Source: a virus. From it: DNA of 64,000 nt. The position numbers and the translations under genes are program-made. The stretch lies in the IMG/VR virus record IMGVR_UViG_3300010370_000030, positions 1 through 64,000 of that record; one strand, 5' to 3'. Shown here piece after piece: positions 1 to 64,000 of this stretch. Numbering within the stretch: position 1 is the stretch's first letter; each line of letters begins with the position of its first letter. The notes beneath the pieces are model-generated. The model was not told where the DNA came from. It saw nothing but the letters and a program-made list of their open reading frames with translations, and ran no database searches.

Positions 1-288
1 AAAGAGCTAGAAGAACATGTCTGGTTCCAGCATAGAAGCTATATTGGTAGAGCAAGACTAATGAGAATGAAACCAAAGACATGCCTGACATATCATAAAG
101 ATGATAGTAGTATGAGATTACATATTCCTATAGTGACTAATGAAGGATGTTTCTTCATTAATAATGAGATAGTAGGTAAGATGCATGATACAGGAAGACT
201 TTACCTTTATGATGTGAAATCAAAGCATACAGCAGTTAATGCATCGAGAGAAGATAGAATTCATCTAGTCGTTAACTGCTATCAGTGA
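1..288 (+). CDS. 2OG-Fe(II) oxygenase, AspH-like (5' partial)
   Basis: Frame open from base 1; H-K-D, RLHIP, HTAVN, RIHL motifs typical of Asp/Asn beta-hydroxylase-like domains. Confidence 0.75.
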   Translation, partial: KELEEHVWFQHRSYIGRARLMRMKPKTCLTYHKDDSSMRLHIPIVTNEGCFFINNEIVGKMHDTGRLYLYDVKSKHTAVNASREDRIHLVVNCYQ

Positions 289-878
289 TGAATTACTTCC
301 CATATGAATTTAAATTCGTATCTATCCTTAGTGACTGGGCTTTGAGTGGGGATACTAAGTTTTTAACAAAGATCAACTCCTTCTTCCGTAAGCAGTGGAC
401 ACCGGGTCTGAGGTATGTTATGGAAAAGGTAGAGGAAGAATTATGTGAGTATGGCCTTCCTCGCGTTATATCAGTTAACGTGTTTAATAGACCAGCTCAT
501 GATGAGCAGATTATTCATATTGATTACTTAAAACTGTTGAACGGAACAGTTATTCCTACATCTGTTGCATACAACATACCCATTATAGGCAATGATTCCT
601 CAATAATGAGGTGGTGGGATGGAGAATATGAGTTGGTGTACTTCGAGAAAGAACAACCGCCCCCATTACCACGCATATCAACATATAGAATAAAATGGAT
701 TACCCAACCACTTGTTGTTGATGAGCTTTACATATCAAAACCACACTTTGTCAGAATAGACCAACCACATAACGTTCAAATAGGTAACCAGGATAGGATA
801 CTGATATCACTGAGGTTTGAATCAAAAGTGACCATAGAAGAAGCTAGTGAGTGCGTAGGATATACCGGTTACCTATAA
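285..878 (+). CDS. Cupin/2OG-Fe(II) oxygenase-like protein
   Basis: HID...NIPI...PHNV...R-x-x-ISLRF pattern shared with ORFs at 22898 and 25611. Confidence 0.55.
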   Translation: MMNYFPYEFKFVSILSDWALSGDTKFLTKINSFFRKQWTPGLRYVMEKVEEELCEYGLPRVISVNVFNRPAHDEQIIHIDYLKLLNGTVIPTSVAYNIPIIGNDSSIMRWWDGEYELVYFEKEQPPPLPRISTYRIKWITQPLVVDELYISKPHFVRIDQPHNVQIGNQDRILISLRFESKVTIEEASECVGYTGYL

Positions 879-1085
879 TGTATAGAACCTGTTAGTCCCC
901 ATCTTGAGGACTTCGTTTACCTAGCTTTAGGATATTCTTTTTACTAAACCGTTTACCTATTATTTTACGTAGCGTAGTACAATCACAAAATAATTAATTT
1001 TTTACTAGTCTTGCGGAGTTACGTTACCTAAGCCTAGTAGCATAATAGAGTTTCAACGGAGTTTCCTGCATTGTAGGATAAGATA

Positions 1086-1318
1086 TTTTGCATAGTAGGA
1101 AATGCGTTTAAATACGGGGGGTGGTGTGAGGTGATTTGGACCTCAGACTCTCTCAAAAGTCAACAGACCATCTCTCAATCACTTTCCCATAATACAAAAT
1201 CATTTCCCACAATACAAAATACTCCCCACCTCAACATTTCATACCTCAACTATTCACATCTAAACATTTCATACCTCAACAATCCCACAATACAAAATCA
1301 TTTCCTACAATGTAAAAA
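1086..1318. repeat. About 20-nt dispersed repeat (CATTTCCyAcAATrcAAAAT) plus AACATTTCATACCTCAAC x2
   Basis: Copies near 1181-1200, 1201-1220, 1281-1298, 1299-1318 and an inverted copy near 1086-1104. Confidence 0.7.
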
Positions 1319-1330
1319 ACCCCTCCAAAT

Positions 1331-1368
1331 AAAAAAAAAGAATCTAGCTTTTACACTAGATTCTTTTT
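1331..1368 (-). terminator. Rho-independent terminator of the C-free gene (possibly bidirectional)
   Basis: Stem AAAAAGAATCTAG / CTAGATTCTTTTT with 8-nt loop; U9 tract on the minus strand. Confidence 0.8.
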
Positions 1369-1383
1369 AATTATCAACCCCTT

Positions 1384-1773
1384 CTAATCATTCTTCACAT
1401 TCACAAACACACTATACTCCTCCTCACCATAACTCACACAATACATCCACTCCTCATTCCCACTCTCCCACAACATAAACCCATCATCATACCACTCATT
1501 CCAATCACAATCCTCATCATCACATTCCTCTCCAAACTCCTTCCTAATATTCTCCTTCCACTCCTCAAACCCCATATACTCATCACTCTTCCTAAACTCC
1601 TCTAACCCTCCCCTACATCCAAACACAAACTCATATACTCCATCCCCTCCCTCTTCAATAATCTCCACAATATCACTATACTCAAACCCATTATTCAAAT
1701 ACTCAATCTCACTCTTCATCTTCTCAATCATCACACTCACATTCACAACTTTATTAATCACAACTTTACTCAT
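1384..1773 (-). CDS. Cytosine-free, highly acidic 129-aa protein (DNA-mimic / anti-defence candidate)
   Basis: ATG at 1773 with GGAG 6 nt upstream; own promoter and terminator; no C in the coding strand; 35 D/E versus 11 K/R; no A, P, T, H or Q. Confidence 0.85.
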   Translation of the reverse strand: MSKVVINKVVNVSVMIEKMKSEIEYLNNGFEYSDIVEIIEEGGDGVYEFVFGCRGGLEEFRKSDEYMGFEEWKENIRKEFGEECDDEDCDWNEWYDDGFMLWESGNEEWMYCVSYGEEEYSVFVNVKND

Positions 1774-1815
1774 TTCTCTCTCCATTAAATTAAACACCTC
1801 TCAAACAACAACAAC

Positions 1816-1845
1816 ATATTATAACAAACACATTCTCTCATCAAC
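1816..1845 (-). promoter_or_regulatory. Sigma70-type early promoter, C-free variant
   Basis: GTTGATG-N17-TAATAT, also containing extended -10 TGTTATAAT; parallels GTTGACC-N17-TAATAT at 3264 and 3639. Confidence 0.75.
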
Positions 1846-1864
1846 TCTCTATCAAAATACCCAA

Positions 1865-1902
1865 GTCAACAGTAAGCTCATTCAAAAGACCATACTGTTG
1901 AC
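1865..1902. repeat. Inverted repeat GTCAACAGTA/TACTGTTGAC (back-to-back -35-like boxes)
   Basis: Perfect 10-bp inverted repeat with 18-nt spacer; marks the right edge of the G-free tract. Confidence 0.6.
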
Positions 1903-2074
1903 AAGCTCATGCAAAGTATGAGACAATGAGTGGGGGACCGTTTGCGCGGGGTTGGCGGTGGCGCGCTCTCGCCGTCCATCCCCAGAGTGCCTGTTCGAAC
2001 GCATAGAGACATCATCCATAAAAAAAGAGACCAAGACAACAGACCACATATCCTACATTGTAGGAAATAAATAT

Positions 2075-2104
2075 GTTGACTTCTGTTTTGGTCTATGAGA
2101 CAGT
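2075..2104 (+). promoter_or_regulatory. Repeated early promoter 1
   Basis: GTTGACT-N17 containing TGGTCT-GACAGT-GGCC. Confidence 0.7.
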
Positions 2105-2130
2105 GGCCTTGTCGTTAAACAAAAGGACTA

Positions 2131-2265
2131 ATGATGAAGGCAATCTACAAAGGGACGGAGTACTACATCATCTCTGTGCTTGGCGAATTGATCGAGATCG
2201 CCCCTACCAAACACGGTGCAGGGTCGTTCCTTGCGCATAAAGACTTTATCACCATTGTGGAGTAA
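2131..2265 (+). CDS. Hypothetical 44-aa protein (not in ORF track)
   Basis: MMKAIYKGTEYY...ITIVE; AAGGA RBS; follows promoter. Confidence 0.7.
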   Translation: MMKAIYKGTEYYIISVLGELIEIAPTKHGAGSFLAHKDFITIVE

Positions 2266-2267
2266 TC

Positions 2268-2441
2268 ATGAAGCGAAGCGCTATCAAGACTGGCATCTGG
2301 GGCGGCTTTGCCGCCTGGGTAGGAGTGCAGACATACAGGCTGATCACAGCCGTTGTCATGTTCATCCAATTGGTGTTCGGACTCTCTCTTGCTGCTGTAT
2401 CGCTCTGGATCGCCGTACACTACAATCTAATACCCAACTGA
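2268..2441 (+). CDS. Small membrane protein, 57 aa (not in ORF track)
   Basis: MKRSAIKTGIWGGFAAWVG...; GGAG RBS; hydrophobic segments. Confidence 0.7.
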   Translation: MKRSAIKTGIWGGFAAWVGVQTYRLITAVVMFIQLVFGLSLAAVSLWIAVHYNLIPN

Positions 2442-2471
2442 GTTGACCTGGTATTTGGTCTGTGCTATACT
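2442..2471 (+). promoter_or_regulatory. Repeated early promoter 2
   Basis: GTTGACC-N17(TGGTCT)-TATACT. Confidence 0.85.
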
Positions 2472-2498
2472 GACCTCACTGTTCAAATGGAGTTCCAA

Positions 2499-2855
2499 AT
2501 GAAAGTGTTCGTGTACTTCAACTTGCACAAGAAGTGCTGGTCTGTCAAAGCTCTCGAGGGTCCCCGCAAGGGCCGGGTGGTCCAGCATGCGAAGACTATC
2601 GCTCTGCATAACGTCACATTCAAGGTGTCCGAGGCTGGACGTCAACGAGTGCTGCGGGAGAAGAAGAAGAATGTGCATGCAGGAGCTGTTGGCACGCTGG
2701 ATGTGTACTCATATGAGCCCAGCTCTGTTGACGGTCTCGCCAAGGTCTCATACAATCCCTACAAGGCAGGACACTTCGTCAACAAAGAGACGAATGAGCC
2801 TGTCTACACCGCGCAGTATGCGTATCTCATTGACAAAACCGTGATGGTGAAATAA
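2499..2855 (+). CDS. Conserved phage hypothetical protein
   Basis: VYFNLHKK...GRQRVLREKKKNVHA...YNPY motif family; GGAG RBS. Confidence 0.8.
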   Translation: MKVFVYFNLHKKCWSVKALEGPRKGRVVQHAKTIALHNVTFKVSEAGRQRVLREKKKNVHAGAVGTLDVYSYEPSSVDGLAKVSYNPYKAGHFVNKETNEPVYTAQYAYLIDKTVMVK

Positions 2856-3263
2856 ATGTTTGATTCCACTCGCTTCGCTTCCTACAACGACTACAACGAC
2901 TATCTCACCCGCAAGCTCGCTCATTACAATGAGTGGCTGGGAGATCCCAAGCGGACGTTCAAGAATGGTCCCTACCCAGGGTTCCCTGAGGACCTCGAGC
3001 ATGCAGCTCGTATCCAGTCCTTCAAGAAGGCAGCTGCTCAGGAGTTCGAGAAGAAGGCGAACCCTCCCATTGAGCGCAAGAAGAAGTCAAAGAAGGCAAA
3101 GAAGACTGCTGATGGTGGTCCTACCAAACAAGAGCGTGCTGTTGACATCTTCAAGCGTTTGAGTGGGGAGAAGGCTGCGACCATCCAAGCAATCCAGGAT
3201 GAGCTCGGCATGTCGCTCGCTGGTGCCACTACATACTTCTACAATGCAAAGAAGTTGGTCTGA
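2856..3263 (+). CDS. Two-domain protein with HTH-like C-terminus
   Basis: C-terminus GMSLAGATTYFYNAKK matches ORF 5012; N-terminus matches ORF 13016. Confidence 0.8.
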   Translation: MFDSTRFASYNDYNDYLTRKLAHYNEWLGDPKRTFKNGPYPGFPEDLEHAARIQSFKKAAAQEFEKKANPPIERKKKSKKAKKTADGGPTKQERAVDIFKRLSGEKAATIQAIQDELGMSLAGATTYFYNAKKLV

Positions 3264-3306
3264 GTTGACCTAAGGTCTGGTCTGTTGTAATATGGCCAGA
3301 CCTTAA
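3264..3306 (+). promoter_or_regulatory. Repeated early promoter 3 with stem-loop
   Basis: GTTGACC-N17-TAATAT; AAGGTCTGGTC/GGCCAGACCTT stem encloses the -10. Confidence 0.85.
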
Positions 3307-3319
3307 CAAGGAGATAGAG

Positions 3320-3631
3320 ATGTCAGTTCAAATCAAATCTGTTGTTCGTCCTACTCAACTCGTTCGCAATGTAATGTACAAACACGAGAGTACACGTGGA
3401 CTCGTGTTCACAAACAAGTACAAAACTTGTAGAACTGTCAAGTGCTATTTTGATCCCAAAGTAGGTGCAGAGGAACTCATTTCAGACATCACATCAGTTC
3501 TACAAACAGCAGGTGTACAAGAGTTCAAAATCAAAACCCTAAAGTACACGGATCCATTTCTCTTGGGTCGTATGTGTTACACCTTTAATTCTCTCATTGT
3601 AAGAATCCCTTTCTCAGAACAAGCTCAATAA
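3320..3631 (+). CDS. Hypothetical protein (cassette between near-identical promoters)
   Basis: AAGGAG RBS; ORF track. Confidence 0.75.
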   Translation: MSVQIKSVVRPTQLVRNVMYKHESTRGLVFTNKYKTCRTVKCYFDPKVGAEELISDITSVLQTAGVQEFKIKTLKYTDPFLLGRMCYTFNSLIVRIPFSEQAQ

Positions 3632-3638
3632 ACAAATA

Positions 3639-3681
3639 GTTGACCTAAGGTCTGGTCTGTAGTAATATGGCCAGACCTTAA
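3639..3681 (+). promoter_or_regulatory. Repeated early promoter 4 (near-identical to 3)
   Basis: Identical to 3264-3306 except one base. Confidence 0.85.
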
Positions 3682-3695
3682 ATAAGGAGATTGAG

Positions 3696-3923
3696 ATGTA
3701 CGTTCAAGTCTACATTCCTACTGTGATTCTCGAGATGGTTGAAGAGGCCTTTGAAGGGCTCTTTGGCCGCAGGCCTACCACAAAGGAGCTGCGGGACTTC
3801 TTCGCAGCAGACGTAGCAACACTGTACGATCAAGGCATTCACGAAGCTCCTACAAACGAGCTCGAGGACTCCCTCCATCACTTCTTCTATCACAAATTCA
3901 ACACTCCTCCGGAGGCTGCATAA
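3696..3923 (+). CDS. Hypothetical acidic protein
   Basis: AAGGAG RBS; ORF track. Confidence 0.75.
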   Translation: MYVQVYIPTVILEMVEEAFEGLFGRRPTTKELRDFFAADVATLYDQGIHEAPTNELEDSLHHFFYHKFNTPPEAA

Positions 3924-4060
3924 TGAGCTGGGCACGCAAGATGGCTGACAAGCGGAAGATCAATCGTGTATTGGTCCGCTGCAAGAATGTCCGACACAAC
4001 GACAAGCGTACTAAGGTAATGGAGCGTGAGCTCCGCAAAGAAGAGCGAGGTGTAGCATGA
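3923..4060 (+). CDS. Small basic protein, 45 aa
   Basis: MSWARKMADKRK...; TAATG coupling; GGAGG RBS. Confidence 0.65.
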   Translation: MSWARKMADKRKINRVLVRCKNVRHNDKRTKVMERELRKEERGVA

Positions 4061-4218
4061 GCCGTGCGAAAGAACTCCTGGAAGACATCAAAGAAGATAT
4101 CCGCGATGGGTTCCTCTCCGACAAAAGCATTGCACGGAAGTATGATGTGCCTATTGAATGGGTGTACATTGCGTGGGACCAGCTCTGTCAAGAAGAACAT
4201 AATTGTGAGTTGACCTGA
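4057..4218 (+). CDS. Small HTH-like protein, 53 aa
   Basis: MSRAKELLEDI...SDKSIARKYDVPIEWV; ATGA overlap. Confidence 0.65.
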   Translation: MSRAKELLEDIKEDIRDGFLSDKSIARKYDVPIEWVYIAWDQLCQEEHNCELT

Positions 4219-4238
4219 TACCTGGTCTATAGTATGAT
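4209..4238 (+). promoter_or_regulatory. Repeated early promoter 5
   Basis: GTTGACC-N17(TGGTCT)-TATGAT-GGCC. Confidence 0.85.
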
Positions 4239-4266
4239 GGCCTCACGTTAAACAAAGGAGTTAGTA

Positions 4267-4497
4267 ATGAGCCAAGCACAATTCTTCTACGAAGTCAATC
4301 GGGAGCAAGCAGAGATGGAAGATGTCAACGCCGAGCTGCAGATCCTTGCAGACGAAGTGCAGCAGGAAGTAATCGAAGAGCAGTTCCGTCGGTTCCTGCA
4401 GGAAGTATTCGGAGCTCTCTACGAGGAGATCGATCTGGGTTGTGAGTTCGACCTCATCCAGGATATGGAAGCTGGTTGGGACCTTCATAAGGCCTGA
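4267..4497 (+). CDS. Acidic small protein
   Basis: 20 D/E in 76 aa; AAGGAG RBS. Confidence 0.75.
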   Translation: MSQAQFFYEVNREQAEMEDVNAELQILADEVQQEVIEEQFRRFLQEVFGALYEEIDLGCEFDLIQDMEAGWDLHKA

Positions 4498-4527
4498 GTT
4501 GACCAAAGGGCTGGTCTAGTATAGACT
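4498..4527 (+). promoter_or_regulatory. Repeated early promoter 6
   Basis: GTTGACC-N17(TGGTCT)-TAGACT-GGCC with stem. Confidence 0.85.
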
Positions 4528-4552
4528 GGCCCTACTTTAACAGGAGATGGTA

Positions 4553-4954
4553 ATGAAAGCTGGAACGTACTACATCGGTGACCTCTGCTATGTGTTCAAC
4601 ATGGACGACTGGAATGATGTGTGCAACATCACGATGGATGGACGTGAGGGTGAGTTTGAGCTGCCAGATGGTCGCAAGTTCGCACTCTACAACACTGCAT
4701 ATGGTGATGGAGAGTACAACGACCAGTTTGGCAACAAATACCCTGTCGACTCTGGCACTATCGGATGTGTGTTGTGGAAAGACACTTCTCGCTATGAGTA
4801 CATCCTTGCTGATGTGGGTGCTGTTGTTGACATGAAAGAGGATTTCGATACCTGCTCAGATGGGAACGGTCTCATCAAAATCGGTAGCACGACTATCGAC
4901 ACTGCCGAAGAATGGCTCGATCAGTATGATGAAGAGAATGAAGAATGGAGTTGA
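4553..4954 (+). CDS. Conserved acidic phage protein
   Basis: YYIGDLCY...TAYGDG...VDSGTIG motifs; AGGAG RBS. Confidence 0.75.
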   Translation: MKAGTYYIGDLCYVFNMDDWNDVCNITMDGREGEFELPDGRKFALYNTAYGDGEYNDQFGNKYPVDSGTIGCVLWKDTSRYEYILADVGAVVDMKEDFDTCSDGNGLIKIGSTTIDTAEEWLDQYDEENEEWS

Positions 4955-4979
4955 CCTGAAATCTGGTCTATGGTATGCT
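4950..4979 (+). promoter_or_regulatory. Repeated early promoter 7
   Basis: GTTGACC-N17(TGGTCT)-TATGCT-GGCC. Confidence 0.85.
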
Positions 4980-5011
4980 GGCCTTACGTTAATCAATTAA
5001 AGGAGTTTCAA

Positions 5012-5320
5012 ATGAACCAAGTCTTCTCAATGCTCACCCAGTCCCTCATCGATGGCAAAGATGCTGCTGCTGCAGTAGTTGCTCCTGCAAAGAAGAAAGC
5101 TGTCCGGGCTAAGCCTGCAGCGAAGAAGGATCTTGCAGAGCAGGTGGTCGAAGTAGTAAAGCTAAAGGCTCGCCCAGGCACGAAGGCTGATCTCGCTCTG
5201 GAGATCGTGCAGAAGGCAGGCACTCGTAAAGAAGCGATCGCTGAGATCATGGATGTGTGTGGTATGACGGTGCAGGGAGCAACGACGTACTACTACAATG
5301 CAAAGAAGAAGCTGGCCTAA
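5012..5320 (+). CDS. Lys/Ala-rich protein with HTH-like C-terminus
   Basis: GMTVQGATTYYYNAKK paralogous to ORF 2856; AAGGAG RBS. Confidence 0.8.
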   Translation: MNQVFSMLTQSLIDGKDAAAAVVAPAKKKAVRAKPAAKKDLAEQVVEVVKLKARPGTKADLALEIVQKAGTRKEAIAEIMDVCGMTVQGATTYYYNAKKKLA

Positions 5321-5357
5321 GTTGACAACAAGGCTGGCCTACAACAGGCCAGCCTTT
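5321..5357 (+). promoter_or_regulatory. Degenerate repeat unit: -35 box plus perfect hairpin, no -10
   Basis: GTTGACA followed by AAGGCTGGCCT/AGGCCAGCCTT. Confidence 0.55.
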
Positions 5358-5379
5358 CATTCATCATAAGGAGTCTATT

Positions 5380-5682
5380 ATGTTCGCAATGCCTAACACT
5401 CGTCAAGTTCGTCGTATCATTCGTGAAGCTGCTCGTGATATCGGTGTCACGTTCGAGCGTCATTCGTGGACAGACAAAGTGGATGTTGAGAATCCGAAGC
5501 TGCGTCAGGTCTGCTTGAGTCCTCTCTATCTGGGACCTGAGCCTCACAGCAAGTATGACGAGCTGATCAACATTATCCGCAATCGTCTTGCTCAACACAA
5601 CCTCCTCATCATTCAAGGGTTGTCTGATCATCTCTATGTTCGGTTCTATGGCGAGATCGCCCCTCGCAAAAAAAAGGTCTGA
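5380..5682 (+). CDS. Hypothetical protein
   Basis: AAGGAG RBS; ORF track. Confidence 0.7.
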   Translation: MFAMPNTRQVRRIIREAARDIGVTFERHSWTDKVDVENPKLRQVCLSPLYLGPEPHSKYDELINIIRNRLAQHNLLIIQGLSDHLYVRFYGEIAPRKKKV

Positions 5683-5687
5683 CCTGA

Positions 5688-5717
5688 GTTGACCGTGAGG
5701 CTGGTCTATGGGATACT
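5688..5717 (+). promoter_or_regulatory. Repeated early promoter 9
   Basis: GTTGACC-N17(TGGTCT)-GATACT-GGCC. Confidence 0.8.
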
Positions 5718-5745
5718 GGCCTCACGTTAAACAAAGGAGTTAGTG

Positions 5746-5943
5746 ATGTACATCAATCTTCAGCCGAGCAAGACCTACAAGACCCGCGAGAACGCCATCA
5801 AGGCAGCGATGACGCAGGTCTGCAGCAAGCGTGACGATCTGCGGTTCATCATCAGCATCACGGAAGACGGTCGCTTCTTCCCAGTGTTCCTTGGTGTCAA
5901 TGCTCTGCCGGTGATCCACATCGGATTCTGTGTGGCAGCCTAA
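5746..5943 (+). CDS. Hypothetical protein
   Basis: KTYKTRENAIKA...GRFFPVF; AAGGAG RBS. Confidence 0.7.
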   Translation: MYINLQPSKTYKTRENAIKAAMTQVCSKRDDLRFIISITEDGRFFPVFLGVNALPVIHIGFCVAA

Positions 5944-5945
5944 GA

Positions 5946-5980
5946 GTTGACCAGGCCAGTGTTCTGAGGGATACTGGCCT
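5946..5980 (+). promoter_or_regulatory. Repeated early promoter 10
   Basis: GTTGACC-N17-GATACT; AGGCCAGT/ACTGGCCT stem. Confidence 0.8.
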
Positions 5981-6000
5981 CACTGTTAAACAAGGAGCTA

Positions 6001-6243
6001 ATGATGAGTGCAAACGAGATCAAAGTCTACGGCATGTCGGTCGAGCGCATCCAGGAAGAGTATGTCAACAGCATCACGGCTCAGTGCTGCGGCCTGGAGA
6101 TGGTTGTGGCTGGCATCCTGAGCGATGTGCAAGAGGTTGTGCCGTTTGACCATGTCAGGCCCGAGCAAATCCGTCAGCAGCTGAACATCGCTAAGTACCT
6201 CCTTACGCTGATGGCTCGGCAACGTCGTGAGCAGGTAGCATGA
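6001..6243 (+). CDS. Hypothetical protein
   Basis: AAGGAG RBS; ORF track. Confidence 0.75.
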   Translation: MMSANEIKVYGMSVERIQEEYVNSITAQCCGLEMVVAGILSDVQEVVPFDHVRPEQIRQQLNIAKYLLTLMARQRREQVA

Positions 6244-6425
6244 AGTACTCAGAGATGTCCTTCGTCGCCTTCCTGCAGGCGGCGGAGGATTATGCAGAAG
6301 CAGAGGGTATGCTGGCGGAGTTCACGACTACGTACCAGTACTACAGGGTGTACTGCAGTGTGAAGGACAGCACACTGCTTGCCCTCAACGATGTGTTCGG
6401 CAGAGAATGTCCTCTCATTCATTAA
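6240..6425 (+). CDS. Hypothetical protein
   Basis: ATGA coupling. Confidence 0.65.
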   Translation: MKYSEMSFVAFLQAAEDYAEAEGMLAEFTTTYQYYRVYCSVKDSTLLALNDVFGRECPLIH

Positions 6426-6435
6426 GGAGTTCAAC

Positions 6436-6795
6436 ATGAGTACTCGTGCATTCATCGGCATGCAACAGAGCAACGGCAAACTGATTGGCAACTACTGTCA
6501 CTATGATGGATACCCGTCGCACGTCGGTAAGCAGCTTGTTGCGTACTACAGCACCGCTGAGCATGCCATCGCTCTGATCGGTGGTCCGCAGATCCGCTGC
6601 TTTGTTGAAGGGGAAGTCGAGCGCTTCAAGGACAGCGATATTGGCACGGAGACATTTGAGAGTGTGGATGAGGTACTCAACAGCGGCTACGACTACTGCT
6701 ACCTCTTCTCCAAGGAGGAGCAGTGCTGGAAGTGTTTCGGTCGGGATTATGGCCCCTACGCATCCATCATCGTCTCCAAAGAGATCCCGCGTTGA
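6436..6795 (+). CDS. Conserved phage protein (YCHxDGYP family)
   Basis: MSTRAFIG...YCHYDGYP; AAGGAG RBS. Confidence 0.8.
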   Translation: MSTRAFIGMQQSNGKLIGNYCHYDGYPSHVGKQLVAYYSTAEHAIALIGGPQIRCFVEGEVERFKDSDIGTETFESVDEVLNSGYDYCYLFSKEEQCWKCFGRDYGPYASIIVSKEIPR

Positions 6796-6820
6796 CCTGT
6801 TACCTGGTCTAGGGGATACT
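6791..6820 (+). promoter_or_regulatory. Repeated early promoter 11
   Basis: GTTGACC-N17(TGGTCT)-GATACT. Confidence 0.8.
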
Positions 6821-6849
6821 CTCCCTACTGTCAAACAAAGGAGCTGATC

Positions 6850-7065
6850 ATGCAACAACAGAGCTGGGTGAAAGATGGCGAGCGTATCCGTGGGAACTAC
6901 CATGGGAAGGTTGTGGAGGGTGTTGTGCATGACAGCCGAGTAAAGTACGGCGGCATGGTACAGTACAGAGTCATGCTTGACAACACTGTTCGCCTGCCAT
7001 GGCGCTCTGAGCCAGTCAGCGTAGTCTTGCTCGACGAGAGCGAAGTGCTCCCCAGCGAAGTTTGA
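6850..7065 (+). CDS. Hypothetical protein (SH3-like pattern)
   Basis: AAGGAG RBS; G-x-V-x-G-x-V...SRVKYGG-x-VQY. Confidence 0.7.
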   Translation: MQQQSWVKDGERIRGNYHGKVVEGVVHDSRVKYGGMVQYRVMLDNTVRLPWRSEPVSVVLLDESEVLPSEV

Positions 7066-7067
7066 GT

Positions 7068-7268
7068 GCCTGCAGGGGCCCCTGCGGCCCCCTGCAGAGT
7101 CGTACTGCTCCCCTGCAGCCCGCCGGGGGCCCGCCTTTTTTAACGCGCAGGTACCCGTACCCGGGTTCCAGTACTTGGCTGTGTGTCTCCAAAGGGGGGC
7201 CCGCCTTGTTTTATCCGAATCTGAAAAAAGCTGTCTCAAAAAATTTTTTTGGCAAAAAATCGCGAAAA
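7068..7268. repeat. GC-rich palindrome and direct-repeat cluster followed by A-tracts
   Basis: GCAGGGGCCCCTGC palindrome, CCCCTGC x3, GGGGGCCCGCCTT x2, GTAC x4, AAAAATTTTT. Confidence 0.75.
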
Positions 7269-7281
7269 GGAGCGTCTGCAA

Positions 7282-7926
7282 ATGATCTGGGCTATCCGAA
7301 TTACATTCTTCTTATTGGCGCCTCTCATCCTCTATTGGCAGTATAGAGACGTGCAGAATCTTTTTGCGAGTGTAGAGGCACTCTATGAGAATCAGATTGC
7401 TATCGTACAGGGACAGTTAGCAATTACATCAGAGATCAAGGAGTTGCGAGCAGAAGTATTGCAGCAACCAGTGCCACAGGCGCCTGCACCTAGCATTAAG
7501 CCTCCTTTGCAGGTGATCCGTACAGATCATCAATTGAAGCATGACCCACTTGACATCTTCTGTATGGCAAAGAACATATATCATGAAGCTGCACATGAGC
7601 CTGAGATTGGTCGCTATGCAGTTGCGCAGGTAACACTTAACCGCAAAATGAATCCTAAGTATCCAAAGAAGATTTGTGATGTGATCCTGGATCCATATCA
7701 GTTTAGTTGGGCAAACGATAAGAAGATTCGCTGGACAAATCCTAAAGGTCCTGCATGGGAGGAATCCAAGCGTATTGCATATAATGTAGTAGTAGAGGGG
7801 TATAGAGTGAAAGGACTAGAGCATGGCCTCTTCTATCATGCAGACTATGTCAGTCCTAAATGGCGCGATAACAATGCTCATATCACTCAGATCGGTAGAC
7901 ATATCTTCTATAGCCGGGCACTTTGA
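7282..7926 (+). CDS. Cell wall hydrolase, SleB/Hydrolase_2 family, with N-terminal TM anchor
   Basis: CMAKNIYHEA...AVAQVTLNR...QFSW...FYHADYV...IGRHIFY. Confidence 0.9.
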   Translation: MIWAIRITFFLLAPLILYWQYRDVQNLFASVEALYENQIAIVQGQLAITSEIKELRAEVLQQPVPQAPAPSIKPPLQVIRTDHQLKHDPLDIFCMAKNIYHEAAHEPEIGRYAVAQVTLNRKMNPKYPKKICDVILDPYQFSWANDKKIRWTNPKGPAWEESKRIAYNVVVEGYRVKGLEHGLFYHADYVSPKWRDNNAHITQIGRHIFYSRAL

Positions 7927-7938
7927 AGGAGCGCTGAT

Positions 7939-8163
7939 ATGAACAAACGAATTCTAGAGCTTGCTGAACAGGCTGGGATTACGACTAACTTGGATACTGA
8001 TTACTTTGAAAAAGACGTCAATAAATGGGTTGACTATTATTCAGAAAAGTTCGCCGAACTAATCATCCAGGAATGCATTGACAACCTACTTTGGCATGGG
8101 CATGATGAGGCTGCAAGCCAGTTGGAATGGCTACGAGGAAATCGTTTCGGAATTAAAAAGTAA
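7939..8163 (+). CDS. MNxRIxELA...FAELIxxEC family protein 1
   Basis: Paralog of ORFs 10063, 10720, 11060. Confidence 0.75.
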   Translation: MNKRILELAEQAGITTNLDTDYFEKDVNKWVDYYSEKFAELIIQECIDNLLWHGHDEAASQLEWLRGNRFGIKK

Positions 8164-8167
8164 TTAT

Positions 8168-8198
8168 GTTGACTCTTTAGCTGGTCTCGTTGTATAGT
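8168..8198 (+). promoter_or_regulatory. Repeated early promoter 12
   Basis: GTTGACT-N18(TGGTCT)-TATAGT. Confidence 0.75.
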
Positions 8199-8227
8199 GC
8201 TCTTGTCGTTAATGAGGAGTTTAAATC

Positions 8228-8731
8228 ATGGCTAAGCACTACATCACTTCTTCCGACATCAAAGTTACACCACACATCTGGCAATCACATGCCTCTCGCT
8301 ATGCATCTAGATCAGATCGCGCTCAGAGCGAACGAGCTATCAATATTGTAGAGACAGCTCTCCCCATCCTCAAAAAAGAACTTGACCTTCCTCGCGATAT
8401 CAAGATCCGTATTGCCAGCGTCAAAGGCAACTACCTTGGCTGGTACATTGAACGTGCACACTTGGCTGTACTTGATTACAAAACAACTGGTCGTAATGTA
8501 TTGGAGATCCTCGCACATGAATTGGTTCACGCAGAACAATACCACCAAGGACGCCTTGCACAACGGTGGCGCAAAGGTAAATATGTCACTTTCTGGAAAG
8601 GCGATGCCGTCCGTGAAAGCTATCGCAACCGCCCACACGAACAAGAGGCATTTAAACGACAGGTTGAACTCGCAGACCTGGTCGTCCAACAACTCGGCAC
8701 GGACTTCATGGTTCTAAAGGTGAAAGCATGA
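8228..8731 (+). CDS. Zn-dependent metallopeptidase (HExxH)
   Basis: LAHELVHAEQ and downstream PHEQEA. Confidence 0.75.
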   Translation: MAKHYITSSDIKVTPHIWQSHASRYASRSDRAQSERAINIVETALPILKKELDLPRDIKIRIASVKGNYLGWYIERAHLAVLDYKTTGRNVLEILAHELVHAEQYHQGRLAQRWRKGKYVTFWKGDAVRESYRNRPHEQEAFKRQVELADLVVQQLGTDFMVLKVKA

Positions 8732-8892
8732 GACACTACCTTATCTGCAGTTGTGGTAACCATCACGACGTCGATGATGTTGAATTCATTAACATCGAAG
8801 AAGGACCACGCGGTGAAGACATTATGACATATAAATGTCCTGTAACTGATAATTACGCTCAATCTTTTGTATATAAAGGAGTAACTGAATGA
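8728..8892 (+). CDS. Small Cys/His protein, 54 aa
   Basis: MRHYLICSCGNHH...NIEEGPRGEDIMTYKCP; ATGA overlaps at both ends. Confidence 0.65.
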   Translation: MRHYLICSCGNHHDVDDVEFINIEEGPRGEDIMTYKCPVTDNYAQSFVYKGVTE

Positions 8893-9098
8893 ACATCCAT
8901 ATCCTCGCTCTCACTAAAATGGCTAAGATCCTTGGCATCGCTGCACTCGTAGGTGCTATCGTGGGATTTGTAACAAATCACCTTACAGCCGAAGAATTGA
9001 TGACCTATCTTTCTTTTGGCTTCATCGGCTTCTTGATCGTTATGATGTATGCTATTTTTTATGACGAAGCCAAGCATGAGATTGAGAAGAAGAAATGA
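8889..9098 (+). CDS. Small membrane protein
   Basis: Two hydrophobic segments. Confidence 0.7.
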   Translation: MNIHILALTKMAKILGIAALVGAIVGFVTNHLTAEELMTYLSFGFIGFLIVMMYAIFYDEAKHEIEKKK

Positions 9099-9310
9099 CC
9101 TACGTTACTGTCAGTGCTAACATTGATGTGGACATGGACGAAATCGACACGGCCGACCTTGTCGATGAACTAAGGAAACGAGACATCCGACTTCCTAGTA
9201 TGGATCATGTCGAAGAGCTAAAAGTTATCTACCACAAGCGTAGACAAGGACTAGATTATCAGAGAGAATTGGATCAGTTCATGTATAATGTTTTGGGAGT
9301 GACTGTATAA
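9095..9310 (+). CDS. Hypothetical protein
   Basis: Coupled ORF. Confidence 0.7.
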   Translation: MTYVTVSANIDVDMDEIDTADLVDELRKRDIRLPSMDHVEELKVIYHKRRQGLDYQRELDQFMYNVLGVTV

Positions 9311-9697
9311 TGGGAACCAACTACTACGTTGCATCTAATCACTGTGAATGCTGCGACCGATATGATGAAGAATACCACATCGGTAAATCTTCTGGTGGTT
9401 GGGCATTTTCTTTTCATGGATATCGCGCTGAACGGCTTGTAAGCTGGCAAGCATGGAAAGAATTTCTCAAAGATAAAGTTATCATGGATGAATACGGAGA
9501 ACGTATCGACTACGATTGGTTCGTTGAATATATTGAAGGACCAAAAGCACCCAGTTACACAAATACTCATGGGCGAAAGAACCTTCAACACAATGATGAA
9601 GGGAAAACCTGACAAGTCTGGATATACTTGGTTTAATCCTGAATACGATTGGGATGATCCAGAAGGATACGCTTTCTGTAGTAGAGAATTTTCATGA
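9310..9697 (+). pseudogene. Conserved phage protein (MGTNYY...HIGKSSGGW) apparently frameshifted near 9600-9612
   Basis: Frame 0 stops at 9612; plausible C-terminus DPEGYAFCSREFS lies in the +1 frame and ends at the next ATG. Confidence 0.5.
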
Positions 9698-9897
9698 ATG
9701 AAGATCAACTAATCTTTAGTGCATGGCGTGATTCAGAAGCATACCAAGTACCCATGACAGAAGAAGGCGTAAAACTTGCAGGGAGGAGATATGAGTCTTT
9801 TCGCAGAGGCTGGGAATACCATAAGTTCTATCTAGAACATGGTGATGTCTATATGAAGGATTACCTTGAACATGGACCGAGGTGTGAAGATGAATGA
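9694..9897 (+). CDS. Hypothetical protein
   Basis: Coupled ORF. Confidence 0.65.
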   Translation: MNEDQLIFSAWRDSEAYQVPMTEEGVKLAGRRYESFRRGWEYHKFYLEHGDVYMKDYLEHGPRCEDE

Positions 9898-10066
9898 TAA
9901 TTGGTGGGTCTTTCCCGTAGCAGGTTTAACACTTGCGGCTATTGTTTTGCTAATTGTTATTGGTGGTAAGTTGGAAAAGATGCGTATTTACAACAACTGC
10001 CTTGACAAGAATGGCACATTGCTGTATACTGATGCTGTTAAACATTGCAAAGAGATTGTAAAGTGA
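9890..10066 (+). CDS. Small membrane protein
   Basis: N-terminal TM segment; GAGG RBS. Confidence 0.65.
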   Translation: MNDNWWVFPVAGLTLAAIVLLIVIGGKLEKMRIYNNCLDKNGTLLYTDAVKHCKEIVK

Positions 10067-10242
10067 ACAAACGAATTCGAGAACTTGCTGAAGAATCCCA
10101 TAATGAATTCTACAATGTTCATATTGATTTAGAATTGTTCGCCGAGTTGATTGTTAGGGAATGTTGTGATGCTGTAAACGATGGAAGTAAATTAGGTGAT
10201 TGGTATAATATGCGAATTAAAGAACATTTTGGAGTTAAATGA
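10063..10242 (+). CDS. MNxRIxELA family protein 2
   Basis: NKRIRELAEE...FAELIVREC...IKEHFGVK. Confidence 0.75.
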   Translation: MNKRIRELAEESHNEFYNVHIDLELFAELIVRECCDAVNDGSKLGDWYNMRIKEHFGVK

Positions 10243-10451
10243 TGCGTTTTGTCACACCAAAAAAACTTTATTACGTGCTACTATACAAACCGAGAACCTT
10301 TCCCGACGGTGGTTGGTCTAACTTTATTGCTACACCATATCTCGGTAAAGCACGATACTACGCTAAGAAACTAAAACGACCACATCGTCAAATTGATGTT
10401 CGGGTGCGTGGTAAGCGTAAAGCGTATGTTTTGAAAGGAAGTTGGCTATGA
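10239..10451 (+). CDS. Basic hypothetical protein
   Basis: Coupled ORF. Confidence 0.6.
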   Translation: MMRFVTPKKLYYVLLYKPRTFPDGGWSNFIATPYLGKARYYAKKLKRPHRQIDVRVRGKRKAYVLKGSWL

Positions 10452-10723
10452 ACTTCATTAAGTGCCATAAATGTGGGCGTGAAGAACCTGCATTTGATTA
10501 TGCACATATCTGTGGTCCGGTAGAGGTAAAACAACCTAACAAACGAATCGAACTAACAAGACCTGACGGAACACCTTACCTAACACTTAGAAAAGATAGT
10601 CGGCTTGCCTATATTCAAATTCATGATTATGATTACTTCGGTAATCCTGTAGAGTTTAATTTTGATGTGAGAGCAATTCCTATGTTGATCGATGGGCTAC
10701 TTCAACTGAGAGATCAATCATGA
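10448..10723 (+). CDS. Zn-finger-like hypothetical protein
   Basis: CHKC...HIC. Confidence 0.6.
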   Translation: MNFIKCHKCGREEPAFDYAHICGPVEVKQPNKRIELTRPDGTPYLTLRKDSRLAYIQIHDYDYFGNPVEFNFDVRAIPMLIDGLLQLRDQS

Positions 10724-10926
10724 ATGACCGAATTGAAGAACTAGCACAATGTAATGAACGCATTCTAAACTTCTTTCAAACTGGTCCCATTCAACGTGCA
10801 GCCATTGAAGAATTCGCCGAGTTGATTGTTCAAGAATGTATTGACACAGTATTAGATTCGAGTGTAGAATATACTACGCGACCACAAGTTGCAATTGAGA
10901 TAAAAGAACATTTTGGAGTTGAATGA
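10720..10926 (+). CDS. MNxRIxELA family protein 3
   Basis: MNDRIEELA...FAELIVQEC...IKEHFGVE. Confidence 0.75.
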   Translation: MNDRIEELAQCNERILNFFQTGPIQRAAIEEFAELIVQECIDTVLDSSVEYTTRPQVAIEIKEHFGVE

Positions 10927-11063
10927 TGGATGATACTGTTTGGTTTTTTGTTGGTTGGATTGTAGGCATTCTCCTCGGCTATGTAATGTGGGCACCTGAA
11001 ACCCGGTTCAAGCAAAATTTTATTGATGGATTAACACTGCGATTTCTTTGGGGAAAGCGATGA
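10923..11063 (+). CDS. Small membrane protein, 46 aa
   Basis: MMDDTVWFFVGWIVGILLGYVMWAP...; coupled at both ends. Confidence 0.6.
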   Translation: MMDDTVWFFVGWIVGILLGYVMWAPETRFKQNFIDGLTLRFLWGKR

Positions 11064-11245
11064 ATGAACGAATCCAAGAACTTGCCCGAGAGGCTGGATT
11101 TTATGCCAATTCAGATATAGAAAAATTTGAAAAGTTCGCCGAGTTAATTGTTAAGGAATGTGCTAAACTTGCAGACAAAGAATCTTGTTATCCCTATTCA
11201 ACTTATGGGCTGTTAATTAGAGAACAATTTGGAGTTAAAGAATGA
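11060..11245 (+). CDS. MNxRIxELA family protein 4
   Basis: MNERIQELARE...FAELIVKEC...IREQFGVKE. Confidence 0.75.
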   Translation: MNERIQELAREAGFYANSDIEKFEKFAELIVKECAKLADKESCYPYSTYGLLIREQFGVKE

Positions 11246-11628
11246 GCCAAGTAGTAAGAGCAATTGAAGCACATGACACCGGTGAACGAAAACTTATTAA
11301 AGAAAGTTTCTCTACACTGTTTCAAGATGTATTCAATATCAAGTCACATACTCAAGACCTAAGAGGAACTGAAGGTATTGCTAAACAATATCGTATCAGT
11401 GTCATAATTGGTTCTCAAGTCCATGTAAGTGACCTTGATCTTCTTCAAGAAGGTGGTGATGCACTAGAAGAAGCAATTCATCGAACCAAGCGCCAAGTTA
11501 TTGAAGCCATCTATGGTGAGTTTCGACAAGACCTTATGTTGACTGAACGTGCATTGTATGACCGTGATTTTCAGAAAGCACGAGACTATCTAAGGATTCT
11601 AGAACAGAAGATGTTTGGGATTGATTAA
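11242..11628 (+). CDS. Hypothetical protein
   Basis: Coupled ORF. Confidence 0.7.
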   Translation: MSQVVRAIEAHDTGERKLIKESFSTLFQDVFNIKSHTQDLRGTEGIAKQYRISVIIGSQVHVSDLDLLQEGGDALEEAIHRTKRQVIEAIYGEFRQDLMLTERALYDRDFQKARDYLRILEQKMFGID

Positions 11629-11891
11629 TGAGTGATATCTGGAAACGCCGTGGTGAGATTGATCGTGCCAGGTCATTAAGGATGGAAGAACTTATGGCCG
11701 ATTACGATAATAATGTTTACTACCCTGCTAAGAAACAATTGCTTCGTGATTGTTTTCTTGAAGGGCACCGCGGAGGTAAGTATCATGACAATGGCTTTGG
11801 TTGGTCGTGGTTCTATTGTGGCAAGTGTGGCGGCCGGTATGATATTAGTGGTCCAGATGGAGAAACCAAATTGGCAGATGGAGCAAAATGA
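11628..11891 (+). CDS. Hypothetical protein with Zn-ribbon-like motif
   Basis: C...GH...CGKCG. Confidence 0.65.
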   Translation: MSDIWKRRGEIDRARSLRMEELMADYDNNVYYPAKKQLLRDCFLEGHRGGKYHDNGFGWSWFYCGKCGGRYDISGPDGETKLADGAK

Positions 11892-12205
11892 TGAAACTAA
11901 GTGAATTGCACCGATTGGTGAATGCACATTACCACGAAGAACGAATGGTACGTGAAGATCCAGAAGTTGTTATTCAAATTAAACTCCCATACTCTACTGT
12001 AGGTGCTCATCCAACAGTTAAGATCAAACACATTGGTATGGGGTTCGATTGGGATGCAGGTAAGTTCATTATCACACCAGAAGAAAACCTAACACCTGCT
12101 GACCGTGACTTTGCTGAACAGATGCAAAAGATGCAAGATGATTTGGGTTGGGCTAGGTATGAGAATCGTAATCTCAAAGCAGAAATTAAAAAGCTAAAAA
12201 AATGA
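11888..12205 (+). CDS. Hypothetical protein
   Basis: GFDWDAGK motif; coiled-coil C-terminus. Confidence 0.7.
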   Translation: MMKLSELHRLVNAHYHEERMVREDPEVVIQIKLPYSTVGAHPTVKIKHIGMGFDWDAGKFIITPEENLTPADRDFAEQMQKMQDDLGWARYENRNLKAEIKKLKK

Positions 12206-12576
12206 AATCATATAAAGAAGAAGTAGTAAATCAAGCAATCCTTGGTTTAGTTCAAGGTGGCTTTTCGGAAGCAGAATCGCTTCGTATGTTGCTTGAACGA
12301 ATTTATGAGTGTGGCTATAACGAACACTCGAGGCAACTAACCGAATCTGTTGCTAAAAAGCAGCCTATTTACATTGTTGCTGGCACATACGAACAGTTTA
12401 GAACATATCATCGAGAAAAAGGATTAGATTGTTGGTTTTGTTACGTGTCAGGACCAGATACACTGAGAGGCATTATAAATCCGCAGGTAGAATTTGTTGG
12501 CACGTGGCTAGACCGTTCTGATATCCATGATATTATTACACAGGTGAAAGTATCTGCATGGGGAAGAAAAGAATGA
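12202..12576 (+). CDS. Hypothetical protein
   Basis: Coupled ORF. Confidence 0.65.
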   Translation: MKSYKEEVVNQAILGLVQGGFSEAESLRMLLERIYECGYNEHSRQLTESVAKKQPIYIVAGTYEQFRTYHREKGLDCWFCYVSGPDTLRGIINPQVEFVGTWLDRSDIHDIITQVKVSAWGRKE

Positions 12577-13019
12577 CAGTAACTGAACTAATTCAAAAAT
12601 ACCCTCTTATTTTCCAAGTTCGCAAAGGCCGTGAACTTGAACCTTTTTGCATGTTTGGTATTGAATGTGGAGCTGGTTGGGTACCACTCCTTAATACACT
12701 CTGCTATCAGATCCAATCGTATATTGATTACCGTAAAGAAAGTAATGAGCGAATCGAAGAGAATAAAAAGAAGTACCCAGAATACGATCAAAAGCCCTTT
12801 GACCTTATTCCTCAAGTTGTTGTAACACAAGTAAAAGAGAAGTATGGTACGCTTCGGTTCTACTATGATGGTGGTGATGAAACAATCGATGGCATGGTGC
12901 GTATGGCAGAGGCAATGAGTGCCGTTACGTGTGAACAATGTGGTGACCTTGGAGCAATAAGAGGTAGGCATTGGTTTTATACTGCTTGCGATAAACATAC
13001 AAGAGAGGAAGATAAATGA
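12573..13019 (+). CDS. Conserved phage protein (QxKEKxGxLRFY...CExCG)
   Basis: GIECGAGW, QVKEKYGTLRFY, TCEQCG motifs. Confidence 0.8.
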   Translation: MTVTELIQKYPLIFQVRKGRELEPFCMFGIECGAGWVPLLNTLCYQIQSYIDYRKESNERIEENKKKYPEYDQKPFDLIPQVVVTQVKEKYGTLRFYYDGGDETIDGMVRMAEAMSAVTCEQCGDLGAIRGRHWFYTACDKHTREEDK

Positions 13020-13174
13020 ACCAGGACTTTATCAATCGTAAAATGGATCATTACAATCAGTGGCTCAAGAGACAGGACCGTGGGGATACATATCCTGGAT
13101 TCCCTGAAGAAATTGAGCTACTTAAAGCTCGTAAGCAACTTCAAGAAGAATTTGCAAAAAGGAAACGTAAATGA
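13016..13174 (+). CDS. 52-aa protein homologous to the N-terminus of ORF 2856
   Basis: RKMDHYNQWL...YPGFPEE; coupled at both ends; not in ORF track. Confidence 0.75.
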   Translation: MNQDFINRKMDHYNQWLKRQDRGDTYPGFPEEIELLKARKQLQEEFAKRKRK

Positions 13175-13491
13175 AAGTGGTCATCAACACCTGTTATGGT
13201 GGCTTTAGTCTCTCTATCCTTGCTCAAGAAGAATATCTCAGGAGAAAAGGTGAGAAGATACCTGAGAAAGGTGCATGGGATCGTTTCTTTGGTATAGATG
13301 ACTATGAAGGTGTTGAAGAAATCGACCGTACCGACCCAGTGCTTGTATCTATTGTTGAAGAGATGGGCGATCGTGCAGACGGAAAATATGCAGAACTCAA
13401 AGTAGTTGAAATTCCTGATGGCATTCAATGGAGTATCCACGATTATGATGGTATGGAATGGATTGCTGAGGCACATAGGACGTGGTCATGA
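13171..13491 (+). CDS. Conserved phage protein
   Basis: KVVINTCYGGFSLS...RTDPVLV...YDGMEW. Confidence 0.8.
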   Translation: MKVVINTCYGGFSLSILAQEEYLRRKGEKIPEKGAWDRFFGIDDYEGVEEIDRTDPVLVSIVEEMGDRADGKYAELKVVEIPDGIQWSIHDYDGMEWIAEAHRTWS

Positions 13492-13618
13492 TTGTTTTAG
13501 AAAAGTTTGCGTTTTTGTTCGCTGTCGTGACAGGTGTTTGTGTAATTACAGCAATGTGCATGGATGCTTTAGGTTTGGTTGATTTTGTTATTTGCTACGG
13601 CAAAGTAGGGGTTTGTAA

Positions 13619-14284
13619 ATGATTGAAATGATATGGGCTGTACTAGCAATTATCTTAATTGACATTGTTCTTGCTGGAGATAATGCTCTCGTTATTGGCA
13701 TGGCTGCTAATAAGCTACCCGAAGAACTACGTCGCAAAGCTATTCTGTGGGGAACCTTCGGTGCTGTAGCGGTAAGGTTTGCGAGCGTAGCAGTATTGAG
13801 CTACCTCCTCCTTATCCCTGGACTTCGGTTGATTGGAGGACTAGCGCTTCTCTACATTGCATGGAAGCTAGCTTTTCAAGAAAAAGAACATACGGTCGAA
13901 GCAAAGACAACCTTCTGGGGTGCAATTTCCACTATTGTTGTTGCTGATGCTGTGATGGGTATCGATAACGCTCTAGGCATTGCTGCTGCTGCGGGTGGCA
14001 ATTTTTGGCTCGTTGTATTTGGATTACTAATTAGTGTTCCAATCATTATTTTTGGTAGCACTATTATTAGCAAACTGCTTGACAAGTACCCAAATGCAAT
14101 TTTTATCGGTAGCTTTGTATTATTTCTGGTTGGAATGCAGATGATTCTCAAAGAACCTTTTATTGCCTCACATCTCGCACCTCTTGACAACCTCACAAAG
14201 AGTATTTTACCATGGCTTTCAGCATTAGTACTTACCGCAAAACAATATTATTGTGTTTGCTCAAAAAATCATGAACCCCTGTAA
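13619..14284 (+). CDS. TerC/YjbE family integral membrane protein
   Basis: DIVLAGDNALVI and ADAVMGIDNAL motifs; multiple TM segments. Confidence 0.9.
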   Translation: MIEMIWAVLAIILIDIVLAGDNALVIGMAANKLPEELRRKAILWGTFGAVAVRFASVAVLSYLLLIPGLRLIGGLALLYIAWKLAFQEKEHTVEAKTTFWGAISTIVVADAVMGIDNALGIAAAAGGNFWLVVFGLLISVPIIIFGSTIISKLLDKYPNAIFIGSFVLFLVGMQMILKEPFIASHLAPLDNLTKSILPWLSALVLTAKQYYCVCSKNHEPL

Positions 14285-14651
14285 TGAATGTACTGCGTGT
14301 TGTGAGGGATTTTTAACTGGTACTATTCCAATCCTTAATAATTTTGAATTAAAAGAAGGGCAACCTTGCCCGGCTGTATCGCAGAAAGGATGTACCATTT
14401 ATGATCAAAGACCAAAAATATGTTCGGACTATATTTGTAAATACAAACAACATCTTAGTTGGCCTGTTGAATGGCGCCCGGACAAAAGTGGTATTATTAC
14501 GTGGGTGTCTACAAAAAAAGACGTGAAGCGTCTAATGGTCAGAATAACACGTCAAGACTACAATACTGAACTTTATGGCTATCTTCAAAAACTCGCAAGG
14601 CAAGAAAACAACAAATTTGTTGTTATATACCCTATTTCTTTCAATAGTTAG
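14271..14651 (+). CDS. YkgJ-like CxxCxxCC cysteine-cluster protein
   Basis: CNECTACC...C...CTIYDQRPKICSDY. Confidence 0.75.
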   Translation: MNPCNECTACCEGFLTGTIPILNNFELKEGQPCPAVSQKGCTIYDQRPKICSDYICKYKQHLSWPVEWRPDKSGIITWVSTKKDVKRLMVRITRQDYNTELYGYLQKLARQENNKFVVIYPISFNS

Positions 14652-14740
14652 ATTATTAACACTAGTTGTCTTGTTGATTTTATTGCTGCCTTTGGTTATG
14701 GTGTTGATTGCCGTAGCAGGAACATTCATTGGAGTAATAT

Positions 14741-15145
14741 ATGACCTCTTCAAATAATGACGTTGAGAAAGCAATGCTAGAACTTGCTGACAGTAGCAAC
14801 TTGTTCATGCAGGCTATGGATGAGATTAAGGAAGATGAGGAAACGTACTGGAGATCACTGTCCAAGGAACAACAACTCTGTTGTTTTAACTCCGTGGTTC
14901 GTCGAATTCATAAAGGGGATGTTGAATTACATGGGTCGTACCGGTATGTATTGTATGATGTATTTGGTTTTGGTCCTGAAGCATATGCCCGAGCTCAAAT
15001 GGCCGGGTACCTTGATATCCACAACATGATTACTACCCCTGAACAAGAACGCAAACTTCTGACAGAGTTTGCAAAGCACATGGGTCATAATGATGAAGAG
15101 ATTGTAGAAAAAATTCATTCCTTTTTTGTTCGTAAATATTTTTGA
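14741..15145 (+). CDS. Hypothetical protein
   Basis: GSYRYVLYDVFGF motif; GGAG RBS. Confidence 0.75.
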   Translation: MTSSNNDVEKAMLELADSSNLFMQAMDEIKEDEETYWRSLSKEQQLCCFNSVVRRIHKGDVELHGSYRYVLYDVFGFGPEAYARAQMAGYLDIHNMITTPEQERKLLTEFAKHMGHNDEEIVEKIHSFFVRKYF

Positions 15146-15153
15146 GGTGTACC

Positions 15154-15402
15154 ATGACCCTTCCATATGAGCGTAGTAATGCTGTAAAAAATACAAGAAG
15201 TTTTTTGGAGGACCTCTGCACCCCTTCAGTTACACCAAAAGTCCCTAAAGAGATCAGGGATAAGGCGCGGTGGTGTTTACGACACTACCCATCTTTTTGG
15301 GAGATTGACAATGTGTCAAAATTAGAAGACAGTGCTAATACTGGATTTCAAGTGTTTGGAACCGATCCGTGGAAAAAGGAGAAACTAAATGCCGATTCTT
15401 AG
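15154..15402 (+). CDS. BPSL0761-like protein
   Basis: MTLPYER...FL...PKEIRDKA...LRHYP. Confidence 0.65.
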   Translation: MTLPYERSNAVKNTRSFLEDLCTPSVTPKVPKEIRDKARWCLRHYPSFWEIDNVSKLEDSANTGFQVFGTDPWKKEKLNADS

Positions 15403-15661
15403 TACACAGCAGTCTTCAAAACCTCGTCTTGAAAATGACACTCTGGGTAACGAAGCACTAACGGAACTCTATCAAGCCTACAATACAATGAACTTGGAAG
15501 ACTTTCGTATCTTTGCTGAAGGTGTTGTAATGGCTGGTGGTGGTAAGCAGTTGCGTAAACTTGAGATTATTAATAGTATGTACGACCGTAACGTCACCAA
15601 AGAGAAGGTGCTTACAAAAGCACAAAACTTTATTCTTGCGGGAATGGGACTAGGTGTATGA
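15389..15661 (+). CDS. Hypothetical protein
   Basis: AAGGAG RBS. Confidence 0.7.
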   Translation: MPILSTQQSSKPRLENDTLGNEALTELYQAYNTMNLEDFRIFAEGVVMAGGGKQLRKLEIINSMYDRNVTKEKVLTKAQNFILAGMGLGV

Positions 15662-15846
15662 ACAAACGTGAAAAATGTTCTGCGCTAGTGGAGACGCTAT
15701 TTCCTAATCAAGAACATTTGTGGGATAAGTGGTGGAACTCACCTAATCATGCTTTTAATAGCCTGACACCCAACGATATGTTTGAACAAAACCCCGATAT
15801 TGTATTACGGTACCTTCTCTATCAATATAATGGAGATTATTCATGA
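15658..15846 (+). CDS. Xre/MbcA/ParS-like antitoxin C-terminal domain protein
   Basis: WWNSPNHAFNSLTP...VLRYL resembles the W-x-x-x-P-N-x-x-L-x-x-x-x-P signature. Confidence 0.5.
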   Translation: MNKREKCSALVETLFPNQEHLWDKWWNSPNHAFNSLTPNDMFEQNPDIVLRYLLYQYNGDYS

Positions 15847-16073
15847 GTGATCATAGACAACAAGACACAGACTTCTTGCTAACGGTTCCCGATGCAGCCA
15901 TTGAAGCCTGGTTAGAAGTAGCTACTCTTGATGATGTGCTGTATGCTATTGAACTGCTGCAGGATTATTTGGCAGCGTGTGAAGTTGAGGACCTAGAACG
16001 TGTTGACGATATAAAAGATGTTTCGCTTGCATCGTCGTATCTTGCAAAATTTAAAGGAGATTGTAATGCTTGA
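15843..16073 (+). CDS. Acidic hypothetical protein
   Basis: GGAG RBS; coupled. Confidence 0.65.
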   Translation: MSDHRQQDTDFLLTVPDAAIEAWLEVATLDDVLYAIELLQDYLAACEVEDLERVDDIKDVSLASSYLAKFKGDCNA

Positions 16074-16184
16074 ATTTAAATTTTTTTTGGATGCGTGGAA
16101 ATATTGTCGAGATCACAACATCCCTTTGACAAACATTCGTCGTCAAAATTGGGAAACGTGGGTAATTGTTGCTAGCTAACCTGT

Positions 16185-16565
16185 TTAGTTATCCAGCGTG
16201 GCTTCAATCTCGGCCCATCTTTGATCCGTAATATAAACAATATTTGTGGTGTCTATTGTACAATCTGTACCATCAAATATTGTTTGTAAGGTGTTTCGAT
16301 TATTGGTGTACCAATTATCAAACAAGTTGCATGCTTCTTCTGAAGCAAAAACACGTGAGGTCTTGAACCCGGTCTCATCTTGCTCGACGCTATAAGAAAG
16401 GAGGTCATTGGTAATTGTTAGCTCATGCTGTTTATCTTGTATCAAACTAACAGCATTGGCTACGCTAGGCTGCTGTTGTAGTGTGTTTAAAAATGTTTGA
16501 AGATCACCGCTACTGTTAAAAACAGTATTTCCTGTGGTAACTTTTACAACGTGGATATATTTCAT
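16185..16565 (-). CDS. Hypothetical late protein
   Basis: AGGA RBS; upstream TATAAATA. Confidence 0.7.
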   Translation of the reverse strand: MKYIHVVKVTTGNTVFNSSGDLQTFLNTLQQQPSVANAVSLIQDKQHELTITNDLLSYSVEQDETGFKTSRVFASEEACNLFDNWYTNNRNTLQTIFDGTDCTIDTTNIVYITDQRWAEIEATLDN

Positions 16566-16590
16566 AGCACATTCCTATCAATGGTTGTGG

Positions 16591-16598
16591 TATTTATA
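16591..16598 (-). promoter_or_regulatory. T4-type late promoter TATAAATA
   Basis: Exact consensus 26 nt upstream of ORF start 16565. Confidence 0.7.
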
Positions 16599-16813
16599 AA
16601 GGAGAGAAAATGGAAAGCAATTCGTGGAAATATATGTGTGATTATTTAGAAGGTCGTATTGATCAAGCTCTCTTGCGAACCTCGGAGGATAAACAAACAG
16701 ATATTATGTGTGCATATGTTGAGCGTAGTCTTGTCGGTAAGATCGAAGGCACACAATACCACGTGAGCGAGTTCTAATCTTAATGCATATATAGTTTTAT
16801 ATGCAGGTAGATT

Positions 16814-17548
16814 ATGAAAGACAGCCACAAACTTTTTGCCCTCCAACTAATAGCACATTTAGCAATTATCCCAATGATACTGTTTGCTTCATGGTATCAT
16901 TGGGTTATGGCTATACTTGTATATTTTGTTGGTGGGACGTCTATTACTGTCATTTATCATCGCCTGCTTTCTCATAAAGCCTGGATATCACCGAGGTGGT
17001 TTGAAATACTTGGCACATTGACAAGTACTTACATCGCTGCTGGGAGTTCAATAGGGTGGGTTGCGACACATAGACAGCATCACCGTTACACAGATCGTGA
17101 AGGCGACCCACATTCACCTAACACTAAACCGTGGTGGAGAGTCCAATGGTTTAGTATGTTTGAACCCGTCAATGTAAAATATAGCGTCGACCTACTCCGT
17201 GACAAATTTCATCTTAAAATACACCAACACTACTTTAAAATACATGGATTCATCGCTACTGTTCTTTTTCTTATTGATCCTTTTGCTGTTGTATATCTGT
17301 ATCTGGTACCTGCTGCCCTTGTATGGAACGCTGGCAGTTCTATTAATACAGTAAACCATATGCTTGGTTATCGTAACTACGATACAAAAGACAACAGCAC
17401 GTGTAATTTTGTTACCGGCTACCTCGTTTTTGGTGAAGGCTGGCACAATAATCATCATGCTGAACCGGCATCAGAAAAATTTCAGCGTAAGTGGTGGGAG
17501 TTTGATCTCGGGTATCAAGTTATAAAATTGGTACGTAAAGATGCTTAA
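16814..17548 (+). CDS. Fatty acid desaturase (delta-9 / DesC-like)
   Basis: His boxes HRLLSH, HRQHH, GEGWHNNHH; TM segments. Confidence 0.9.
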   Translation: MKDSHKLFALQLIAHLAIIPMILFASWYHWVMAILVYFVGGTSITVIYHRLLSHKAWISPRWFEILGTLTSTYIAAGSSIGWVATHRQHHRYTDREGDPHSPNTKPWWRVQWFSMFEPVNVKYSVDLLRDKFHLKIHQHYFKIHGFIATVLFLIDPFAVVYLYLVPAALVWNAGSSINTVNHMLGYRNYDTKDNSTCNFVTGYLVFGEGWHNNHHAEPASEKFQRKWWEFDLGYQVIKLVRKDA

Positions 17549-18272
17549 CAGAAAACAGCTCCCATCATTTGGTATATTAGACATACCTCGGTTTGACATT
17601 GATGAAATACGCGAATATTGTATAGAACAAGGATTTTTGAATACATCTCAATACAATGATGTTAAGGCAAGTGCGAATAGTGACATTAAACAAATTCTTG
17701 AAGCCAATCACTATGCAAAAAACAACTTTTTCAAGGAAGACGAAGCTCCTCCTCTTGAAGGTGAAAAATATGTCCAGCTGTATTTAACGGGAATGGACCC
17801 TGCAAAACGCTCAAAAGAGTTCAAACTCGAAGAAGATAACGTAAAAATCCGTTTTCAACGGCTAAAAAAGGACAGTCCACACTATTTGCCCGAGGCAGAC
17901 GAGCATAATTATGGTGTTCGCAACGAACGAGTAGCTGGTCCATTGGAAAAAATCCTCGATTCTTTCAAAGCTCCACTGGCAAGAGTCCGTTTTGCAGCAA
18001 TGGCACCCGGTTTCGAGATCAAACCGCATACAGATTACGACCCAACATACATTACTCGTTTCCATTTACCCATCGTTACTAACGAAAAATGCATGCTCTA
18101 CGCCGAATATAAGGGCGTTTTAACAGAAAAACACATGCCAGCCGATGGAAACGTGTATTTTCTCAACACTGGAATCAAGCATTGGGCTGTCAATCATGGC
18201 GATACATGGCGAATTCACCTCCTTATCGACGTGAAAAATCAGGATGACCTTGTAAATCTGAGACCACTTTAA
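17541..18272 (+). CDS. AspH-like 2OG-Fe(II) oxygenase
   Basis: PHTD...RFHLP...HWAVN...RIHL. Confidence 0.8.
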   Translation: MLNRKQLPSFGILDIPRFDIDEIREYCIEQGFLNTSQYNDVKASANSDIKQILEANHYAKNNFFKEDEAPPLEGEKYVQLYLTGMDPAKRSKEFKLEEDNVKIRFQRLKKDSPHYLPEADEHNYGVRNERVAGPLEKILDSFKAPLARVRFAAMAPGFEIKPHTDYDPTYITRFHLPIVTNEKCMLYAEYKGVLTEKHMPADGNVYFLNTGIKHWAVNHGDTWRIHLLIDVKNQDDLVNLRPL

Positions 18273-18279
18273 AAACCTT

Positions 18280-18309
18280 GTTGACGTTTTTGTAAAAAAC
18301 ACATAAGAT
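18280..18309 (+). promoter_or_regulatory. Sigma70-type promoter
   Basis: GTTGACG-N17-TAAGAT. Confidence 0.7.
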
Positions 18310-18342
18310 GAGGCTTCCTTAACTGATCTAATGGAGTTAATT

Positions 18343-19293
18343 ATGGCACACATGGTTGAAACAATGGCTTATGCGGGTGAAGTTCCTTGGCACGGTCTTG
18401 GTGTTCAGGTTCCAAATGACCTTTCCCCTGCTCAAATGCTGCAAAAAGCTGGTCTTGACTGGCAAGTTCAAAAAGTTCCGGCGTTTTCCAACATTAATGG
18501 AACGCCTGTTAATGTTGGTTGGTCGGCTCTTGTTCGTAGCACTGACGATAAAGTCCTGTCTGTCGTATCCACCGACTGGAATCCTGTGCAAAACACAGAG
18601 GCTTTTGAGTTTTTTCACGAGTATTGTGCGGCTGGTGACATGGAAATGCACACGGCTGGCTCACTTCGCGGTGGTCAGATCGTATGGGTTCTTGCAAAAA
18701 TTAAGGAGTCATTTGACCTTTTCAACGGCGATACGGTCGAATCCTTCTTGTTGTTCACAAATCCTCACAAGTTCGGTCAATCCATCGATATTCGCTTCAC
18801 TCCAATCCGTGCTGTTTGCAATAACACGCTAACACTTGCACTCAGTCAACAAACGGACCGTATGGTCAAGAAGAGTCACCGTCGTGAATTCAACGCTGCA
18901 GAAGTAAAAGAGCAGCTTGGAATCGCAACTGACAAGCTCGCTAAGTATAAAGAGATGGCCGAGTTCCTTGGTTCGAAGCGTTACACGGGTGAATCTTTGA
19001 AAGAGTACTTCAACAAGGTTTTCCCCGTCCTTGCATACGACAAGGAAAAAGGTCCTCAGCGTAAAGAGGTTTCAAAATCAGCAGCTCTTGCGCTTGAAGT
19101 TGTCGAGACACAACCGGGTGCTCGTTTTGCTGAAGGTAGCTGGTGGCAAGCGTTTAACGCTGTCACGTACTTGACCGATCATAAGATTGGTAAGTCGGCT
19201 GATAATCGTTTGACTTCGGCTTGGTTCGGTCCTAACAAAAACCTCAAGGTGAAAGCTCTTGAGACTGCGGTCGAGTTTGCTGAAGCTGCTTGA
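18343..19293 (+). CDS. DUF932 family (phage/plasmid-like protein)
   Basis: MAHMVETMAY...PWHGLG...TPIRAVCNNT...WQAFNAVT. Confidence 0.9.
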   Translation: MAHMVETMAYAGEVPWHGLGVQVPNDLSPAQMLQKAGLDWQVQKVPAFSNINGTPVNVGWSALVRSTDDKVLSVVSTDWNPVQNTEAFEFFHEYCAAGDMEMHTAGSLRGGQIVWVLAKIKESFDLFNGDTVESFLLFTNPHKFGQSIDIRFTPIRAVCNNTLTLALSQQTDRMVKKSHRREFNAAEVKEQLGIATDKLAKYKEMAEFLGSKRYTGESLKEYFNKVFPVLAYDKEKGPQRKEVSKSAALALEVVETQPGARFAEGSWWQAFNAVTYLTDHKIGKSADNRLTSAWFGPNKNLKVKALETAVEFAEAA

Positions 19294-19300
19294 TGGAGGT

Positions 19301-19320
19301 GGGCCCTTCGGGGCCCTTTT
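19301..19320 (+). terminator. Rho-independent terminator
   Basis: GGGCCC-TTCG-GGGCCC-TTTT. Confidence 0.85.
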
Positions 19321-19321
19321 C

Positions 19322-20278
19322 ATGATATACATTGAAAAATTTTGGTACGAGAATAATTTTAACATAACAGAATTTTTTTCTAAGTTCGAATCTGGTCATG
19401 ACTATGAACCGTCTTGGCCAGCTGTCCTTGTTTCATCGTCGCGAGCCAATTTTGATGCTCACGAAGCAATGATGAACAACTATCGTTCAGGAAAAACAAG
19501 GACCAAACCATCATTGTGCCTTGCTGGAGGCCTTGAATCTGTTCATGCCGATATTTCTCGGATACTTGGTCTCTCGAACATGACATTCTCTGTCCTGTCA
19601 GCATGTACTTCTTCAGCATATGCAATATATCAAGCAGGGCTTATCAGTACGCACCAGGGTACTCCTGTTATTGTTGCGTGTGCTGATATGTTCTCTCCTA
19701 TCGATATGCATTGGTTCAATTCACTTGGCGCTGTTTCGCCAGATACAGGTATACCTTTTGATAAAAAAAGTAAGGGTTTCAGACCTAGCAAAGCCCAAGC
19801 GATGTTTGTTGTGTCTGCAAAACCAATCAATCCTGTAGCGCAGATTGAGCAAATGATGTTCATGACTCAACCACAAGAAAAAACAGCCATTGGGGCGCTT
19901 GATGAAATTGAGAAGATGTTTGATCTTGTTGCAATGAACAACGTTGAATGGTGGAATGCTCATTCACCGGGTACTCCTTTAGGTGACGCAACAGAGTTTG
20001 AACTATTCTCACGCTTCAAACGGGATATACCTATTTCTTCCTTGAAGGGTAGGTTTGGTCACGCCTTAGCAAGCTCTTACCTTCTCGAACTTGGCGGGGC
20101 TCTGGAGGCTGTAATGGCGGGAAAGGTCCCTCAGAACGAAGGAATAACGGAGAAGATTGTTGAGGATGATAGGATCATCACGGAACCGATAAGTATTGGA
20201 TGGCGGAAGAGGTTTGTTAAAATGAATATGGGGTTTGGAGGCAAAAACGTCCTGTCTGTTATAAAGGTACTAGTTTAA
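19322..20278 (+). CDS. Beta-ketoacyl synthase (FabB/FabF-like)
   Basis: Catalytic SACTSS, NAHSPGT, SLKGRFGH and C-terminal GFGGKN. Confidence 0.85.
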   Translation: MIYIEKFWYENNFNITEFFSKFESGHDYEPSWPAVLVSSSRANFDAHEAMMNNYRSGKTRTKPSLCLAGGLESVHADISRILGLSNMTFSVLSACTSSAYAIYQAGLISTHQGTPVIVACADMFSPIDMHWFNSLGAVSPDTGIPFDKKSKGFRPSKAQAMFVVSAKPINPVAQIEQMMFMTQPQEKTAIGALDEIEKMFDLVAMNNVEWWNAHSPGTPLGDATEFELFSRFKRDIPISSLKGRFGHALASSYLLELGGALEAVMAGKVPQNEGITEKIVEDDRIITEPISIGWRKRFVKMNMGFGGKNVLSVIKVLV

Positions 20279-21063
20279 TGTTAGAGAAAATTAAAGGTTG
20301 GAATAATTACTATGCTATCAAAGCAGCACAAGTGTCATGTCTCGTGCTGTTACCAGTTGCAATCACCCTCCTTGTCATCAACTTATCGTGGTTGTATTTG
20401 TTTGCAACGCTGCTGACTGTTCTGTTGATTTCAAAGGTAGGACATTCAATAGGGCAACATAGGTATTTTAGCCACCGAAGTTTTAAGACGGACACAAAGC
20501 GTGAATGGTTAATGGCTTTTCTTGGTACACTTGGAACAACACATACAGCTGTTCACTATGCAGCACTACATCGGTACCATCATGCCAATAGTGATACCGA
20601 TTTAGATCCACATTGTCCGGAAAAGTTGGGTGTCGTAAAATCTTTCTTTGGATTTATTGATCGTGAAAAAGCAGATAAGATACCATTCCGCATTGTGAAG
20701 GATCTTCTCGCTAATAAGCCCGTGATGTTTTTTTATAATTGGTACTGGCCCACGCTCGTGTTTTACTGGATCGTGCTGATCGCCATCGATCCTTTGTTGT
20801 TTGTGTTCTGTTATGTTATTCCTTGCGGGTTTGTACAGTTCGTTGCAGGCGTACAGTTGAGCCTTGGACATCACAAAGGGTACGTAAACTTCAATACAAA
20901 GGACAAAAGCATAAATAGTAAGATATGGAACGTGTTGACATTAGGCGAAGGTCTGCATAATAATCATCACAACAAGCCTTACGAGTACAATTTTGCATAC
21001 ACACAAAAACCTGGTGAGTGGGATTTCTGTGGATGGCTTGTTACAAAGTTCCTGAAAGTATAA
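20278..21063 (+). CDS. Fatty acid desaturase 2
   Basis: HRYFSH, HRYHH, GEGLHNNHH; TAATG-coupled to the ketoacyl synthase. Confidence 0.9.
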   Translation: MLEKIKGWNNYYAIKAAQVSCLVLLPVAITLLVINLSWLYLFATLLTVLLISKVGHSIGQHRYFSHRSFKTDTKREWLMAFLGTLGTTHTAVHYAALHRYHHANSDTDLDPHCPEKLGVVKSFFGFIDREKADKIPFRIVKDLLANKPVMFFYNWYWPTLVFYWIVLIAIDPLLFVFCYVIPCGFVQFVAGVQLSLGHHKGYVNFNTKDKSINSKIWNVLTLGEGLHNNHHNKPYEYNFAYTQKPGEWDFCGWLVTKFLKV

Positions 21064-21435
21064 TCGTATGAAGTTGACTGAAAGATGTCTCGGACGGCGG
21101 TTCGATTCCGCCCAGGTCCACCAGAAAACTCTTTGAGTAGCTACACTAGATAAACAGAAAAACTTGCTAAAGTCGACCAAAGCAAGGACCTGCTAGGAAG
21201 AAGGGCTACCAAGATTTCAAGTATCGCAGAGAGTTTTCTAATGGGCCTGACCTGGTTTCGACGGGGCAATAAGTAGGAAGATGGACGATTCGGCAATGTG
21301 AAAGCCGTAGGGTTGGGACTTCCCGGCCGAAGAAGCAAACGAAGTAAACGCAAACGAAGAACGTTTCGCATTGGCTGCCTAAACACAGCCTAGGGTTTCG
21401 GTGGGTTTCCTCGTAACAGAATAACCCACCATTTT
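21062..21435 (+). ncRNA. ssrA: Circularly permuted (two-piece) tmRNA
   Basis: T-arm and CAGGTCCACCA end at 21123; 5' piece GGGCCTG starts at 21243 (G3.U70 pair); tag ANEERFALAA* at 21350-21382. Confidence 0.9.
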
Positions 21436-21464
21436 AAACACACTCACACACAAAGGAGATAAAC

Positions 21465-21701
21465 ATGAGTGAATCAGCGTTTGGTATTAGACTTGAACTT
21501 CTTAAAATGGCAAAAGAAATGCTTGAGCATGATTACTTTACCAGGAAAGAAGCGGAGAATCAATTGTGGCATTTCAAATGTGAAATGGCAAAGACAAAAG
21601 GTGAAGAGTTGCCTGAGTTAATGCATATTCCATACCCATCTACAGTAGACATTCTTGCGAAAGCAAAAGAACTTAATCGCTTTATTAGCGACAGGCAGTA
21701 A
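21465..21701 (+). CDS. Conserved phage hypothetical protein
   Basis: IRLELLKMAKEML...YPS..DI..KA..LN.F; AAGGAG RBS. Confidence 0.8.
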   Translation: MSESAFGIRLELLKMAKEMLEHDYFTRKEAENQLWHFKCEMAKTKGEELPELMHIPYPSTVDILAKAKELNRFISDRQ

Positions 21702-21757
21702 GATATAAAGGTTTTGATGGGTTTCCTTAATAACCCATCTTTAACAAAGGAGGAATC

Positions 21758-22309
21758 ATGAAAGCAATCCTTGCAGGATTTTTGCTTATCGCCTTTGTTC
21801 TACCGCTACAAGCGACCATTCATGAATTACCCCTCTTAGTAAATTTTCATGACCTGAGTAAAGAGTCGCAAAAACAAGTTTCTTGTTTAGCAGAGAACAT
21901 ATTTTTTGAAGCTGCATCAGAATCGACAGCAGGTAAAGTAGCTGTTGCGTTCGTAACAATAAACAGAGTGTTGTCGGGTAGGTTTCCGAACACTCTTTGC
22001 GGTGTTGTCCAACAAAAAATACAAGGTGTGTGTCAGTTTAGTTGGTATTGTGATCCTACTAAGCTACATCGTAGACAAGCAATTAAACATACACCGCTCT
22101 ACAATGATATTCTTCGACTCTCAATCGAAGTGTTGATATATCATAAAGTATTTGAGGACATGACAAAAGGAGCTACATACTTCCATAACACCTCTACTAA
22201 TCCGAGGTGGAGATTGCAAAGAACAGCTCAGATAGGGAATCACGTTTTTTATCGTCATGGAAAGGACCGACATGAAATATCAACTAGCAGACAACTTTTT
22301 ATTCACTGA
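21758..22309 (+). CDS. Cell wall hydrolase, SleB/Hydrolase_2 family (second copy)
   Basis: CLAENIFFEA...VTINRV...CQFSW...GATYFH...IGNHVFY. Confidence 0.9.
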   Translation: MKAILAGFLLIAFVLPLQATIHELPLLVNFHDLSKESQKQVSCLAENIFFEAASESTAGKVAVAFVTINRVLSGRFPNTLCGVVQQKIQGVCQFSWYCDPTKLHRRQAIKHTPLYNDILRLSIEVLIYHKVFEDMTKGATYFHNTSTNPRWRLQRTAQIGNHVFYRHGKDRHEISTSRQLFIH

Positions 22310-22901
22310 TTTTTTCAACACTTTCCGTGAGGGAATGGTTAAAGATTTTTTGGCGGTCTTTCCTAACTTTAGCGATAAGCAGCCGACACCAGAAGAACGG
22401 GAGTTGGATCCAAAATACAACATGAAGACCGTTGGGCAGTGGAAGACGGCTGGTAATGCTGCAGCAGGTGATGCGTGGAAGGTAGAGGGATTGCGATACA
22501 CAGATCCTGGTGTGAACACTCGATCTGCAACCAATCGCGACAAATACCCAACGGCGTGGCAACTAGTTGATCATTTCGATAATCTATATCCAGATGGTGT
22601 CGAAGGTGGTCAAATAGCATGTCCTATTGCTACGTATAGTATAATGGAAGCACATAGTCGTATTGGTAGACACACAGGAATTGAAAATAGGCGCAAGCAA
22701 TATGTGAGATGTCATATTCCTTTAATTGTTCCGGAAGGTGATATCGTATTTGAGATCGAGCGCAAAGTGTTTATTACGTGGGACAACGTGTTTGCTTTCG
22801 ACAATCAATGCGAACACAGTGCTTGGAATAATTCCTCGTATAGACGGCTTGTTTTTCTAATCGACCTACATCGCTCAATTGTTAAGTGGCCACCAGCGTG
22901 A
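22272..22901 (+). CDS. AspH-like 2OG-Fe(II) oxygenase
   Basis: RHTG...RCHIPL...FDN..EHSAWN...RLV. Confidence 0.8.
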   Translation: MKYQLADNFLFTDFFNTFREGMVKDFLAVFPNFSDKQPTPEERELDPKYNMKTVGQWKTAGNAAAGDAWKVEGLRYTDPGVNTRSATNRDKYPTAWQLVDHFDNLYPDGVEGGQIACPIATYSIMEAHSRIGRHTGIENRRKQYVRCHIPLIVPEGDIVFEIERKVFITWDNVFAFDNQCEHSAWNNSSYRRLVFLIDLHRSIVKWPPA

Positions 22902-23455
22902 ACAGGTATCACCACAGGATAAACGTTCCAGTACCATTTGTTTTTCCGAAGTATGAAGTGCCTGATCTTAGATTCCATCTTCATCGTCGGTTTGATAAAA
23001 AGGACATGAATGTTGAGATCGTAACGTGGATACATTCGCTTGGTTTGTATATCGTTGCTGGTGAATATTTTTACACGCCACCCGGTAGAACGTTGGAACC
23101 ACATTCGGATAGTCCGTCAATCAATGACGTCGTTAAACTTAACTGGATGAAGGGTGGCGAAGGGAGTGTAATGGAGTGGTTCAAGCTCAAGGATGGTGCT
23201 ACACTCAAGACAAATACAACGGTGATTGGAACCCAATACTCGTTTGCACCTCGTGAGGACTTAATTAAAGTACACGCTGCTACGATAGGTACTCCAAGTC
23301 TCGTTAATGTCGGTCAAATACACGCTATACAAAACAAAGACCGACCACGTTTCGTTGCATGTTTAGTAATAGCCAAGAATGCGACAAGGAGTAGGGTGAC
23401 ATGGGACGAGGCGTTGGACATTTTTGGTCCCTATGTTGACTTTGATAGAAGTTAG
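22898..23455 (+). CDS. Cupin/2OG-Fe(II) oxygenase-like protein
   Basis: PHSD...KLNW...PSLVNVGQIHAIQN...R. Confidence 0.6.
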   Translation: MNRYHHRINVPVPFVFPKYEVPDLRFHLHRRFDKKDMNVEIVTWIHSLGLYIVAGEYFYTPPGRTLEPHSDSPSINDVVKLNWMKGGEGSVMEWFKLKDGATLKTNTTVIGTQYSFAPREDLIKVHAATIGTPSLVNVGQIHAIQNKDRPRFVACLVIAKNATRSRVTWDEALDIFGPYVDFDRS

Positions 23456-23464
23456 ATAGATAGT
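23435..23464 (+). promoter_or_regulatory. Promoter of the tRNA cluster
   Basis: GTTGACT-N17-GATAGT. Confidence 0.6.
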
Positions 23465-23490
23465 TCCTTTGTTGTTGAAATGATTTATGT

Positions 23491-23567
23491 GCACGTGTGT
23501 CGCCGAATGGTTAGGCTACGGATTGCAAATCCGTTTTATGCAGGTTCGATCCCTGTCACGTGCTCCA
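23491..23567 (+). tRNA. tRNA-Cys(GCA)
   Basis: Cloverleaf with CCA; 2 extra nt before the D stem. Confidence 0.85.
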
Positions 23568-23569
23568 GC

Positions 23570-23662
23570 GGAGGTCTTGATGCTATGGCGTGTGCATCCC
23601 CGGACTGTAAATCCGGTCCCTCGTGGTAAACATTCGCGGTTCGAATCCGTGGACCTCCACCA
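23570..23662 (+). tRNA. tRNA-Tyr(GTA)
   Basis: CCGGA-CTGTAAA-TCCGG; long variable arm; CCA. Confidence 0.9.
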
Positions 23663-23680
23663 CTAATTTTGGAATTAAAT

Positions 23681-24430
23681 GTGAAGATTGAGCAGATCGT
23701 TAGAGTACCTTATACAACACGGCCTACGATGATCAGGAACAACGAAAGTGTCTATAACATAAGTCCTGATCCTGAGTATATCAGGCAGAAAAAACATCAG
23801 TTGCTAATGTTTGATAATGCGTTGTATGGTGAAACGGAAGATGCAGTAAAGAACGATCTGGTTAGAAGGGCGGCGACATATCTTAGTGTACCAATTACAA
23901 CAGACATTGTTGAATTCTCTTTTAACTTTGAAGAAGATGTAGCGATTCTACATCAAGGTGTGTTGTCAGCAATTTGTTTTTGTTTTCCAAGCTCATGGAC
24001 ACCAGGTGCAGGGTTAGGTAAATCGCTTAGGGAGTTGCATGCGCCTGTTGCAGATGGTGAGCTGCTTGTAAAGGCTAGTGATAAGATTGCTTCAACAATC
24101 TCAGATTTTAGTCAAGGCAGTTTTAGACGATATGTTTGGACAATAACAAAAGTGCCTTCTGTAAGTAATTATGAGAAGATTACCGAACAGTACAAAGATG
24201 AAGATTTAGATATAAATACACTTTTCATGCGTATTGAAACACAAACAACATTGCCGTTGCCAAATGGTGCGATAGCGTTGTTCTTTGTAAAGGTTGATGT
24301 CTTACCGCTAAAAGACGTATGGTACAGATACAAAAATTTGTTGTTGCAAAGTTTAAGTAGTATGTCTGATAATATCATTCGATATAAAAATTTGGGAGAA
24401 ATTAGATCGTATTTACTCTCTGTGGCGTAA
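23681..24430 (+). CDS. DUF3445 (heme-dependent oxidative N-demethylase alpha-like)
   Basis: EEDVAIL...CFPSSW...LHAPV...RYVWTI...RIETQT..LP. Confidence 0.75.
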   Translation: MKIEQIVRVPYTTRPTMIRNNESVYNISPDPEYIRQKKHQLLMFDNALYGETEDAVKNDLVRRAATYLSVPITTDIVEFSFNFEEDVAILHQGVLSAICFCFPSSWTPGAGLGKSLRELHAPVADGELLVKASDKIASTISDFSQGSFRRYVWTITKVPSVSNYEKITEQYKDEDLDINTLFMRIETQTTLPLPNGAIALFFVKVDVLPLKDVWYRYKNLLLQSLSSMSDNIIRYKNLGEIRSYLLSVA

Positions 24431-24491
24431 CCTGGCAGCGTTCTACGTTTGGGGCGTAGAGGTCCTGGTTCAAATCCAGGCAGAGAGACCA
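24416..24491 (+). tRNA. tRNA-Pro(TGG)
   Basis: Cloverleaf with CCA; overlaps the DUF3445 stop codon. Confidence 0.9.
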
Positions 24492-24497
24492 AAAAAA

Positions 24498-24572
24498 GGG
24501 CTGATAGTGATAAGGATAGCACACTGCGTTTGCACCGCAGAAGTCGGGGTTTGAATCCCCGTCGGTCCACCA
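24498..24572 (+). tRNA. tRNA-Ala(TGC)
   Basis: G3.U70 pair; CCA; T-loop TTTGAAT. Confidence 0.85.
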
Positions 24573-24578
24573 AGTTTT

Positions 24579-24652
24579 GCCCCTATAGTTAAATGGTATA
24601 ACAGTTGATTTGTAATCATCAATTCCTAGTTCGATTCCAGGTGGGGGCACCA
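24579..24652 (+). tRNA. tRNA-Thr(TGT)
   Basis: Cloverleaf with CCA. Confidence 0.9.
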
Positions 24653-24746
24653 TATTGAAACACATTAGAATCTGTAAAAAGATTAGGGATGGTACACCGC
24701 ATGCCTCTCATTGAAAGCATGTATAGACCTTAGTGTGTTTCAATAT
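24652..24746 (+). ncRNA. Structured spacer RNA between tRNA-Thr and tRNA-Asn
   Basis: 16-bp closing stem ATATTGAAACACATTA/TAGTGTGTTTCAATAT with internal hairpins. Confidence 0.5.
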
Positions 24747-24750
24747 AAAT

Positions 24751-24825
24751 TCCAGTGTAGCTCAGCGGTAGAGCAGTTGACTGTTAATCAATTGGTCGTT
24801 GGTTCGATCCCAGCCACTGGAGCCA
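24751..24825 (+). tRNA. tRNA-Asn(GTT)
   Basis: Cloverleaf, G73, CCA. Confidence 0.95.
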
Positions 24826-24827
24826 AA

Positions 24828-24904
24828 GCCCTCTTATCCCAATTGGTAGAGGAGACGGTCTTAGAAGCCGTGAAGTCTCAGTTCGAATCTGAGAGAGGGC
24901 ACCA
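24828..24904 (+). tRNA. tRNA-Leu(TAG) with short variable loop
   Basis: ACGGT-CTTAGAA-GCCGT; 5-nt variable loop; CCA. Confidence 0.85.
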
Positions 24905-24910
24905 GATTTT

Positions 24911-24986
24911 GCGGGTGAAGTGTTTACGGTTACACGTCAGTCTTCCAAACTGAAATAGACGAGTTCGAATCTCGCCTCCCGCTCCA
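24911..24986 (+). tRNA. tRNA-Gly(TCC)
   Basis: Cloverleaf, U73, CCA. Confidence 0.9.
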
Positions 24987-24993
24987 GTTTAAC

Positions 24994-25071
<78 letters not shown>

Positions 25072-25073
25072 CT

Positions 25074-25604
25074 TTAAATAAATGATTTTTTTGAAAAGTT
25101 AAAGTTTAGATTTAGACGTAACGAGTCACATTTATTCCACGCTGTGTGCATTACAAAGGGACTAAAACAAAAAACTTTACCTCGCTCCCATTTGTATGTG
25201 GTTTGTTCAACGGTGATACCCAGATCTCCATCTGGAACGATTAACGGTAAATGTACACGAACATACTCCTCGCCTTCGTCGTATTTGTCAGTATGCCACT
25301 GTACAATGCCGCCAGGAAGTATTGCGCTGAACCAAATACCTAACAAATGATTTGCTGGGAAGGACTCTATAAAAGGTATCAGGAACTCCGATCTTGCACG
25401 ACATTTCTCGTCCCATTGAGGATTGCGTTTTCTGATAAATGAAAACGCACCGACCCACTCTGCAGAGGTACCTTTGTCTTGCTTAGGTGATTTAATGATG
25501 TTAAGATCACCAACGCCACTATAAATTCTATAGAAATCATTTTCAATTGACACTGCAGCATCTTCAATTTTATTAGTATATAAAAAATTACTGCTGGTAT
25601 ACAT
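25074..25604 (-). CDS. AspH-like 2OG-Fe(II) oxygenase
   Basis: WHTD...RVHLPL...HTAWN...R. Confidence 0.8.
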   Translation of the reverse strand: MYTSSNFLYTNKIEDAAVSIENDFYRIYSGVGDLNIIKSPKQDKGTSAEWVGAFSFIRKRNPQWDEKCRARSEFLIPFIESFPANHLLGIWFSAILPGGIVQWHTDKYDEGEEYVRVHLPLIVPDGDLGITVEQTTYKWERGKVFCFSPFVMHTAWNKCDSLRLNLNFNFSKKSFI

Positions 25605-25610
25605 TCCCTA

Positions 25611-26138
25611 TCAGCTCCTCAAACTAATAATAACTTCATCTGAATTCCCATGATTAATAATGTCATGGAAAGTTGTCGGATTAACAACGACAGGCTTGTT
25701 ACATTGCATGCTGAAAATAACATCAGCGTCATTTCTTGATAGACCAACAATATCAAATCCTGATGCAGATTTTATTGTCTTTGTTTGACGGTTCGATTTA
25801 GGTACGTACCAGCTCATATAAACGTTGTCGCATTTTGTAATCGGTATGTTGATCGCGGCAGGAGTGAGAACACCTTTTGCATCACGGTCGATATGTATAG
25901 CCGACATTTGCTTCGGTTTAAGGCAAGCAACGGTTACAAAATTTATGAGCACGTTATGAACATGATTGTTCTCATCTATATTTAATACTTTGAAGATTTG
26001 TTGGCGTTGCTCACGGTTGAATGTTGATATGGGGAATGTTTTGTCAAAAAGACGATCATAGTGTACAATATCTATAACTACCTTCTCAAGGAGAGGAGCA
26101 TTATATGTTAAGTTGATCACATCGGCAAAATAAGTCAT
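25611..26138 (-). CDS. Cupin/2OG-Fe(II) oxygenase-like protein
   Basis: IHID...AINIPI...FHDIIN...ISLR. Confidence 0.6.
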   Translation of the reverse strand: MTYFADVINLTYNAPLLEKVVIDIVHYDRLFDKTFPISTFNREQRQQIFKVLNIDENNHVHNVLINFVTVACLKPKQMSAIHIDRDAKGVLTPAAINIPITKCDNVYMSWYVPKSNRQTKTIKSASGFDIVGLSRNDADVIFSMQCNKPVVVNPTTFHDIINHGNSDEVIISLRS

Positions 26139-26171
26139 TGTAAATACAAGTATTGCAAAGAAATTATTTAT

Positions 26172-26246
26172 CTCGGTGTAGTGTTAATGGCAGCACGTGG
26201 ATCTCCAAAATCTAAAGATGCGGTTCGAGTCCGTACACCGAGGCCA
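26172..26246 (+). tRNA. tRNA-Trp(CCA)
   Basis: Cloverleaf, G73, CCA. Confidence 0.9.
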
Positions 26247-26260
26247 CAACGAGGAAGATT

Positions 26261-26890
26261 ATGTCTCATATTGATCATTTAAAAGCTGCGTCACGTACCA
26301 AGCACTTAAACGTTCGTCGCAATGAACAAGTTCCATATCAATCGCATTTTATAATCCCACGTGAGTTTGTTCGTTTGGATCCATGGGAAATTCAATATCT
26401 TTATGCGCTGAGTGAAAATGTATCAGAAGGCATTGTTGAGGTGGGTCGATATAAAGGTGGATCAACGCTGTTGTTCTCTCTAGCTAACACAAAAGTACCG
26501 ATTCACAGTATTGATAATGCACCACAAGATGATGATTATTTGCGCACACTTATGCATACATTAGGCGTAGGTAAAAACGTTAACATTATTGTCGGTGACT
26601 CTCAAAATACAAAATATAGCAGTATCGGTAATTACGATCTATTGTTTATAGATGGTGATCATTCGTATCAAGGATGTCTAAATGATTTGAATAACTGGTG
26701 GGAGCAACTTTCACGCGGTGGACACCTCGTTTGCCACGATTGTTACTACCTTCCTGTTCAAAACGCTGTACATGATTTTATTAACTCTCCTCATGTTAAA
26801 GAAAGCGTTCTAATACACGTAACATACAAAGTCCCAGCAAAACACAAACTTATCCCGACAGGATCCCTATGTCATTTTCAAAAAATTTAG
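26261..26890 (+). CDS. Class I SAM-dependent methyltransferase (Methyltransf_24-like)
   Basis: VEVGRYKGGS...DLLFIDGDHSY...GG..VCHD. Confidence 0.85.
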   Translation: MSHIDHLKAASRTKHLNVRRNEQVPYQSHFIIPREFVRLDPWEIQYLYALSENVSEGIVEVGRYKGGSTLLFSLANTKVPIHSIDNAPQDDDYLRTLMHTLGVGKNVNIIVGDSQNTKYSSIGNYDLLFIDGDHSYQGCLNDLNNWWEQLSRGGHLVCHDCYYLPVQNAVHDFINSPHVKESVLIHVTYKVPAKHKLIPTGSLCHFQKI

Positions 26891-26935
26891 TCATCTTACC
26901 AGTATCATTGATAATGACCAAAAATTATAAAGGAG

Positions 26936-27787
26936 TTGCTCGTGCCATTACCATTGGTAAAAATTAAGAATATTATTCATAATAGTGAAGGGGACCCACT
27001 TCTTGGATTGACTGCTGTCGAGATTAATCCAACCGAATTATGCAACAGGACCTGTGCATTTTGTCCTCGTGTTGATCCGAACGTATATCCAAATCAAAAC
27101 CTTCACATAACACGAAATACTGTCTCAGCCGTTGTAGATGATCTATACAAAAACAATTATAAAGGTCGGCTTGTTTTCTCTGGTTTTGGTGAACCTACTC
27201 TAAACAAAGATATCCTCAATCTAATATCGATAGCAAAAGGTAGAATAGATGATATACAGCTATACACAAACGGCGATAAGATCTTAAATGATGATTGGTA
27301 CACTCTAGATGAATTTTTTGCAGCTGGTGTATCAGGCATGTTTATTGACGTGTATGACGATGAAGTACAGATGAAGAAGTGGCAGAAAAAGATTGAGAGG
27401 TACAACTTTCCTATTCATCTTTCAGCCAAATATAAATTCCCCATCAATATTTTTACGAACCGAGCTGGTACCGTAAAGACAAAAGGTGTACCGCAAGATG
27501 TGTTTGCAGAGCGTTGCTTTCTGCCACATACAAAAGCGTTTGTTGATTGGGATGGAAGTATTTTGTTATGCTGTAACGATTGGGCGCGCGCCGCCGGCAG
27601 ATTCGGTAACGTTAACGAGACCCCTTTTCATAAATTATGGCTGGCACCTGAGCTTAATGCTATAAGGAAGAGATTGATTGCAGGAAGTCGAGCAAACGCT
27701 GGCAGTCCATGCAATGTGTGTAATGCTGTTGGTAATCAGAAGCTCTCTGCCGAAGTACGTCAGGTTTGGCATAATGCGCTTAATTGA
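26936..27787 (+). CDS. Radical SAM/SPASM protein
   Basis: CNRTCAFC, GEPTL, C...CCND...CNVC. Confidence 0.9.
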   Translation: MLVPLPLVKIKNIIHNSEGDPLLGLTAVEINPTELCNRTCAFCPRVDPNVYPNQNLHITRNTVSAVVDDLYKNNYKGRLVFSGFGEPTLNKDILNLISIAKGRIDDIQLYTNGDKILNDDWYTLDEFFAAGVSGMFIDVYDDEVQMKKWQKKIERYNFPIHLSAKYKFPINIFTNRAGTVKTKGVPQDVFAERCFLPHTKAFVDWDGSILLCCNDWARAAGRFGNVNETPFHKLWLAPELNAIRKRLIAGSRANAGSPCNVCNAVGNQKLSAEVRQVWHNALN

Positions 27788-28301
27788 AGTATTGTCAAAA
27801 AGAAACGACATTACTCCTTTCATACAAGAGGTGCTTGCACCGCAGGTACAATCGTTATGGCAGAGCTATGGAAAATCTTTTTACGCGTTCCGTCACACAG
27901 AGTCCATTCGGTTGTTGGGACCGTTTGAACAGGACGGTGCTGTTATAATGGAGAATGTACTTAGAAACAATACAGAGATCGTTGATTTGACCAATGGCCT
28001 TTTTCCAAAAACTGTTGACTGGCTTCAAACAAATTTTGTATCATTGCAAAGAGCTGCTTTAATAAAGCTGTACCCTTTTAAAGATGTTTCCCTTCATGTT
28101 GATCGAGGTGATTATTTTGATAAAACTAAACGTTTTCACTTATGCTTGAAAGGGTCGTACCGATATTTTGTCGGTGAAGAAAGTTTAGATGTTGTACCTG
28201 GAATGTTATTTACATTTAGGAATGATGTAAAACACGGAACACAAAATTTGAACGGAGAAGATCGAATAACTCTTATGTTTGATGTTCTAAAGCCTCTGTA
28301 G
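27774..28301 (+). CDS. AspH-like 2OG-Fe(II) oxygenase
   Basis: LHVD.G.Y...RFHL...HGTQN...RI. Confidence 0.8.
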   Translation: MRLIEVLSKRNDITPFIQEVLAPQVQSLWQSYGKSFYAFRHTESIRLLGPFEQDGAVIMENVLRNNTEIVDLTNGLFPKTVDWLQTNFVSLQRAALIKLYPFKDVSLHVDRGDYFDKTKRFHLCLKGSYRYFVGEESLDVVPGMLFTFRNDVKHGTQNLNGEDRITLMFDVLKPL

Positions 28302-28383
28302 CTCAGTGGTAGAGCAGCGGATTTATACCCCGTAGCGCCAGATAAGCGGCAGGTCGTTGGTTCGAATCCAACCAGAGGCACCA
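28292..28383 (+). tRNA. tRNA-Ile(TAT) with long variable arm
   Basis: Anticodon loop TTTATAC; 22-nt variable region; CCA. Confidence 0.75.
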
Positions 28384-28387
28384 GTTA

Positions 28388-28464
28388 CTGACCGTAGCTC
28401 AGTTGGATAGAGCAACGGATTTCTAATCCGTTGGTCGGGGGTTCGAATCCCTCCGGTCAGGCCA
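28388..28464 (+). tRNA. tRNA-Arg(TCT)
   Basis: Cloverleaf with CCA. Confidence 0.95.
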
Positions 28465-28468
28465 GATT

Positions 28469-28556
28469 GCGGATGTGGCGAAATAGGTGAAACGCAGCAG
28501 ACTTAAAATCTGCCACATAAGAAACGATGCGGGTTCGAATCCCGCCATCCGCACCA
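28469..28556 (+). tRNA. tRNA-Leu(TAA)
   Basis: Class II cloverleaf with CCA. Confidence 0.9.
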
Positions 28557-28582
28557 CCTAAATATTTTTATTTGAGACGTTA

Positions 28583-28750
28583 ATGAACCCTTCAGCAAAC
28601 GTAACAAAAGAGCCTCTACACAAAGAAGAAGATAATGCTTGTGTGATGAAAAATGAATACTATGATATCTTATCAACTGAAGATTGTTTGATAGTAGTTG
28701 ATGAACAAGAATTAGAGATTGGAGAGAATATCATTCTTGGTTATAACTAG
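28583..28750 (+). CDS. Small acidic protein, 55 aa
   Basis: MNPSANV...ILGYN; preceded by CTAAATA. Confidence 0.5.
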   Translation: MNPSANVTKEPLHKEEDNACVMKNEYYDILSTEDCLIVVDEQELEIGENIILGYN

Positions 28751-28758
28751 GATTTGTT

Positions 28759-29226
28759 ATGAAGATGAATATTGATGAAGTAAAAAAGTTTATTCAAAAA
28801 CAATCGGAATCAACAAAAATTTACATAGGTGCTGACTCCGTACGTTTCCAACATAAAAAGAAGTGGTACGCAGAATACACGCTGGCCGTTGTTATTCATA
28901 TTGATGGTCAACATGGTTGTAAAGTATTTGGTGAAATACAAAACGAGCCCGACTTTGATCAGAAGAAAAATAAACCAGCTCTTAGACTTATGAATGAAGT
29001 ATATAAAGTGTCAGAGCTATTTCAAAAACTATCCGATGTGCTTGCTGACCGTCACGTAGAAGTTCATCTTGATATTAATCCTGATGAGAAATATGGGTCG
29101 AGCTGTGTTGTACAACAAGCAATCGGTTACATTAAAGGCACGTGTAACATTATTCCCATGGTTAAACCAAATGCATTCGCTGCATCATATGCAGCAGATC
29201 GTTTGAGAGAGGTCATATCAGCATGA
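28759..29226 (+). CDS. RNase H-like YkuK (DUF458) family protein
   Basis: IYIGADS...VEVHLDIN...KPNAFAASYAAD. Confidence 0.8.
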   Translation: MKMNIDEVKKFIQKQSESTKIYIGADSVRFQHKKKWYAEYTLAVVIHIDGQHGCKVFGEIQNEPDFDQKKNKPALRLMNEVYKVSELFQKLSDVLADRHVEVHLDINPDEKYGSSCVVQQAIGYIKGTCNIIPMVKPNAFAASYAADRLREVISA

Positions 29227-29861
29227 ACATTCTTGCTGCAACAATTAATTTACCGTTGTTAGATAAAGAAAAGGCATTAGTAGAAACTCAATCGGTTGAT
29301 GAACGTTATTGGTTCTATGATACGTATCGTCACACTACCATGCTTCCTGTTATGACAATGGGTGGCGAAATGGGTGAGAAGGGGGCGTCAAATTTTAGAG
29401 AAAAGAAATCTTTTCAATGGACTCCCTATGCTCCACAAACGCTTGTTGATTGGTTTGAACATAGTGTGTTCCCATGGATGGGAATGAGAACACGTATTAG
29501 TATACTTAAAACACACCCTGGTCAAAGAAATCACGAACACATTGATTGCTCACCTCAAGCGTTTGGTTCAAGACAACATAAATTTAGAGTCGTTCTCAAA
29601 GGTCGCACAGACAGTCTTTACTTTGTATCAAAATTTTCACCTATAAGAATGTTTAATTGTGACACGCCCTTCATTATGGATGGTAGCTGGCCTCATGGAA
29701 TGCATAACTTCACCAACGAAGAAAAGTACACAGTAGCAGTTGGTGCTCCTTGGTCAGGTTTAGATAACTACAACAATCTTGGACCTCATATCATTCTACG
29801 TAATCCGATCCTTCTGCCGGAAGATTTGAAGAGATATTATGATCAACGATACTTCAAATAA
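29223..29861 (+). CDS. 2OG-Fe(II) oxygenase-like protein
   Basis: EHID...HKFR...WPHGMHN. Confidence 0.6.
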   Translation: MNILAATINLPLLDKEKALVETQSVDERYWFYDTYRHTTMLPVMTMGGEMGEKGASNFREKKSFQWTPYAPQTLVDWFEHSVFPWMGMRTRISILKTHPGQRNHEHIDCSPQAFGSRQHKFRVVLKGRTDSLYFVSKFSPIRMFNCDTPFIMDGSWPHGMHNFTNEEKYTVAVGAPWSGLDNYNNLGPHIILRNPILLPEDLKRYYDQRYFK

Positions 29862-30462
29862 AGTTGAGTTTTTTGAAGCTGGTGGTGACAAATACAAGTT
29901 CACCATCATAACAAATTTTGATGCTGATAATGTGAGCTTAATTCAATCTTTGTGGGAAAGTTATTCAGGGAACAGGCTTAAACAAAATTACACTCCTGAA
30001 GCACTAAAAAGGTTGCTCCGAGCTCAGCGTTTTGATCTGGGATTCTTTGTTGTTGAGCGAAGCGACTTGGTAGTTGCGTCGTTTGGCTTAACACTATATA
30101 ATCGCTGGGCCGTAGGTACCCGTTACATAAAACACACAAAGAAAATAGAGCCAATAGCTGCAACAGTTATAGCACCTTTTTTAAAAAAGTTCCTCGATGG
30201 GAAAGTCGATGGAATGGCAGTAGCTTACAATAGTGAAGAAAGAAGAACACTTAGTGTGTTCAGTAAAAAAGCTGATCGTGTATTTGTTTATAAGAAATTA
30301 AACAATGACGATTTGAAGCACCTTTATGAATTTAAGGAACTAGATTATGAAGTTTTCTACAGAAAAACTCGCCAACGAGTTTTTTATGCTCCATACAAAG
30401 AGGGAGCTAAACCGGTTTTTGAACGATATACAGGATCCAATGACAGAAATCAGTCCAGTTAA
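29839..30462 (+). CDS. Hypothetical protein
   Basis: ORF track; co-oriented with neighbours. Confidence 0.6.
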   Translation: MINDTSNKVEFFEAGGDKYKFTIITNFDADNVSLIQSLWESYSGNRLKQNYTPEALKRLLRAQRFDLGFFVVERSDLVVASFGLTLYNRWAVGTRYIKHTKKIEPIAATVIAPFLKKFLDGKVDGMAVAYNSEERRTLSVFSKKADRVFVYKKLNNDDLKHLYEFKELDYEVFYRKTRQRVFYAPYKEGAKPVFERYTGSNDRNQSS

Positions 30463-30676
30463 GTCCCTAAAAGATTTTCAACGAGATGTAGAGAGATTAG
30501 CTTTTGAAAAACGTATCGATTTCATGGAAGCCGTTCTGCTTTATTGTGAGCAGACAGGCATGGAAATTGAGACGGCTGGTAGTTTGATTAAGTCGAGTGC
30601 AAAAATGAAAGCTCGGATTCAAGATGAAGCCGAGGCACTCAACTACTTCCCTAAAACAACAAAGCTGCCTTTGTGA
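30440..30676 (+). CDS. 33: Late transcription coactivator gp33
   Basis: F..DVE......FMEAVL.YCE...E.E....LI....KARIQDEAEALN; synteny with 59 and 32. Confidence 0.85.
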   Translation: MTEISPVKSLKDFQRDVERLAFEKRIDFMEAVLLYCEQTGMEIETAGSLIKSSAKMKARIQDEAEALNYFPKTTKLPL

Positions 30677-30690
30677 TGTTTGCGCTACGG

Positions 30691-31278
30691 ATGGACGCGT
30701 TCGAAGCATATAAACGCTACCTTGCTCTGAAAAGTCATTTTACCACCGATCGGTATGACTTCTTCAAGTACAACGGTGCAGTGAAGGCTCAACGTGATAA
30801 GTTTGAAACACGTAACGACAAGTACTTTTTTCATAAACTATCAAAACACAAAGATCTAACTAACTTTTTAGTAGCTTTGTTTGTTTATGGTAAACATGAT
30901 ATGTGGATTGGTGATGTCCTTCGTAATGAAGAATCAGATAAGATGTATCGTGAGTGGTTACGTGTAAAGGAATCATTGACATATGTTTTTAAAAATGATA
31001 TTGAGAAGTTTAATGAGGATCTTATAAGCAGTTTTGTGGTGACCGACGGTCAACATCCCCACGCTCTTAAACTTTTACTGCGAAAAGAAATTCACATTGA
31101 AACATTTATTATTATGAACGACATCCTTAGGTTCAGTCCTATGTGGAACCGCGAGATTAAAGAACAGGCTGTGTGGCCTGATGTGAGGAAGAAGTGTAAG
31201 AAGTATTTTCCTTTCATGCAATATGACAAAGACCAACTCAAAAAAGTTGTTGTTGACCGTTTTAATGTTAGTCTGTAA
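30691..31278 (+). CDS. 59: Helicase loader gp59
   Basis: YLALKSHF...YDFFKYNG...RNDKYFF..L...IETFII. Confidence 0.9.
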   Translation: MDAFEAYKRYLALKSHFTTDRYDFFKYNGAVKAQRDKFETRNDKYFFHKLSKHKDLTNFLVALFVYGKHDMWIGDVLRNEESDKMYREWLRVKESLTYVFKNDIEKFNEDLISSFVVTDGQHPHALKLLLRKEIHIETFIIMNDILRFSPMWNREIKEQAVWPDVRKKCKKYFPFMQYDKDQLKKVVVDRFNVSL

Positions 31279-31286
31279 GATAAATA
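31252..31286 (+). promoter_or_regulatory. Overlapping early-type and late-like promoters of gene 32
   Basis: GTTGACC-N17-TAAGAT overlapping GATAAATA. Confidence 0.6.
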
Positions 31287-31350
31287 TCTGTATCGTTATG
31301 ATACTGTGGACACGCAAATACAAATCACACTTTTATACAAGGAAATATAC

Positions 31351-32259
31351 ATGACAATCGATTTCAAAGCCCTCAAAAAAGCTAGCGCCACCTCTCTGCA
31401 AACTGCTCAGAGCGCTGTTGAAAAGCTAGCAACTCCCTCAACCAAGCCTCAAGACGACGATCGTTTTTGGCGACCCACTGTGGACAAAGCTGGTAATGGT
31501 TACGCTGTTATTCGTTTCCTTCCTGCGCCTGCTGGTGAGGACGTTCCGTTTGTTCGACTGTTCGATCACGCGTTCCAAGGTCCTGGTGGTTGGTTGATTG
31601 ATGGGTGTCTTACTACCATTAACGAGAAATGCCCTGTATGCGAGCATAACAGTGCTTTGTGGGCAACTGGTTCGAAAGAGAACCAAGACTCAGTACGTAA
31701 ACAGAAGCGCAAGTTGTCGTTTATCAGCAACATCTATGTTGTGAAAGATCCTTCCAATCCCGAAAACGAAGGGCGTGTCTTCTTGTTTAAGTATGGCAAG
31801 AAGATCTTTGATAAACTTAATGCAGCAATGAATCCTGAATTTGAGGATGAAGATTCAGTTAATCCGTTTGATTTCTGGACGGGTGCTAACTTCAAGCTCA
31901 AAATTCGTAAAGTTGAAGGCTATCAGAATTACGACAAGTCTGAGTTTGATACTCCGGAGCCTCTTTTGTCTGATGATGATGAACTCGAGGCTATTTGGAA
32001 GCGTGAATACTCTTTGCAGCCGTTCCTGGATAAGTCAAACTATAAGTCGTATGACGATATCAAGAATCGTCTGAATAAAGTATTGTCGCTTGCTATGGCA
32101 CCTGCTGCTAAGTCTAATGCTTTTGAAGATGAAGCACCTGTTATGCGCGCAGCAGCTCCGAAACCTGCTCCTACGAAAGCTCCGAAGGCGGACTTGCCAT
32201 GGGACGAGCAGGAAGATGAAGACATGCTCCTATTCCAGAAGCTGGCTAGTGACGACTAA
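31351..32259 (+). CDS. 32: Single-stranded DNA-binding protein gp32
   Basis: DDRFW..DKAGNGYAVIRFLP...CPVCE...YGKKIFDK; acidic tail. Confidence 0.95.
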   Translation: MTIDFKALKKASATSLQTAQSAVEKLATPSTKPQDDDRFWRPTVDKAGNGYAVIRFLPAPAGEDVPFVRLFDHAFQGPGGWLIDGCLTTINEKCPVCEHNSALWATGSKENQDSVRKQKRKLSFISNIYVVKDPSNPENEGRVFLFKYGKKIFDKLNAAMNPEFEDEDSVNPFDFWTGANFKLKIRKVEGYQNYDKSEFDTPEPLLSDDDELEAIWKREYSLQPFLDKSNYKSYDDIKNRLNKVLSLAMAPAAKSNAFEDEAPVMRAAAPKPAPTKAPKADLPWDEQEDEDMLLFQKLASDD

Positions 32260-35063
32260 GCACCAACTGCACCTATAAACTCAGCGCGCCCTTGCGGTCC
32301 ATTAGAGGCTGCAAGGGCTTGCGTTGTATTATGTGCAACGATAATTGTTGGTGAAACTGTTGGTTTTTGTTTTGCAGCGTTAACAGCTGTCGATGCTTGT
32401 GCAAGCTGTGTTCCGGTTTCATTGTGTCGAGGTACGATTGTGTTCATGCTCATATCCGTACCCGAACGAATCATACTAACAATAGTTGGGCCTCTGTTGC
32501 CTACTTGTTTGTACCACAAACTATCCTGTAGGTGTGCGGACGCCGTATCGAAATCACCAGCTTCGAGAGAACGCGTCGTATTAGGAAACTTGTTGTACCA
32601 TGTGTTGCCCATATTAAAGGCTAGGTCTATCAAAGCGGCTTTGCCTGTTTGATTCGCTTTATCATAACCAGGACCTTGCTCTGCTCCCTGCTTGTGTTTA
32701 ATGTAATCTTTAGCGAACAGGGCATCAACTTCTTCCATTGTAAATCGTCTGTTCCATTCTGGTGGCAAACTTTTCCCATCACCAATAAGATGTCCTACAC
32801 CAACAGTCCATAACCCAAGACTGTCTTTGTATGGTGATAGCCGCACACCTTCATGTTTTTTAATTAAAGCCATGATAGGCTTATCTTCAGGCGTTATTGT
32901 AGGCATAGACACGGGTTTTCGAATAGGAGTACCAGACCCGCGGCGAGGAATATTTTGAGTAGGTGTTTCGGGACGTGTAAACCATCCCCTTATAGATGGT
33001 ATGATTCCCTTTCTTGGGGTAGCATCACTTTCATTCGGGACCGTAAGAGGGGTACCTTGCATTTCCGTCGCAGCTTTATCGTAATCCATCTCTGTGATAT
33101 AGCTAGACTTCAGTTCATTTTCAACTGCTTCTCTTACCGTGTCGTAGATGAACTTCCACCGTTCTGCTTTATCAGGAGCCGGGTCAGATTCTGGCCATTC
33201 ACCGAATTCCTCGTGGTAGATATCACGGGCCATGTTTGTTATAGTAGCTGGAATAGCTGTAACAAATGAACCAAATGTACCTACAACCTCCACACCAGCC
33301 CCGACGGCATCACCTATCACTATTCTATAAGCAATAGCAGCAACACCAAGGCCTAACCCTATAACAGGAATTGATTTGACGGCTGCCTTGGCAGCAGTAA
33401 CCGCAAATCTTTTTGCGACCGTTGCAACAATTTTTGGTTTATTTTTTACAACATCGGCTAGTATTGGTTTTGGTGTTACAGAGACGCTAGGTTTTTGTAT
33501 AGGCTCTGGTGTAGGAGGTTTTGGAGGTTCAGGTGATGGTGTAGGCGTAGGCGTAGGCGTAGGAGGTTTTGGAGCTTCAGGTGCTGGCGTTATTCGTTTG
33601 CTTTCGGATTCTCTGACTGCTTGAGCTAAAGCAAGACGTCTAGCTTCACTTGCATACTCTGCGTTTACTCGTTTGTAGTCCGCGTCGTTTGCAATCCTTG
33701 CTTTCTCAGCTTCAACCTTTGCTCGTTCCGCATTCACTCTCTCTGCTTCTGTTGCAGCAGCTTTAAGTCTTTCATTAGCGAGTTTTTCTTGACGTCTTAA
33801 TTCTGCAGATCTCTCTACATAGCTCTTATCAAAAGTATCTCTAAGTTTCCCAAATTCTTGCCTTTGTTTCTCGAGCGCATCAATCTCAATTTTTAGTTGA
33901 GCAGCGCGAGCTTGATTGGCCGTTGCAGCAGCTTTACTTACCTGCTCGGCTTTTGCCGTATCTGCGTTTAGACGAGCTCGTTGTGTTTCCACATCGGCTT
34001 GGGCAGCTTGAACTCTTGCGCGTTCCGTTTCAATATTACGGCGGTCAGCATCGACAGCAGCTCTTTCTGTCTGTACCCTCTTTTGTTCTGCTTCAACTTT
34101 TTGTTGTTCTGTTTTTATTCTTTTTTGTTCTTCAGCCTGTTGAGCAGCAACTTTTTTTCGTTGTTCTTCAATTGCATTTGCACGTGCTTCTGCTTCAGCT
34201 CTAAGTTTTTTGTATCTTTCTTCAGCAGCTGCCTTCTCGGCGGATAGTTTTCTTTGCTCGGCTTGTAATTTTCTTTGCTCAGCATCTAAAGCCGCTTGCC
34301 TACGAGCAATTTCACGATTTATTGCAGCCTGTCTTGCTGCTTGTTGTGCGGAAGGACCCCTTCCAACCCCAGCTCTGCCGCGAGCTCTACTCTCTTGTAA
34401 AACTCTATTTGATATTCTCCGTGCTTCTTGGGGCGAGGCACCATTCCTCAAAGCCCTGTTGTAGGCACGGCGCGCAGCAACTCGTGCTCGTCTCTCTGTT
34501 TGAGCAGGGGTTGGACCACGACGTTGACCGGGTGGTTTAGGAACCGGTCTTCCACCAGGAGGTCTACCAGGAGGTCTACCAGGAGGTCTGCGTGGTGTTC
34601 TTCTTGGTGTTCTGCGTGGTGTTCTTCTTGATCTTCCTCGACGACCAAACAGATCTAAAAAGTTATCAAAAAAGCCCCCAACATCATTATTGTCCTCTTC
34701 TAATTGTTGGTTAAGTTTTTTAACCGACGATGGACTAATTTTTATCTTTTTCTTTTTCTTACGAAGATTATCAATTTCTTTCAGAACTTTATCTGTCTCT
34801 TCTTGTAACGTAACCTGTGCGCCCATTGCCTGAGCAAGGATCTGCACATTTCTCGATATAAGGATAAAGTGTTTTTCTATGTTTGATAAAGATGCGCGAG
34901 TTGTACGAAGCTGTGTTGTTACTTCCTCGATATACTCAACGCGTTTTTGTGTTCTTTCTGCGCGCTCTTTTTTTAAACGCGCTTCACGTAACACATCACC
35001 AAATGAACCCAGTCCTTGTTCAAATTTTTCGCGGAGAACCTCTTTCATTACGCTAGTTACCAT
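32256..35063 (-). CDS. Tape-measure / baseplate-hub-like protein with T4-lysozyme (GH24) domain
   Basis: Long coiled coil; IKKHEGVRLSPYKDSLGLWTVGVGH; located downstream of 26/51. Confidence 0.75.
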   Translation of the reverse strand: MVTSVMKEVLREKFEQGLGSFGDVLREARLKKERAERTQKRVEYIEEVTTQLRTTRASLSNIEKHFILISRNVQILAQAMGAQVTLQEETDKVLKEIDNLRKKKKKIKISPSSVKKLNQQLEEDNNDVGGFFDNFLDLFGRRGRSRRTPRRTPRRTPRRPPGRPPGRPPGGRPVPKPPGQRRGPTPAQTERRARVAARRAYNRALRNGASPQEARRISNRVLQESRARGRAGVGRGPSAQQAARQAAINREIARRQAALDAEQRKLQAEQRKLSAEKAAAEERYKKLRAEAEARANAIEEQRKKVAAQQAEEQKRIKTEQQKVEAEQKRVQTERAAVDADRRNIETERARVQAAQADVETQRARLNADTAKAEQVSKAAATANQARAAQLKIEIDALEKQRQEFGKLRDTFDKSYVERSAELRRQEKLANERLKAAATEAERVNAERAKVEAEKARIANDADYKRVNAEYASEARRLALAQAVRESESKRITPAPEAPKPPTPTPTPTPSPEPPKPPTPEPIQKPSVSVTPKPILADVVKNKPKIVATVAKRFAVTAAKAAVKSIPVIGLGLGVAAIAYRIVIGDAVGAGVEVVGTFGSFVTAIPATITNMARDIYHEEFGEWPESDPAPDKAERWKFIYDTVREAVENELKSSYITEMDYDKAATEMQGTPLTVPNESDATPRKGIIPSIRGWFTRPETPTQNIPRRGSGTPIRKPVSMPTITPEDKPIMALIKKHEGVRLSPYKDSLGLWTVGVGHLIGDGKSLPPEWNRRFTMEEVDALFAKDYIKHKQGAEQGPGYDKANQTGKAALIDLAFNMGNTWYNKFPNTTRSLEAGDFDTASAHLQDSLWYKQVGNRGPTIVSMIRSGTDMSMNTIVPRHNETGTQLAQASTAVNAAKQKPTVSPTIIVAHNTTQALAASNGPQGRAEFIGAVGA

Positions 35064-35065
35064 TA

Positions 35066-36667
35066 TCAACCCACCATCATACTGCTTGGAGCAGAATCAA
35101 AGGTTGTCCCTTCATCGAGCGATCCTCTGTTGGCTATTGGTGAGGGAATGGGTGCTGAATCACGTTGTTCATTCAATACCGATGCGTCAGATGACTGAAT
35201 AACTTGCGGGGTTGGTACATCAGTACGTACCGCGTTCACAATATTATTCAACATCATTGTCATATTTGAGATAGTCGAACCAGTGTCAATGTTTTGAGGC
35301 TGTATTTGATTTACAGCTTGATTAAACATATTTTGAAAAAACGGAGGTGCTTCTGATGGAGCACTTATGGGTTCTCCTGAACCAAATAAGCCAGACAAAT
35401 TAGATGGTATTTGTGATGTGTTTTCTTTAAAATCACGTCGATCCGATGTTGTTGACGATTCGCTCATCAAATTTTCGACTGGATTTGAGGCCGAGCTAGA
35501 CAACATAGGTTGTCGTTCCGGTTTTACTTCAGATGACTGATTGAGAGCGTTATTTGCCTCTGGTAATGGCTGAGTTTGTTCCGACATGACAGGCGTAGCA
35601 CCACCAACATTACTAGGTGGGCTCGGCTGAGTCTGTAATGTATCAGGTGTATCCGTAAATGCTCGATTACTGAACGTGTTGTTTCTTATCGGTTCAGGAG
35701 TACTTACGGGCTGTGGTGAAGGAGGTGTTGGTTGCTCACCATATGTGGAAGGAGTGGCTGTTACAGCAACAGGAGGAGGGGTCGAAACAAGTGTTGGAGC
35801 AGGCGGTGGAGCGGATGGTATTTCAACAGGTTGTGGTCCAGGAGCTGTGCCTTGCAAGTCTGTCGCGGCTTGACCTAGATCAACAGTACCTTCTTGAGGT
35901 TCTAATGTTGGTGGAGGCGGCGGCTCGATTACTGGTGGAGATGGTGGAGTACCCATCATGTCCGTCGCTACATCACCATAGTCTATTGATCTACTGTCAT
36001 CTTCTTCAACGTCATCGCTCTCGTCTGCATCATTTTGTTCTATGTTACCTGGCACCAAGTAGTCCGGTGCATCTTGTTCATTAGCAGCTAACATAGCAGG
36101 TGTGAGAGCGGCTATAGTAGCTACAGTAGCACCACCCATGATAGCCGGACCAAGCAAGAGCTTACCAAGGTTAGCTAGACCGCTCTTTATTAACGAACGT
36201 GTTTTGGTTGTAGCTCTTAGTAATGAACCAAGAATACCACCCTTGGTGTCATCAGTACCTGTATCGGTGCCTCCGGCAGACGCTTTTTTAACTACCTCAG
36301 CTTCAACGGCTTTTTCTTCGTTCTCTTCTTCTTCGACAGCCGCTTTTTCCTTTGAGAGTCTTTCTTTTTGGAACTTGAGTGTGTCTTCCATGCGTGCTAC
36401 GTGCTTCGACCACACAGCAGCTATGTTGAAAATATTATCAGATATGTTAACAACAACGGGCTCTATTCTAACAATCGTTGTGTTTATATTGGTTTGAACG
36501 TTTTGTTGCTCGGCTAAAGCGGAAGAAACAGGATCGTCTTCTTCTTTTTTAAGAACCCGCTTTGATATAGCTTGACCTATAGTACCTGAACCAAAAAATC
36601 CTGTTATGATTTTTTGCTTAGCGACTTTCTTTAGTTCAGCAGATATTTCTGACGCATACGAAGCCAT
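35066..36667 (-). CDS. Pro-rich tail-associated protein (gp29-like locus)
   Basis: Position; coiled coil, hydrophobic segment, low-complexity C-terminus; shares D.AT.M.GTP motif with the downstream gene. Confidence 0.6.
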   Translation of the reverse strand: MASYASEISAELKKVAKQKIITGFFGSGTIGQAISKRVLKKEEDDPVSSALAEQQNVQTNINTTIVRIEPVVVNISDNIFNIAAVWSKHVARMEDTLKFQKERLSKEKAAVEEEENEEKAVEAEVVKKASAGGTDTGTDDTKGGILGSLLRATTKTRSLIKSGLANLGKLLLGPAIMGGATVATIAALTPAMLAANEQDAPDYLVPGNIEQNDADESDDVEEDDSRSIDYGDVATDMMGTPPSPPVIEPPPPPTLEPQEGTVDLGQAATDLQGTAPGPQPVEIPSAPPPAPTLVSTPPPVAVTATPSTYGEQPTPPSPQPVSTPEPIRNNTFSNRAFTDTPDTLQTQPSPPSNVGGATPVMSEQTQPLPEANNALNQSSEVKPERQPMLSSSASNPVENLMSESSTTSDRRDFKENTSQIPSNLSGLFGSGEPISAPSEAPPFFQNMFNQAVNQIQPQNIDTGSTISNMTMMLNNIVNAVRTDVPTPQVIQSSDASVLNEQRDSAPIPSPIANRGSLDEGTTFDSAPSSMMVG

Positions 36668-36837
36668 TATTGTTGCTGGAGCCTTTGTTGTTCATTTTTC
36701 AGATGTTCTTTGAGCATATCACCATAAAGATCACGTTCAAATGGATAAAGGTTTTCAAGCTCGATTATCGAATATTTATGATGCTGAACCATCGCGAACA
36801 TAAACTGGTAGTAGTTCGCTATGCTGTTGTGGCTCAG
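36667..36837 (-). CDS. 51: gp51-like baseplate hub assembly protein (no proper start; probably reached by -1 frameshift)
   Basis: LSHNSIANYYQFMFAMVQHHKYSIIELENLYPFERDLY; not in ORF track. Confidence 0.75.
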   Translation of the reverse strand: MSHNSIANYYQFMFAMVQHHKYSIIELENLYPFERDLYGDMLKEHLKNEQQRLQQQ

Positions 36838-37544
36838 CCCAACGTGAAAAAATCAGTTAGTGTCCTGAGCACAATCTTAACAACCCTACCCTTAGAGTTT
36901 GTGTACTGAATTTCGTGTTGTATACGCGGCATTGCATCAATAAATTCTTGTATCTGCTGGTATGCATTGACGGGTAACGATTCAACAAACTCGAATAATT
37001 CTTCTTTTGAGTAAGTACGAGGATCGTGTTCAACACCCTCAGCACAAATCTTATCAATGCATGATTGGATGATAAAGAAATTAAAATCAACACCTTCGCT
37101 GATACTTTCTGCATCGTTAATCAGGTTCACCCTTGGATGACGAATTTTCAAAGACACCTGGTCGCTGATACTAATCTCGTTGCTAACCTCTTTTGGGTAT
37201 GTTACTTCTACGCTTTCAAGATCAACTTCGATATCATAAAGCTGCTCATCTTCATTGTCACGGTACGTTAATTTTATAACGTTCTGGACTGATTTTGATC
37301 TTAGTTTAATAAAGAAGTACTCAAGATCATATGTTGTAAAATCATCAATATTGATACCTAAGCTCAATATACAGTTGGCAACCACCTGCTTCACTGCACG
37401 TAAAATATCGGTTTGCTCACCACTTGCTTGAGCAATGAGAAGGATCTTTTCTTCTTTAACTAAAAAAGGTCTGTATTGTACGATCTGCTTTGTTGAAGGC
37501 AAAGTCAGCGTAAACGTTGGGTGCTGTATCACCGGTAAGCCCAT
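36834..37544 (-). CDS. 26: Baseplate hub assembly chaperone gp26
   Basis: LP...P.F.L.LPST....YRPFLVKEEKILLIA...DLEYFFIKLRSKSV...DFF. Confidence 0.9.
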   Translation of the reverse strand: MGLPVIQHPTFTLTLPSTKQIVQYRPFLVKEEKILLIAQASGEQTDILRAVKQVVANCILSLGINIDDFTTYDLEYFFIKLRSKSVQNVIKLTYRDNEDEQLYDIEVDLESVEVTYPKEVSNEISISDQVSLKIRHPRVNLINDAESISEGVDFNFFIIQSCIDKICAEGVEHDPRTYSKEELFEFVESLPVNAYQQIQEFIDAMPRIQHEIQYTNSKGRVVKIVLRTLTDFFTLG

Positions 37545-37560
37545 AATCAACTCCTATTAT

Positions 37561-38409
37561 TTAACGAAATATACCAGATGCATTACTCAGCGTAGTTGAA
37601 GAAGCAAGAGCATCCTGAATGCTGCGTGGCTTGCGAATTGTTCTAAGCGCTTGCACAGCTGTTGTAAGTTTAACCAGCTTTTGCAGTGTGCTGAGTTTGC
37701 CGATGTTTGTATTACTACTACCTTGAAATGGCTGTTTAACGTTGAGTAGCTCGGCGTGCATAAAACAAAATGTAATCCCAAATTGCATGTAACCGTCGGT
37801 ATCCTTCCATGATAGTGATACATCGGGAACAATCTTAGGGAATGCGTTGTAAAGTCTGTACTCTAAAATCTTATCGTTCTGCTCGTTGTATGTTGTTATA
37901 TCGATATCAGATTTATAATTTTCTTTAAACTCAACTTCATATGGTGCAAGACCAGTTGCACTAGATTGACGTGATGAATTTATTTGACCATCGCCGTTAA
38001 CAATCCCGTGCATCCATCCATAGAAAAACTTGTAGATCTCACCAGCACCATCACCGATGAAGTTGAGTGTAATGTCATTGAACTGCATTGAGTATGGGAT
38101 GTTTTCTGTTGGTCCGACACCAAATCTCTTTATACTATCGTCTGTTTGGATGCTGATAGCTGGTAGCTGAGCACCTTCTGCAAATAGAGAAATCTTTTGA
38201 ACAGTGGCCGTTGACTTCTCATCCCCTTGCATTATTTTTGGAAAGGGGATCATTACATCAAAAAGATTTGTTCGGCTGACAGACGAGTTACGAATCTCAG
38301 TAAGGAAGCTGTTATATCGCCCCGTAGGCCCGGACTTCTTTTTTCCAAAGAGTGACTTTAACGTTGCGAATGTACCAAGCGCGTTTAACCCTGTATTCAG
38401 TAAACCCAT
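37561..38409 (-). CDS. Tail tube-like / gp54-like initiator
   Basis: RTNLFDV...AQLP...IPY...LYNAFP...LSW; synteny. Confidence 0.7.
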   Translation of the reverse strand: MGLLNTGLNALGTFATLKSLFGKKKSGPTGRYNSFLTEIRNSSVSRTNLFDVMIPFPKIMQGDEKSTATVQKISLFAEGAQLPAISIQTDDSIKRFGVGPTENIPYSMQFNDITLNFIGDGAGEIYKFFYGWMHGIVNGDGQINSSRQSSATGLAPYEVEFKENYKSDIDITTYNEQNDKILEYRLYNAFPKIVPDVSLSWKDTDGYMQFGITFCFMHAELLNVKQPFQGSSNTNIGKLSTLQKLVKLTTAVQALRTIRKPRSIQDALASSTTLSNASGIFR

Positions 38410-38984
38410 TATTTTACCATATCCCTTGAATTGCGCCAGACAGTCTCTTTTCTACGTTTTTGGAATCTTTCAAGTGGTAGAAACAGAGCAGTGTTCCATT
38501 GTTCAGCAGGAATCCACAGGAATCTGCTTTTTACATGGCTATTTAGATAGTGTTTGACGCATGGTTCAAAGTATTTGAACTTCGAAGACGAGCTTAGTAT
38601 TTGATATGATATTTTTAGTTTAGTTGTGTCGTCATAGACCTTATTGTTTGCAAGATCGAGAAGACTATCCATTAAACGTGCTCTTAAAATATGTGGTAGG
38701 TAGTGTAAGTTGATTCCATAAAAACCACCATCTACTCGTTGGAACGGAAAAATTAGAGGAAACCTATCATAGTACGGTAGCTGATCCTTTGTTTTTGGAT
38801 CATAGTGAAATAAGTACATTCGACCAATGGCTATTCTTGAAACAAGACGCTTATTACCATCGATCAGTTGTCTGGGATTACGAACGTTGGCAGCCTGTTC
38901 TTGCAACCAGTTCTGTGCATTTTGTTGCGTCTGTGCCGCGTTAGTGTTCCCTTGAAGAACACCATAAAATGTATTGGTTGCCAT
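38409..38984 (-). CDS. 2: DNA end protector gp2
   Basis: GRMYLFHYDPKTK..LPYYDRFPL...GINLHYL...CVKHYL. Confidence 0.92.
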   Translation of the reverse strand: MATNTFYGVLQGNTNAAQTQQNAQNWLQEQAANVRNPRQLIDGNKRLVSRIAIGRMYLFHYDPKTKDQLPYYDRFPLIFPFQRVDGGFYGINLHYLPHILRARLMDSLLDLANNKVYDDTTKLKISYQILSSSSKFKYFEPCVKHYLNSHVKSRFLWIPAEQWNTALFLPLERFQKRRKETVWRNSRDMVK

Positions 38985-39427
38985 TATATCTGCTTAATTC
39001 CTAATTCGTGTTCCGTTAAGATCATAAACTTCCATTTTCTGTCTTCACAATATGATGTAGCAGCTTGCCATTTAGCACTGTTTACACCCCACGTATACAC
39101 CTCTCTTAAATATTGTTTGGTCTTTTTTTGTTGTGGAATAGGAGGCTTCACCTCCTTTGCAGGCTTTATTTCAACAACGATAGTTTCATGATGACCGTCT
39201 TTGTTCTTCTTTTTAATTTTAAAGTCAGGAAAGTATCTATGAATTTTATTATCAATAGGAGAGCGGTAAGGTATTATTAACTCCTCACTGGACCATTCAA
39301 TTATGTCCTTGTGAGCGTCTAAATACCTCATAAACTTTAACTCCCAACTACTTCGATAGATGATGTTAGAGGGATCGCCCCTGTATTTAGTGGGGTCAGT
39401 TGGTTTGAAAAGACCTTTATAGCTCAT
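38984..39427 (-). CDS. 4: Head completion nuclease gp4
   Basis: YKG.FKP..P.KYRGD...YRSSWE...WSSEE...HRYFPDF...EIKP. Confidence 0.93.
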   Translation of the reverse strand: MSYKGLFKPTDPTKYRGDPSNIIYRSSWELKFMRYLDAHKDIIEWSSEELIIPYRSPIDNKIHRYFPDFKIKKKNKDGHHETIVVEIKPAKEVKPPIPQQKKTKQYLREVYTWGVNSAKWQAATSYCEDRKWKFMILTEHELGIKQI

Positions 39428-39432
39428 AGGAC

Positions 39433-39440
39433 TATTTATA
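39433..39440 (-). promoter_or_regulatory. T4-type late promoter TATAAATA
   Basis: Exact consensus directly upstream of gene 4. Confidence 0.75.
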
Positions 39441-40522
39441 TGTTAGATTCAATATCCAGCGGGTTAAGCAGTGCCGGCTCGGCTTTGCAAGGAGGCGTTC
39501 AATCAGCTTTTAGCTCTGCGTCGTCGCTAGCAGAAAAAGTTGGCGTGAAGGACATCGCAGGTGGTATCAAGGATGGGTTTGGAAAAGCATCGGATGCAAT
39601 AGGTGGCATATTTAAAAAAGCACCATCTGTTAAAGCCGATACCTCATTTCCATCGTCTACGCTACCTCGTGCTACAGCGCGTAAAGAAGAAACACCACAG
39701 TTTGTAGCACCTGTCCCTGGTACGCCACTTATATATCCGGTGGATATGAAGTACTTTACAAAATTCACGTTTTATCAGTATAAGCGTCTCATTGCTACAG
39801 AAACACCAAAACAATTACCTACGGCTACGATCGTGTTGCCGATGCCTTCTAATCTCAGCGAAGCGTTCACTGTTGGTTATGATACCCCAGCACTAGGAAC
39901 GCTGGCCGGTGTAGGGAGCGAGGGTTTAATGAAGGCTTTGGAGGGTGCGAAGTTAGGTAACGACGCCGTGTCAATGGTGAAAGGTGCTTTAGGAGGTGCT
40001 ACGGAAGGAGGGACGGTTAAAGGTATGGCATCAGCGGCCACATTAGCAGCGGCGATGAATTTCATGAAGAATAATAAAGGGACCATAGGTCAAGATCTCA
40101 TAAGAAAAACCACGGGAATGGTACCAAACCCCTTTTTGGCTGTGCTGTTTAGAAATGTGGATATGCGTACCCACCAATTCAGTTACCGTTTTGCGCCTAA
40201 TAATTTAAAAGAATTGCAGACTGTAAAATCTATCATTAAACAATTAAAAATAAGAATGTTGCCTGGTCTTCTTGAGGGTAGTTTAGACGCGGCGTTCACT
40301 TTTCCAGACACCTGTCTAATTTCTTTTGGTCCTGTTGAAAATCCACCGTATAAAATAAAGAGATGCGTACTTGAAAATATGAGTGTCAACTACTCACCTA
40401 ATGGGCCTGCTTTCTTCAAAACAGGTGATCCTGTAATTGTTGATGTTTCACTTTCTTTTAAAGAAATAGAAATATACACAAGAAGAGATGAATTAGGTCC
40501 TCGTTCAACAAGTCCGATTTAA
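39440..40522 (+). CDS. 48: Baseplate tail tube cap gp48
   Basis: LPMP...NP....LF..V..R.HQF...FAP...CVLENMSVNYSP...L.FKE. Confidence 0.85.
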   Translation: MLDSISSGLSSAGSALQGGVQSAFSSASSLAEKVGVKDIAGGIKDGFGKASDAIGGIFKKAPSVKADTSFPSSTLPRATARKEETPQFVAPVPGTPLIYPVDMKYFTKFTFYQYKRLIATETPKQLPTATIVLPMPSNLSEAFTVGYDTPALGTLAGVGSEGLMKALEGAKLGNDAVSMVKGALGGATEGGTVKGMASAATLAAAMNFMKNNKGTIGQDLIRKTTGMVPNPFLAVLFRNVDMRTHQFSYRFAPNNLKELQTVKSIIKQLKIRMLPGLLEGSLDAAFTFPDTCLISFGPVENPPYKIKRCVLENMSVNYSPNGPAFFKTGDPVIVDVSLSFKEIEIYTRRDELGPRSTSPI

Positions 40523-40534
40523 ACAGGTACATCA

Positions 40535-41380
40535 ATGGCGTCATATTTTAAATATTTCCCTAGTTTATTACATAGTAACACTGTTGCTACAAATATCATA
40601 ACACGTATTCGGTTTGAGGAAAGTGTTAGAAAGAACGTTGTTGCTTTTTTCCCACATGTCGTTGAAGAAGGCCAACGCCCAGATCAGATAGCTGAGGGAT
40701 ATTATGGGGATCCTTCTTATGACTGGGTTGTGTACCTCACAAATAATATTATTGATCCATTCCACCAATGGCCAAAAACGCAACAAATCTTTGATGACTT
40801 CATTGTGTCGAAGTATGGATCGAGTGAAATCGCTCAGCAACAAACAGCCTTTTACAGAGTAAATTATGATAATGATGATAGGGTCCTCTCGCCGTCCGCC
40901 TATGCAGCTTTGAGCTCGATTCAAAAACAATATTGGACGCCGATATTGAATCAAAACAACATTATCATCAACTATCAAAGAAAAGAAATAGAAGACGCTA
41001 TTGAAACGAATAAAGTTGTATCGCTTGTTGGTACCTTTGGTAGTGTTGCGGAAGGTACGATAATAAAACAATCGTCGTCTGTTAAAGGCACCGTAAGTTT
41101 TGCAAACAGCACAAACATAGTGATTAAGCACGTGTCGGGTACATGGGCGGCAAACACACCTATCACAACAGTGCTAACAAACACATCGGTAACAGCAAAC
41201 ATCACTTCTGTATCTACTATTGCGTCTAGTTTAGATGCGGACGAGGTAAGTTATTGGTCACCTGTAAGTGTGTTTGATGTTGAGTTTGAGACGAACGAGT
41301 CTTTACGTCACATTGAGTTGGTTATACCATCGTACATAGATGTCATTGAAAAAGATATGCGAGGGTTACTCAAGTCATGA
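40535..41380 (+). CDS. 53: Baseplate wedge gp53
   Basis: YFKYFP...GQRPDQIA..YYGD...W.V...N.I.DP..QWP...NE..R.I. Confidence 0.85.
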   Translation: MASYFKYFPSLLHSNTVATNIITRIRFEESVRKNVVAFFPHVVEEGQRPDQIAEGYYGDPSYDWVVYLTNNIIDPFHQWPKTQQIFDDFIVSKYGSSEIAQQQTAFYRVNYDNDDRVLSPSAYAALSSIQKQYWTPILNQNNIIINYQRKEIEDAIETNKVVSLVGTFGSVAEGTIIKQSSSVKGTVSFANSTNIVIKHVSGTWAANTPITTVLTNTSVTANITSVSTIASSLDADEVSYWSPVSVFDVEFETNESLRHIELVIPSYIDVIEKDMRGLLKS

Positions 41381-42621
41381 ACCGAGCCCCATATGAAGTA
41401 GGTGATTTCCGTTTAAAATCACTGTCGATATCAACAAACGATGGTAAGGGTGTTGTTGTTAGTGTTGATCAGGTTGCCGCAATTGACATCTATGAAGATT
41501 TAACGAAACCAACAGTGTATGCTGAATTAGTTTTATTAGATTCAATCGGTTTAATTGAAAAGTTACCAATCATTGGTGAGGAGAAGGTTGAGATTGAGGT
41601 AGAGACGCCAGGTATAAGCTCGTCAGCAACATTCAAGTTCCGCTGCTTCAAGGTCTCTAATATACATCCACTTGACACAAGCAAGGGAGTAACTTACTTT
41701 CTTCATTGTGTGAGTGAAGAGCATTTACGTAACAGCCATGTTAAAAGAGATTTCATGACCGGTCTTGTAAGTGACATGGTTGAGCGGATTGTTACGAGAG
41801 ATCTGGCTACAGAAAAACCTTTCTTTTTTGATGCCACGAAAGGGATAGAAAGACTCGTGTTCCCTAATTTGAAACCTCTGGCATCGATCGATTTTCTGCG
41901 ACAAAGAGCTGTTGGTGCTGAAGACCCAGAATCTCCATATGTTTTCTTTGAGAACCAGTACGGTTTCAACTTTTCGACCCTGAAGGGTCTCTTTAAAAAA
42001 GGTTTACCAAAAGTTGAGTCGGAGAACAGAGTATTTAATTATCAACAGAATCCAATGTCGTCGCCTGAACAGCAAGCTGCTTCGTTCAGAACTTTGCTTA
42101 GTTATCAAACAGTATACAGTGGTGAAACAGCTAGGAATTTATCAAAAGGTGTTTATAAAAACGTAACCGGTGTCTTCGACATTGCAACAAAGAAGTTTGA
42201 AACACAAGAATTCATCCTTCAAGATAAGTTTGGTTCATTGGCTGCTGATACGACAAAAACAATACCTAATACGTCTGAGTGGATTGATACCTTTGGCTCA
42301 GAAGTACAGCGACGTTTCTTAAGCGTCAAAGATGGGTCGAAACCACAAGTTTTCTTTAACAATATCATAGGGGCTAAAAACTCTTTCGTGCTATTAATGA
42401 ACAGTGACATAACGCGTGTGAAGGTACCGGGCGATACGGGACTTGCTGTTGGCCAAGTAGTGAAACTTGAAATGCCAATTTTAGAGGGTACAACGGGTCG
42501 TAAAAATTTCGACGAAGTAACAACTGGATCATATTTAATCTTACGCCTCAGACATATGTTTACTTTAACAGAAAAGCTGAAACACTTCATCGTATTCGAC
42601 TGTGCGCAGATAGGAAGATAA
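41377..42621 (+). CDS. Baseplate hub protein (gp27-like)
   Basis: IYEDL...LPIIGEE...FFEN..GFNF...PG...L.VG...G.YLI...RH; located between 53 and 5. Confidence 0.7.
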   Translation: MNRAPYEVGDFRLKSLSISTNDGKGVVVSVDQVAAIDIYEDLTKPTVYAELVLLDSIGLIEKLPIIGEEKVEIEVETPGISSSATFKFRCFKVSNIHPLDTSKGVTYFLHCVSEEHLRNSHVKRDFMTGLVSDMVERIVTRDLATEKPFFFDATKGIERLVFPNLKPLASIDFLRQRAVGAEDPESPYVFFENQYGFNFSTLKGLFKKGLPKVESENRVFNYQQNPMSSPEQQAASFRTLLSYQTVYSGETARNLSKGVYKNVTGVFDIATKKFETQEFILQDKFGSLAADTTKTIPNTSEWIDTFGSEVQRRFLSVKDGSKPQVFFNNIIGAKNSFVLLMNSDITRVKVPGDTGLAVGQVVKLEMPILEGTTGRKNFDEVTTGSYLILRLRHMFTLTEKLKHFIVFDCAQIGR

Positions 42622-43404
42622 ATGACTACAAGATTTTTAGGCGAAGAAGGATTTCAGTGGTTTATTGGTGTCGTTGAGGACAGAGAGGATCCTGAAAAAC
42701 GAGGGCGAGTAAAAGTTCGTGTTCATGGATTGCATGATGAGAACAAGGCGCGCCTACCAACGTCAGGCTTACCTTGGGCCACGGTTGTACTACCAGCTAT
42801 CAGTGCAAGCCTTAAACAAGTTGGTATATCTGCTACAGGTCTACAAGTAGGATCCACAGTGCTTGGTTTTTTCTTAGACGGGAAAGAAGCAAATGTACCA
42901 GTTATTTTTGGATCAATACCAGGTATAGGTGATATACCACAGCTTGCAGCCGACAAACCTTTGATAAACAAACAACCACTTGGGCCTGAGCCTGTCTCTG
43001 CTTTCGCAGCAAAACATCCCTATAACAAAGTCGTTGTAACAGAATCTGGTCACGTATTTGAAGTTGATGACACACCCAACGCACAAAGGCTACATAATTA
43101 TCACAGGTCTGGTACCTATGAGGAAGTGGATGTATCGGGTCGGCGCGTAAATAAAGTGGTGGGAGACGACTACGAGATCGTTGCTAAAAATAAAACGATA
43201 TACATCCAAGGTGATTGGAACATAGAAGTAAAAGGCAACTTCACATTAAATGTGCAAGGGAACATTGTAATTAATGGTAAGAGTATAAACCTCAATCGAG
43301 GAACAAAAGGCGCGGCTAGAAGCGGTGATACCGTGCCTGATTCAGAATCCGACGGCACACAAGGGATTGGTGCTGGATCTTCAACAGTGTTTATAGGGAA
43401 TTAA
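42622..43404 (+). CDS. 5: Baseplate spike gp5 (OB fold plus beta-helix, no lysozyme)
   Basis: WFIGVVEDREDP...GRVKVRV...LPWA...YNKV..TESGH..EVDDTP. Confidence 0.9.
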   Translation: MTTRFLGEEGFQWFIGVVEDREDPEKRGRVKVRVHGLHDENKARLPTSGLPWATVVLPAISASLKQVGISATGLQVGSTVLGFFLDGKEANVPVIFGSIPGIGDIPQLAADKPLINKQPLGPEPVSAFAAKHPYNKVVVTESGHVFEVDDTPNAQRLHNYHRSGTYEEVDVSGRRVNKVVGDDYEIVAKNKTIYIQGDWNIEVKGNFTLNVQGNIVINGKSINLNRGTKGAARSGDTVPDSESDGTQGIGAGSSTVFIGN

Positions 43405-43405
43405 A

Positions 43406-43834
43406 ATGGCACTGGTTACAAGAGTAAAAACATCAACGCCCATCCGCCGAAAGCAAGAACTTTATTCTGATTTTTTTACTGACCTGCTTAGTTTAGATGT
43501 AACGCGCGATATCGCTAAGGCTGTGAATGAAGATGCTGTTAAGCAGTCGATTCGTAATCTCCTACTGACAAACAGAGGTGATCGACTGTTTAATAATACG
43601 CTAGGAAGCGACATATACTCGTTACTATTTGAGAACAGTAGCCCAGCTTTGGAACAAACACTATCCGATTACATCAAAACAACGATAGAAAATTATGAAC
43701 CACGTGCAGAATTAATCGATGTCGTTGTTGATAGCGAAGCAGATGAACATGAAGTGTTGGTTGTCATAAATTTTCGTGTTCTAAATAAGACTGAACCTGT
43801 TTCTCTCGAGCTAGTTTTAAATAGGATCCGATAA
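43406..43834 (+). CDS. 25: Baseplate wedge gp25
   Basis: AVKQSIRNLLLT..GDRLF...LLFE...YEPRA. Confidence 0.92.
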   Translation: MALVTRVKTSTPIRRKQELYSDFFTDLLSLDVTRDIAKAVNEDAVKQSIRNLLLTNRGDRLFNNTLGSDIYSLLFENSSPALEQTLSDYIKTTIENYEPRAELIDVVVDSEADEHEVLVVINFRVLNKTEPVSLELVLNRIR

Positions 43835-45622
43835 ATGGCCAATACCAATATTGACTTGGTTGGTTTAGATTTTACAAGTCTAAAAAACAATCTAAAAACA
43901 TTCTTAAAGAATAACACGTCCTTCAAAGATCTGGATTACGAAGGATCTAATATCAATGTGCTGCTTGATGTGCTTGCCTACAACAGCTACTTGAATGCGT
44001 TTTATACGAACATGGTAGCGAGTGAGATGTTTTTAGATAGCGCACAATTACGTGATAGCATTGTTTCACATGCAAAAGAGTTAAATTATGTCCCACGGTC
44101 CTTTGTGTCAGCGAAAGCAACCATCGATGTAACGATTACCCCTTCAGGCAGTACATCATCGGTATTCATTCCTAGAAACACATCGTTTACGTCTCGAGTT
44201 GGCTCAAATACATTTACTTTTGTCACGAACGACTCATATGTTACAGCAGCCAATGGTGCTAGCTTTGTACAGAGGTTGGATTTATATGAAGGGTCTATCA
44301 AGACCGAGTCGTTTGTCATTAACTATTCAAATACATCGCAACGATTTGTACTCTCTAATCCTACAATAGACACGGCTTCCTTAGAGGTTGTGGTATATGA
44401 GGATAATGGACAGACAGCATTAGTGTATACGCGTGCAGCGACTCTCTTTAATCTAAGCGAAACGTCAAGAGTGTTCTTTATACAAGCTGCGCAAAATCAA
44501 CAGTATGAAATTATTTTTGGTGATGGAGTGTTTGGTCGTAAACCAAAGGATGGTTCAACATTTGTTGCCAAATACAGGGCCTGTTCGGGCGAGTTACCAA
44601 ACGGGGCACGCGTATTTGATGTAGATGGTCCAATCGATGGGCATAGTAATGTAGTAGTTACAACGGTTGATGAGGCCTCAGGAGGAGCAGTTGCTGAATC
44701 TATTGAATCGATAAGATTCAATGCGCCGCGCTCATTCCAAGCTCAGAATAGAGCCGTTACTGCAACTGATTATGAGACGTTACTCAAATCTCAATTTTCT
44801 GACATACAATCAATAAGTGTGTATGGTGGTGAAGACAGTGACCCACCTCAGTATGGAAAAGTATTTGTATCAGTCGACGTTGCACAGGCGGATGGTGCGC
44901 CCGAGTTGCGTAAAAAAGCATACTTTGATTTCATTAAAGATAAAACACCACTTAGTATGCAGGTGAATTTTATTGATCCGTTGTTTCTTTATGCTTCGGT
45001 TGAAACAACTGTTCAGTTTGATGTTAACATGACAACAAAGACAACAAACGACATTGAAACGCTGGTGAAAGCAGCGATTAGCAATTATAACATTACAAAG
45101 CTGTCTAGTTTTAAGAAAATTTTATACTACTCACAATTGGTCAATGCTATTGACAAAGCTGATCCAAGTATAGTTTCAAATGATACTGTTGTTAAAATGA
45201 TAGCACATGTTACACCATCAACGAACGTACCATACCCATTTAGTGTATCGATTAACAATCAAGTTGTTGCTGAAGAGGGAAAAAAGCTAGAGGTAGATGA
45301 AACTCATTATGGACATGGACTAACAAGTTCCTTTTTTACATATCAAGGTAGTAGATGTTCTCTTGTCGATGATTCGCTCGGAAATGTTCATATAGCTTTG
45401 CAAGAGGGCGAAACGATTCGCATCATTAAAAAAGTAGGAACAATTGATTACACCAAAGGCCGAGTCGTTGTTGAGGAGACGTTTGAAGTCAGTGCCTATG
45501 AAGGGAATTTTCTTGAGTTAATCTTTAAAACCGTTTCAAAAAATCTCGAAACAAAAAATAATGCCATTCTCAGTATTGACAATCTGGACGTTAACGTAAC
45601 AGCTGTTGGTGTCAAGCAATGA
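43835..45622 (+). CDS. 6: Baseplate wedge gp6
   Basis: LDF..LK..LK...DYEGSN...LAYN...E.FLDSA...QNRAVT..DY. Confidence 0.93.
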   Translation: MANTNIDLVGLDFTSLKNNLKTFLKNNTSFKDLDYEGSNINVLLDVLAYNSYLNAFYTNMVASEMFLDSAQLRDSIVSHAKELNYVPRSFVSAKATIDVTITPSGSTSSVFIPRNTSFTSRVGSNTFTFVTNDSYVTAANGASFVQRLDLYEGSIKTESFVINYSNTSQRFVLSNPTIDTASLEVVVYEDNGQTALVYTRAATLFNLSETSRVFFIQAAQNQQYEIIFGDGVFGRKPKDGSTFVAKYRACSGELPNGARVFDVDGPIDGHSNVVVTTVDEASGGAVAESIESIRFNAPRSFQAQNRAVTATDYETLLKSQFSDIQSISVYGGEDSDPPQYGKVFVSVDVAQADGAPELRKKAYFDFIKDKTPLSMQVNFIDPLFLYASVETTVQFDVNMTTKTTNDIETLVKAAISNYNITKLSSFKKILYYSQLVNAIDKADPSIVSNDTVVKMIAHVTPSTNVPYPFSVSINNQVVAEEGKKLEVDETHYGHGLTSSFFTYQGSRCSLVDDSLGNVHIALQEGETIRIIKKVGTIDYTKGRVVVEETFEVSAYEGNFLELIFKTVSKNLETKNNAILSIDNLDVNVTAVGVKQ

Positions 45623-48600
45623 GACAGATTGAAGAGTTAATATTCCCGCTTGTTAAAGCTCAATTCCCCGATTTCTATCAGGACGAAGGTCCTCGCTTTG
45701 TTTCTTTTGTTAAAGAATATTACAGGTGGATGGAGACTGAGGGGGAAGCATTAAACGCTTCGCGTAACTTACTTGATTACCGAAATATCGATAGCACGTC
45801 AAGTGATTTTATAAAATATTTCAAGAACAAATACCTGTCTGGTGTGCCTCTTTCAACAGAAGCAAACACACAACTTGTTATTAAACACGCTCTTGATATC
45901 TATAAATCCAAGGGAACAGAACGTGGTGTGCAGCTATTGATTCAAGGGCTTTTTAATGAAGAATCAAGAGTTGTTTTTCCCGGTCAGGATATTTTCAAAA
46001 CATCTGACGGCGTATGGATTAAGCCAACGTATCTTGAATTGACGGTTAAAGAAAGAACACAAAGTTTTGTTGGTCAAGAAATCGTAGGTTCGCGGAGTGG
46101 TGCTAAGGCATTTTTAGAAAGTCTCGTAACCAAACGACTTTCGGGCAAGTATCAACAAGTTGCTTATCTGAGTAGTGTCAGGGGTAATTTTGAAACCGGC
46201 GAGCTCATAACGACGTCGTCAAACACATCTTTTGAAAACGCGCCGACTGTAATAGGGTCAATGACTTCGCTTACAGTGGCCGATGGCGGTGCTAATTTTG
46301 CCGTTGGGGATATTTTTGAAGTAACATCCACAAACGGTAAGCAAGGCAAAGCACGTGTAACCGAGGTTTCAAATGAAACCGGACGTGTCACTTTCATATA
46401 TGTCGATGCATTTACAAGTGGTGGTTGGGGATATAGCATTGACCATGCAAACGTTATCGTATCGGATAAAGTCCTAACTCTCACAAACATTGTTAACGCC
46501 AATGGGTTAATTACTGACTTCAGTCAATTTGAAACTGTTACACAACCTCTAGCTAATATTGGATATAGTACCGCAAGAGGGAACAATTATTATTTTAATG
46601 TCGGTAACATTATAGAGAACTATAATTCTAATGGTGATGTTGTTGCTAACGCTGTTATAGCGGTTACGAGCAAAACAACAAACACTGTTGGATGGATTAT
46701 AGTGGTACCTAATGTTGGTAACATAGCATCCCAAGACACAACCTTTGCTGTACGTTCACAAGATCCTGATGAATCATCATTCAATCCGTCGTCGATCGGA
46801 TTTGCTGAAAATACGTACACGTCTGTTTACAGCAAGACATACTCGAATTTGTTTACAGGTAACTTTTCTCGGTTATTCACTGCCACATATACGTCAGGAT
46901 ATGTGGGTGTATATGGTAGCACATACAGTTCTGTTTACACACAAGAATATTCCAGTACGTACAGTAGAGTATTTACTTCAGATTCTTATTCAGGTAATTT
47001 CGTTGGTGCTTTCACTAGCGGCGTCTACACGGGTACATATAGTCGAGTATTTACAACAGCTGGAGAAACAGGCTTTACTGGATCGTATTTACAGTACTTC
47101 ATTGTCACCTCACCCTACACAGGCTCTGCATATACATCGGCATTTACGGGTACATATACATCAGCAGGGTTCACAGGAGTATATAACCGTGTTTATACAG
47201 GCGACTATAATACAGTATTTTCAAGCGCCTATACGGGTACGTTAGTACCAGGGGTTTATACAGGATCGTATGCTGGCTCCTATCTTGGAACATATGAAGG
47301 ATCTTTCTCTGGCTCACGACCAAATCCGTTTGCTGGTGGAACATATGGTGGTTCGTATGTGGGACAATTTACTCGTGTATTTGTTGGATCGTATCAGGGC
47401 GTATATCAATCGTCTTATCAAAATCCATACAGCGGTGCAACATTCGCAATAGGAGTTAACTCCTATAATGTACCCAGTTATATTGGTAATTTTACAAAAG
47501 CATACACAGGTGGATATATTGCATACCCTGTTTATACGGGTCTGAAAGCACTACCATATGGAGGTGTACCAGGAGTTACACAAAGTTATATAGGTGCTGG
47601 TTACACAGGATCTTATCTAGAATCATTCACGGCTAATTACAGTGGTGCATATGGTGGTGATTCATTTTCAAGAATTTTTACAGGATCATATCAGCTCGGT
47701 TCATTCACAGGAAACTTCACATCTCAGTTTACTGGTAATTTTACTGGTTTGTACGGAGCAGCATACACGGGCACCTACAGTGATGTGTTCACAAACGAGT
47801 ATGTGGGCAGTTTTTCACAAACATTCCAGGGCAACTTTACAACAATCTATACAAAAAATTACACAGGATTGTATAATGTCTTTTCCGGTGCCTACACGAG
47901 CACGTACTCACAAGCATTTACTGCATTTACAGGGCAATATACAGGATTTACAGGGAATTACAGCTTAGCTTTCAGTGGTAACTATAATGCTTTCTCTGGG
48001 CAATACCTTACTTTTTCATTGTCGTTTGGTGGATACAGTTCAGCTTTTAGCGGCGTATATAACAATTCATTCACCAGCGGGTATGGTGGGTATACTGGCA
48101 TCTTTACAAGAACTTACACCAGCACCCAAGGAACAGCAAACGGTGTTATAGCTCAGTATTTTAGCAAAGCATATACAGGGTTATATGCGGGATCGGATTA
48201 TACAAGCGCCTTTAATGGTTACACGAGAACATTTACAGTAACGCTTGATGGTGCGTTTACGAGTTCATATAGTGGCCAATTTACAGGCGCTTACGTAGGA
48301 TACACAGGAACGTATCTAGCTCGAACATACACGGGCGTTTATGGTGCTTACAGTGGTGTATATCAAGATTCGCTGTTTACAGGTAATTATGGTTTCTTCA
48401 CAGGTGCTTTTGGATCAGCCTACACAGGTCTCTTTGTAGGAGGTGGTAGTGCTCGAATAAACACATTAACAGCACATGAATTTAGTAACAACGATCTAGT
48501 ACGCTATCATGTTATGCCCGGTAACACATACATTCCTGAGTTGTCGATAGGAGCAGCATATTATGTTGTGAATGCGGTATCGGGATCAACGAGTTTGTGT

Positions 48601-51063
48601 TTATCTCATACGCCTAGTGGCACACCTATAGCCCTTACGATTGGATCAAATGAAACAGGTCACAAACTAATTCGTACGTTAGGCACAGCTGTAATCACCT
48701 CATATGGGGATCGAACAGCTACAGGTAATGTCAGTGGATCGAATACAACATCACTTATATACTCTTTCAACGCGCAGACATCCGTATCAAGCGCTGGCGA
48801 CACAATAACAATACCGAGCCATCAGCTTGAAAATAATTACGTCATTTCTTACAGCGTTAATGCAGGTAACACACAGCTTGATGGACTGATTAATAACACA
48901 AAGTACTACGTTGTTAACACAACAGCATCCACTATCCAACTATCTGCTACCAGAGGTGGATCGCCTCTAGGTATATCAGCGAGTAATAGAAGCGAAAATG
49001 GGCATTTCATAACACACACGACTGGATATGTTGGTGTTGTAGATATATCTGTGAATGGATTCGTTGCATCGGCCCAAACCTACATTCGCGGGTCGACGAG
49101 TAACACAACAGCCTCAGTAGCGAACGTTAGTACAGGATCAGGAGCTGGTTTTAGTATCGGCCTTTTGACGGATACAGAGAATGTTCTACTATCACCTGAC
49201 TTTATTAATGGGAAAAATACAGGTAATGTGAAGTTTAGCGAAATAAAACTTAACGGTATTGGTTCCAATGTTACCGCTGGTGGATATGGAACGGCAGCTA
49301 CATTTAATGGTAATACTGATATTACAGAAGGAGCAAATGGTACTGGTGTCCTGCTGCCATCACGTATTGAGTTTAATGCTTTGTCAGGTGTTAACAACAC
49401 AACAAATATTATTACCATCAGCTCACCAGCTAAGCACATCTTTAGTAACAACGAGCAGGTAAAATATCTTGTTACACCAGGTAACACAGCTGTTACAGGT
49501 TTAGCAAACAACACCAACTATTATGTTGTTAATGCAGTCGCAGGATCGACAACATTACAGCTATCGCTTACTTCTGGTGGTTCACCAATTGATATAACAG
49601 CTACCGCCAATGAGGTTGGGCACTCGCTTACACGACAAGCCACGACCGGATCAAACAACAGTATAGCCTTAAGCACAGCAGTTAATTATTTACCAAATAG
49701 TGCTGTGCATTATAGTCTAAGTGCTGCGAACACGTCTATTAATGGTCTTACACCCAACACCGTGTATTATGTTGATCAGTCAAACGCTACGCATATAACG
49801 TTAAAAGATTCACCGACAGGTCTACGTATCAATATCCTTAAAGGACCAACCGAATCGGGGCATACGTTATTTGGTCCTCTGAGAATAATCACTGGTGCAA
49901 ATTCAACATATGATAACGTTGGTTCAGGCGAAGAAATATTCCGTGGTCTTGGTTTTATTAAATTCCCTGGAACGAATCTCGATACAATTCTCCTTGACGC
50001 TCTTCGTTTTGACAGTACCACTATAGGATCTATAGCTTCACTAGTTTCTATTAACCCAGGATCTGATTACAATGTTGATCCGTTTGTAACCGTTGTTGAT
50101 ACGTATGTTGTTGGATATGACAACCGTGATTATGTCATGCAAATTAACACTACAGTTGGTGCATTTGTTGTTGGTGAGCAGATACAACAATCATATAGCA
50201 ATGTAGCAACACAACTAACCGTTACAGGATTCACAGGTACGGCTGCGAACGGTGTTGGAACTTCGACATTTATCATAAATGAGTTTGTTTATCAAAGCAA
50301 TTCAACAGCAAACGTAGCAGCATCTGGATATGTAGTTGAAGCTGCGATAAGTGCTGGCGCTGGAACATTAAAAGTTAAAAATGTAACCGGTACGTTTGTT
50401 AATAATGCGCCGTCTTACCCTCTAAAAGGATTATCGTCAGGATCAACATCTAATGTTACACTAGTAACGGCAACAACACTTGCCACTACTGCTAGAGCAC
50501 TTGTTAAATCAGCGAACTCATCAGTACTTAAATTAAAGCGTATCAATTTAGAAAACACCTTCCTCGATGGTAATCCAATTATAGGTCGTTCGTCTGGTGC
50601 AACAGCAAATGTTGTTGGTGTTGTTGAGGATGCAAACGCTGTACCAGTTGGTTTAAATGCATCAATAGAAGCCAATGTTCAAACAGCTAACAATGTTGTG
50701 AAAAAACTTGCTGTTGCTGATTCGGGTTTTGGATATCTTGATCGTGAACCAGTTACTTTGACGATGTCCAACTCCGCGTTCAGCGTGACTGCTGTTGTTG
50801 AGCTTGGTAAACAAGGCGTTGGCCAAGGATATTATGGTTCGACGAGAGGATTTTTAAGTAATGATAAGAAACTGCAGGATAGCGAATTTTATCAAGAGTA
50901 CAGTTATGAAGTACAAACAAAGGTACCGTTTGATAGATATTTCGATGTCTTGAAAAGAGTTACACACGTAGCTGGGACAAGAGCATTTGGTAGAGTTATT
51001 TCTCTTTCGCTGGCAAACTTAGAAATGACTGCTATAAATACTATCGAAACCTCGAACACGTAA
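45619..51063 (+). CDS. gp7-like baseplate wedge initiator with large repeat insertions
   Basis: N-terminus QFP.FY...Y..KGT; C-terminus LQDSEFYQEYSY...H.AG...FG; located between 6 and 8. Confidence 0.8.
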   Translation: MRQIEELIFPLVKAQFPDFYQDEGPRFVSFVKEYYRWMETEGEALNASRNLLDYRNIDSTSSDFIKYFKNKYLSGVPLSTEANTQLVIKHALDIYKSKGTERGVQLLIQGLFNEESRVVFPGQDIFKTSDGVWIKPTYLELTVKERTQSFVGQEIVGSRSGAKAFLESLVTKRLSGKYQQVAYLSSVRGNFETGELITTSSNTSFENAPTVIGSMTSLTVADGGANFAVGDIFEVTSTNGKQGKARVTEVSNETGRVTFIYVDAFTSGGWGYSIDHANVIVSDKVLTLTNIVNANGLITDFSQFETVTQPLANIGYSTARGNNYYFNVGNIIENYNSNGDVVANAVIAVTSKTTNTVGWIIVVPNVGNIASQDTTFAVRSQDPDESSFNPSSIGFAENTYTSVYSKTYSNLFTGNFSRLFTATYTSGYVGVYGSTYSSVYTQEYSSTYSRVFTSDSYSGNFVGAFTSGVYTGTYSRVFTTAGETGFTGSYLQYFIVTSPYTGSAYTSAFTGTYTSAGFTGVYNRVYTGDYNTVFSSAYTGTLVPGVYTGSYAGSYLGTYEGSFSGSRPNPFAGGTYGGSYVGQFTRVFVGSYQGVYQSSYQNPYSGATFAIGVNSYNVPSYIGNFTKAYTGGYIAYPVYTGLKALPYGGVPGVTQSYIGAGYTGSYLESFTANYSGAYGGDSFSRIFTGSYQLGSFTGNFTSQFTGNFTGLYGAAYTGTYSDVFTNEYVGSFSQTFQGNFTTIYTKNYTGLYNVFSGAYTSTYSQAFTAFTGQYTGFTGNYSLAFSGNYNAFSGQYLTFSLSFGGYSSAFSGVYNNSFTSGYGGYTGIFTRTYTSTQGTANGVIAQYFSKAYTGLYAGSDYTSAFNGYTRTFTVTLDGAFTSSYSGQFTGAYVGYTGTYLARTYTGVYGAYSGVYQDSLFTGNYGFFTGAFGSAYTGLFVGGGSARINTLTAHEFSNNDLVRYHVMPGNTYIPELSIGAAYYVVNAVSGSTSLCLSHTPSGTPIALTIGSNETGHKLIRTLGTAVITSYGDRTATGNVSGSNTTSLIYSFNAQTSVSSAGDTITIPSHQLENNYVISYSVNAGNTQLDGLINNTKYYVVNTTASTIQLSATRGGSPLGISASNRSENGHFITHTTGYVGVVDISVNGFVASAQTYIRGSTSNTTASVANVSTGSGAGFSIGLLTDTENVLLSPDFINGKNTGNVKFSEIKLNGIGSNVTAGGYGTAATFNGNTDITEGANGTGVLLPSRIEFNALSGVNNTTNIITISSPAKHIFSNNEQVKYLVTPGNTAVTGLANNTNYYVVNAVAGSTTLQLSLTSGGSPIDITATANEVGHSLTRQATTGSNNSIALSTAVNYLPNSAVHYSLSAANTSINGLTPNTVYYVDQSNATHITLKDSPTGLRINILKGPTESGHTLFGPLRIITGANSTYDNVGSGEEIFRGLGFIKFPGTNLDTILLDALRFDSTTIGSIASLVSINPGSDYNVDPFVTVVDTYVVGYDNRDYVMQINTTVGAFVVGEQIQQSYSNVATQLTVTGFTGTAANGVGTSTFIINEFVYQSNSTANVAASGYVVEAAISAGAGTLKVKNVTGTFVNNAPSYPLKGLSSGSTSNVTLVTATTLATTARALVKSANSSVLKLKRINLENTFLDGNPIIGRSSGATANVVGVVEDANAVPVGLNASIEANVQTANNVVKKLAVADSGFGYLDREPVTLTMSNSAFSVTAVVELGKQGVGQGYYGSTRGFLSNDKKLQDSEFYQEYSYEVQTKVPFDRYFDVLKRVTHVAGTRAFGRVISLSLANLEMTAINTIETSNT
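46813..48441 (+). repeat. Period-4 aromatic repeat ([YF]-[TS]-G-x)n, about 540 aa, within the gp7-like gene
   Basis: e.g. YTGSAYTSAFTGTYTSAGFTGVY. Confidence 0.85.
51033..51040 (+). promoter_or_regulatory. T4-type late promoter TATAAATA
   Basis: Exact consensus 31 nt upstream of gene 8. Confidence 0.7.
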
Positions 51064-51071
51064 CAATAAAG

Positions 51072-52835
51072 ATGACAACACAACTTATCACCAATTATTT
51101 TCGTCTCCATAATGTTAATCAATTTAAAGAGTCGATAAACGAAACAGCAAACAGCGTATACTATGTGTTTGCGGCTCGACATACACCATACGCAAGTGGA
51201 GATGGTACTGTTGCTAGCATTACCAATAGCGTCGAAGAAACGATGACCAATCCTTATGAAGAAATGGTCTTTGGCAAAAGAGTCTCTGCAAATGATGTCG
51301 CTGTAATGATACCTAGGTATGTGTGGACATCCAATACACAGTATTCTGCATACCGAAGTAATGAAGATCTCAACGATAAACAGTTCTTTGTATATGTCGA
51401 TGAAGGGTCCTCATATAGTGTGTTCAAATGTTTGGACAACAACGGTAATGCCTACTCGACATATGCGCCTTCTATTAGTGAAACTTCGCCCGATGATGAG
51501 TACTATGCAACGAACGATGGGTATCAGTGGAAGTTCATGTATTCAATTACTCCTACACAGTTTGACAAATTTGCAACTTCAGATTTGATACCTGTATTTG
51601 CAAACACCCAAGTTGTAGGCAATGCAGTCTCTGGTGCTATTGAAGTTATAGGTGTTACTTTCAAAGGATCCAATTACAACACAACGTTGAGTGGTATATT
51701 TGAGTCGGACGATGTTCGTATTGGTGGTGACTCCACGCTTTATTACATAGCTAACAGTGCATCATCAGCAAATAATTTTTATACAGGCAGTTATATTTAC
51801 TTAACTGCTGGTACAGGAGCTGGACAAGGTCGACGCATAGTCGATTACTCCGTCATTGGTGGTTCAAAAACCATTACATTAAGTGAACCGTTTACAGTTA
51901 ACCCTGTCGGTGGTACTGAGTATGAAATTACTCCAGCTGTTGTTATAGAAGGGGATGGAAATGACGCTGAAGCTCGAGCTATTGTTAACACAACTTCTTC
52001 CAATTCAATATCACGAGTAGAAATTATCAACCGGGGTAGTGGTTATACATGGGCTTCAGCAACTGTCACAGGTAATACAGGGGGCATATCGAATAATGCA
52101 ACTCTCCGTGTTGATAGGGGACCTAAAGGTGGTCATGGTTCAAATCCTGAATACGAACTTATAGGTACGGCTTTAGGAGTAAGTGTTACGTTTGCCAACA
52201 ATGAAGTCGGTACAATACCGACAGAAAATGATTATAGAACTTTTGGTTTAATAAAAGATCCATTATATGCAAACGTTGTCTGTACGCTTACGTCACCAAA
52301 TGGTTCTTTCACGGTCGGTGAGCTCGTAACACAAAATGTTTCGAATGCGTCTGGCTATGTTACAGAGTGGGATACTATTAGTACTTTGTCCTTGACGAAT
52401 GTTAGCGGGGTTTTCGTTACTTCGCAAGTTGTAACTGGTGCTACTTCGGATGCTGAAGGCACAGTAAGTACGTATCAAATAAACGGACAAGCAAAGAATT
52501 TCAATACATTCGATCAGCGTTATCGTTATACCTTTCTACCAATCAGCGGTACCTTTCAACAAGATGAAGTTGTATATCAAACAGATCTACAACTTGCAAA
52601 TGCCATTTTCCACAGCAACACGTCAACAAATCTATATGTAACACACGTCAAAGGTGTGCTAAATACAGGTAACACTTTGATAGGGATCAATTCAACAGCA
52701 ACGGCAAACTTACTATTTGCTTATGCGCCTGATCTAGTTAAACATTCTGGTGAAGTAGTGTATGTAGAAAATGAGACACCAATCACGCGATCCAATTCTC
52801 AATCAGAAACCATCAAGCTAATTTTGCAGTTTTGA
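51072..52835 (+). CDS. 8: Baseplate wedge gp8-like
   Basis: IPRY.W...VFKCLDN...DGYQWKFMY...PKGGHG...YRTFGLIKDP...SGEVVY.EN..PI.R..Q.E.IK. Confidence 0.85.
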   Translation: MTTQLITNYFRLHNVNQFKESINETANSVYYVFAARHTPYASGDGTVASITNSVEETMTNPYEEMVFGKRVSANDVAVMIPRYVWTSNTQYSAYRSNEDLNDKQFFVYVDEGSSYSVFKCLDNNGNAYSTYAPSISETSPDDEYYATNDGYQWKFMYSITPTQFDKFATSDLIPVFANTQVVGNAVSGAIEVIGVTFKGSNYNTTLSGIFESDDVRIGGDSTLYYIANSASSANNFYTGSYIYLTAGTGAGQGRRIVDYSVIGGSKTITLSEPFTVNPVGGTEYEITPAVVIEGDGNDAEARAIVNTTSSNSISRVEIINRGSGYTWASATVTGNTGGISNNATLRVDRGPKGGHGSNPEYELIGTALGVSVTFANNEVGTIPTENDYRTFGLIKDPLYANVVCTLTSPNGSFTVGELVTQNVSNASGYVTEWDTISTLSLTNVSGVFVTSQVVTGATSDAEGTVSTYQINGQAKNFNTFDQRYRYTFLPISGTFQQDEVVYQTDLQLANAIFHSNTSTNLYVTHVKGVLNTGNTLIGINSTATANLLFAYAPDLVKHSGEVVYVENETPITRSNSQSETIKLILQF

Positions 52836-52845
52836 GAGATAACAC

Positions 52846-55800
52846 ATGCCATTAGAAAAATCCCTTAATGTAAGTCCTTATTACGATGATTTTAATGAAG
52901 AGAAGGACTTTTACAGAATATTATTCAAGCCTGGTGTTGCTGTTCAGACTCGAGAACTGAATCAACTTCAAGCGCTTTTACAAAATCAAGTTGAACGTTT
53001 TGGTAGTCACGTATTTAAATCTGGCACGATATTAAGTGGCGTAAATTTTAATTATCTAACAGCATACCCTTATGCAAAGATACTAGATGTGCAAACGGAT
53101 GGTCAGCCTTCATTACCAGCAGGATATGTTAACTATTTTGTTAAGTCAAGTTTAAATCTAACAGCACGTGTTGTTGATTACAAAGATGGTCTAGAAGCAA
53201 GCAATCCTGATCTTAAAACAATCTATCTTAGATACACGAATAGTTCAGATCCAGATCCCGCCGCTTCAAGTATCATATACTCAGCATTTCAACCTAATGA
53301 ACAGCTAACTGTTTTTGGTGAGGATTATCCATTATTCAAAATTAATGTTATTAGTGGTGGTGTTGGTTTTTCTAACTCGGATACAATTGTAGTTCAAAGT
53401 GCTCTACAACTAGCTAACGTGACGGGAACGTTCACAAATGGTGAAGTCATTACACAATCGACGACGCTTGCTAAAGGTGTTATTAAGGCAATAAACACAA
53501 CAGCCATAGCATGCACGACTATTCTTAGTATCGCACCTCTCACGGCTGATTTAACCAATACTAGCGTTAATTCGGCGGCATGGACCTTCACAGCACCATA
53601 TACCGTGGTCGGAAACACTTCAGGTGCAACTGCTAATGTATCTGGCTTAATAGGTTCGGGTGCTACAGCTCTAATGACCACGGATACAAGTGGTATCATT
53701 CAATCTATATCACTAAGTAACGTAGGTGAAGATTATACCTACTTACCTTGGGTGACAGTAAAGACTTCTAATACCACTGCTACCGTTGCAAGTTTGGATC
53801 TTGTCGCGCAAAATTACAAGGCCAAAATTACTGTAGCAAACACTACTGTAAACGCTGTTGGCACAGGATATGCATTTGGTGTATCAGAAGGTATTATCTA
53901 CCAAAAAGGACACTTTCTTCGAGTTGAAAAACAGTCTATTATTATAGACAAGTACACAACAACACCAAACAACATTGTTGTTGGTTTTAAGACTACTGAA
54001 GAATATGTTGATAGTAATGAGGACGAAACACTTCTCGATAACGCATCGGGAGCGCCTAACTATACGGCACCGGGGGCAGATAGACTGCTGTTGACACCGG
54101 TTCTGACAACCTTGACGTCGGAACAAGCTGCAGCAAATATTGACTTTTTTGCTTTAGCAGAGTGGAAATCGGGTCTACCATTTAAAGAGAACCGTACAAC
54201 AGTATACACAACAATAGGCGATGAACTAGCTCGTAGGACGTATGAAACGCATGGTAATTACATCATAGATCGTTTCAACGTCACAACAAAAGAAAAGGCA
54301 ACAACAAACACGACACATTTTGATGTTGTTGTTGATCCAGGTACAGCCTATATTGAAGGGTACAGAATAGCGACGAAATACAACAACTATATCAATGTTG
54401 CTCGCTCTTCAACAACAACGGACTTATCATCTCAATCTATAACAGTTAATTATGGCAATTACACAATTGTAAAAGAGCTTGTTGGGGTTTTTAACTTTAA
54501 GGCTGGAGCATCTGTTTCATTATACGATACAGCAAAACAGCTAATAACCAATAGCACGAATACCACGTTGACTGTTACAAATGGAACAATTACGCCAGCT
54601 GGTAATTCTATAGGAACAGCAAGACTTCGTTCCTTGGTTCTTGATACAGGCGATCCTGGAACAGCCGAAGCAACGTATAGGATGTATCTCTTTGATATTG
54701 ACATGGACTCGGGATATTCATTCCGTGACGTCAAGAGCATTTATTCTAACGATGGACAAGACGGTATTGCAGATGTAGTACGAGTTCAGGATGCTACAAT
54801 CAATGCGAACGTTGCACAGCTGTATGATGTTTCACGAAATCAATTAGTGTTTCCAATTGAAGCCGGGGCTGTTGAGTCATTAGAAAACATTTCGTACATT
54901 TATAGAACTGTTTCAGACAACGATCGGCTAGTAACAACATCAGGCACAGTACAAATAGGACCACTGAACGCGGGATTCACATTTCCATACAGCGGAACGC
55001 TATCAGCAACACAAGAAAAAGATTTTGTTGTGATACCAACAGAGCCTTTTCAAGCCGCTGCGAATATTACAGGCACAAGCATAAGTGTGTATGCAAACGG
55101 GTTGATCGAAGGAACAGGTACTACATTCATAGCCGATCTTGCACCAGGTGATTTTATCAAGTGTGCCAATTCAACAGCTGCTGCTTATTTTCAGATTAAA
55201 TCAATTGCAAACAACACTCAAGCGCAGCTAACAACAGCAGCAACAGCAATGACTGCTGGTAATACATACCTATATTTCCCTGCGCTATATCCTATATCAC
55301 TATCACGTACATCACGAAGTATTAGTATCAATGGTGGCGCCAACACTGCGACGATTAGTCTAGGCGTTTCAGCAAACGTTGAAGCAAATGCGATCGTCGT
55401 CTATAACGTAAAGAGAACAAACGTTTCACCGGTGTCAAAAACGATTAATCGTGACGTGCTTGTTAAAATTCATACAGCAAATAATGATGGTAGTAATACA
55501 GGACCGTGGTCATTAGGATTACCAGGTGTTGTTCGTCTAAAAAATGTATACCTTGGTAACTCAACCAATGTAGGAACAACAACTAATACGACAGTATCTG
55601 ATGTTACAAAATATTTTGTTATAGATCCTGTTGAAGATGAGAACGCTTATAGATTGTCTCAGCTTAAATTAAAAAACGTACCCTCTACGCTAGCTGTCAA
55701 CACAAATCAGTTCATACTTGCGAAAGTTGATGTATTGACGCAGGCGTCTCGAGGTCTTGTTGCTATCGGTTCTTACGATATAGATGATACAGCTAACCTT

Positions 55801-56859
55801 GCTAGTTCTTCAAGTACGATTAACACGTTAGAGATACCTGAACTCTATACGACTCAAGGTAAATATGTTGACCTACGTAATGCCTTTGATTTTCGTCCAT
55901 ATGCTACAAACACTGCTGTTGTTACGGCAACATTGGGTTCAGCAAATACAAACCCATCAGGCGCATTCACTTTAAGTAGTGCAGAATTGTATATCCCAGC
56001 ACCTGATTCCACCATAACGTTCGATGCCACGTATTATAATAAACGTAAAGACCGTGTTGTTGTAACAAGTAACGGATCCTTTGTTGTTCTACAAGGTACG
56101 CCTGATCTTAATAATCCAAAAGCTCCAGAACAACCAGATCATTCGGTTACAATAGGCGTGCTAAGTATTCCTGCATATCCCTCGTTGCCTTCAGTTTTAA
56201 ACTCTCAGACAACAGAGTTTGCCGGTAAAGAACTTGTTTCACAAGATACGCTTTTAACTGAAAGACTTAGTAGCTCACTAGTGACGGTTGATTCAGTAAA
56301 AAATATTAATGATGCCCAACACCGCGTTTACACGATGAAAGATATTGGTTTACTTGATCGTCGTTTAAACACAATTGAAAGCACCGTGAGTTTATCAGCT
56401 ATTGAGCAAAAAATAAAAGAACTAACAATTCCAAGTAGCATAACAATAACAACAAACAGATTTAAGAACGCATTCTTTGTCGATCAGTTTAGTGATTACA
56501 CTAAATCTGATTCAACTCATCGTGAATTCAGAGCAGGTATATCGCCTGAACGTGGAGTTTTACAACCAAAGATCAATCAACTAAATATTGAGTCTGAGTT
56601 TGATTTAACGCATTCTAACACAGCCGCTTGTGTTACGAATGGATTTGCTATGTTACCGTATACGTCGGAAACACTGATCAATCAAAACATAAAGAATATT
56701 GTTCTTAACGGTGATGGACAAGAAGTAAGGTTTATAGGGTCAGGATCAATTTCACCTCCATCTTTCTCTGTGAAATTGCGTGGTGAACGTATTATTCAAG
56801 AAGATGCTCCACCACCACCGCCGCCTCCACCAAGTAGGCCGTGGTGGAAATTCTGGTAA
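52846..56859 (+). CDS. DUF4815 / VrlC-like structural protein, N-terminal part
   Basis: NVSPYYDDF...RILFKPG.AVQ.RELNQLQ; NY.APGADR; LARRTYE..GNY; RFKN.FFVD.F. Confidence 0.85.
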   Translation: MPLEKSLNVSPYYDDFNEEKDFYRILFKPGVAVQTRELNQLQALLQNQVERFGSHVFKSGTILSGVNFNYLTAYPYAKILDVQTDGQPSLPAGYVNYFVKSSLNLTARVVDYKDGLEASNPDLKTIYLRYTNSSDPDPAASSIIYSAFQPNEQLTVFGEDYPLFKINVISGGVGFSNSDTIVVQSALQLANVTGTFTNGEVITQSTTLAKGVIKAINTTAIACTTILSIAPLTADLTNTSVNSAAWTFTAPYTVVGNTSGATANVSGLIGSGATALMTTDTSGIIQSISLSNVGEDYTYLPWVTVKTSNTTATVASLDLVAQNYKAKITVANTTVNAVGTGYAFGVSEGIIYQKGHFLRVEKQSIIIDKYTTTPNNIVVGFKTTEEYVDSNEDETLLDNASGAPNYTAPGADRLLLTPVLTTLTSEQAAANIDFFALAEWKSGLPFKENRTTVYTTIGDELARRTYETHGNYIIDRFNVTTKEKATTNTTHFDVVVDPGTAYIEGYRIATKYNNYINVARSSTTTDLSSQSITVNYGNYTIVKELVGVFNFKAGASVSLYDTAKQLITNSTNTTLTVTNGTITPAGNSIGTARLRSLVLDTGDPGTAEATYRMYLFDIDMDSGYSFRDVKSIYSNDGQDGIADVVRVQDATINANVAQLYDVSRNQLVFPIEAGAVESLENISYIYRTVSDNDRLVTTSGTVQIGPLNAGFTFPYSGTLSATQEKDFVVIPTEPFQAAANITGTSISVYANGLIEGTGTTFIADLAPGDFIKCANSTAAAYFQIKSIANNTQAQLTTAATAMTAGNTYLYFPALYPISLSRTSRSISINGGANTATISLGVSANVEANAIVVYNVKRTNVSPVSKTINRDVLVKIHTANNDGSNTGPWSLGLPGVVRLKNVYLGNSTNVGTTTNTTVSDVTKYFVIDPVEDENAYRLSQLKLKNVPSTLAVNTNQFILAKVDVLTQASRGLVAIGSYDIDDTANLASSSSTINTLEIPELYTTQGKYVDLRNAFDFRPYATNTAVVTATLGSANTNPSGAFTLSSAELYIPAPDSTITFDATYYNKRKDRVVVTSNGSFVVLQGTPDLNNPKAPEQPDHSVTIGVLSIPAYPSLPSVLNSQTTEFAGKELVSQDTLLTERLSSSLVTVDSVKNINDAQHRVYTMKDIGLLDRRLNTIESTVSLSAIEQKIKELTIPSSITITTNRFKNAFFVDQFSDYTKSDSTHREFRAGISPERGVLQPKINQLNIESEFDLTHSNTAACVTNGFAMLPYTSETLINQNIKNIVLNGDGQEVRFIGSGSISPPSFSVKLRGERIIQEDAPPPPPPPPSRPWWKFW

Positions 56860-56872
56860 GGATAAGTGTTAA

Positions 56873-57352
56873 ATGGCAATACAAACAAATTTATTTTTTA
56901 CGACACGCGACCAGGTTTTTACGGTAACAGTCTATGGGCTGAGACCTTTAACAAGACATTATTGTTTTTTTGAACGCAAACTTGTTCCGACAACTCAAAT
57001 AAAACCTTTAAATGGAAATTTAGGTGAGTCAATTATTACCGATGAAAACGGATCTGTAACATTTGACTTCTATTATCAAAGTGGAGCTTCTCTCGCTGCG
57101 ACAACTGTTGCGGAAGCTCAACGGTTTGCTGCATCTATTGCAGGTACGAAGGAAATTATTGTTAGCAACATCGGTTCGTCTACGTTAGATGCAGGATACG
57201 AAAATACATCGGATTCTTTCTTTACAACACAAATCCAAATTTCTGTTTTTATTCCGTCAGATAATGAGTTTGAGACTATAAACAAACCCTATGTACCGCC
57301 GCCTCCTCCTCCTATTACAGACGCGGGATACGATCAACCTCAAGGATGGTAA
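56873..57352 (+). CDS. Structural protein (middle segment of DUF4815-type locus)
   Basis: GLRPLTRHY.FF...TDENG.V.F. Confidence 0.65.
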   Translation: MAIQTNLFFTTRDQVFTVTVYGLRPLTRHYCFFERKLVPTTQIKPLNGNLGESIITDENGSVTFDFYYQSGASLAATTVAEAQRFAASIAGTKEIIVSNIGSSTLDAGYENTSDSFFTTQIQISVFIPSDNEFETINKPYVPPPPPPITDAGYDQPQGW

Positions 57353-57372
57353 TTAATAATAAAAGGTAATAA

Positions 57373-59409
57373 ATGAGCTACGATTTAGGACAAACATTTT
57401 ATGTAGACAAAGCGGCAGTTCAAAATGCTGAGATGTGTTTTGTTACCTCTGTTGGTTTGTTTTTCAAATCAAAACCTGTCCAAGGCAAAACAGTAAGTGG
57501 TTTAGAATCACCAGGTGTCACCGTTGCTTTGTGTAGTGTTAAAGAAGATGGGACACCTAATATAGGTAGTTCACCGATAGATATAGCCCGTAAAGAATAC
57601 GCCGATATATCTGTAAGTGCTACGGGTTCTACAGAAACGACTTTTATATTTGCTAAGCCGATATGTATCGATACTAATCGAACATATTGTTTCCTTATAG
57701 CTTTTGACGGTAATGATACGGATTATGAAATATTTGCAAATAAAGCCGGCAAACTAGCTGTTTCATCGACGTCGATTTCACAGGTCTCATCAGGCATTGT
57801 TGATGGTAATGCCTACAAAATAACAAATGGTAACGTTCTTACTCCTCTGACCGATACAGATATCACATTTAAAGTTAAAGTAGCTAAATTCACCGAGCTC
57901 ACACAAACGATAAAGATTAACAATCGTCCCTATGAGTTTTTAACCGTTTCTGGTGTTACTGGAACATTTAAAGGTGGTGAAGAAGTTTATGGCTACGGAA
58001 CAGGTGTAGGGAACGTCACTATCACACAAACGACATCTCTTGTTGGTGACGGTACAAATTTTACTGCACAGTTATCCGTGGGAGATAAAATCAAGATAGA
58101 AAGCGCTAACGGTGATTTGGTTAATATTCGCGTTGTAAACTCTATTACTAACACAACACATTTGGTAATGGATCGCCCAGGAAGTTTTATTGATAGTGAG
58201 GCAACGTGTAATACCGCACCAACAGGTATTCTTTATGAATATGATCCAATAAATGATTTAATGGTGATACAAGATTCAGACTCAATATCTGACAACTACA
58301 GAAACTGGGGTGATTCAGGTATCATCATAGGTGTGGATTCTAGAGCTTCGGCAGATATAACTAGTGTAGCGAATACCCGTGTTAACAACATTATACCCAA
58401 CTATACGGCTACAACACCTCCACAAACATCACTGTCGCTTACGGCTAATTTTGCTAACACGAGTGGAGGAGTGAGCTCCACGAGGAAAGTAACAGCAAAG
58501 CTCGGTAAGCGAGTGTTCATCAATACGTATGACGCAATGCTGGCTTCTAGGACCCGTGAAGTCAAGGCAGCTACGCCTTTCAAATCGTTTGAAGGTGAAC
58601 TCGTATTGACAACATCCAATCCTTACTCTAGTCCCTTTGTACGTGAAAATGATTTGGATTTATTTGTAGAAAGATATAGCGTTAACAATAATACAGCAAG
58701 CGAATCATCAAACAGAGGGTCTGCTTCAGCTCGTTACATTGGAAATCAAGTAACGTTAACAAATAATCAATTTGCTGAAGATATGAAAATCTATCTCAAA
58801 GCATTTAAGCCTTCAAACACTGATATTAAAGTGTATGTTAAATTTTATAACACGACAGATATTGAATCATTTGACATGAAGAGTTGGACAGAACTATCGT
58901 TAAATTCAACTTCGGTAAGTGTAACATCAAACCCTTCAAACATTGATGATTTTAAAGATTTAGGGTTTGATGTACCGTTTTATCCACCTGGTACGCAAAT
59001 CACAGGTAATTTTGCTGTCAACGCGAATGGTTTAATCGAAGGGTCATCGGGTACAGTAAGTAGTAACGTAGCTGTGGGGGATGTTGTTCGGGTTTATCAT
59101 CCAGCTAATGCTAGCATATACGTTGTAGATTCTGTGGTCGCAACTAATTCTTCTTCTTTAACCTTGTCGAGAGGGATTTCAAATACAACCATTACAAACC
59201 TACAATCGGGATTTTATGTAGACAAGACTACAGACAAAGAGGTTGCTTTCCTGGATAAACAAAATTTTAACACATTAACATATTTTAATAGTTCATTATC
59301 TAAGTTCAAGACATACAACGCTTTTGCTGTGAAGATTGTGTTATTGTCTTCGGATAATACAAATATACCATTTGTTGATGATCTACAGGCTGTGGCGGTG
59401 TCAGCGTGA
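57373..59409 (+). CDS. Structural protein (C-terminal segment of DUF4815-type locus)
   Basis: LGQTF...VTSVGLFF.SKP...D.TFK...FAVKIVL...P...DL.AVA. Confidence 0.75.
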   Translation: MSYDLGQTFYVDKAAVQNAEMCFVTSVGLFFKSKPVQGKTVSGLESPGVTVALCSVKEDGTPNIGSSPIDIARKEYADISVSATGSTETTFIFAKPICIDTNRTYCFLIAFDGNDTDYEIFANKAGKLAVSSTSISQVSSGIVDGNAYKITNGNVLTPLTDTDITFKVKVAKFTELTQTIKINNRPYEFLTVSGVTGTFKGGEEVYGYGTGVGNVTITQTTSLVGDGTNFTAQLSVGDKIKIESANGDLVNIRVVNSITNTTHLVMDRPGSFIDSEATCNTAPTGILYEYDPINDLMVIQDSDSISDNYRNWGDSGIIIGVDSRASADITSVANTRVNNIIPNYTATTPPQTSLSLTANFANTSGGVSSTRKVTAKLGKRVFINTYDAMLASRTREVKAATPFKSFEGELVLTTSNPYSSPFVRENDLDLFVERYSVNNNTASESSNRGSASARYIGNQVTLTNNQFAEDMKIYLKAFKPSNTDIKVYVKFYNTTDIESFDMKSWTELSLNSTSVSVTSNPSNIDDFKDLGFDVPFYPPGTQITGNFAVNANGLIEGSSGTVSSNVAVGDVVRVYHPANASIYVVDSVVATNSSSLTLSRGISNTTITNLQSGFYVDKTTDKEVAFLDKQNFNTLTYFNSSLSKFKTYNAFAVKIVLLSSDNTNIPFVDDLQAVAVSA

Positions 59410-59639
59410 ATTATCGTCCAGATACAAGCGACTCTAATTATATTCGAGATCCTCTGTCCAAAGCTGTTCTAAATATTGATATGGCAGGATATGAACGGTT
59501 CAAAACGGAACGAGACTTCATACTAAGGCAGCAACAACTTGAAAATAGTGTGCATGATCTTAAAAAAGACTTGAATGAATTCAAAGACTTGATTAAACAG
59601 TTAATTAACGGAAACACAAATGGCAAGACCAATAGCTAA
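59406..59639 (+). CDS. Small coiled-coil virion-associated protein
   Basis: RDP.SKAVLN.D...LK.DL.E.K.LI; typical position after DUF4815 locus. Confidence 0.75.
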   Translation: MNYRPDTSDSNYIRDPLSKAVLNIDMAGYERFKTERDFILRQQQLENSVHDLKKDLNEFKDLIKQLINGNTNGKTNS

Positions 59640-61692
59640 TGTTGTTATATCTACGGATTCATTTGCAACGTGGATTGGTATTACTAATCGGATAGCGGAC
59701 ACTATTACGACGCAGGCCTTAACAGCAAACAATACCGCTAATGGGGCTAATGTTTCTGGTAATTCACAACTGATAGGTATTTTTGCTGCAAACACTATAG
59801 CTGCTGGCACAACCCTACGTGGTGGTACAGTTAACGCATCGGCTAATTTAAATGTAACATCAAATGCTTACTTTACAGGAAGTAATACGGCATTTGCTAG
59901 CAACGTTGCCATCTACAATTCGACAGGATATTTTTATTCAAACACACAAACGTTTTACGTAGCTGGTACACTTGCCAATGTAACCGCAAACAGCTACTTT
60001 AATTCCAACTTCTTCATTGCAAACACGGTTATAAACCGTGTACAAGGTGGTGGATTTCAAGTAACTTCAAACACACTACTTTCTTCAGCTAATGTGTTTG
60101 TTAACGCAACGGCAACAACAATACAAAACGGCCAGGCGACAATAACATCTAACGTCTCTATTGAGAATACAAATACCAATATTAATGCAACAGCTTTTGG
60201 TGTTCAAGGTGTTAGCACTATAACAGGTAACACTACATTAAAAGGTAATACATCTACTAATAGTATTCAGCTCACTGGCAATTCGACTGTAACAGCTTTA
60301 TCGGTAAGTGTCAACAGCGCTTCTGTTGTGGGTAATTTGGCTGTGACAAATGCTACTTCGTTATCCAATACGTTATCTATTAGTGGCAACACAACGATAT
60401 CAAACACGTTAGTTGTTACTGGTAATGTAACGTTCTCAAATACCCTATCAGTTGTTGGTGCAGCTACACTGTCGAATACATTAGCCGTGACAAATGCAGT
60501 AACTTTGTCAAACACGTTGTTGACGGTAGGTAATGTAACGTTTTCGAATACATTAGCTGTAACCGGTGCTGTCACAATGTCTAATACGCTAGCCGTGACA
60601 AATGCAGCTACGTTTTCAAATACAGTATCCGTTACTGGTAATGCTACGTTTTCAAACACAATATCTGTTACGGGCGCTGCAACACTTTCAAATACACTGG
60701 CAGTGACAAATGCGGCAACATTATCTAACACGCTGTCTGTTACTGGTAATGTTGCGTTTTCAAACACATTATCCGTTACAGGTAATACTACATTATCAAA
60801 CACATTAGCTGTAACTGGTGCTGTAACGTTATCAAATACATTAGCCGTTACAGGTACTGGGACGGTGAACGGTGCATTCACCGTTAACAATACAGCTTCT
60901 GTAGGCAACACAACAATAACAGGATTTGTTAACGTATCATCAACGGCAAATGTTGGTGGTAATGTAAATTTAAGAGGCACTCTCACTGTTAACGGTGCTG
61001 TGACAGTACCTAATACATTAGCTGTAGGAAATACTAGTGTTACTGGTTTTGTGTCTGTGACACAAACATTGGGTGTAACTAACGCTGTTACTTTCTCCAA
61101 CACACTAGCGGTCACGGGTAATGTAACGTTTTCTAATACGTTAGCGGTTACAGGTGCAACGACTTTATCTAATACGTTAGCTGTTATAGGTAATGCGACG
61201 TTCTCAAATACAATATCCGTCACTGGTAACGCAACATTCTCAAATACGATATCTGTAACCGGTAATACTACGCTATCAAATACATTAGCCGTAACAGGTG
61301 CTACGACTCTATCGAACACACTCAGTGTTGCTGGTAATACAACACTCCAAACAGATCTTGAATTGTGCGTTGTATCGACTACACTTAATACAGTCACTGT
61401 AACTCCACAAGATGTGTTGGTGTTAACAAAGCCTGTAGGATATAGAGCTGCAAAAATAACTGCAGCAGTGACAAGTCAAAGTGGTGCCAATGTATCAACA
61501 CAGGAAATGATCCTCGCACATTCAGCTTCTGCTAATGATGTAACATTGACAATTTATGGTACAGTAGCTGCTCCAGCAACAGCTAATCTGGGTAGTTTTT
61601 CTGCTGCTATAAATACAACAGCACTAGCGCTAAAGTTTCAACAAAACGGTGCTAGCTCGCTTGTAAAAATGTTCATTCAGTTTATCAAATAA
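59620..61692 (+). CDS. Tail fibre-like protein with 12-aa repeats
   Basis: N-terminal DSFATW..ITN; many SNT[LI][AS]VTG[NA]xT[LF] repeats. Confidence 0.8.
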   Translation: MARPIANVVISTDSFATWIGITNRIADTITTQALTANNTANGANVSGNSQLIGIFAANTIAAGTTLRGGTVNASANLNVTSNAYFTGSNTAFASNVAIYNSTGYFYSNTQTFYVAGTLANVTANSYFNSNFFIANTVINRVQGGGFQVTSNTLLSSANVFVNATATTIQNGQATITSNVSIENTNTNINATAFGVQGVSTITGNTTLKGNTSTNSIQLTGNSTVTALSVSVNSASVVGNLAVTNATSLSNTLSISGNTTISNTLVVTGNVTFSNTLSVVGAATLSNTLAVTNAVTLSNTLLTVGNVTFSNTLAVTGAVTMSNTLAVTNAATFSNTVSVTGNATFSNTISVTGAATLSNTLAVTNAATLSNTLSVTGNVAFSNTLSVTGNTTLSNTLAVTGAVTLSNTLAVTGTGTVNGAFTVNNTASVGNTTITGFVNVSSTANVGGNVNLRGTLTVNGAVTVPNTLAVGNTSVTGFVSVTQTLGVTNAVTFSNTLAVTGNVTFSNTLAVTGATTLSNTLAVIGNATFSNTISVTGNATFSNTISVTGNTTLSNTLAVTGATTLSNTLSVAGNTTLQTDLELCVVSTTLNTVTVTPQDVLVLTKPVGYRAAKITAAVTSQSGANVSTQEMILAHSASANDVTLTIYGTVAAPATANLGSFSAAINTTALALKFQQNGASSLVKMFIQFIK

Positions 61693-61700
61693 GGTAAGTA

Positions 61701-63494
61701 ATGGCTGATACGTCAAGCAATGTTCAATTTAAGGTTGAAAATGGTCTCCTTGTTTTAGGTACCGCTAACGTTGCTGGACCAGTGGTGTTCAATGGCAACG
61801 TTGACATTAACGGGTCATATCTTTCTGTTACGGCAAACCTTCAAAGTAGCCTGATCCCATTAAATAACACCTATTCACTTGGTAACGCAACGTCGCGCTG
61901 GGCATTGAGTGCAATGGGTGGTAGCTTCGTTGAAAGTGTTTCAGTTACCAACACCTTATCAACAGGTAATACAACAATAACCGGCTTTGTGAACGTATCT
62001 TCCACAGCAAACATTGGTGGTGCAACAACACTAAGAGATACGTTGACTGTTGACGGTGCTGTAACGATCGCCAATACCCTAGCTACAGGTAATACGTCCA
62101 TAACTGGTACATTGGCAGCCAACGATACAACTATAACAGGGTTTGTTAATGTATCTTCAACAGCCAATGTCGGTGGCGCCACGTCGTTACGAAGTACACT
62201 GGTTGTAAACGGTGCTGTAACAATAGCCAATACGTTAGGTACAGGTAACACATCTATAACAGGGTTCGCAACAGTATCCACAACCCTCACAGTTACTGGA
62301 GCAACGACACTTTCTAATACGCTCTCTGTAACAGGAAACACTACTCTTTCAAACACGCTAGCTGTCACTGGTAATACATCTCTTTCTAATAGTTTAATCG
62401 TAACTGGTAACACAACCTTATCCAATACGCTGGCTGTAACTGGTAACGTCGTTCTATCGAACACGATAGCTGTTACTGGTAACGTGACGTTTTCTAATAC
62501 GTTAGCGGTTACAGGTAATGCTACTTTTTCAAACACTATTAATATTGCAGGTATCGCGACCTTACGTAGTGCTGCCAATGTGGTTGGAGCAGCTGCAGCC
62601 TTCAATGCATTGACAGGGGTTGCAAACACGACGGAGTTCATCACCACAACAGCAGCACATGGCTTTAGTAATGGTGATCTGGTTCAGTACATTGTATCGA
62701 CTGGCAATACAGCTGTGACAGGTCTTGCAAATGGAACAAGCTACTACGTGGTTGAGGCAAATTCAACCGCATTTAAGTTATCCACGTCGTATGGTGGATC
62801 AGCCATAAATCTAACCGCCAGTGCTAGTGAAGTTGGACACACTCTTACGCCCCAACGAATTGTTCTATCAACGAATGGTAATATTGACAGTTCGTTAGGA
62901 TTAGCTAACGTTGGCTCTTTACGTGTATTAGGGACCGCTGTTGTAAACGGTGCAGTAACGCTAGCTAGTACGTTAGGTGTTAATGGAGCAGCAACATTTT
63001 CAAACACATTATCCGTAACAGGTAATGCGACCCTGTCAAACACGCTTGCTGTTACTGGTGCAACGACGCTATCAAATACACTTGTTGTTTCGGGTGACGC
63101 AACATTTGACACAGATTTGCTTTTCATTGATGCAGTAAACAATAGGATTGGATTTAAGAACACATCACCAAGTTCAACCGATCTAATAACTATATCTGGT
63201 AACACAGTACTTACTGGTTTAAGTGCAGCTATTCGTTTCCTATCGTCAAACGCAACACATAATGCGTCTATTACAATAGCCGGTAACGCAACAAATACAC
63301 GTACGACGTTTACTACATACGAAGCGAACGCAACAGCAAGTGACGGTGGTTTTATTTTCCAGGCAGCAAACGGAACAACAACCACATCTGTTCTAGCTTT
63401 TAATCAAACTGAGCTAAAGTATAAAACTGGTAATGTTGCACATGCAGGAAATTTTGGGATTTACGATGTGAACGGTACGCGGCTAGGACCATGA
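61701..63494 (+). CDS. Tail fibre-like protein 2 with 12-aa repeats
   Basis: FKVENGL start; same repeats; one HGFSNGD module. Confidence 0.8.
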   Translation: MADTSSNVQFKVENGLLVLGTANVAGPVVFNGNVDINGSYLSVTANLQSSLIPLNNTYSLGNATSRWALSAMGGSFVESVSVTNTLSTGNTTITGFVNVSSTANIGGATTLRDTLTVDGAVTIANTLATGNTSITGTLAANDTTITGFVNVSSTANVGGATSLRSTLVVNGAVTIANTLGTGNTSITGFATVSTTLTVTGATTLSNTLSVTGNTTLSNTLAVTGNTSLSNSLIVTGNTTLSNTLAVTGNVVLSNTIAVTGNVTFSNTLAVTGNATFSNTINIAGIATLRSAANVVGAAAAFNALTGVANTTEFITTTAAHGFSNGDLVQYIVSTGNTAVTGLANGTSYYVVEANSTAFKLSTSYGGSAINLTASASEVGHTLTPQRIVLSTNGNIDSSLGLANVGSLRVLGTAVVNGAVTLASTLGVNGAATFSNTLSVTGNATLSNTLAVTGATTLSNTLVVSGDATFDTDLLFIDAVNNRIGFKNTSPSSTDLITISGNTVLTGLSAAIRFLSSNATHNASITIAGNATNTRTTFTTYEANATASDGGFIFQAANGTTTTSVLAFNQTELKYKTGNVAHAGNFGIYDVNGTRLGP

Positions 63495-63495
63495 A

Positions 63496-64000
63496 ATGGC
63501 AAGACCACTTAGAGCAAGATATGTTACAGCAAGTACAAGTGATGGTGTTCAGGAGATGTCGGATAGTGACATCAATGACCTTGTTATTCCTAGGATAACC
63601 AACTTATTTTACGCTGCATCGAATACATCCGGCTACGGTAACAAACTCGAACTAAGAACTACACCACCAACTTGGAATTATGTTACTGGTGGGACTGTTC
63701 TTGATGTGTTTCCAACAGCTTTACCACCCATCGGGACACATCCAGTAACTTCTTCGTCAACAACATACACGTTGTACCAAAATCTTGACACTGCATTGAC
63801 AACAAACTTTGATCTTATAACCAAACCTGTTAAAACAGAGGCAAGTGGCGGTGTTCAAAAAATCCAGCAATTCTCAAACAATGATATTAGAGACGATATT
63901 CACAGCAAAGTTATTGCCGAAATATCTGCTGGAGCACAGGGAGCTTACTGGCTTGGAACTTCGCCACCAGGAACAGGCACGTGGATTATCGTATCTTCGA
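63496..64000 (+). CDS. Structural / fibre protein (3' partial)
   Basis: MARPLRARY...GVQEMSD...IGTHPV; open to window end; AGGA RBS. Confidence 0.7.
   Translation, partial: MARPLRARYVTASTSDGVQEMSDSDINDLVIPRITNLFYAASNTSGYGNKLELRTTPPTWNYVTGGTVLDVFPTALPPIGTHPVTSSSTTYTLYQNLDTALTTNFDLITKPVKTEASGGVQKIQQFSNNDIRDDIHSKVIAEISAGAQGAYWLGTSPPGTGTWIIVSS

Follow-up and report, generated by a model that had tools for sequence, protein, structure and literature searches.

A repeat-bounded early-gene cassette of an uncultured T4-like phage excludes G from one strand beyond its predicted message

Synthetic G-less and C-less cassettes serve in vitro transcription. The locus described here resembles the C-less type in that one nucleotide is missing from its RNA all the way between the start site and a defined end, and transcription could do without that NTP, but it is natural, protein-coding and conserved in a family, and its exclusion reaches DNA outside the delimited unit. 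In nature, the early region of the T4-type phages RB49 and phi1 is hyperplastic and carries promoter-early stem-loop (PeSL) cassettes of small genes without assigned function (Arbiol et al., 2010, PMC2839356). Stem-loops and sigma-70-type promoter cores recur at the borders of these cassettes, which are exchanged by recombination at the repeats (PMC2839356). Base composition is subject to a further constraint, as stretches of more than 150 nt in which C exceeds G are targets of Rho and are avoided by sense strands and carried by antisense strands (Dierksheide et al., 2026, PMC13323073). Finally, GRINS are recombination-prone repeats with intense strand skew within polyketide synthase genes (2021, PMC8256042). 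No paper was found that describes a natural three-letter gene cassette kept by selection in many uncultured phages.

Here, we analyzed an early-gene cassette of about 700 bases from an uncultured T4-like freshwater phage. It lies in the window, by which we mean the whole 64,000-nt stretch of DNA that was analyzed, and comprises or adjoins the following features:

1064-1078, no strand: full palindrome TCCTGCATTGTAGGA, from a repeat search
1157-1166, no strand: left 10-bp direct repeat AAGTCAACAG, from an exact-copy search of the window
1167-1311, minus strand: 3' flank, G-free on the plus strand (C 34%, A 39%, T 28%), from composition and repeats
1306-1314, no strand: palindrome TACAATGTA with G1312, from reading the sequence
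1329-1374, no strand: bidirectional intrinsic terminator of A-run, 14-bp stem and T-run (-19.4 kcal/mol, z -6.8)
1384-1773, minus strand: gene for a 129-aa acidic protein, coding without C, from the ORF and its homologues
1813-1864, minus strand: G-free promoter region, from a manual promoter call
1863-1872, no strand: right 10-bp direct repeat AAGTCAACAG, also the recombination joint, from the exact-copy search and a variant contig
1865-1902, no strand: inverted repeat (stem-loop) with two inverted GTTGAC cores (-19.4 kcal/mol, z -4.5)
2051-2065, no strand: second full palindrome TCCTACATTGTAGGA, between divergent promoters, from a repeat search

A recount of composition and positions bore out the first-pass annotation, which had reported four Gs in the 698 nt of 1167-1864. 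The tract contains A 247, C 247, T 200 and G 4 (binomial P for at most four G, 1.8e-67 at the genome G frequency), the Gs being located at 1312, 1340, 1347 and 1359. Their pairing was likewise as described: G1340, G1347 and G1359 supply the three G:C pairs of the terminator stem with C1363, C1356 and C1344 as partners in the hairpin 1329-1374, and G1312 is paired with C1308 in TACAATGTA. The G-rich run GGGGGGTGGTGTGAGGTG at 1116-1133 and the inverted repeat at 1865-1902 were also recovered. The G-free runs measure 505 nt (1360-1864) and 145 nt (1167-1311), compared with 44 nt for the longest one elsewhere in the whole 81,807-nt contig, and outside the tract this contig has no run of 52 nt or longer without G or without C. 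The 3' flank and the DNA upstream of the promoter are G-free, as had been claimed; with the G frequency of neighbouring non-coding DNA (0.22), zero G has a probability of 1.6e-16 in the 145-nt 3' flank and of 2e-6 in 1813-1864. As in GRINS, intense strand skew in coding DNA is linked to recombination-prone repeats. However, there is only one, single-copy tract per genome here and only the GC skew is extreme (-0.98 over 0.7 kb, with an AT skew of +0.1). Because ATG and the stop codons require A, T and G, a complete ORF can dispense with C alone. The polarity of the coding DNA is therefore forced under every model and only the flanks are informative: non-coding as they are, they are the only place that can separate a rule at the RNA level from one at the DNA level.

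The gene for the 129-aa protein is real and conserved. It is preceded by a Shine-Dalgarno sequence (GGAGAGAG, 1783-1776), and 129 open codons would arise by chance in such a composition with a probability of 1.5e-6. The product is rich in Asp and Glu (together 27%), and AlphaFold2 predicts a confident fold (pLDDT 90.5). It lacks Pro, His, Gln, Thr and Ala, all of which are also absent in 21 of 36 family representatives, and the homologue P0001 is 92% identical. Searches of Pfam, PHROGs, Foldseek/PDB and the ESM Atlas gave no family or fold match for the protein (best VIA-align Z 3.4), and neither blastn with the tract nor tblastn with the protein matched anything in a phage collection. A profile search of viral contigs with a larger alignment revealed no new loci, genome contigs contained no relative of the family, and a single-protein search with a neighbouring island gene returned only the self-match.

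The tract extends exactly between two copies of AAGTCAACAG, the only exact ones in the 64-kb window (about 0.1 expected), and the final base of the left copy, G1166, is the last G before it. On the minus strand, the left copy reads CTGTTGACTT, a -35-type core that resembles the GTTGAC promoters found in the adjoining early array (read from the sequence at 2075, 2443 and 3265). The inverted repeat at 1865-1902 closes the upstream minus-strand unit and bears the -35 element of a plus-strand promoter, and the full palindromes at 1064-1078 and 2051-2065 bracket the whole region. Run X3 yielded a second DNA variant matching 1861-1914; left of 1861 its 133 nt are unlike the window and contain G. The likeness to PeSL cassettes lies in the promoter-core repeats at both edges, in a stem-loop (1865-1902) that adjoins the promoter and for which termination is predicted from the fold, and in recombination, as seen in the X3 variant diverging at 1861 and in relative L002, a chimera of the gene of relative L004. 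We read the tract as a single, discrete early-gene cassette of the PeSL type with repeats as its borders. It differs from the RB49 and phi1 cassettes in that one strand of the whole cassette does without G, an exclusion for which the part of the PeSL paper drawn on here gives no counterpart. Composition is ordinary in the remaining early cassettes of this phage (2075-8198). Rfam detected nothing above noise in 800-2300.

Judged by substitution counts, selection against G in the tract is ongoing. In relatives that are at least 97% identical, none of 16 substitutions in the tract creates G and the changes are balanced among A, C and T, whereas outside the tract 6 of 11 substitutions at non-G sites in the same relatives do so (Fisher p ~0.002; 0.02 without a gappy stretch). 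The first-pass annotation had proposed to compare relatives. In close ones the flanks carry four base changes, none of them to G, a count too small by itself. In diverged relatives (about 47-53% protein identity), C-free tails extend 108-110 nt past the terminators, and as such tails are kept over this distance the flank rule looks selected. G exclusion thus looks to be maintained in the flanks too. The relaxed relative L003 has gained 15 C in 411 nt, so C does build up once the rule lapses.

Repeats of two lengths occur in the 3' flank: those of 20 bp (TCCCAYAATACAAAAT...) form two pairs, at 1185/1205 and at 1283/1303, and three of 15 bp lie at 1227-1283. The TCCYAYAAT half-sites, four in number, all stand in the sole orientation that needs no G, and only at TACAATGTA does a half-site of the flank continue towards the full palindrome TCCTRCATTGTAGGA. 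Apart from one 27-nt block, common to the 3' flank and the L004 tail (24/27 identical, p=0.002), no significant pairwise similarity was seen between the tails of L001, L004 and the window. A G-quadruplex was dropped as a candidate, the G-runs being 17-55 nt apart, and small ORFs of up to 20 codons were set aside; all four flank substitutions of the relative fall inside the longest of them. The flank could owe its composition to its history if the rule applied to the gene's message only and the flanks were duplicated C-free modules of a once longer island that have not yet acquired C. The flank repeats do resemble C-free promoter-upstream sequence (GGGTATTTTG..., with GTTGAG for GTTGAC), the islands of relatives are longer (two to four genes), cassettes recombine at boundary repeats, and the four flank substitutions do not suffice as proof of selection. 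However, G makes up 34% of the C-free strand of the flank, as in the gene, against 17-22% in neighbouring spacers, and the window and L004 share both the 27-nt block and C-free tails although their proteins are only about half identical. The gain of C in L003 also speaks against mere inheritance, and we regard this account as quite doubtful.

The repeats could also be iterons. In this case the purine-rich, C-free transcript would hybridize to its C-rich template in an R-loop and prime replication or recombination, much as the T4 origins oriF and oriG work via R-loops. The skew over 0.7 kb is the maximum possible, the sense RNA is unfolded, and the 20-bp and 15-bp direct repeats of the flank adjoin a hairpin with A- and T-runs. 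An origin is nevertheless highly improbable, given a family conserved at the protein level, no evident AT-rich unwinding element or initiator gene, a cumulative GC skew that shows no switch here apart from the tract itself, and tails that are dissimilar among relatives outside the one block.

The edges of the tract in relatives are informative with respect to transcription. In L005, the best promoter (TTGACT-17-TATAAT, 11/12, with five C) ends at 837, and a C-free run of 707 nt reaches from 840, three nt after the -10 element, to the terminator stem; directly after the terminator C is ordinary and there is no C-free tail. In L004, the C-containing promoter TTTACT-17-TATACT ends at 3991, the first base of the C-free run, and the tail starts directly after a second TATACT, identical to the -10 element of the main promoter. 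C-free tails beyond terminators are present in L004 and L001. The island of the latter contains one C in about 1560 nt and is accompanied by a 217-nt tract of opposite polarity, G-free with about 38% C, which directly follows the terminator of the co-directional gene on its upstream side and has no clear promoter. C inside the islands is confined to terminator stems, 3' of the coding part, and in promoters within islands GTTGAT replaces GTTGAC with loss of the -35 C. Since the L005 and L004 tracts start at the -10 elements of C-containing promoters and the L005 tract ends at the terminator, the rule appears to follow transcription.

Prokaryotic viperins reportedly produce ddhCTP and block phage transcription. 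Such a ddhCTP-like analogue, a CTP shortage, a C-specific RNase or C-to-U editing could attack C in nascent RNA without any part for Rho. The message would then have to be finished while C is a liability, with C tolerated only past the stop codon, in the terminator, and each flank would represent either a small C-free unit of its own or the remains of a longer island. The strictness of the exclusion fits an all-or-none penalty per C. Further support comes from the start of the L005 and L004 tracts at the predicted transcription start, the restriction of C to terminator stems after the coding part, and the L004 tail beginning right behind a second copy of the -10 element of the main promoter. 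In the window, the lone minus-strand C of the flank (opposite G1312) falls within a -35-like TTTACA, for which a consensus scan gave a promoter-like minus-strand site (1316 to 1287, TTTACA-18-TATTGT, 9/12). Against this, no such agent accounts for C-free DNA that precedes the start or follows a strong terminator, the other early genes of the phage with normal C would be hit equally, and the promoters proposed for flank units are weak. Attack on C by an agent other than Rho is therefore unlikely in our judgement, if worth keeping in view.

The first-pass annotation had inferred a constraint acting on DNA, in that the exclusion exceeds the mRNA. If the message is taken to run from the nearest promoter to the intrinsic terminator, the exclusion does reach beyond it and spans the flanks. 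The conclusion drawn from this fared less well, because the rule follows transcription in L005 and L004, at whose -10 elements the tract begins, and in L005 ends at the terminator. A DNA rule would leave one strand without G and the other without C across the whole cassette, for reasons such as avoidance of sites mixing G and C, a modified or attacked template base, or long single-strandedness. It gains from the coverage of the repeat-bounded cassette including promoter and tail, from tail elements of DNA type that are direct half-sites of a palindrome found in full just outside the tract, from the restriction of the remaining G to places where symmetry needs it, from the recurrence of C-free tails past terminators (L004, L001), from the flipped neighbour tract of L001 without a clear promoter, and from the inability of the C-free strand to form stable hairpins. 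Against it count the 5' edges at the -10 or start of C-containing promoters in two relatives and the return of C after the L005 terminator. Site avoidance found no support, as four islands show no depletion of AT-only palindromes (4-mers, 224 seen and 245.7 +/- 13.5 expected; 6-mers, 62 seen and 67.8 +/- 8.2 expected), and CTAG, AGCT and GTAC all occur in terminator stems. As to avoidance of modification, TGT/DpdA, QueC and GTP cyclohydrolase I had no match in the 36%-complete contig (G000), a fragment that cannot prove absence of 7-deazaguanine or other guanine-modification genes, and TGT and QueC had none in an 86%-complete relative (G001). C-to-T decay by deamination, also suggested earlier, was rejected on composition, since G and T are equally enriched on the C-free strand (35% each) and the substitution spectrum of relatives is balanced. 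Moreover, it is hard to see what a genome exceeding 150 kb would gain if 0.7 kb of it were shielded from cutting. We consider a DNA constraint distinctly unlikely. Its boldest form, a swappable module that carries its G-free strand anywhere owing to a process acting on DNA, seems rather improbable to us; that process could attack or modify guanines of the strand being read, or it could be a single-stranded or excised circular stage of the cassette. If true, natural 'three-letter DNA' would be a new counter-defence architecture and not an RNA feature.

Both flanks had been taken as untranscribed, which proved to be an assumption. The 3' flank sits between the stop (878) of a convergent plus-strand gene and the sole terminator-like site in 900-2500. 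There is none between this stop and 1335, so that plus-strand transcripts from the gene should cross the 3' flank. On the other side, we called a promoter manually, with -35 TTGATG at 1844-1839 (the C-to-T version of the GTTGAC core) and the extended -10 TGTTATAAT at 1826-1818; a consensus scan did not pick it up in 1813-1864. A near-identical C-free promoter is present inside the L001 island. A 16-nt C-free promoter motif occurs at 35 loci in viral contigs, with a C-free tract only at the known relative. Two metatranscriptome contigs cover only 1392-1796 and 1378-1829, with low depth, differing ends and one end that is adapter, so the gaps in cover over 1167-1311 and 1830-1864 count neither for nor against transcription there. 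The longer one, from a 97%-identical relative, extends to 1829 and hence upstream of the predicted -10 element.

Given these observations, our preferred explanation, held tentatively and at somewhat less than an even chance, is that the rule is tied to transcription and not to the DNA duplex, with Rho as the likeliest agent; while anatomy, conservation and selection against G are shown by the data, we infer both the role of Rho and the flank transcripts. Loading sites for Rho are exposed RNA, C-rich and G-poor. Leader, coding part and trailer of the sense RNA would all be without C, and RNA entering the cassette from the other side would have no G, much C and no capacity to fold. Both flanks would be part of the transcribed space, the 5' part as a C-free 'internal-type' promoter and leader region and the 3' flank as the interval between the stop of the convergent plus-strand gene and the shared bidirectional terminator, where rightward RNA polymerase would read rut-like RNA. 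Rho would thus be unable to grip the sense message, and convergent or antisense transcription would be stopped before the gene.

The exact AAGTCAACAG-to-AAGTCAACAG extent with a variant recombining at the right copy supports this explanation, as do the conservation of the gene, the ongoing selection against G, the tract starts at the L005 and L004 promoters and GTTGAT in place of GTTGAC in islands. Further support comes from the expected read-in through the 3' flank and its C excess (C minus G 0.31-0.38 per 80 nt, against a 99.9th percentile of 0.21 in the rest of the genome), from the lack of any predicted structure when the flank is read as plus-strand RNA (MFE 0.0 kcal/mol), from the flipped tract of L001, and from the almost unfolded sense mRNA (-0.079 kcal/mol per nt versus -0.254 +/- 0.037 in genome windows). 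As in the published bias, G exceeds C in the sense RNA, and RNA from antisense or convergent transcription would be an unstructured, C-rich and G-poor stretch longer than 150 nt. That bias is statistical and genome-wide (PMC13323073), whereas here there is zero C in one cassette and neighbouring early genes are ordinary. Several points argue against the preferred explanation. Avoidance of Rho is quantitative and should yield C-poor rather than strictly C-free RNA (0 C in 505 nt; one C in about 1560 nt in L001), and the other early cassettes at 2075-8198 are ordinary although they face the same Rho. Because the terminator is strong, few leftward transcripts should continue into the 3' flank, and the leftward promoters found inside the flank are weak (9/12 or manual calls). 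The C-free tail is not universal, as C is ordinary just past the L005 terminator.

Should Rho be the agent, the cassette would carry a recently published constraint on gene composition to its extreme and act as a one-way insulator, whose sense RNA cannot be touched while antisense RNA coming in is killed. Should it be another agent, the rule would point to an activity against C in RNA or G in template DNA, and the conserved acidic protein would be a candidate counter-measure.

The contig from which the window was taken (81.8 kb in IMG/VR, the window being its first 64 kb; estimated completeness 36%) represents an uncultured myovirus; it carries T4-type baseplate genes, 13 tRNA genes and a tmRNA. 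Metagenomes of lake, river and drinking water, and some labelled as marine, contain near-identical DNA (15 studies in all). The tract at 1167-1864 contains 4 G in 698 nt (1312, 1340, 1347 and 1359; binomial P ~1e-67), and its G-free runs measure 505 and 145 nt; no other G-free run of the contig exceeds 44 nt. With the G content of neighbouring spacers as reference, P is ~1e-16 for the 145-nt 3' flank alone and ~2e-6 for 1813-1864 (52 nt) alone. The sequence details of the first-pass annotation, namely three G in the stem, the palindrome TACAATGTA, the G-run (1116-1133) and the inverted repeat at 1865, were confirmed. This G-run, together with a small hairpin, GAGGTGATTTGGACCTC at 1129-1145, lies in a 290-nt non-coding spacer between convergent units (879-1166). 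On the minus strand, the region is organized as follows.

Features of the cassette and its surroundings
1902-1865, minus strand, read right to left: stem-loop (-19.4 kcal/mol)
1844-1839 (TTGATG) and 1826-1818 (TGTTATAAT), minus strand: C-free promoter region, called manually
Upstream of the ORF, minus strand: leader with Shine-Dalgarno sequence GGAGAGAG
1773-1384, minus strand: ORF of 129 codons
1374-1329: predicted bidirectional terminator (-19.4 kcal/mol)
1311-1167: repeat array, beyond the terminator on the minus-strand reading
1157-1166 and 1863-1872: exact copies of AAGTCAACAG, the only two in the window, bracketing the tract
1925-2040, minus strand: GC-rich element; further copies in the relatives' contigs L004 (~3242 and 3706-3800), L002 (5206), L005 (1635-1720) and L003 (~560-600, reverse)

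The ORF is real: with a stop expected every 10 codons in the tract's composition, 129 open codons have a probability of 1.5e-6, and not one of 2000 shuffles reached the observed open frame. On the minus strand the AAGTCAACAG copies become CTGTTGACTT, a -35 core of the type found in the early promoter array of the phage. A second variant in one metagenome (run X3) matches 1861-1914 and then continues leftward with 133 nt of unlike, G-containing DNA, and the right edge of the tract is thus a natural recombination joint. The run X3 variant also departs from the window to the left of 951. PeSL cassettes (PMC2839356) share this architecture.

The cassette gene belongs to a family for which sequence and profile searches gave 36 representatives. 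Pro, His, Gln, Thr and Ala are the five amino acids whose every codon contains C; 21 of the 36 proteins lack all five and most others have few. The fold of the cassette protein was predicted with confidence (pLDDT 90.5), and no match was found in PDB (by structure), Pfam, PHROGs or Atlas. Compared with L004 (4037-4405), L002 carries a chimeric copy (6001-6297) whose first ~200 nt are identical and C-free, while the 3' part is unrelated, contains C and encodes a different C-terminus (protein P0013); this copy is the product of recombination inside the coding region.

The exclusion is maintained in close relatives. Contig comparison at an identity of at least 97% revealed 16 substitutions in the tract, which exchange only A, C and T, whereas outside it a G arises in 6 of the 11 changes at non-G sites (Fisher test, p ~0.002; 0.02 without a gappy stretch). 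Four substitutions lie in the flank (1180, 1181, 1190 and 1225), none to G, too few to be informative alone. Where the rule lapses, C accumulates, since the relaxed homologue of contig L003 (731-1141) contains 15 C over 411 nt and its neighbours are ordinary in their C content. These C mostly reflect alternative codon choices (TCC, AAC, CGA, GGC), and the leader and first 13 codons remain C-free; C makes up 10-14% of the downstream genes, one of which, C-containing here, has a C-free homologue in the L001 island. The C-free strand consists of 35% G, 35% T and 29% A, and the 3' flank is likewise enriched in G on that strand (34%; adjacent spacers, 17-22%). Simple C-to-T decay was rejected, as G and T are enriched to the same extent. 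The proposed single-strandedness with deamination fails on this composition and on the absence of a polar substitution pattern in relatives.

The start codon ATG and the three stop codons between them require A, T and G, which leaves C as the sole base that an ORF can do without. The match between polarity and coding direction therefore does not discriminate between RNA and DNA; the flanks alone can do so. The first-pass annotation had favoured a constraint on DNA, including site avoidance. As to site avoidance, AT-only palindromes, which the rule allows, are not depleted in the four islands (C-free stretches; 224 observed vs 246 +/- 13.5 expected and 62 vs 68 +/- 8), and CTAG, AGCT and GTAC occur in terminator stems. 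As to modification avoidance, TGT/DpdA, QueC and GTP cyclohydrolase I had no match in the window's contig, a 36%-complete fragment, nor had TGT and QueC in the 86%-complete relative L001, also a fragment. The 3' flank holds four TCCYAYAAT half-sites in one orientation, in pairs with a 20-bp spacing. In its full form the palindrome, TCCTRCATTGTAGGA, requires G and C on one strand; it is present at 1064 and 2051, closely flanking the tract on each side. The tract uses only the G-free half, and G1312 is the sole step inside it towards the full site. Such usage is the best argument for the first-pass view that G occurs only where symmetry requires it. A true DNA-level constraint is unlikely.

The TCCTRCATTGTAGGA palindrome (1064-1078, 1086-1100 and 2051-2065) brackets the whole 1-kb region, has 5 matches with at most 2 mismatches vs 0.4 expected, and sits between divergent promoters at 2051. 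It probably serves as operator for an unknown phage regulator. TTCCTAC motifs lie upstream of the L001 island as well (5440-5480). The GC-rich element, TGGGG(A/T)GGACGGCGAGAGCG, adjoins the C-free cassette in four lineages, with its own TTGACC-N17 promoter at each copy and two copies in L004. The copies in the window and in L004 are compatible with a leaderless mini-ORF of 37-40 codons (M.S..SG[DG]GRRER...) that differs between them at third codon positions; the L005 copy has no ATG, so an RNA element is a possible alternative.

Four independent islands were readable as DNA. In L005 the strongest promoter, TTGACT-17-TATAAT, has C in the -35, spacer and discriminator and ends at 837; the C-free run (840-1546, 707 nt) stops in the terminator stem and C is back at once. 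In L004 a TTTACT-17-TATACT promoter ends at 3991, the exact start of the C-free run, and a further 110 nt past the terminator lack C. Because promoter ends adjoin the run starts in both, the 5' edge follows the predicted transcription start. The 155-kb contig L001 has a single island, of four genes and 1.7 kb, with 1 C in ~1560 nt upstream of the terminator stem, two more in the stem arms, a C-free tail of 108 nt and, upstream, a 217-nt tract of opposite polarity. There, G-free 5537-5753 and C-free 5750-5937 meet at the palindrome CTATAG with a TATA overlap and no clear divergent promoter. The 3' edge runs past the terminator in three of the four lineages. The L004 tail and the 3' flank of the window have a common 27-nt block (24/27 identical, p=0.002), and the proteins are only about half identical. 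That repeat-built flanks simply hitch-hike is quite improbable, and an R-loop or origin element very much so.

That the flanks are untranscribed is an assumption of the first-pass annotation. RNA data throughout consist of low-depth contigs; one RNA-library contig covers 1378-1829, 6 nt or more past the predicted -10, with DNA carry-over possible. The cassette promoter has the 'internal' form, GTTGAT replacing GTTGAC, which relatives use inside islands, where transcripts from upstream read through. Since the common hairpin at 1335-1368 is the sole terminator-like site in 900-2500, transcripts of the convergent plus-strand gene (stop at 878) should cross 1167-1311. As plus-strand RNA this flank is G-free, 34% C and wholly unfolded (MFE 0.0), and its C-minus-G value exceeds the genome's 99.9th percentile; the predicted transcript would carry the hallmarks of Rho loading. 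In L001 the flipped tract has the corresponding position, immediately past the terminator of the co-directional gene upstream.

Stretches of >150 nt with C in excess over G are Rho targets; sense strands evolve away from them and antisense strands carry them (PMC13323073). The C-free sense strand of the cassette would be an extreme case of this bias, and its complement would be an ideal Rho target. RNA-level readings, taken together, are probable. A rule linked to transcription via Rho or a Rho-like agent is the tentatively favoured reading among them, with Rho the likeliest agent, and would supply a reason for the untranslated leader, spacers and tails to obey it. However, a quantitative preference does not lead one to expect the absolute exclusion seen here, and the other early cassettes of this phage are ordinary in composition. 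Attack on C in RNA, nucleotide by nucleotide, through CTP shortage, ddhCTP, an RNase or editing, is unlikely. A full-text literature search found no paper on cytosine-free phage genes. We regard the C-free cassette as an extreme form of two features already described, PeSL cassettes and the Rho-avoiding bias of strands; should Rho turn out to play no part, the cassette would represent a feature of a new kind.

Follow-up and report, generated by a model that had tools for sequence, protein, structure and literature searches.

A putative early-gene cassette written without cytosine in a freshwater T4-like phage

The stretch of DNA analyzed here (64,000 nt, hereafter the window) belongs to a contig of 81,807 nt from an uncultured freshwater phage whose gene content is T4-like. 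Baseplate genes of the T4 type were identified (gp6, gp8, and gp5-lysozyme domains), of which gp6 is 38% identical to that of the T4-superfamily phages phiM12 and Cr30. Small ORFs, each downstream of a consensus promoter, are located at 2.4-8.2 kb, and the early-promoter consensus of the phage (GTTGACC..CTGGTCT..TAATAT) was matched 13 times where 3.3 matches were expected. A scan for runs lacking a single base identified 505 nt without G on the + strand (1360-1864), for which the chance is ~1e-53 per start position at 21.6% G. The runner-up G-free runs in both the 64-kb window and the whole contig are 145 nt at 1167-1311, directly adjoining, and then 44 nt outside the locus, and none of the other bases is absent for more than 47 nt. 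The 505-nt run, which had been singled out in the original prediction, thus stands out in the contig-wide scan as well.

The region is read from the minus strand, antisense to the flanking early genes of the + strand, and its features are summarized in Table 1. Four G only are found on the + strand over 1167-1864 (at 1312, 1340, 1347, and 1359), three of which pair in the terminator stem. The absence of C from the minus strand spans promoter through stop codon and includes coding and non-coding parts alike. The sense strand here contains 37% G and 33% T, compared with 21.6% and 29% genome-wide. The promoter is a C-to-T/G version of the early consensus of the phage. The expected complete C-free transcription unit, with a C-free form of the early promoter, a GGAG, and an ORF on the minus strand, was in this way borne out. 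No canonical G-quadruplex spacing was seen by eye in the islands, Rfam gave no match within 800-2600, and for a GC-rich block upstream that is conserved in sequence we found no conserved fold.

Table 1. Features of the C-poor region (positions in the window)
Feature	Position	Strand	Remarks
Whole C-poor cassette	1167..1864	-	698 nt of sense strand with four C; bounded by C of two direct copies of CTGTTGACTT
Upstream copy of the 10-nt direct repeat CTGTTGACTT	1863..1872	-	early-promoter -35-type box, no -10 behind; C at 1865 is the last before the run
C-free early promoter	1816..1845	-	GTTGATG (1845-1839); 15 nt to TGT-TATAAT (1823-1818) or 17 nt to TAATAT (1821-1816)
Predicted transcription start	near 1809-1812	-	placed from the promoter
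GGAG ribosome-binding site	1780..1783	-	6 nt ahead of ATG
C-free ORF, 129 codons + stop	1384..1773	-	ATG at 1773, stop at 1386-1384
Bidirectional hairpin terminator + T-run	1326..1368	-	stem of 13-14 pairs; three of the four C, each paired with G in the stem
C-free non-coding tail with G tracts	1167..1311	-	145 nt; two internal direct repeats
Downstream copy of CTGTTGACTT	1157..1166	-	first C (1166) closes the C-free run

The layout suggests that 1167-1864 is a putative swappable early-gene cassette. The 10-nt direct repeats flank it, related genes differ in neighbourhood and orientation among contigs, and one allele (L004/P0013) is recombinant in mid-gene. In the PeSL (promoter-early/stem-loop) cassettes of the T4-type phages RB49 and phi1, a small early ORF that is not essential is preceded by a strong sigma70-like early promoter and followed by a stem-loop terminator (Arbiol et al. 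2010, PMC2839356). Compared by layout, the module in the window likewise has a sigma70-type early promoter ahead of a small ORF, is ended by a stem-loop terminator (13-14 pairs and a T-run at 1368-1326), has other small early genes around it in a T4-type genome, and is flanked by a repeated promoter sequence (CTGTTGACTT twice) with neighbours that vary between related phages. It differs in that PeSLs are not described as lacking any base, whereas the whole transcript in the window excludes C and its protein is built from 15 amino acids.

The reduced alphabet follows from the exclusion of C from the gene, and the 129-residue protein contains no A, P, T, H, or Q, as had been predicted. At the composition of the island a stop is expected every 10 codons, and 129 open codons are so improbable by chance (P ~9e-7) that the ORF must be regarded as real. 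The protein has 27% D+E (35 residues), a net charge of -24, and 21 aromatic residues, and structure prediction gave a compact alpha/beta domain with a pLDDT of 86.7. Pfam contained no family for it at E up to 10, and PHROGs yielded two families of unknown function only (E 0.19 and 1.2). Foldseek searches of the model against PDB and BFVD gave nothing at E<=0.001, the best match in a wide VIA-align search had a Z of 3.7 with no DNA mimic among the matches, and the ESM Atlas gave no usable match. Neither the DNA of the cassette nor the protein had a match among GenBank phage records, where no cultured phage with the gene was found. The protein resembles the DNA mimics Ocr, ArdA, and Arn in being small, very acidic, and encoded by an early phage gene, but differs from them in giving no HMM or fold match and in a predicted fold that is compact rather than elongated and DNA-like. 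Of the proposed DNA-mimic-like character, the acidity was thus confirmed, while the alpha/beta model, with no Pfam or PHROG family and no match to solved or viral structures, does not bear out the rest. The protein is probably a host-takeover or counter-defence factor.

In total, 20 sequencing runs from 16 studies contain the stretch or part of it, and contigs from four of these runs were aligned to it and confirmed the tract. A lake-water contig from 2019 (1020 nt) covers 951-1914, and freshwater contigs from 2024 match the tract at 99% or more. The spans 1392-1796 and 1378-1829 are covered by contigs from river RNA libraries, one library in each of two studies; they are a weak hint of expression of the C-free gene, because DNA can be present in such libraries. 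These contigs do not extend over the gene's flanks, an absence that counts as evidence of nothing. Divergent homologs are present in five other contigs. An assembly artefact and a synthetic C-less insert, named among the findings that would overturn the original prediction, were both ruled out by this recurrence of the tract in independent lake and freshwater assemblies and in divergent homologs.

The family retrieved comprises 36 proteins (27 representative clusters in the profile search) and is found in phages only. A, P, T, H, and Q are wholly missing from 22 of the 36, the C-free state of most members (P0001-P0036) being read from these missing residues rather than from DNA, and in most of the remaining proteins the five residues fall in segments that do not align with the family. 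Pfam and PHROGs searches with the other island proteins of G001, L016, and L014 gave nothing significant. Where DNA was compared, the homologous genes of the window, L003, L015, and L016 contain zero C in a total of 531 codons, as the original prediction required of homologs, at pairwise amino-acid identities of roughly 34-54%. The choice among C-free synonymous codons is almost fully randomised between these homologs (e.g., 17 differences seen and 17.6 expected), and the probability that ordinary codon usage would spell out the amino-acid sequence without any C is 1e-17. None of 16 variant positions inside the island creates a C on the sense strand, compared with 8 of 19 eligible positions outside it that create the corresponding G on the + strand (P = 0.003). 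C content is all-or-none, with 0% in island ORFs and then an empty gap up to 13.3% (G000) and 12.7% (G001) in the ORFs that come next. The relaxed homolog L014, with 15 C in 408 nt, shows C returning once the constraint lapses. These comparisons show purifying selection on the transcribed unit, by which every C is kept out.

The boundaries of the islands in the relatives are informative. Here the C-free run opens 0-3 nt past the -10 hexamer, and the promoter to which this hexamer belongs has C as well as G. In L016 the run begins at 840, past a C-containing promoter (TTGACT-17-TATAAT) that ends at 837, in L015 TTTACT-17-TATACT ends at 3991 where the run begins, and in L004 the run also begins at the transcript start with G and C in the promoter just upstream. 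The position of these starts, immediately behind the -10 box, shows a constraint that is tied to the transcript and not to sites in the DNA. Past the last stop codon, the C in the window, L003, and L015 (stems paired by eye) sit in the terminator stem, and in the stem of L015 a G-T wobble replaces a G-C pair. Untranslated leaders, spacers, internal promoters, and tails are also C-free in the window and its relatives. A cause acting on translation only, such as tRNA or amino-acid supply, was rejected on these grounds. A promoter of the same type as that of the window, GTTGATGAGARAATGTRTTTGT, lies within the island of G001, which was the sole match in a scan of IMG/VR with the promoter pattern.

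We tentatively interpret the locus as a C-free early cassette whose message is made or used where a single C is fatal, most likely during transcription without usable CTP. A single C in the message would be fatal under the condition in which the message must be made and used, and this condition would most likely be a lack of usable CTP, caused either by chain-terminating ddhCTP from a viperin-like defence or by loss of CTP. The C-free gene would then continue to yield its protein under conditions that defeat ordinary phage messages. Since C is the one nucleotide that neither the usual start codons nor any stop codon contains, only a C-directed block could be escaped by recoding. Prokaryotic viperins reportedly make ddhCTP, a chain terminator, and immunity directed at nucleoside triphosphates exists in the form of ATP-degrading effectors; our literature search returned no CTP-depleting defence beyond viperin. 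Synthetic G-less and C-less cassettes are said to be used for in vitro transcription, and resemble the locus in being stretches without one nucleotide that allow full-length transcription from three NTPs. They are engineered, non-coding, and ~400 nt long, whereas the cassette in the window is natural, codes for a member of a conserved family, and is kept by selection. An mRNA that needs no CTP had been offered as an alternative in the original prediction and is now, together with the equivalent G-less template, the best candidate. A C-less RNA and a G-less template amount to one property, and sequence alone tells apart neither these two nor chain termination and C-specific RNA cleavage. Several observations fit transcription without CTP poorly. 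In the window, the promoter and 20 nt upstream of it are needlessly C-free, as is the 145-nt tail past the terminator. An origin as an internal promoter, of the kind in the multi-gene islands of G001 and L016, can account for the C-free promoter but not for the tail. In addition, viperin genes are rare in bacteria, we found no link from the protein to viperin or CTP metabolism, and in a huge phage population even a weak cost per C, arising from Rho or RNA structure, could purge all C.

Completion without CTP (ddhCTP, CTP loss) is the explanation we favour, followed by C-dependent RNases and then by Rho. A message without C would lack the C-containing sites of single-strand-specific endoribonucleases, whether these are MazF/ChpBK/PemK/MqsR-type toxins released as infection aborts or an RNase that the phage itself uses for host shutoff. 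This is rather unlikely, although it agrees with the all-or-none C content, with boundaries shaped like a transcript, and with the fact that the sole C are paired within terminator stems, out of reach of single-strand RNases. The island mRNA contains 0 ACA, UAC, GCU, and ACY, where ordinary stretches of 433 nt contain 6-10 of each, and toxin RNases are common in all bacterial phyla. One toxin would, however, select against its own motif of 3-7 nt only and not against every C, and several defence RNases need no C (ToxN AAAU, Cas13, Csm6), with one AAAU present in the island mRNA. We know of no broadly C-specific bacterial RNase. An engineered counterpart is the MazF single-protein-production system, which reportedly uses ACA-less mRNAs and in which a message is likewise made immune to an endoribonuclease by recoding away the recognition sequence; the cassette would be its natural counterpart if an RNase were the cause. 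That system removes the ACA triplet only, whereas the cassette drops every C, and no data implicate an RNase. Less probable again is a message protected from Rho, which loads on C-rich, G-poor RNA through primary sites that bind YC. A C-less sense strand would not be terminable even when untranslated, the G-less and C-rich antisense strand would be an ideal Rho target, and a unit lying head-on to its neighbours would be protected. Rho avoidance is known to enrich sense strands in G relative to C (Dierksheide et al. 2026, PMC13323073), and the cassette shares the G-over-C sense strand and the pyrimidine-rich antisense strand, but the reported bias is genome-wide and of a few per cent while the bias seen here is absolute, restricted to a single cassette, and separated by a gap from all other genes. 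The island mRNA has 0 YC compared with ~40 in ordinary stretches, its untranslated leader, spacers, and tail are likewise C-free, and the unit is antisense to the flanking early genes. A graded pressure should, on the other hand, give a continuum, and no graded excess of G over C is common to the genes of the genome (skew of +1.0 in island ORFs and at most ~0.44 in all others, where C is at least 12.7-13.3%). Rho needs many C over >60-150 nt, and the last few C would therefore be nearly neutral. Moreover, the islands are T-rich (33-40%), and T-richness in B. subtilis also favours Rho (PMC13323073). The loss of five amino acids is left unexplained by Rho.

The remaining explanations are all improbable. 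A G-free template would make the transcribed strand immune to a guanine-directed modification or lesion, such as a 7-deazaguanine-type base of the phage itself or a DarT1-like guanine ADP-ribosylation. Its sequence predictions are identical to those of C-less RNA, but we found no TGT/DpdA, QueC, or thymidylate-synthase/dCMP-hydroxymethylase family gene in G001 (86% complete) or G000 (36% complete), and the sense strand, being 37% G, would be heavily modified, including the G retained in the -35 box. DarT acts on single-stranded DNA, and in an early gene the template strand does not become exposed. A template that resists UV or other damage was rejected, as the template strand is 67% pyrimidine. 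Slightly less probable than the G-free template is a message kept free of structure for immediate translation in cold water, or to avoid dsRNA for RNase III and RNA sensors. An mRNA is made unfoldable only by taking away one partner of the G-C pair, which in an ORF has to be C; the MFE predicted for the island mRNA is -0.08 kcal/mol per nt, compared with a median of -0.25 in ordinary stretches (-0.20 in the least structured), and at 10 °C it is -0.25 compared with -0.45. All loci come from aquatic samples. This pressure would nevertheless be graded, contrary to the all-or-none C content, one C adds little folding energy, and the non-coding tail needs no translation. The restriction-proof gene for a first-expressed protein against host defence, the main reading of the original prediction, now seems very improbable, also with the gene placed in first-entering DNA. 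Where one strand carries every G and its partner every C, a site that needs both bases is impossible, and an anti-restriction gene expressed first would therefore escape cutting. No GC-containing palindrome is possible in 1167-1864 outside the hairpin, the tail and in the window also the promoter are covered, and a 217-nt G-free segment abutting the C-free block in G001 fits a rule at the DNA level. The runs of L015, L004, and L016, on the contrary, leave out a promoter with G and C, and cuts in the other >99% of the genome would still be lethal. The phage has T4-type baseplate genes; T4-type phages package by headful and hence have no fixed entering end. Pfam, PHROGs, and fold searches revealed no similarity to Ocr, ArdA, or Arn. 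The lowest probability is given to a mutational origin, by C-to-U deamination of the displaced non-template strand in a heavily transcribed unit to which the proteins adapted. This would hit the transcribed stretch only and spare the hairpin-paired C, but the other early genes behind this type of promoter are unremarkable, and the relaxed homolog L014 has regained C. The lost C of the window were replaced mainly by G and to a lesser extent by T, and a simple C-to-T origin was rejected for this reason.

Whichever agent is responsible, some pressure makes each single C in the message costly, which points to a layer of phage-host conflict, or of transcription physiology, that has gone unrecognised. 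Our search of the literature found no description of natural C-free genes, and whole natural genes excluding one nucleotide, with folded 15-letter proteins, are new as far as we could find. Returning to messages made without CTP, it is possible, though speculative, that three-letter genes are a general strategy of large aquatic phages. Reserve early messages that are transcribed and survive without cytidine would then counter a widespread and largely undescribed immunity, or state of the host, that targets C (through CTP destruction, ddhCTP-like terminators, or a C-specific RNase, for instance), and the island proteins would be the matching counter-defence factors. The question is open to direct testing by synonymous recoding. 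The family would also be a natural experiment in reduced-alphabet protein design, with an alpha/beta fold predicted confidently in the absence of Ala, Pro, Thr, His, and Gln, and a C-free run is a mark in the sequence by which first-responder phage genes can easily be searched for in metagenomes.

Tails resembling that of the window are found at L015:4487-4596 and L003:6326-6433. Island heads and tails align weakly, with ATGATTnTGTATT common to the window and L015 together with a GGTGGGGAG-like run. The internal repeats of the tail in the window are GAAATGATTTTGTATT at 1304-1289 and 1206-1191, and GTTGAGGTATGAAATGTT at 1280-1263 and 1250-1233. A weak promoter, TTTACA-18-TATTGT, is located at 1316-1287, and the 145-nt tail may thus be a separate small C-free RNA.

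In the window, a base-run scan found zero G over 505 nt of the + strand (1360-1864). Directly beside it lies the next-longest G-free stretch (145 nt, 1167-1311), and the third measures 44 nt; runs lacking any one of the other bases stay at or below 47 nt, both in the window and throughout the 81,807-nt virus contig, whose bases 1-64000 make up the window. Within 1167-1864, G occurs on the + strand only at 1312, 1340, 1347, and 1359. Of the four corresponding sense-strand C, three form G-C pairs in the hairpin stem and the fourth lies within the half-palindrome TTTACATTGTAGG. Such a tract is single in this contig and single in G001, a contig carrying a homologous island, as seen by scanning both. 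The original prediction of a complete C-free transcription unit is borne out, the 505-nt run holding promoter, RBS, and 129 codons (see table). The ORF is genuine, since a stop is expected every 10 codons at island composition and a frame of 129 codons free of stops has P about 9e-7. A 79-codon ORF antisense to the cassette (1131-1370, +) is probably an artefact, because a G-free strand allows TAA stops only and so gives long frames by chance. C is the sole nucleotide dispensable for a complete ORF, because the usual starts (ATG, GTG, TTG) need T and G and all stops need T and A; three-letter genes are therefore possible only as C-free genes. What matters might be the loss of G-C pairing, or of strand symmetry, no less than C itself. 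No description of natural genes excluding one base was found in the literature, and the only parallels known to us are engineered G-less cassettes and ACA-less mRNAs.

Features of the C-free cassette and of related loci
Feature	Locus	Position	Strand	Details
-35-type box	window	1845-1839	minus	GTTGATG; predicted promoter
-10 box	window	1823-1818, or 1821-1816	minus	TGT-TATAAT, or TAATAT; predicted promoter
RBS	window	1783-1780	minus	GGAG
Start codon	window	1773	minus	ATG; 129 codons
Stop codon	window	1386-1384	minus	TAG
Hairpin	window	1368-1326	minus	13 pairs, with T-run
Non-coding tail	window	1311-1167	minus	C-free, 145 nt
C-free tail	L015	4487-4596
C-free tail	L003	6326-6433
10-nt direct repeat CTGTTGACTT	window	1157-1166 and 1863-1872	minus	early-promoter -35 box without -10; bounds cassette exactly
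GC-rich block	window	1925-2015, core 1964-1978	minus
GC-rich block	L015	3268-3282, 3770-3784
GC-rich block	L004	5232-5246, 5734-5748
GC-rich block	L016	1693-1707
Island	G001			155.5-kb contig, 86% complete; 188+1372+108 C-free nt; four ORFs, two predicted promoters (one of GTTGATGAGARAATGT type, like the window's), terminator
Island	L015			473+110 C-free nt
Island	L016			707 C-free nt, two ORFs
Island	L004			269 C-free nt, then recombinant ordinary 3' part
Relaxed family copy	L014	731-1141		15 C in 408 nt, four A/P/T/H/Q residues

The window holds 13 copies of the early-promoter pattern GTTGAC-N16-19-TAnnnT (3.3 expected), seven of them preceding small + strand ORFs at 2.4-5.0 kb. Judged by the early consensus GTTGACCTnAnGnCTGGTCTnTnGTAATAT and its island counterpart GTTGATGAGAGAATGTGTTTGTTATAATAT, the predicted island promoter is the phage's own early promoter minus its C, as originally proposed. 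The early promoters of GTTGACCTnAnGnCTGGTCTnTnGTAATAT type at 2442-8198 (+) also keep a conserved spacer motif, CTGGTCT, between -35 and -10. Sigma70 would not require it, and a factor of the phage or host may bind there.

The question raised earlier, whether homologs are also C-free, was answered at the DNA level: the genes in L003 (the stretch of G001 carrying its island), L015, and L016 are without C, that in L004 is partly C-free, and that in L014 is relaxed. C content was read from DNA for these five relatives, and most others were judged from protein. The G001 terminator holds the only three C of its island, all paired. In the recombinant allele of L004 (P0013, 6001-6297), roughly the first 73 codons belong to the C-free family and the gene continues from about 6224 as ordinary 20-letter sequence with C. 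Beside the relaxed copy, L014:1300-1563 is an ordinary 20-letter gene that shares 43% identity with the third, C-free gene of the G001 island; one protein family thus exists in 20-letter and 15-letter spelling. A 217-nt G-free, CCCACA-repeat-rich segment precedes the G001 island (L003:4537-4753; G001 151170-151386), a small hairpin forming the junction. Its complement is C-free, GTGGGA-rich, and downstream of an AATAATC -10-like box, and may represent a C-free non-coding RNA transcribed divergently.

The product of the 129-codon gene lacks Ala, Pro, Thr, His, and Gln, contains 27% Asp+Glu and 21 aromatic residues, and has a net charge of -24. It belongs to no Pfam or PHROG family, and its relatives, found only in phages, number 13 by word-indexed search and 27 clusters by exhaustive profile search. 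The five residues are wholly absent from 22 of 36 family proteins and in the remainder are mostly confined to parts unaligned with the family; all of the 36 but one, which is chimeric, are acidic, most with a net charge of -15 to -26. An AlphaFold model built with the family alignment is alpha/beta and confident (pLDDT 86.7, pTM 0.83), with no significant structural match in PDB, BFVD, or a full structural scan. Of the proposed acidic, DNA-mimic-like character, the acidity stands, and the mimic label derives from that acidity with no fold or family match. From position and regulation, an early host-takeover or counter-defence factor would be expected.

The four C-free homologous genes (window, L003, L015, L016) comprise 531 codons with zero C at pairwise amino-acid identities of roughly 34-54%. 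At conserved residues with several C-free codons, 17, 23, and 15 codon differences were observed against 17.6, 26.6, and 17.9 expected under full randomisation among C-free codons; synonymous codons being nearly randomised, the C-free state has persisted across saturating divergence. With the amino-acid sequence fixed and codons used as in ordinary genes of the phage, a gene free of C has P = 1e-17; absence of the five amino acids has P about 1e-18. Among population variants from other runs, 0 of 16 inside the island created a sense-strand C, compared with 8 of 19 eligible variants outside creating the corresponding base (P = 0.003). We read the C-free state as selection, not accident. Island ORFs have 0% C, and the next-lowest values are 13.3% among 99 non-overlapping ORFs in the window's contig and 12.7% among 209 in G001; the many other early genes with the same promoter type show no C gradient. 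This all-or-none content fits a pressure under which a single C does as much harm as many better than it fits a graded economy.

In L016, the C-free run sets in at 840, after the best predicted promoter (TTGACT-17-TATAAT, 809-837), whose -35 box and spacer contain C; in L015 and L004, a predicted TTTACT-17-TATACT promoter ends at 3991, where the run begins. C return 3' of the last stop codon in the terminator stems of the window, L003, and L015 (paired by eye at these three loci), a G-T wobble replacing a G-C pair in the L015 stem, and multi-gene islands have no C in their spacers or predicted internal promoters. Since runs start near promoter ends, C resume in terminator stems, and internal promoters and spacers are C-free, the rule follows the transcribed unit, that is, C-less RNA or equivalently G-less template, which speaks against a constraint acting on DNA sites; the same tracking excludes a purely translational cause. 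The window's C-free promoter is read as a former internal promoter; its type matches the internal promoters of G001 and L016, and 18 nt upstream lies a solitary -35-like box, CTGTTGACTT. The C-free tails, like the G-free head of G001, may represent small C-free RNAs of their own.

Among the candidate drivers, transcription needing no CTP was ranked highest. Neither ddhCTP made by viperin-like defence nor loss of CTP could stop it, and it would overcome the bootstrap problem that a counter-defence gene faces. This candidate is exact for C and all-or-none and agrees with C being tolerated after the stop codon; it accounts poorly for the C-free tail and for how widespread the phenomenon seems to be. 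Ranked next is a message immune to C-requiring endoribonucleases, consistent with C tolerated only where paired and with 0 ACA, UAC, GCU, and ACY in the island message against 6-10 of each in ordinary stretches. Immunity to Rho (PMC13323073) follows, the message having 0 YC against about 40 in ordinary stretches; it is weakened by the discontinuity in C content (0% against at least 12.7%).

A G-free template escaping modified or attacked guanine was placed fourth, and TGT/DpdA, QueC, and thymidylate-synthase-family genes were not found in G001 (86% complete) or the window's contig (36%). A structure-free message, ranked fifth, would match the predicted MFE of -0.08 kcal/mol per nt for the island against -0.25 for ordinary stretches. 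Restriction-proof DNA, the main reading of the original prediction, drops to sixth: the boundary follows the transcribed unit, not DNA sites, tracking the transcript in the relatives and leaving a C-containing promoter in L016. Strand-specific deamination is the lowest-ranked candidate.

The C-free tract is real DNA. The cassette stretch was recovered, whole or in part, from 20 public runs of 16 studies; a 1020-nt lake-water contig from 2019 spans 951-1914 in one piece, and the match of freshwater contigs from 2024 is 99% or better. The gene is also covered, at 1392-1796 and 1378-1829, by contigs of two river RNA libraries from separate studies; as contigs only, they are a weak hint of expression, because such libraries can contain DNA. 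The source is a distant, uncultured T4-like phage, since the contig (36% of a genome by CheckV) encodes gp6-, gp8-, and gp5-lysozyme-type baseplate proteins, its gp6 being about 38% identical to those of T4-superfamily phages of Sinorhizobium and Caulobacter. No cultured phage with the gene was found in GenBank phage records by DNA or protein. The early region also holds fatty-acid desaturase, DUF932, and beta-ketoacyl-synthase-like genes (16814-17548, 18331-19293, and 19259-20278, +), which are possible lipid-metabolism auxiliary genes.

In architecture the cassette is of the PeSL type found among early genes of T4-type phages (PMC2839356), with promoter, small ORF, and stem-loop. A 10-nt direct repeat derived from promoter sequence stands on either side, and its homologs differ in neighbourhood and orientation; repeats that bound the cassette exactly are what its movement through recombination at promoter boxes would be expected to leave. 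An inverted copy of the repeat, GTCAACAG, lies at 1895-1902. The palindrome CCTACAATGTAGG and near-copies (872-882, 1065-1077, 1304-1314, 2052-2064) cluster only around the cassette, with no exact copy elsewhere in the 64-kb window and none in the other loci, and look like operator or recombination sites; the copy within the C-free tail, TTTACATTGTAGG, retains a single C. In several phages, a conserved, GC-rich stretch some 45 nt long (GGTTCGAACAG..CTGGGGATGGACGnnGAGAGCG) adjoins the cassette downstream of its own predicted early-type promoter, and it recurs with other flanks in contigs of two public runs (X3 and X6). This GC-rich block matched nothing in Rfam and shows no conserved fold; it might code for a portion of a short basic peptide (..GDGRRER..).
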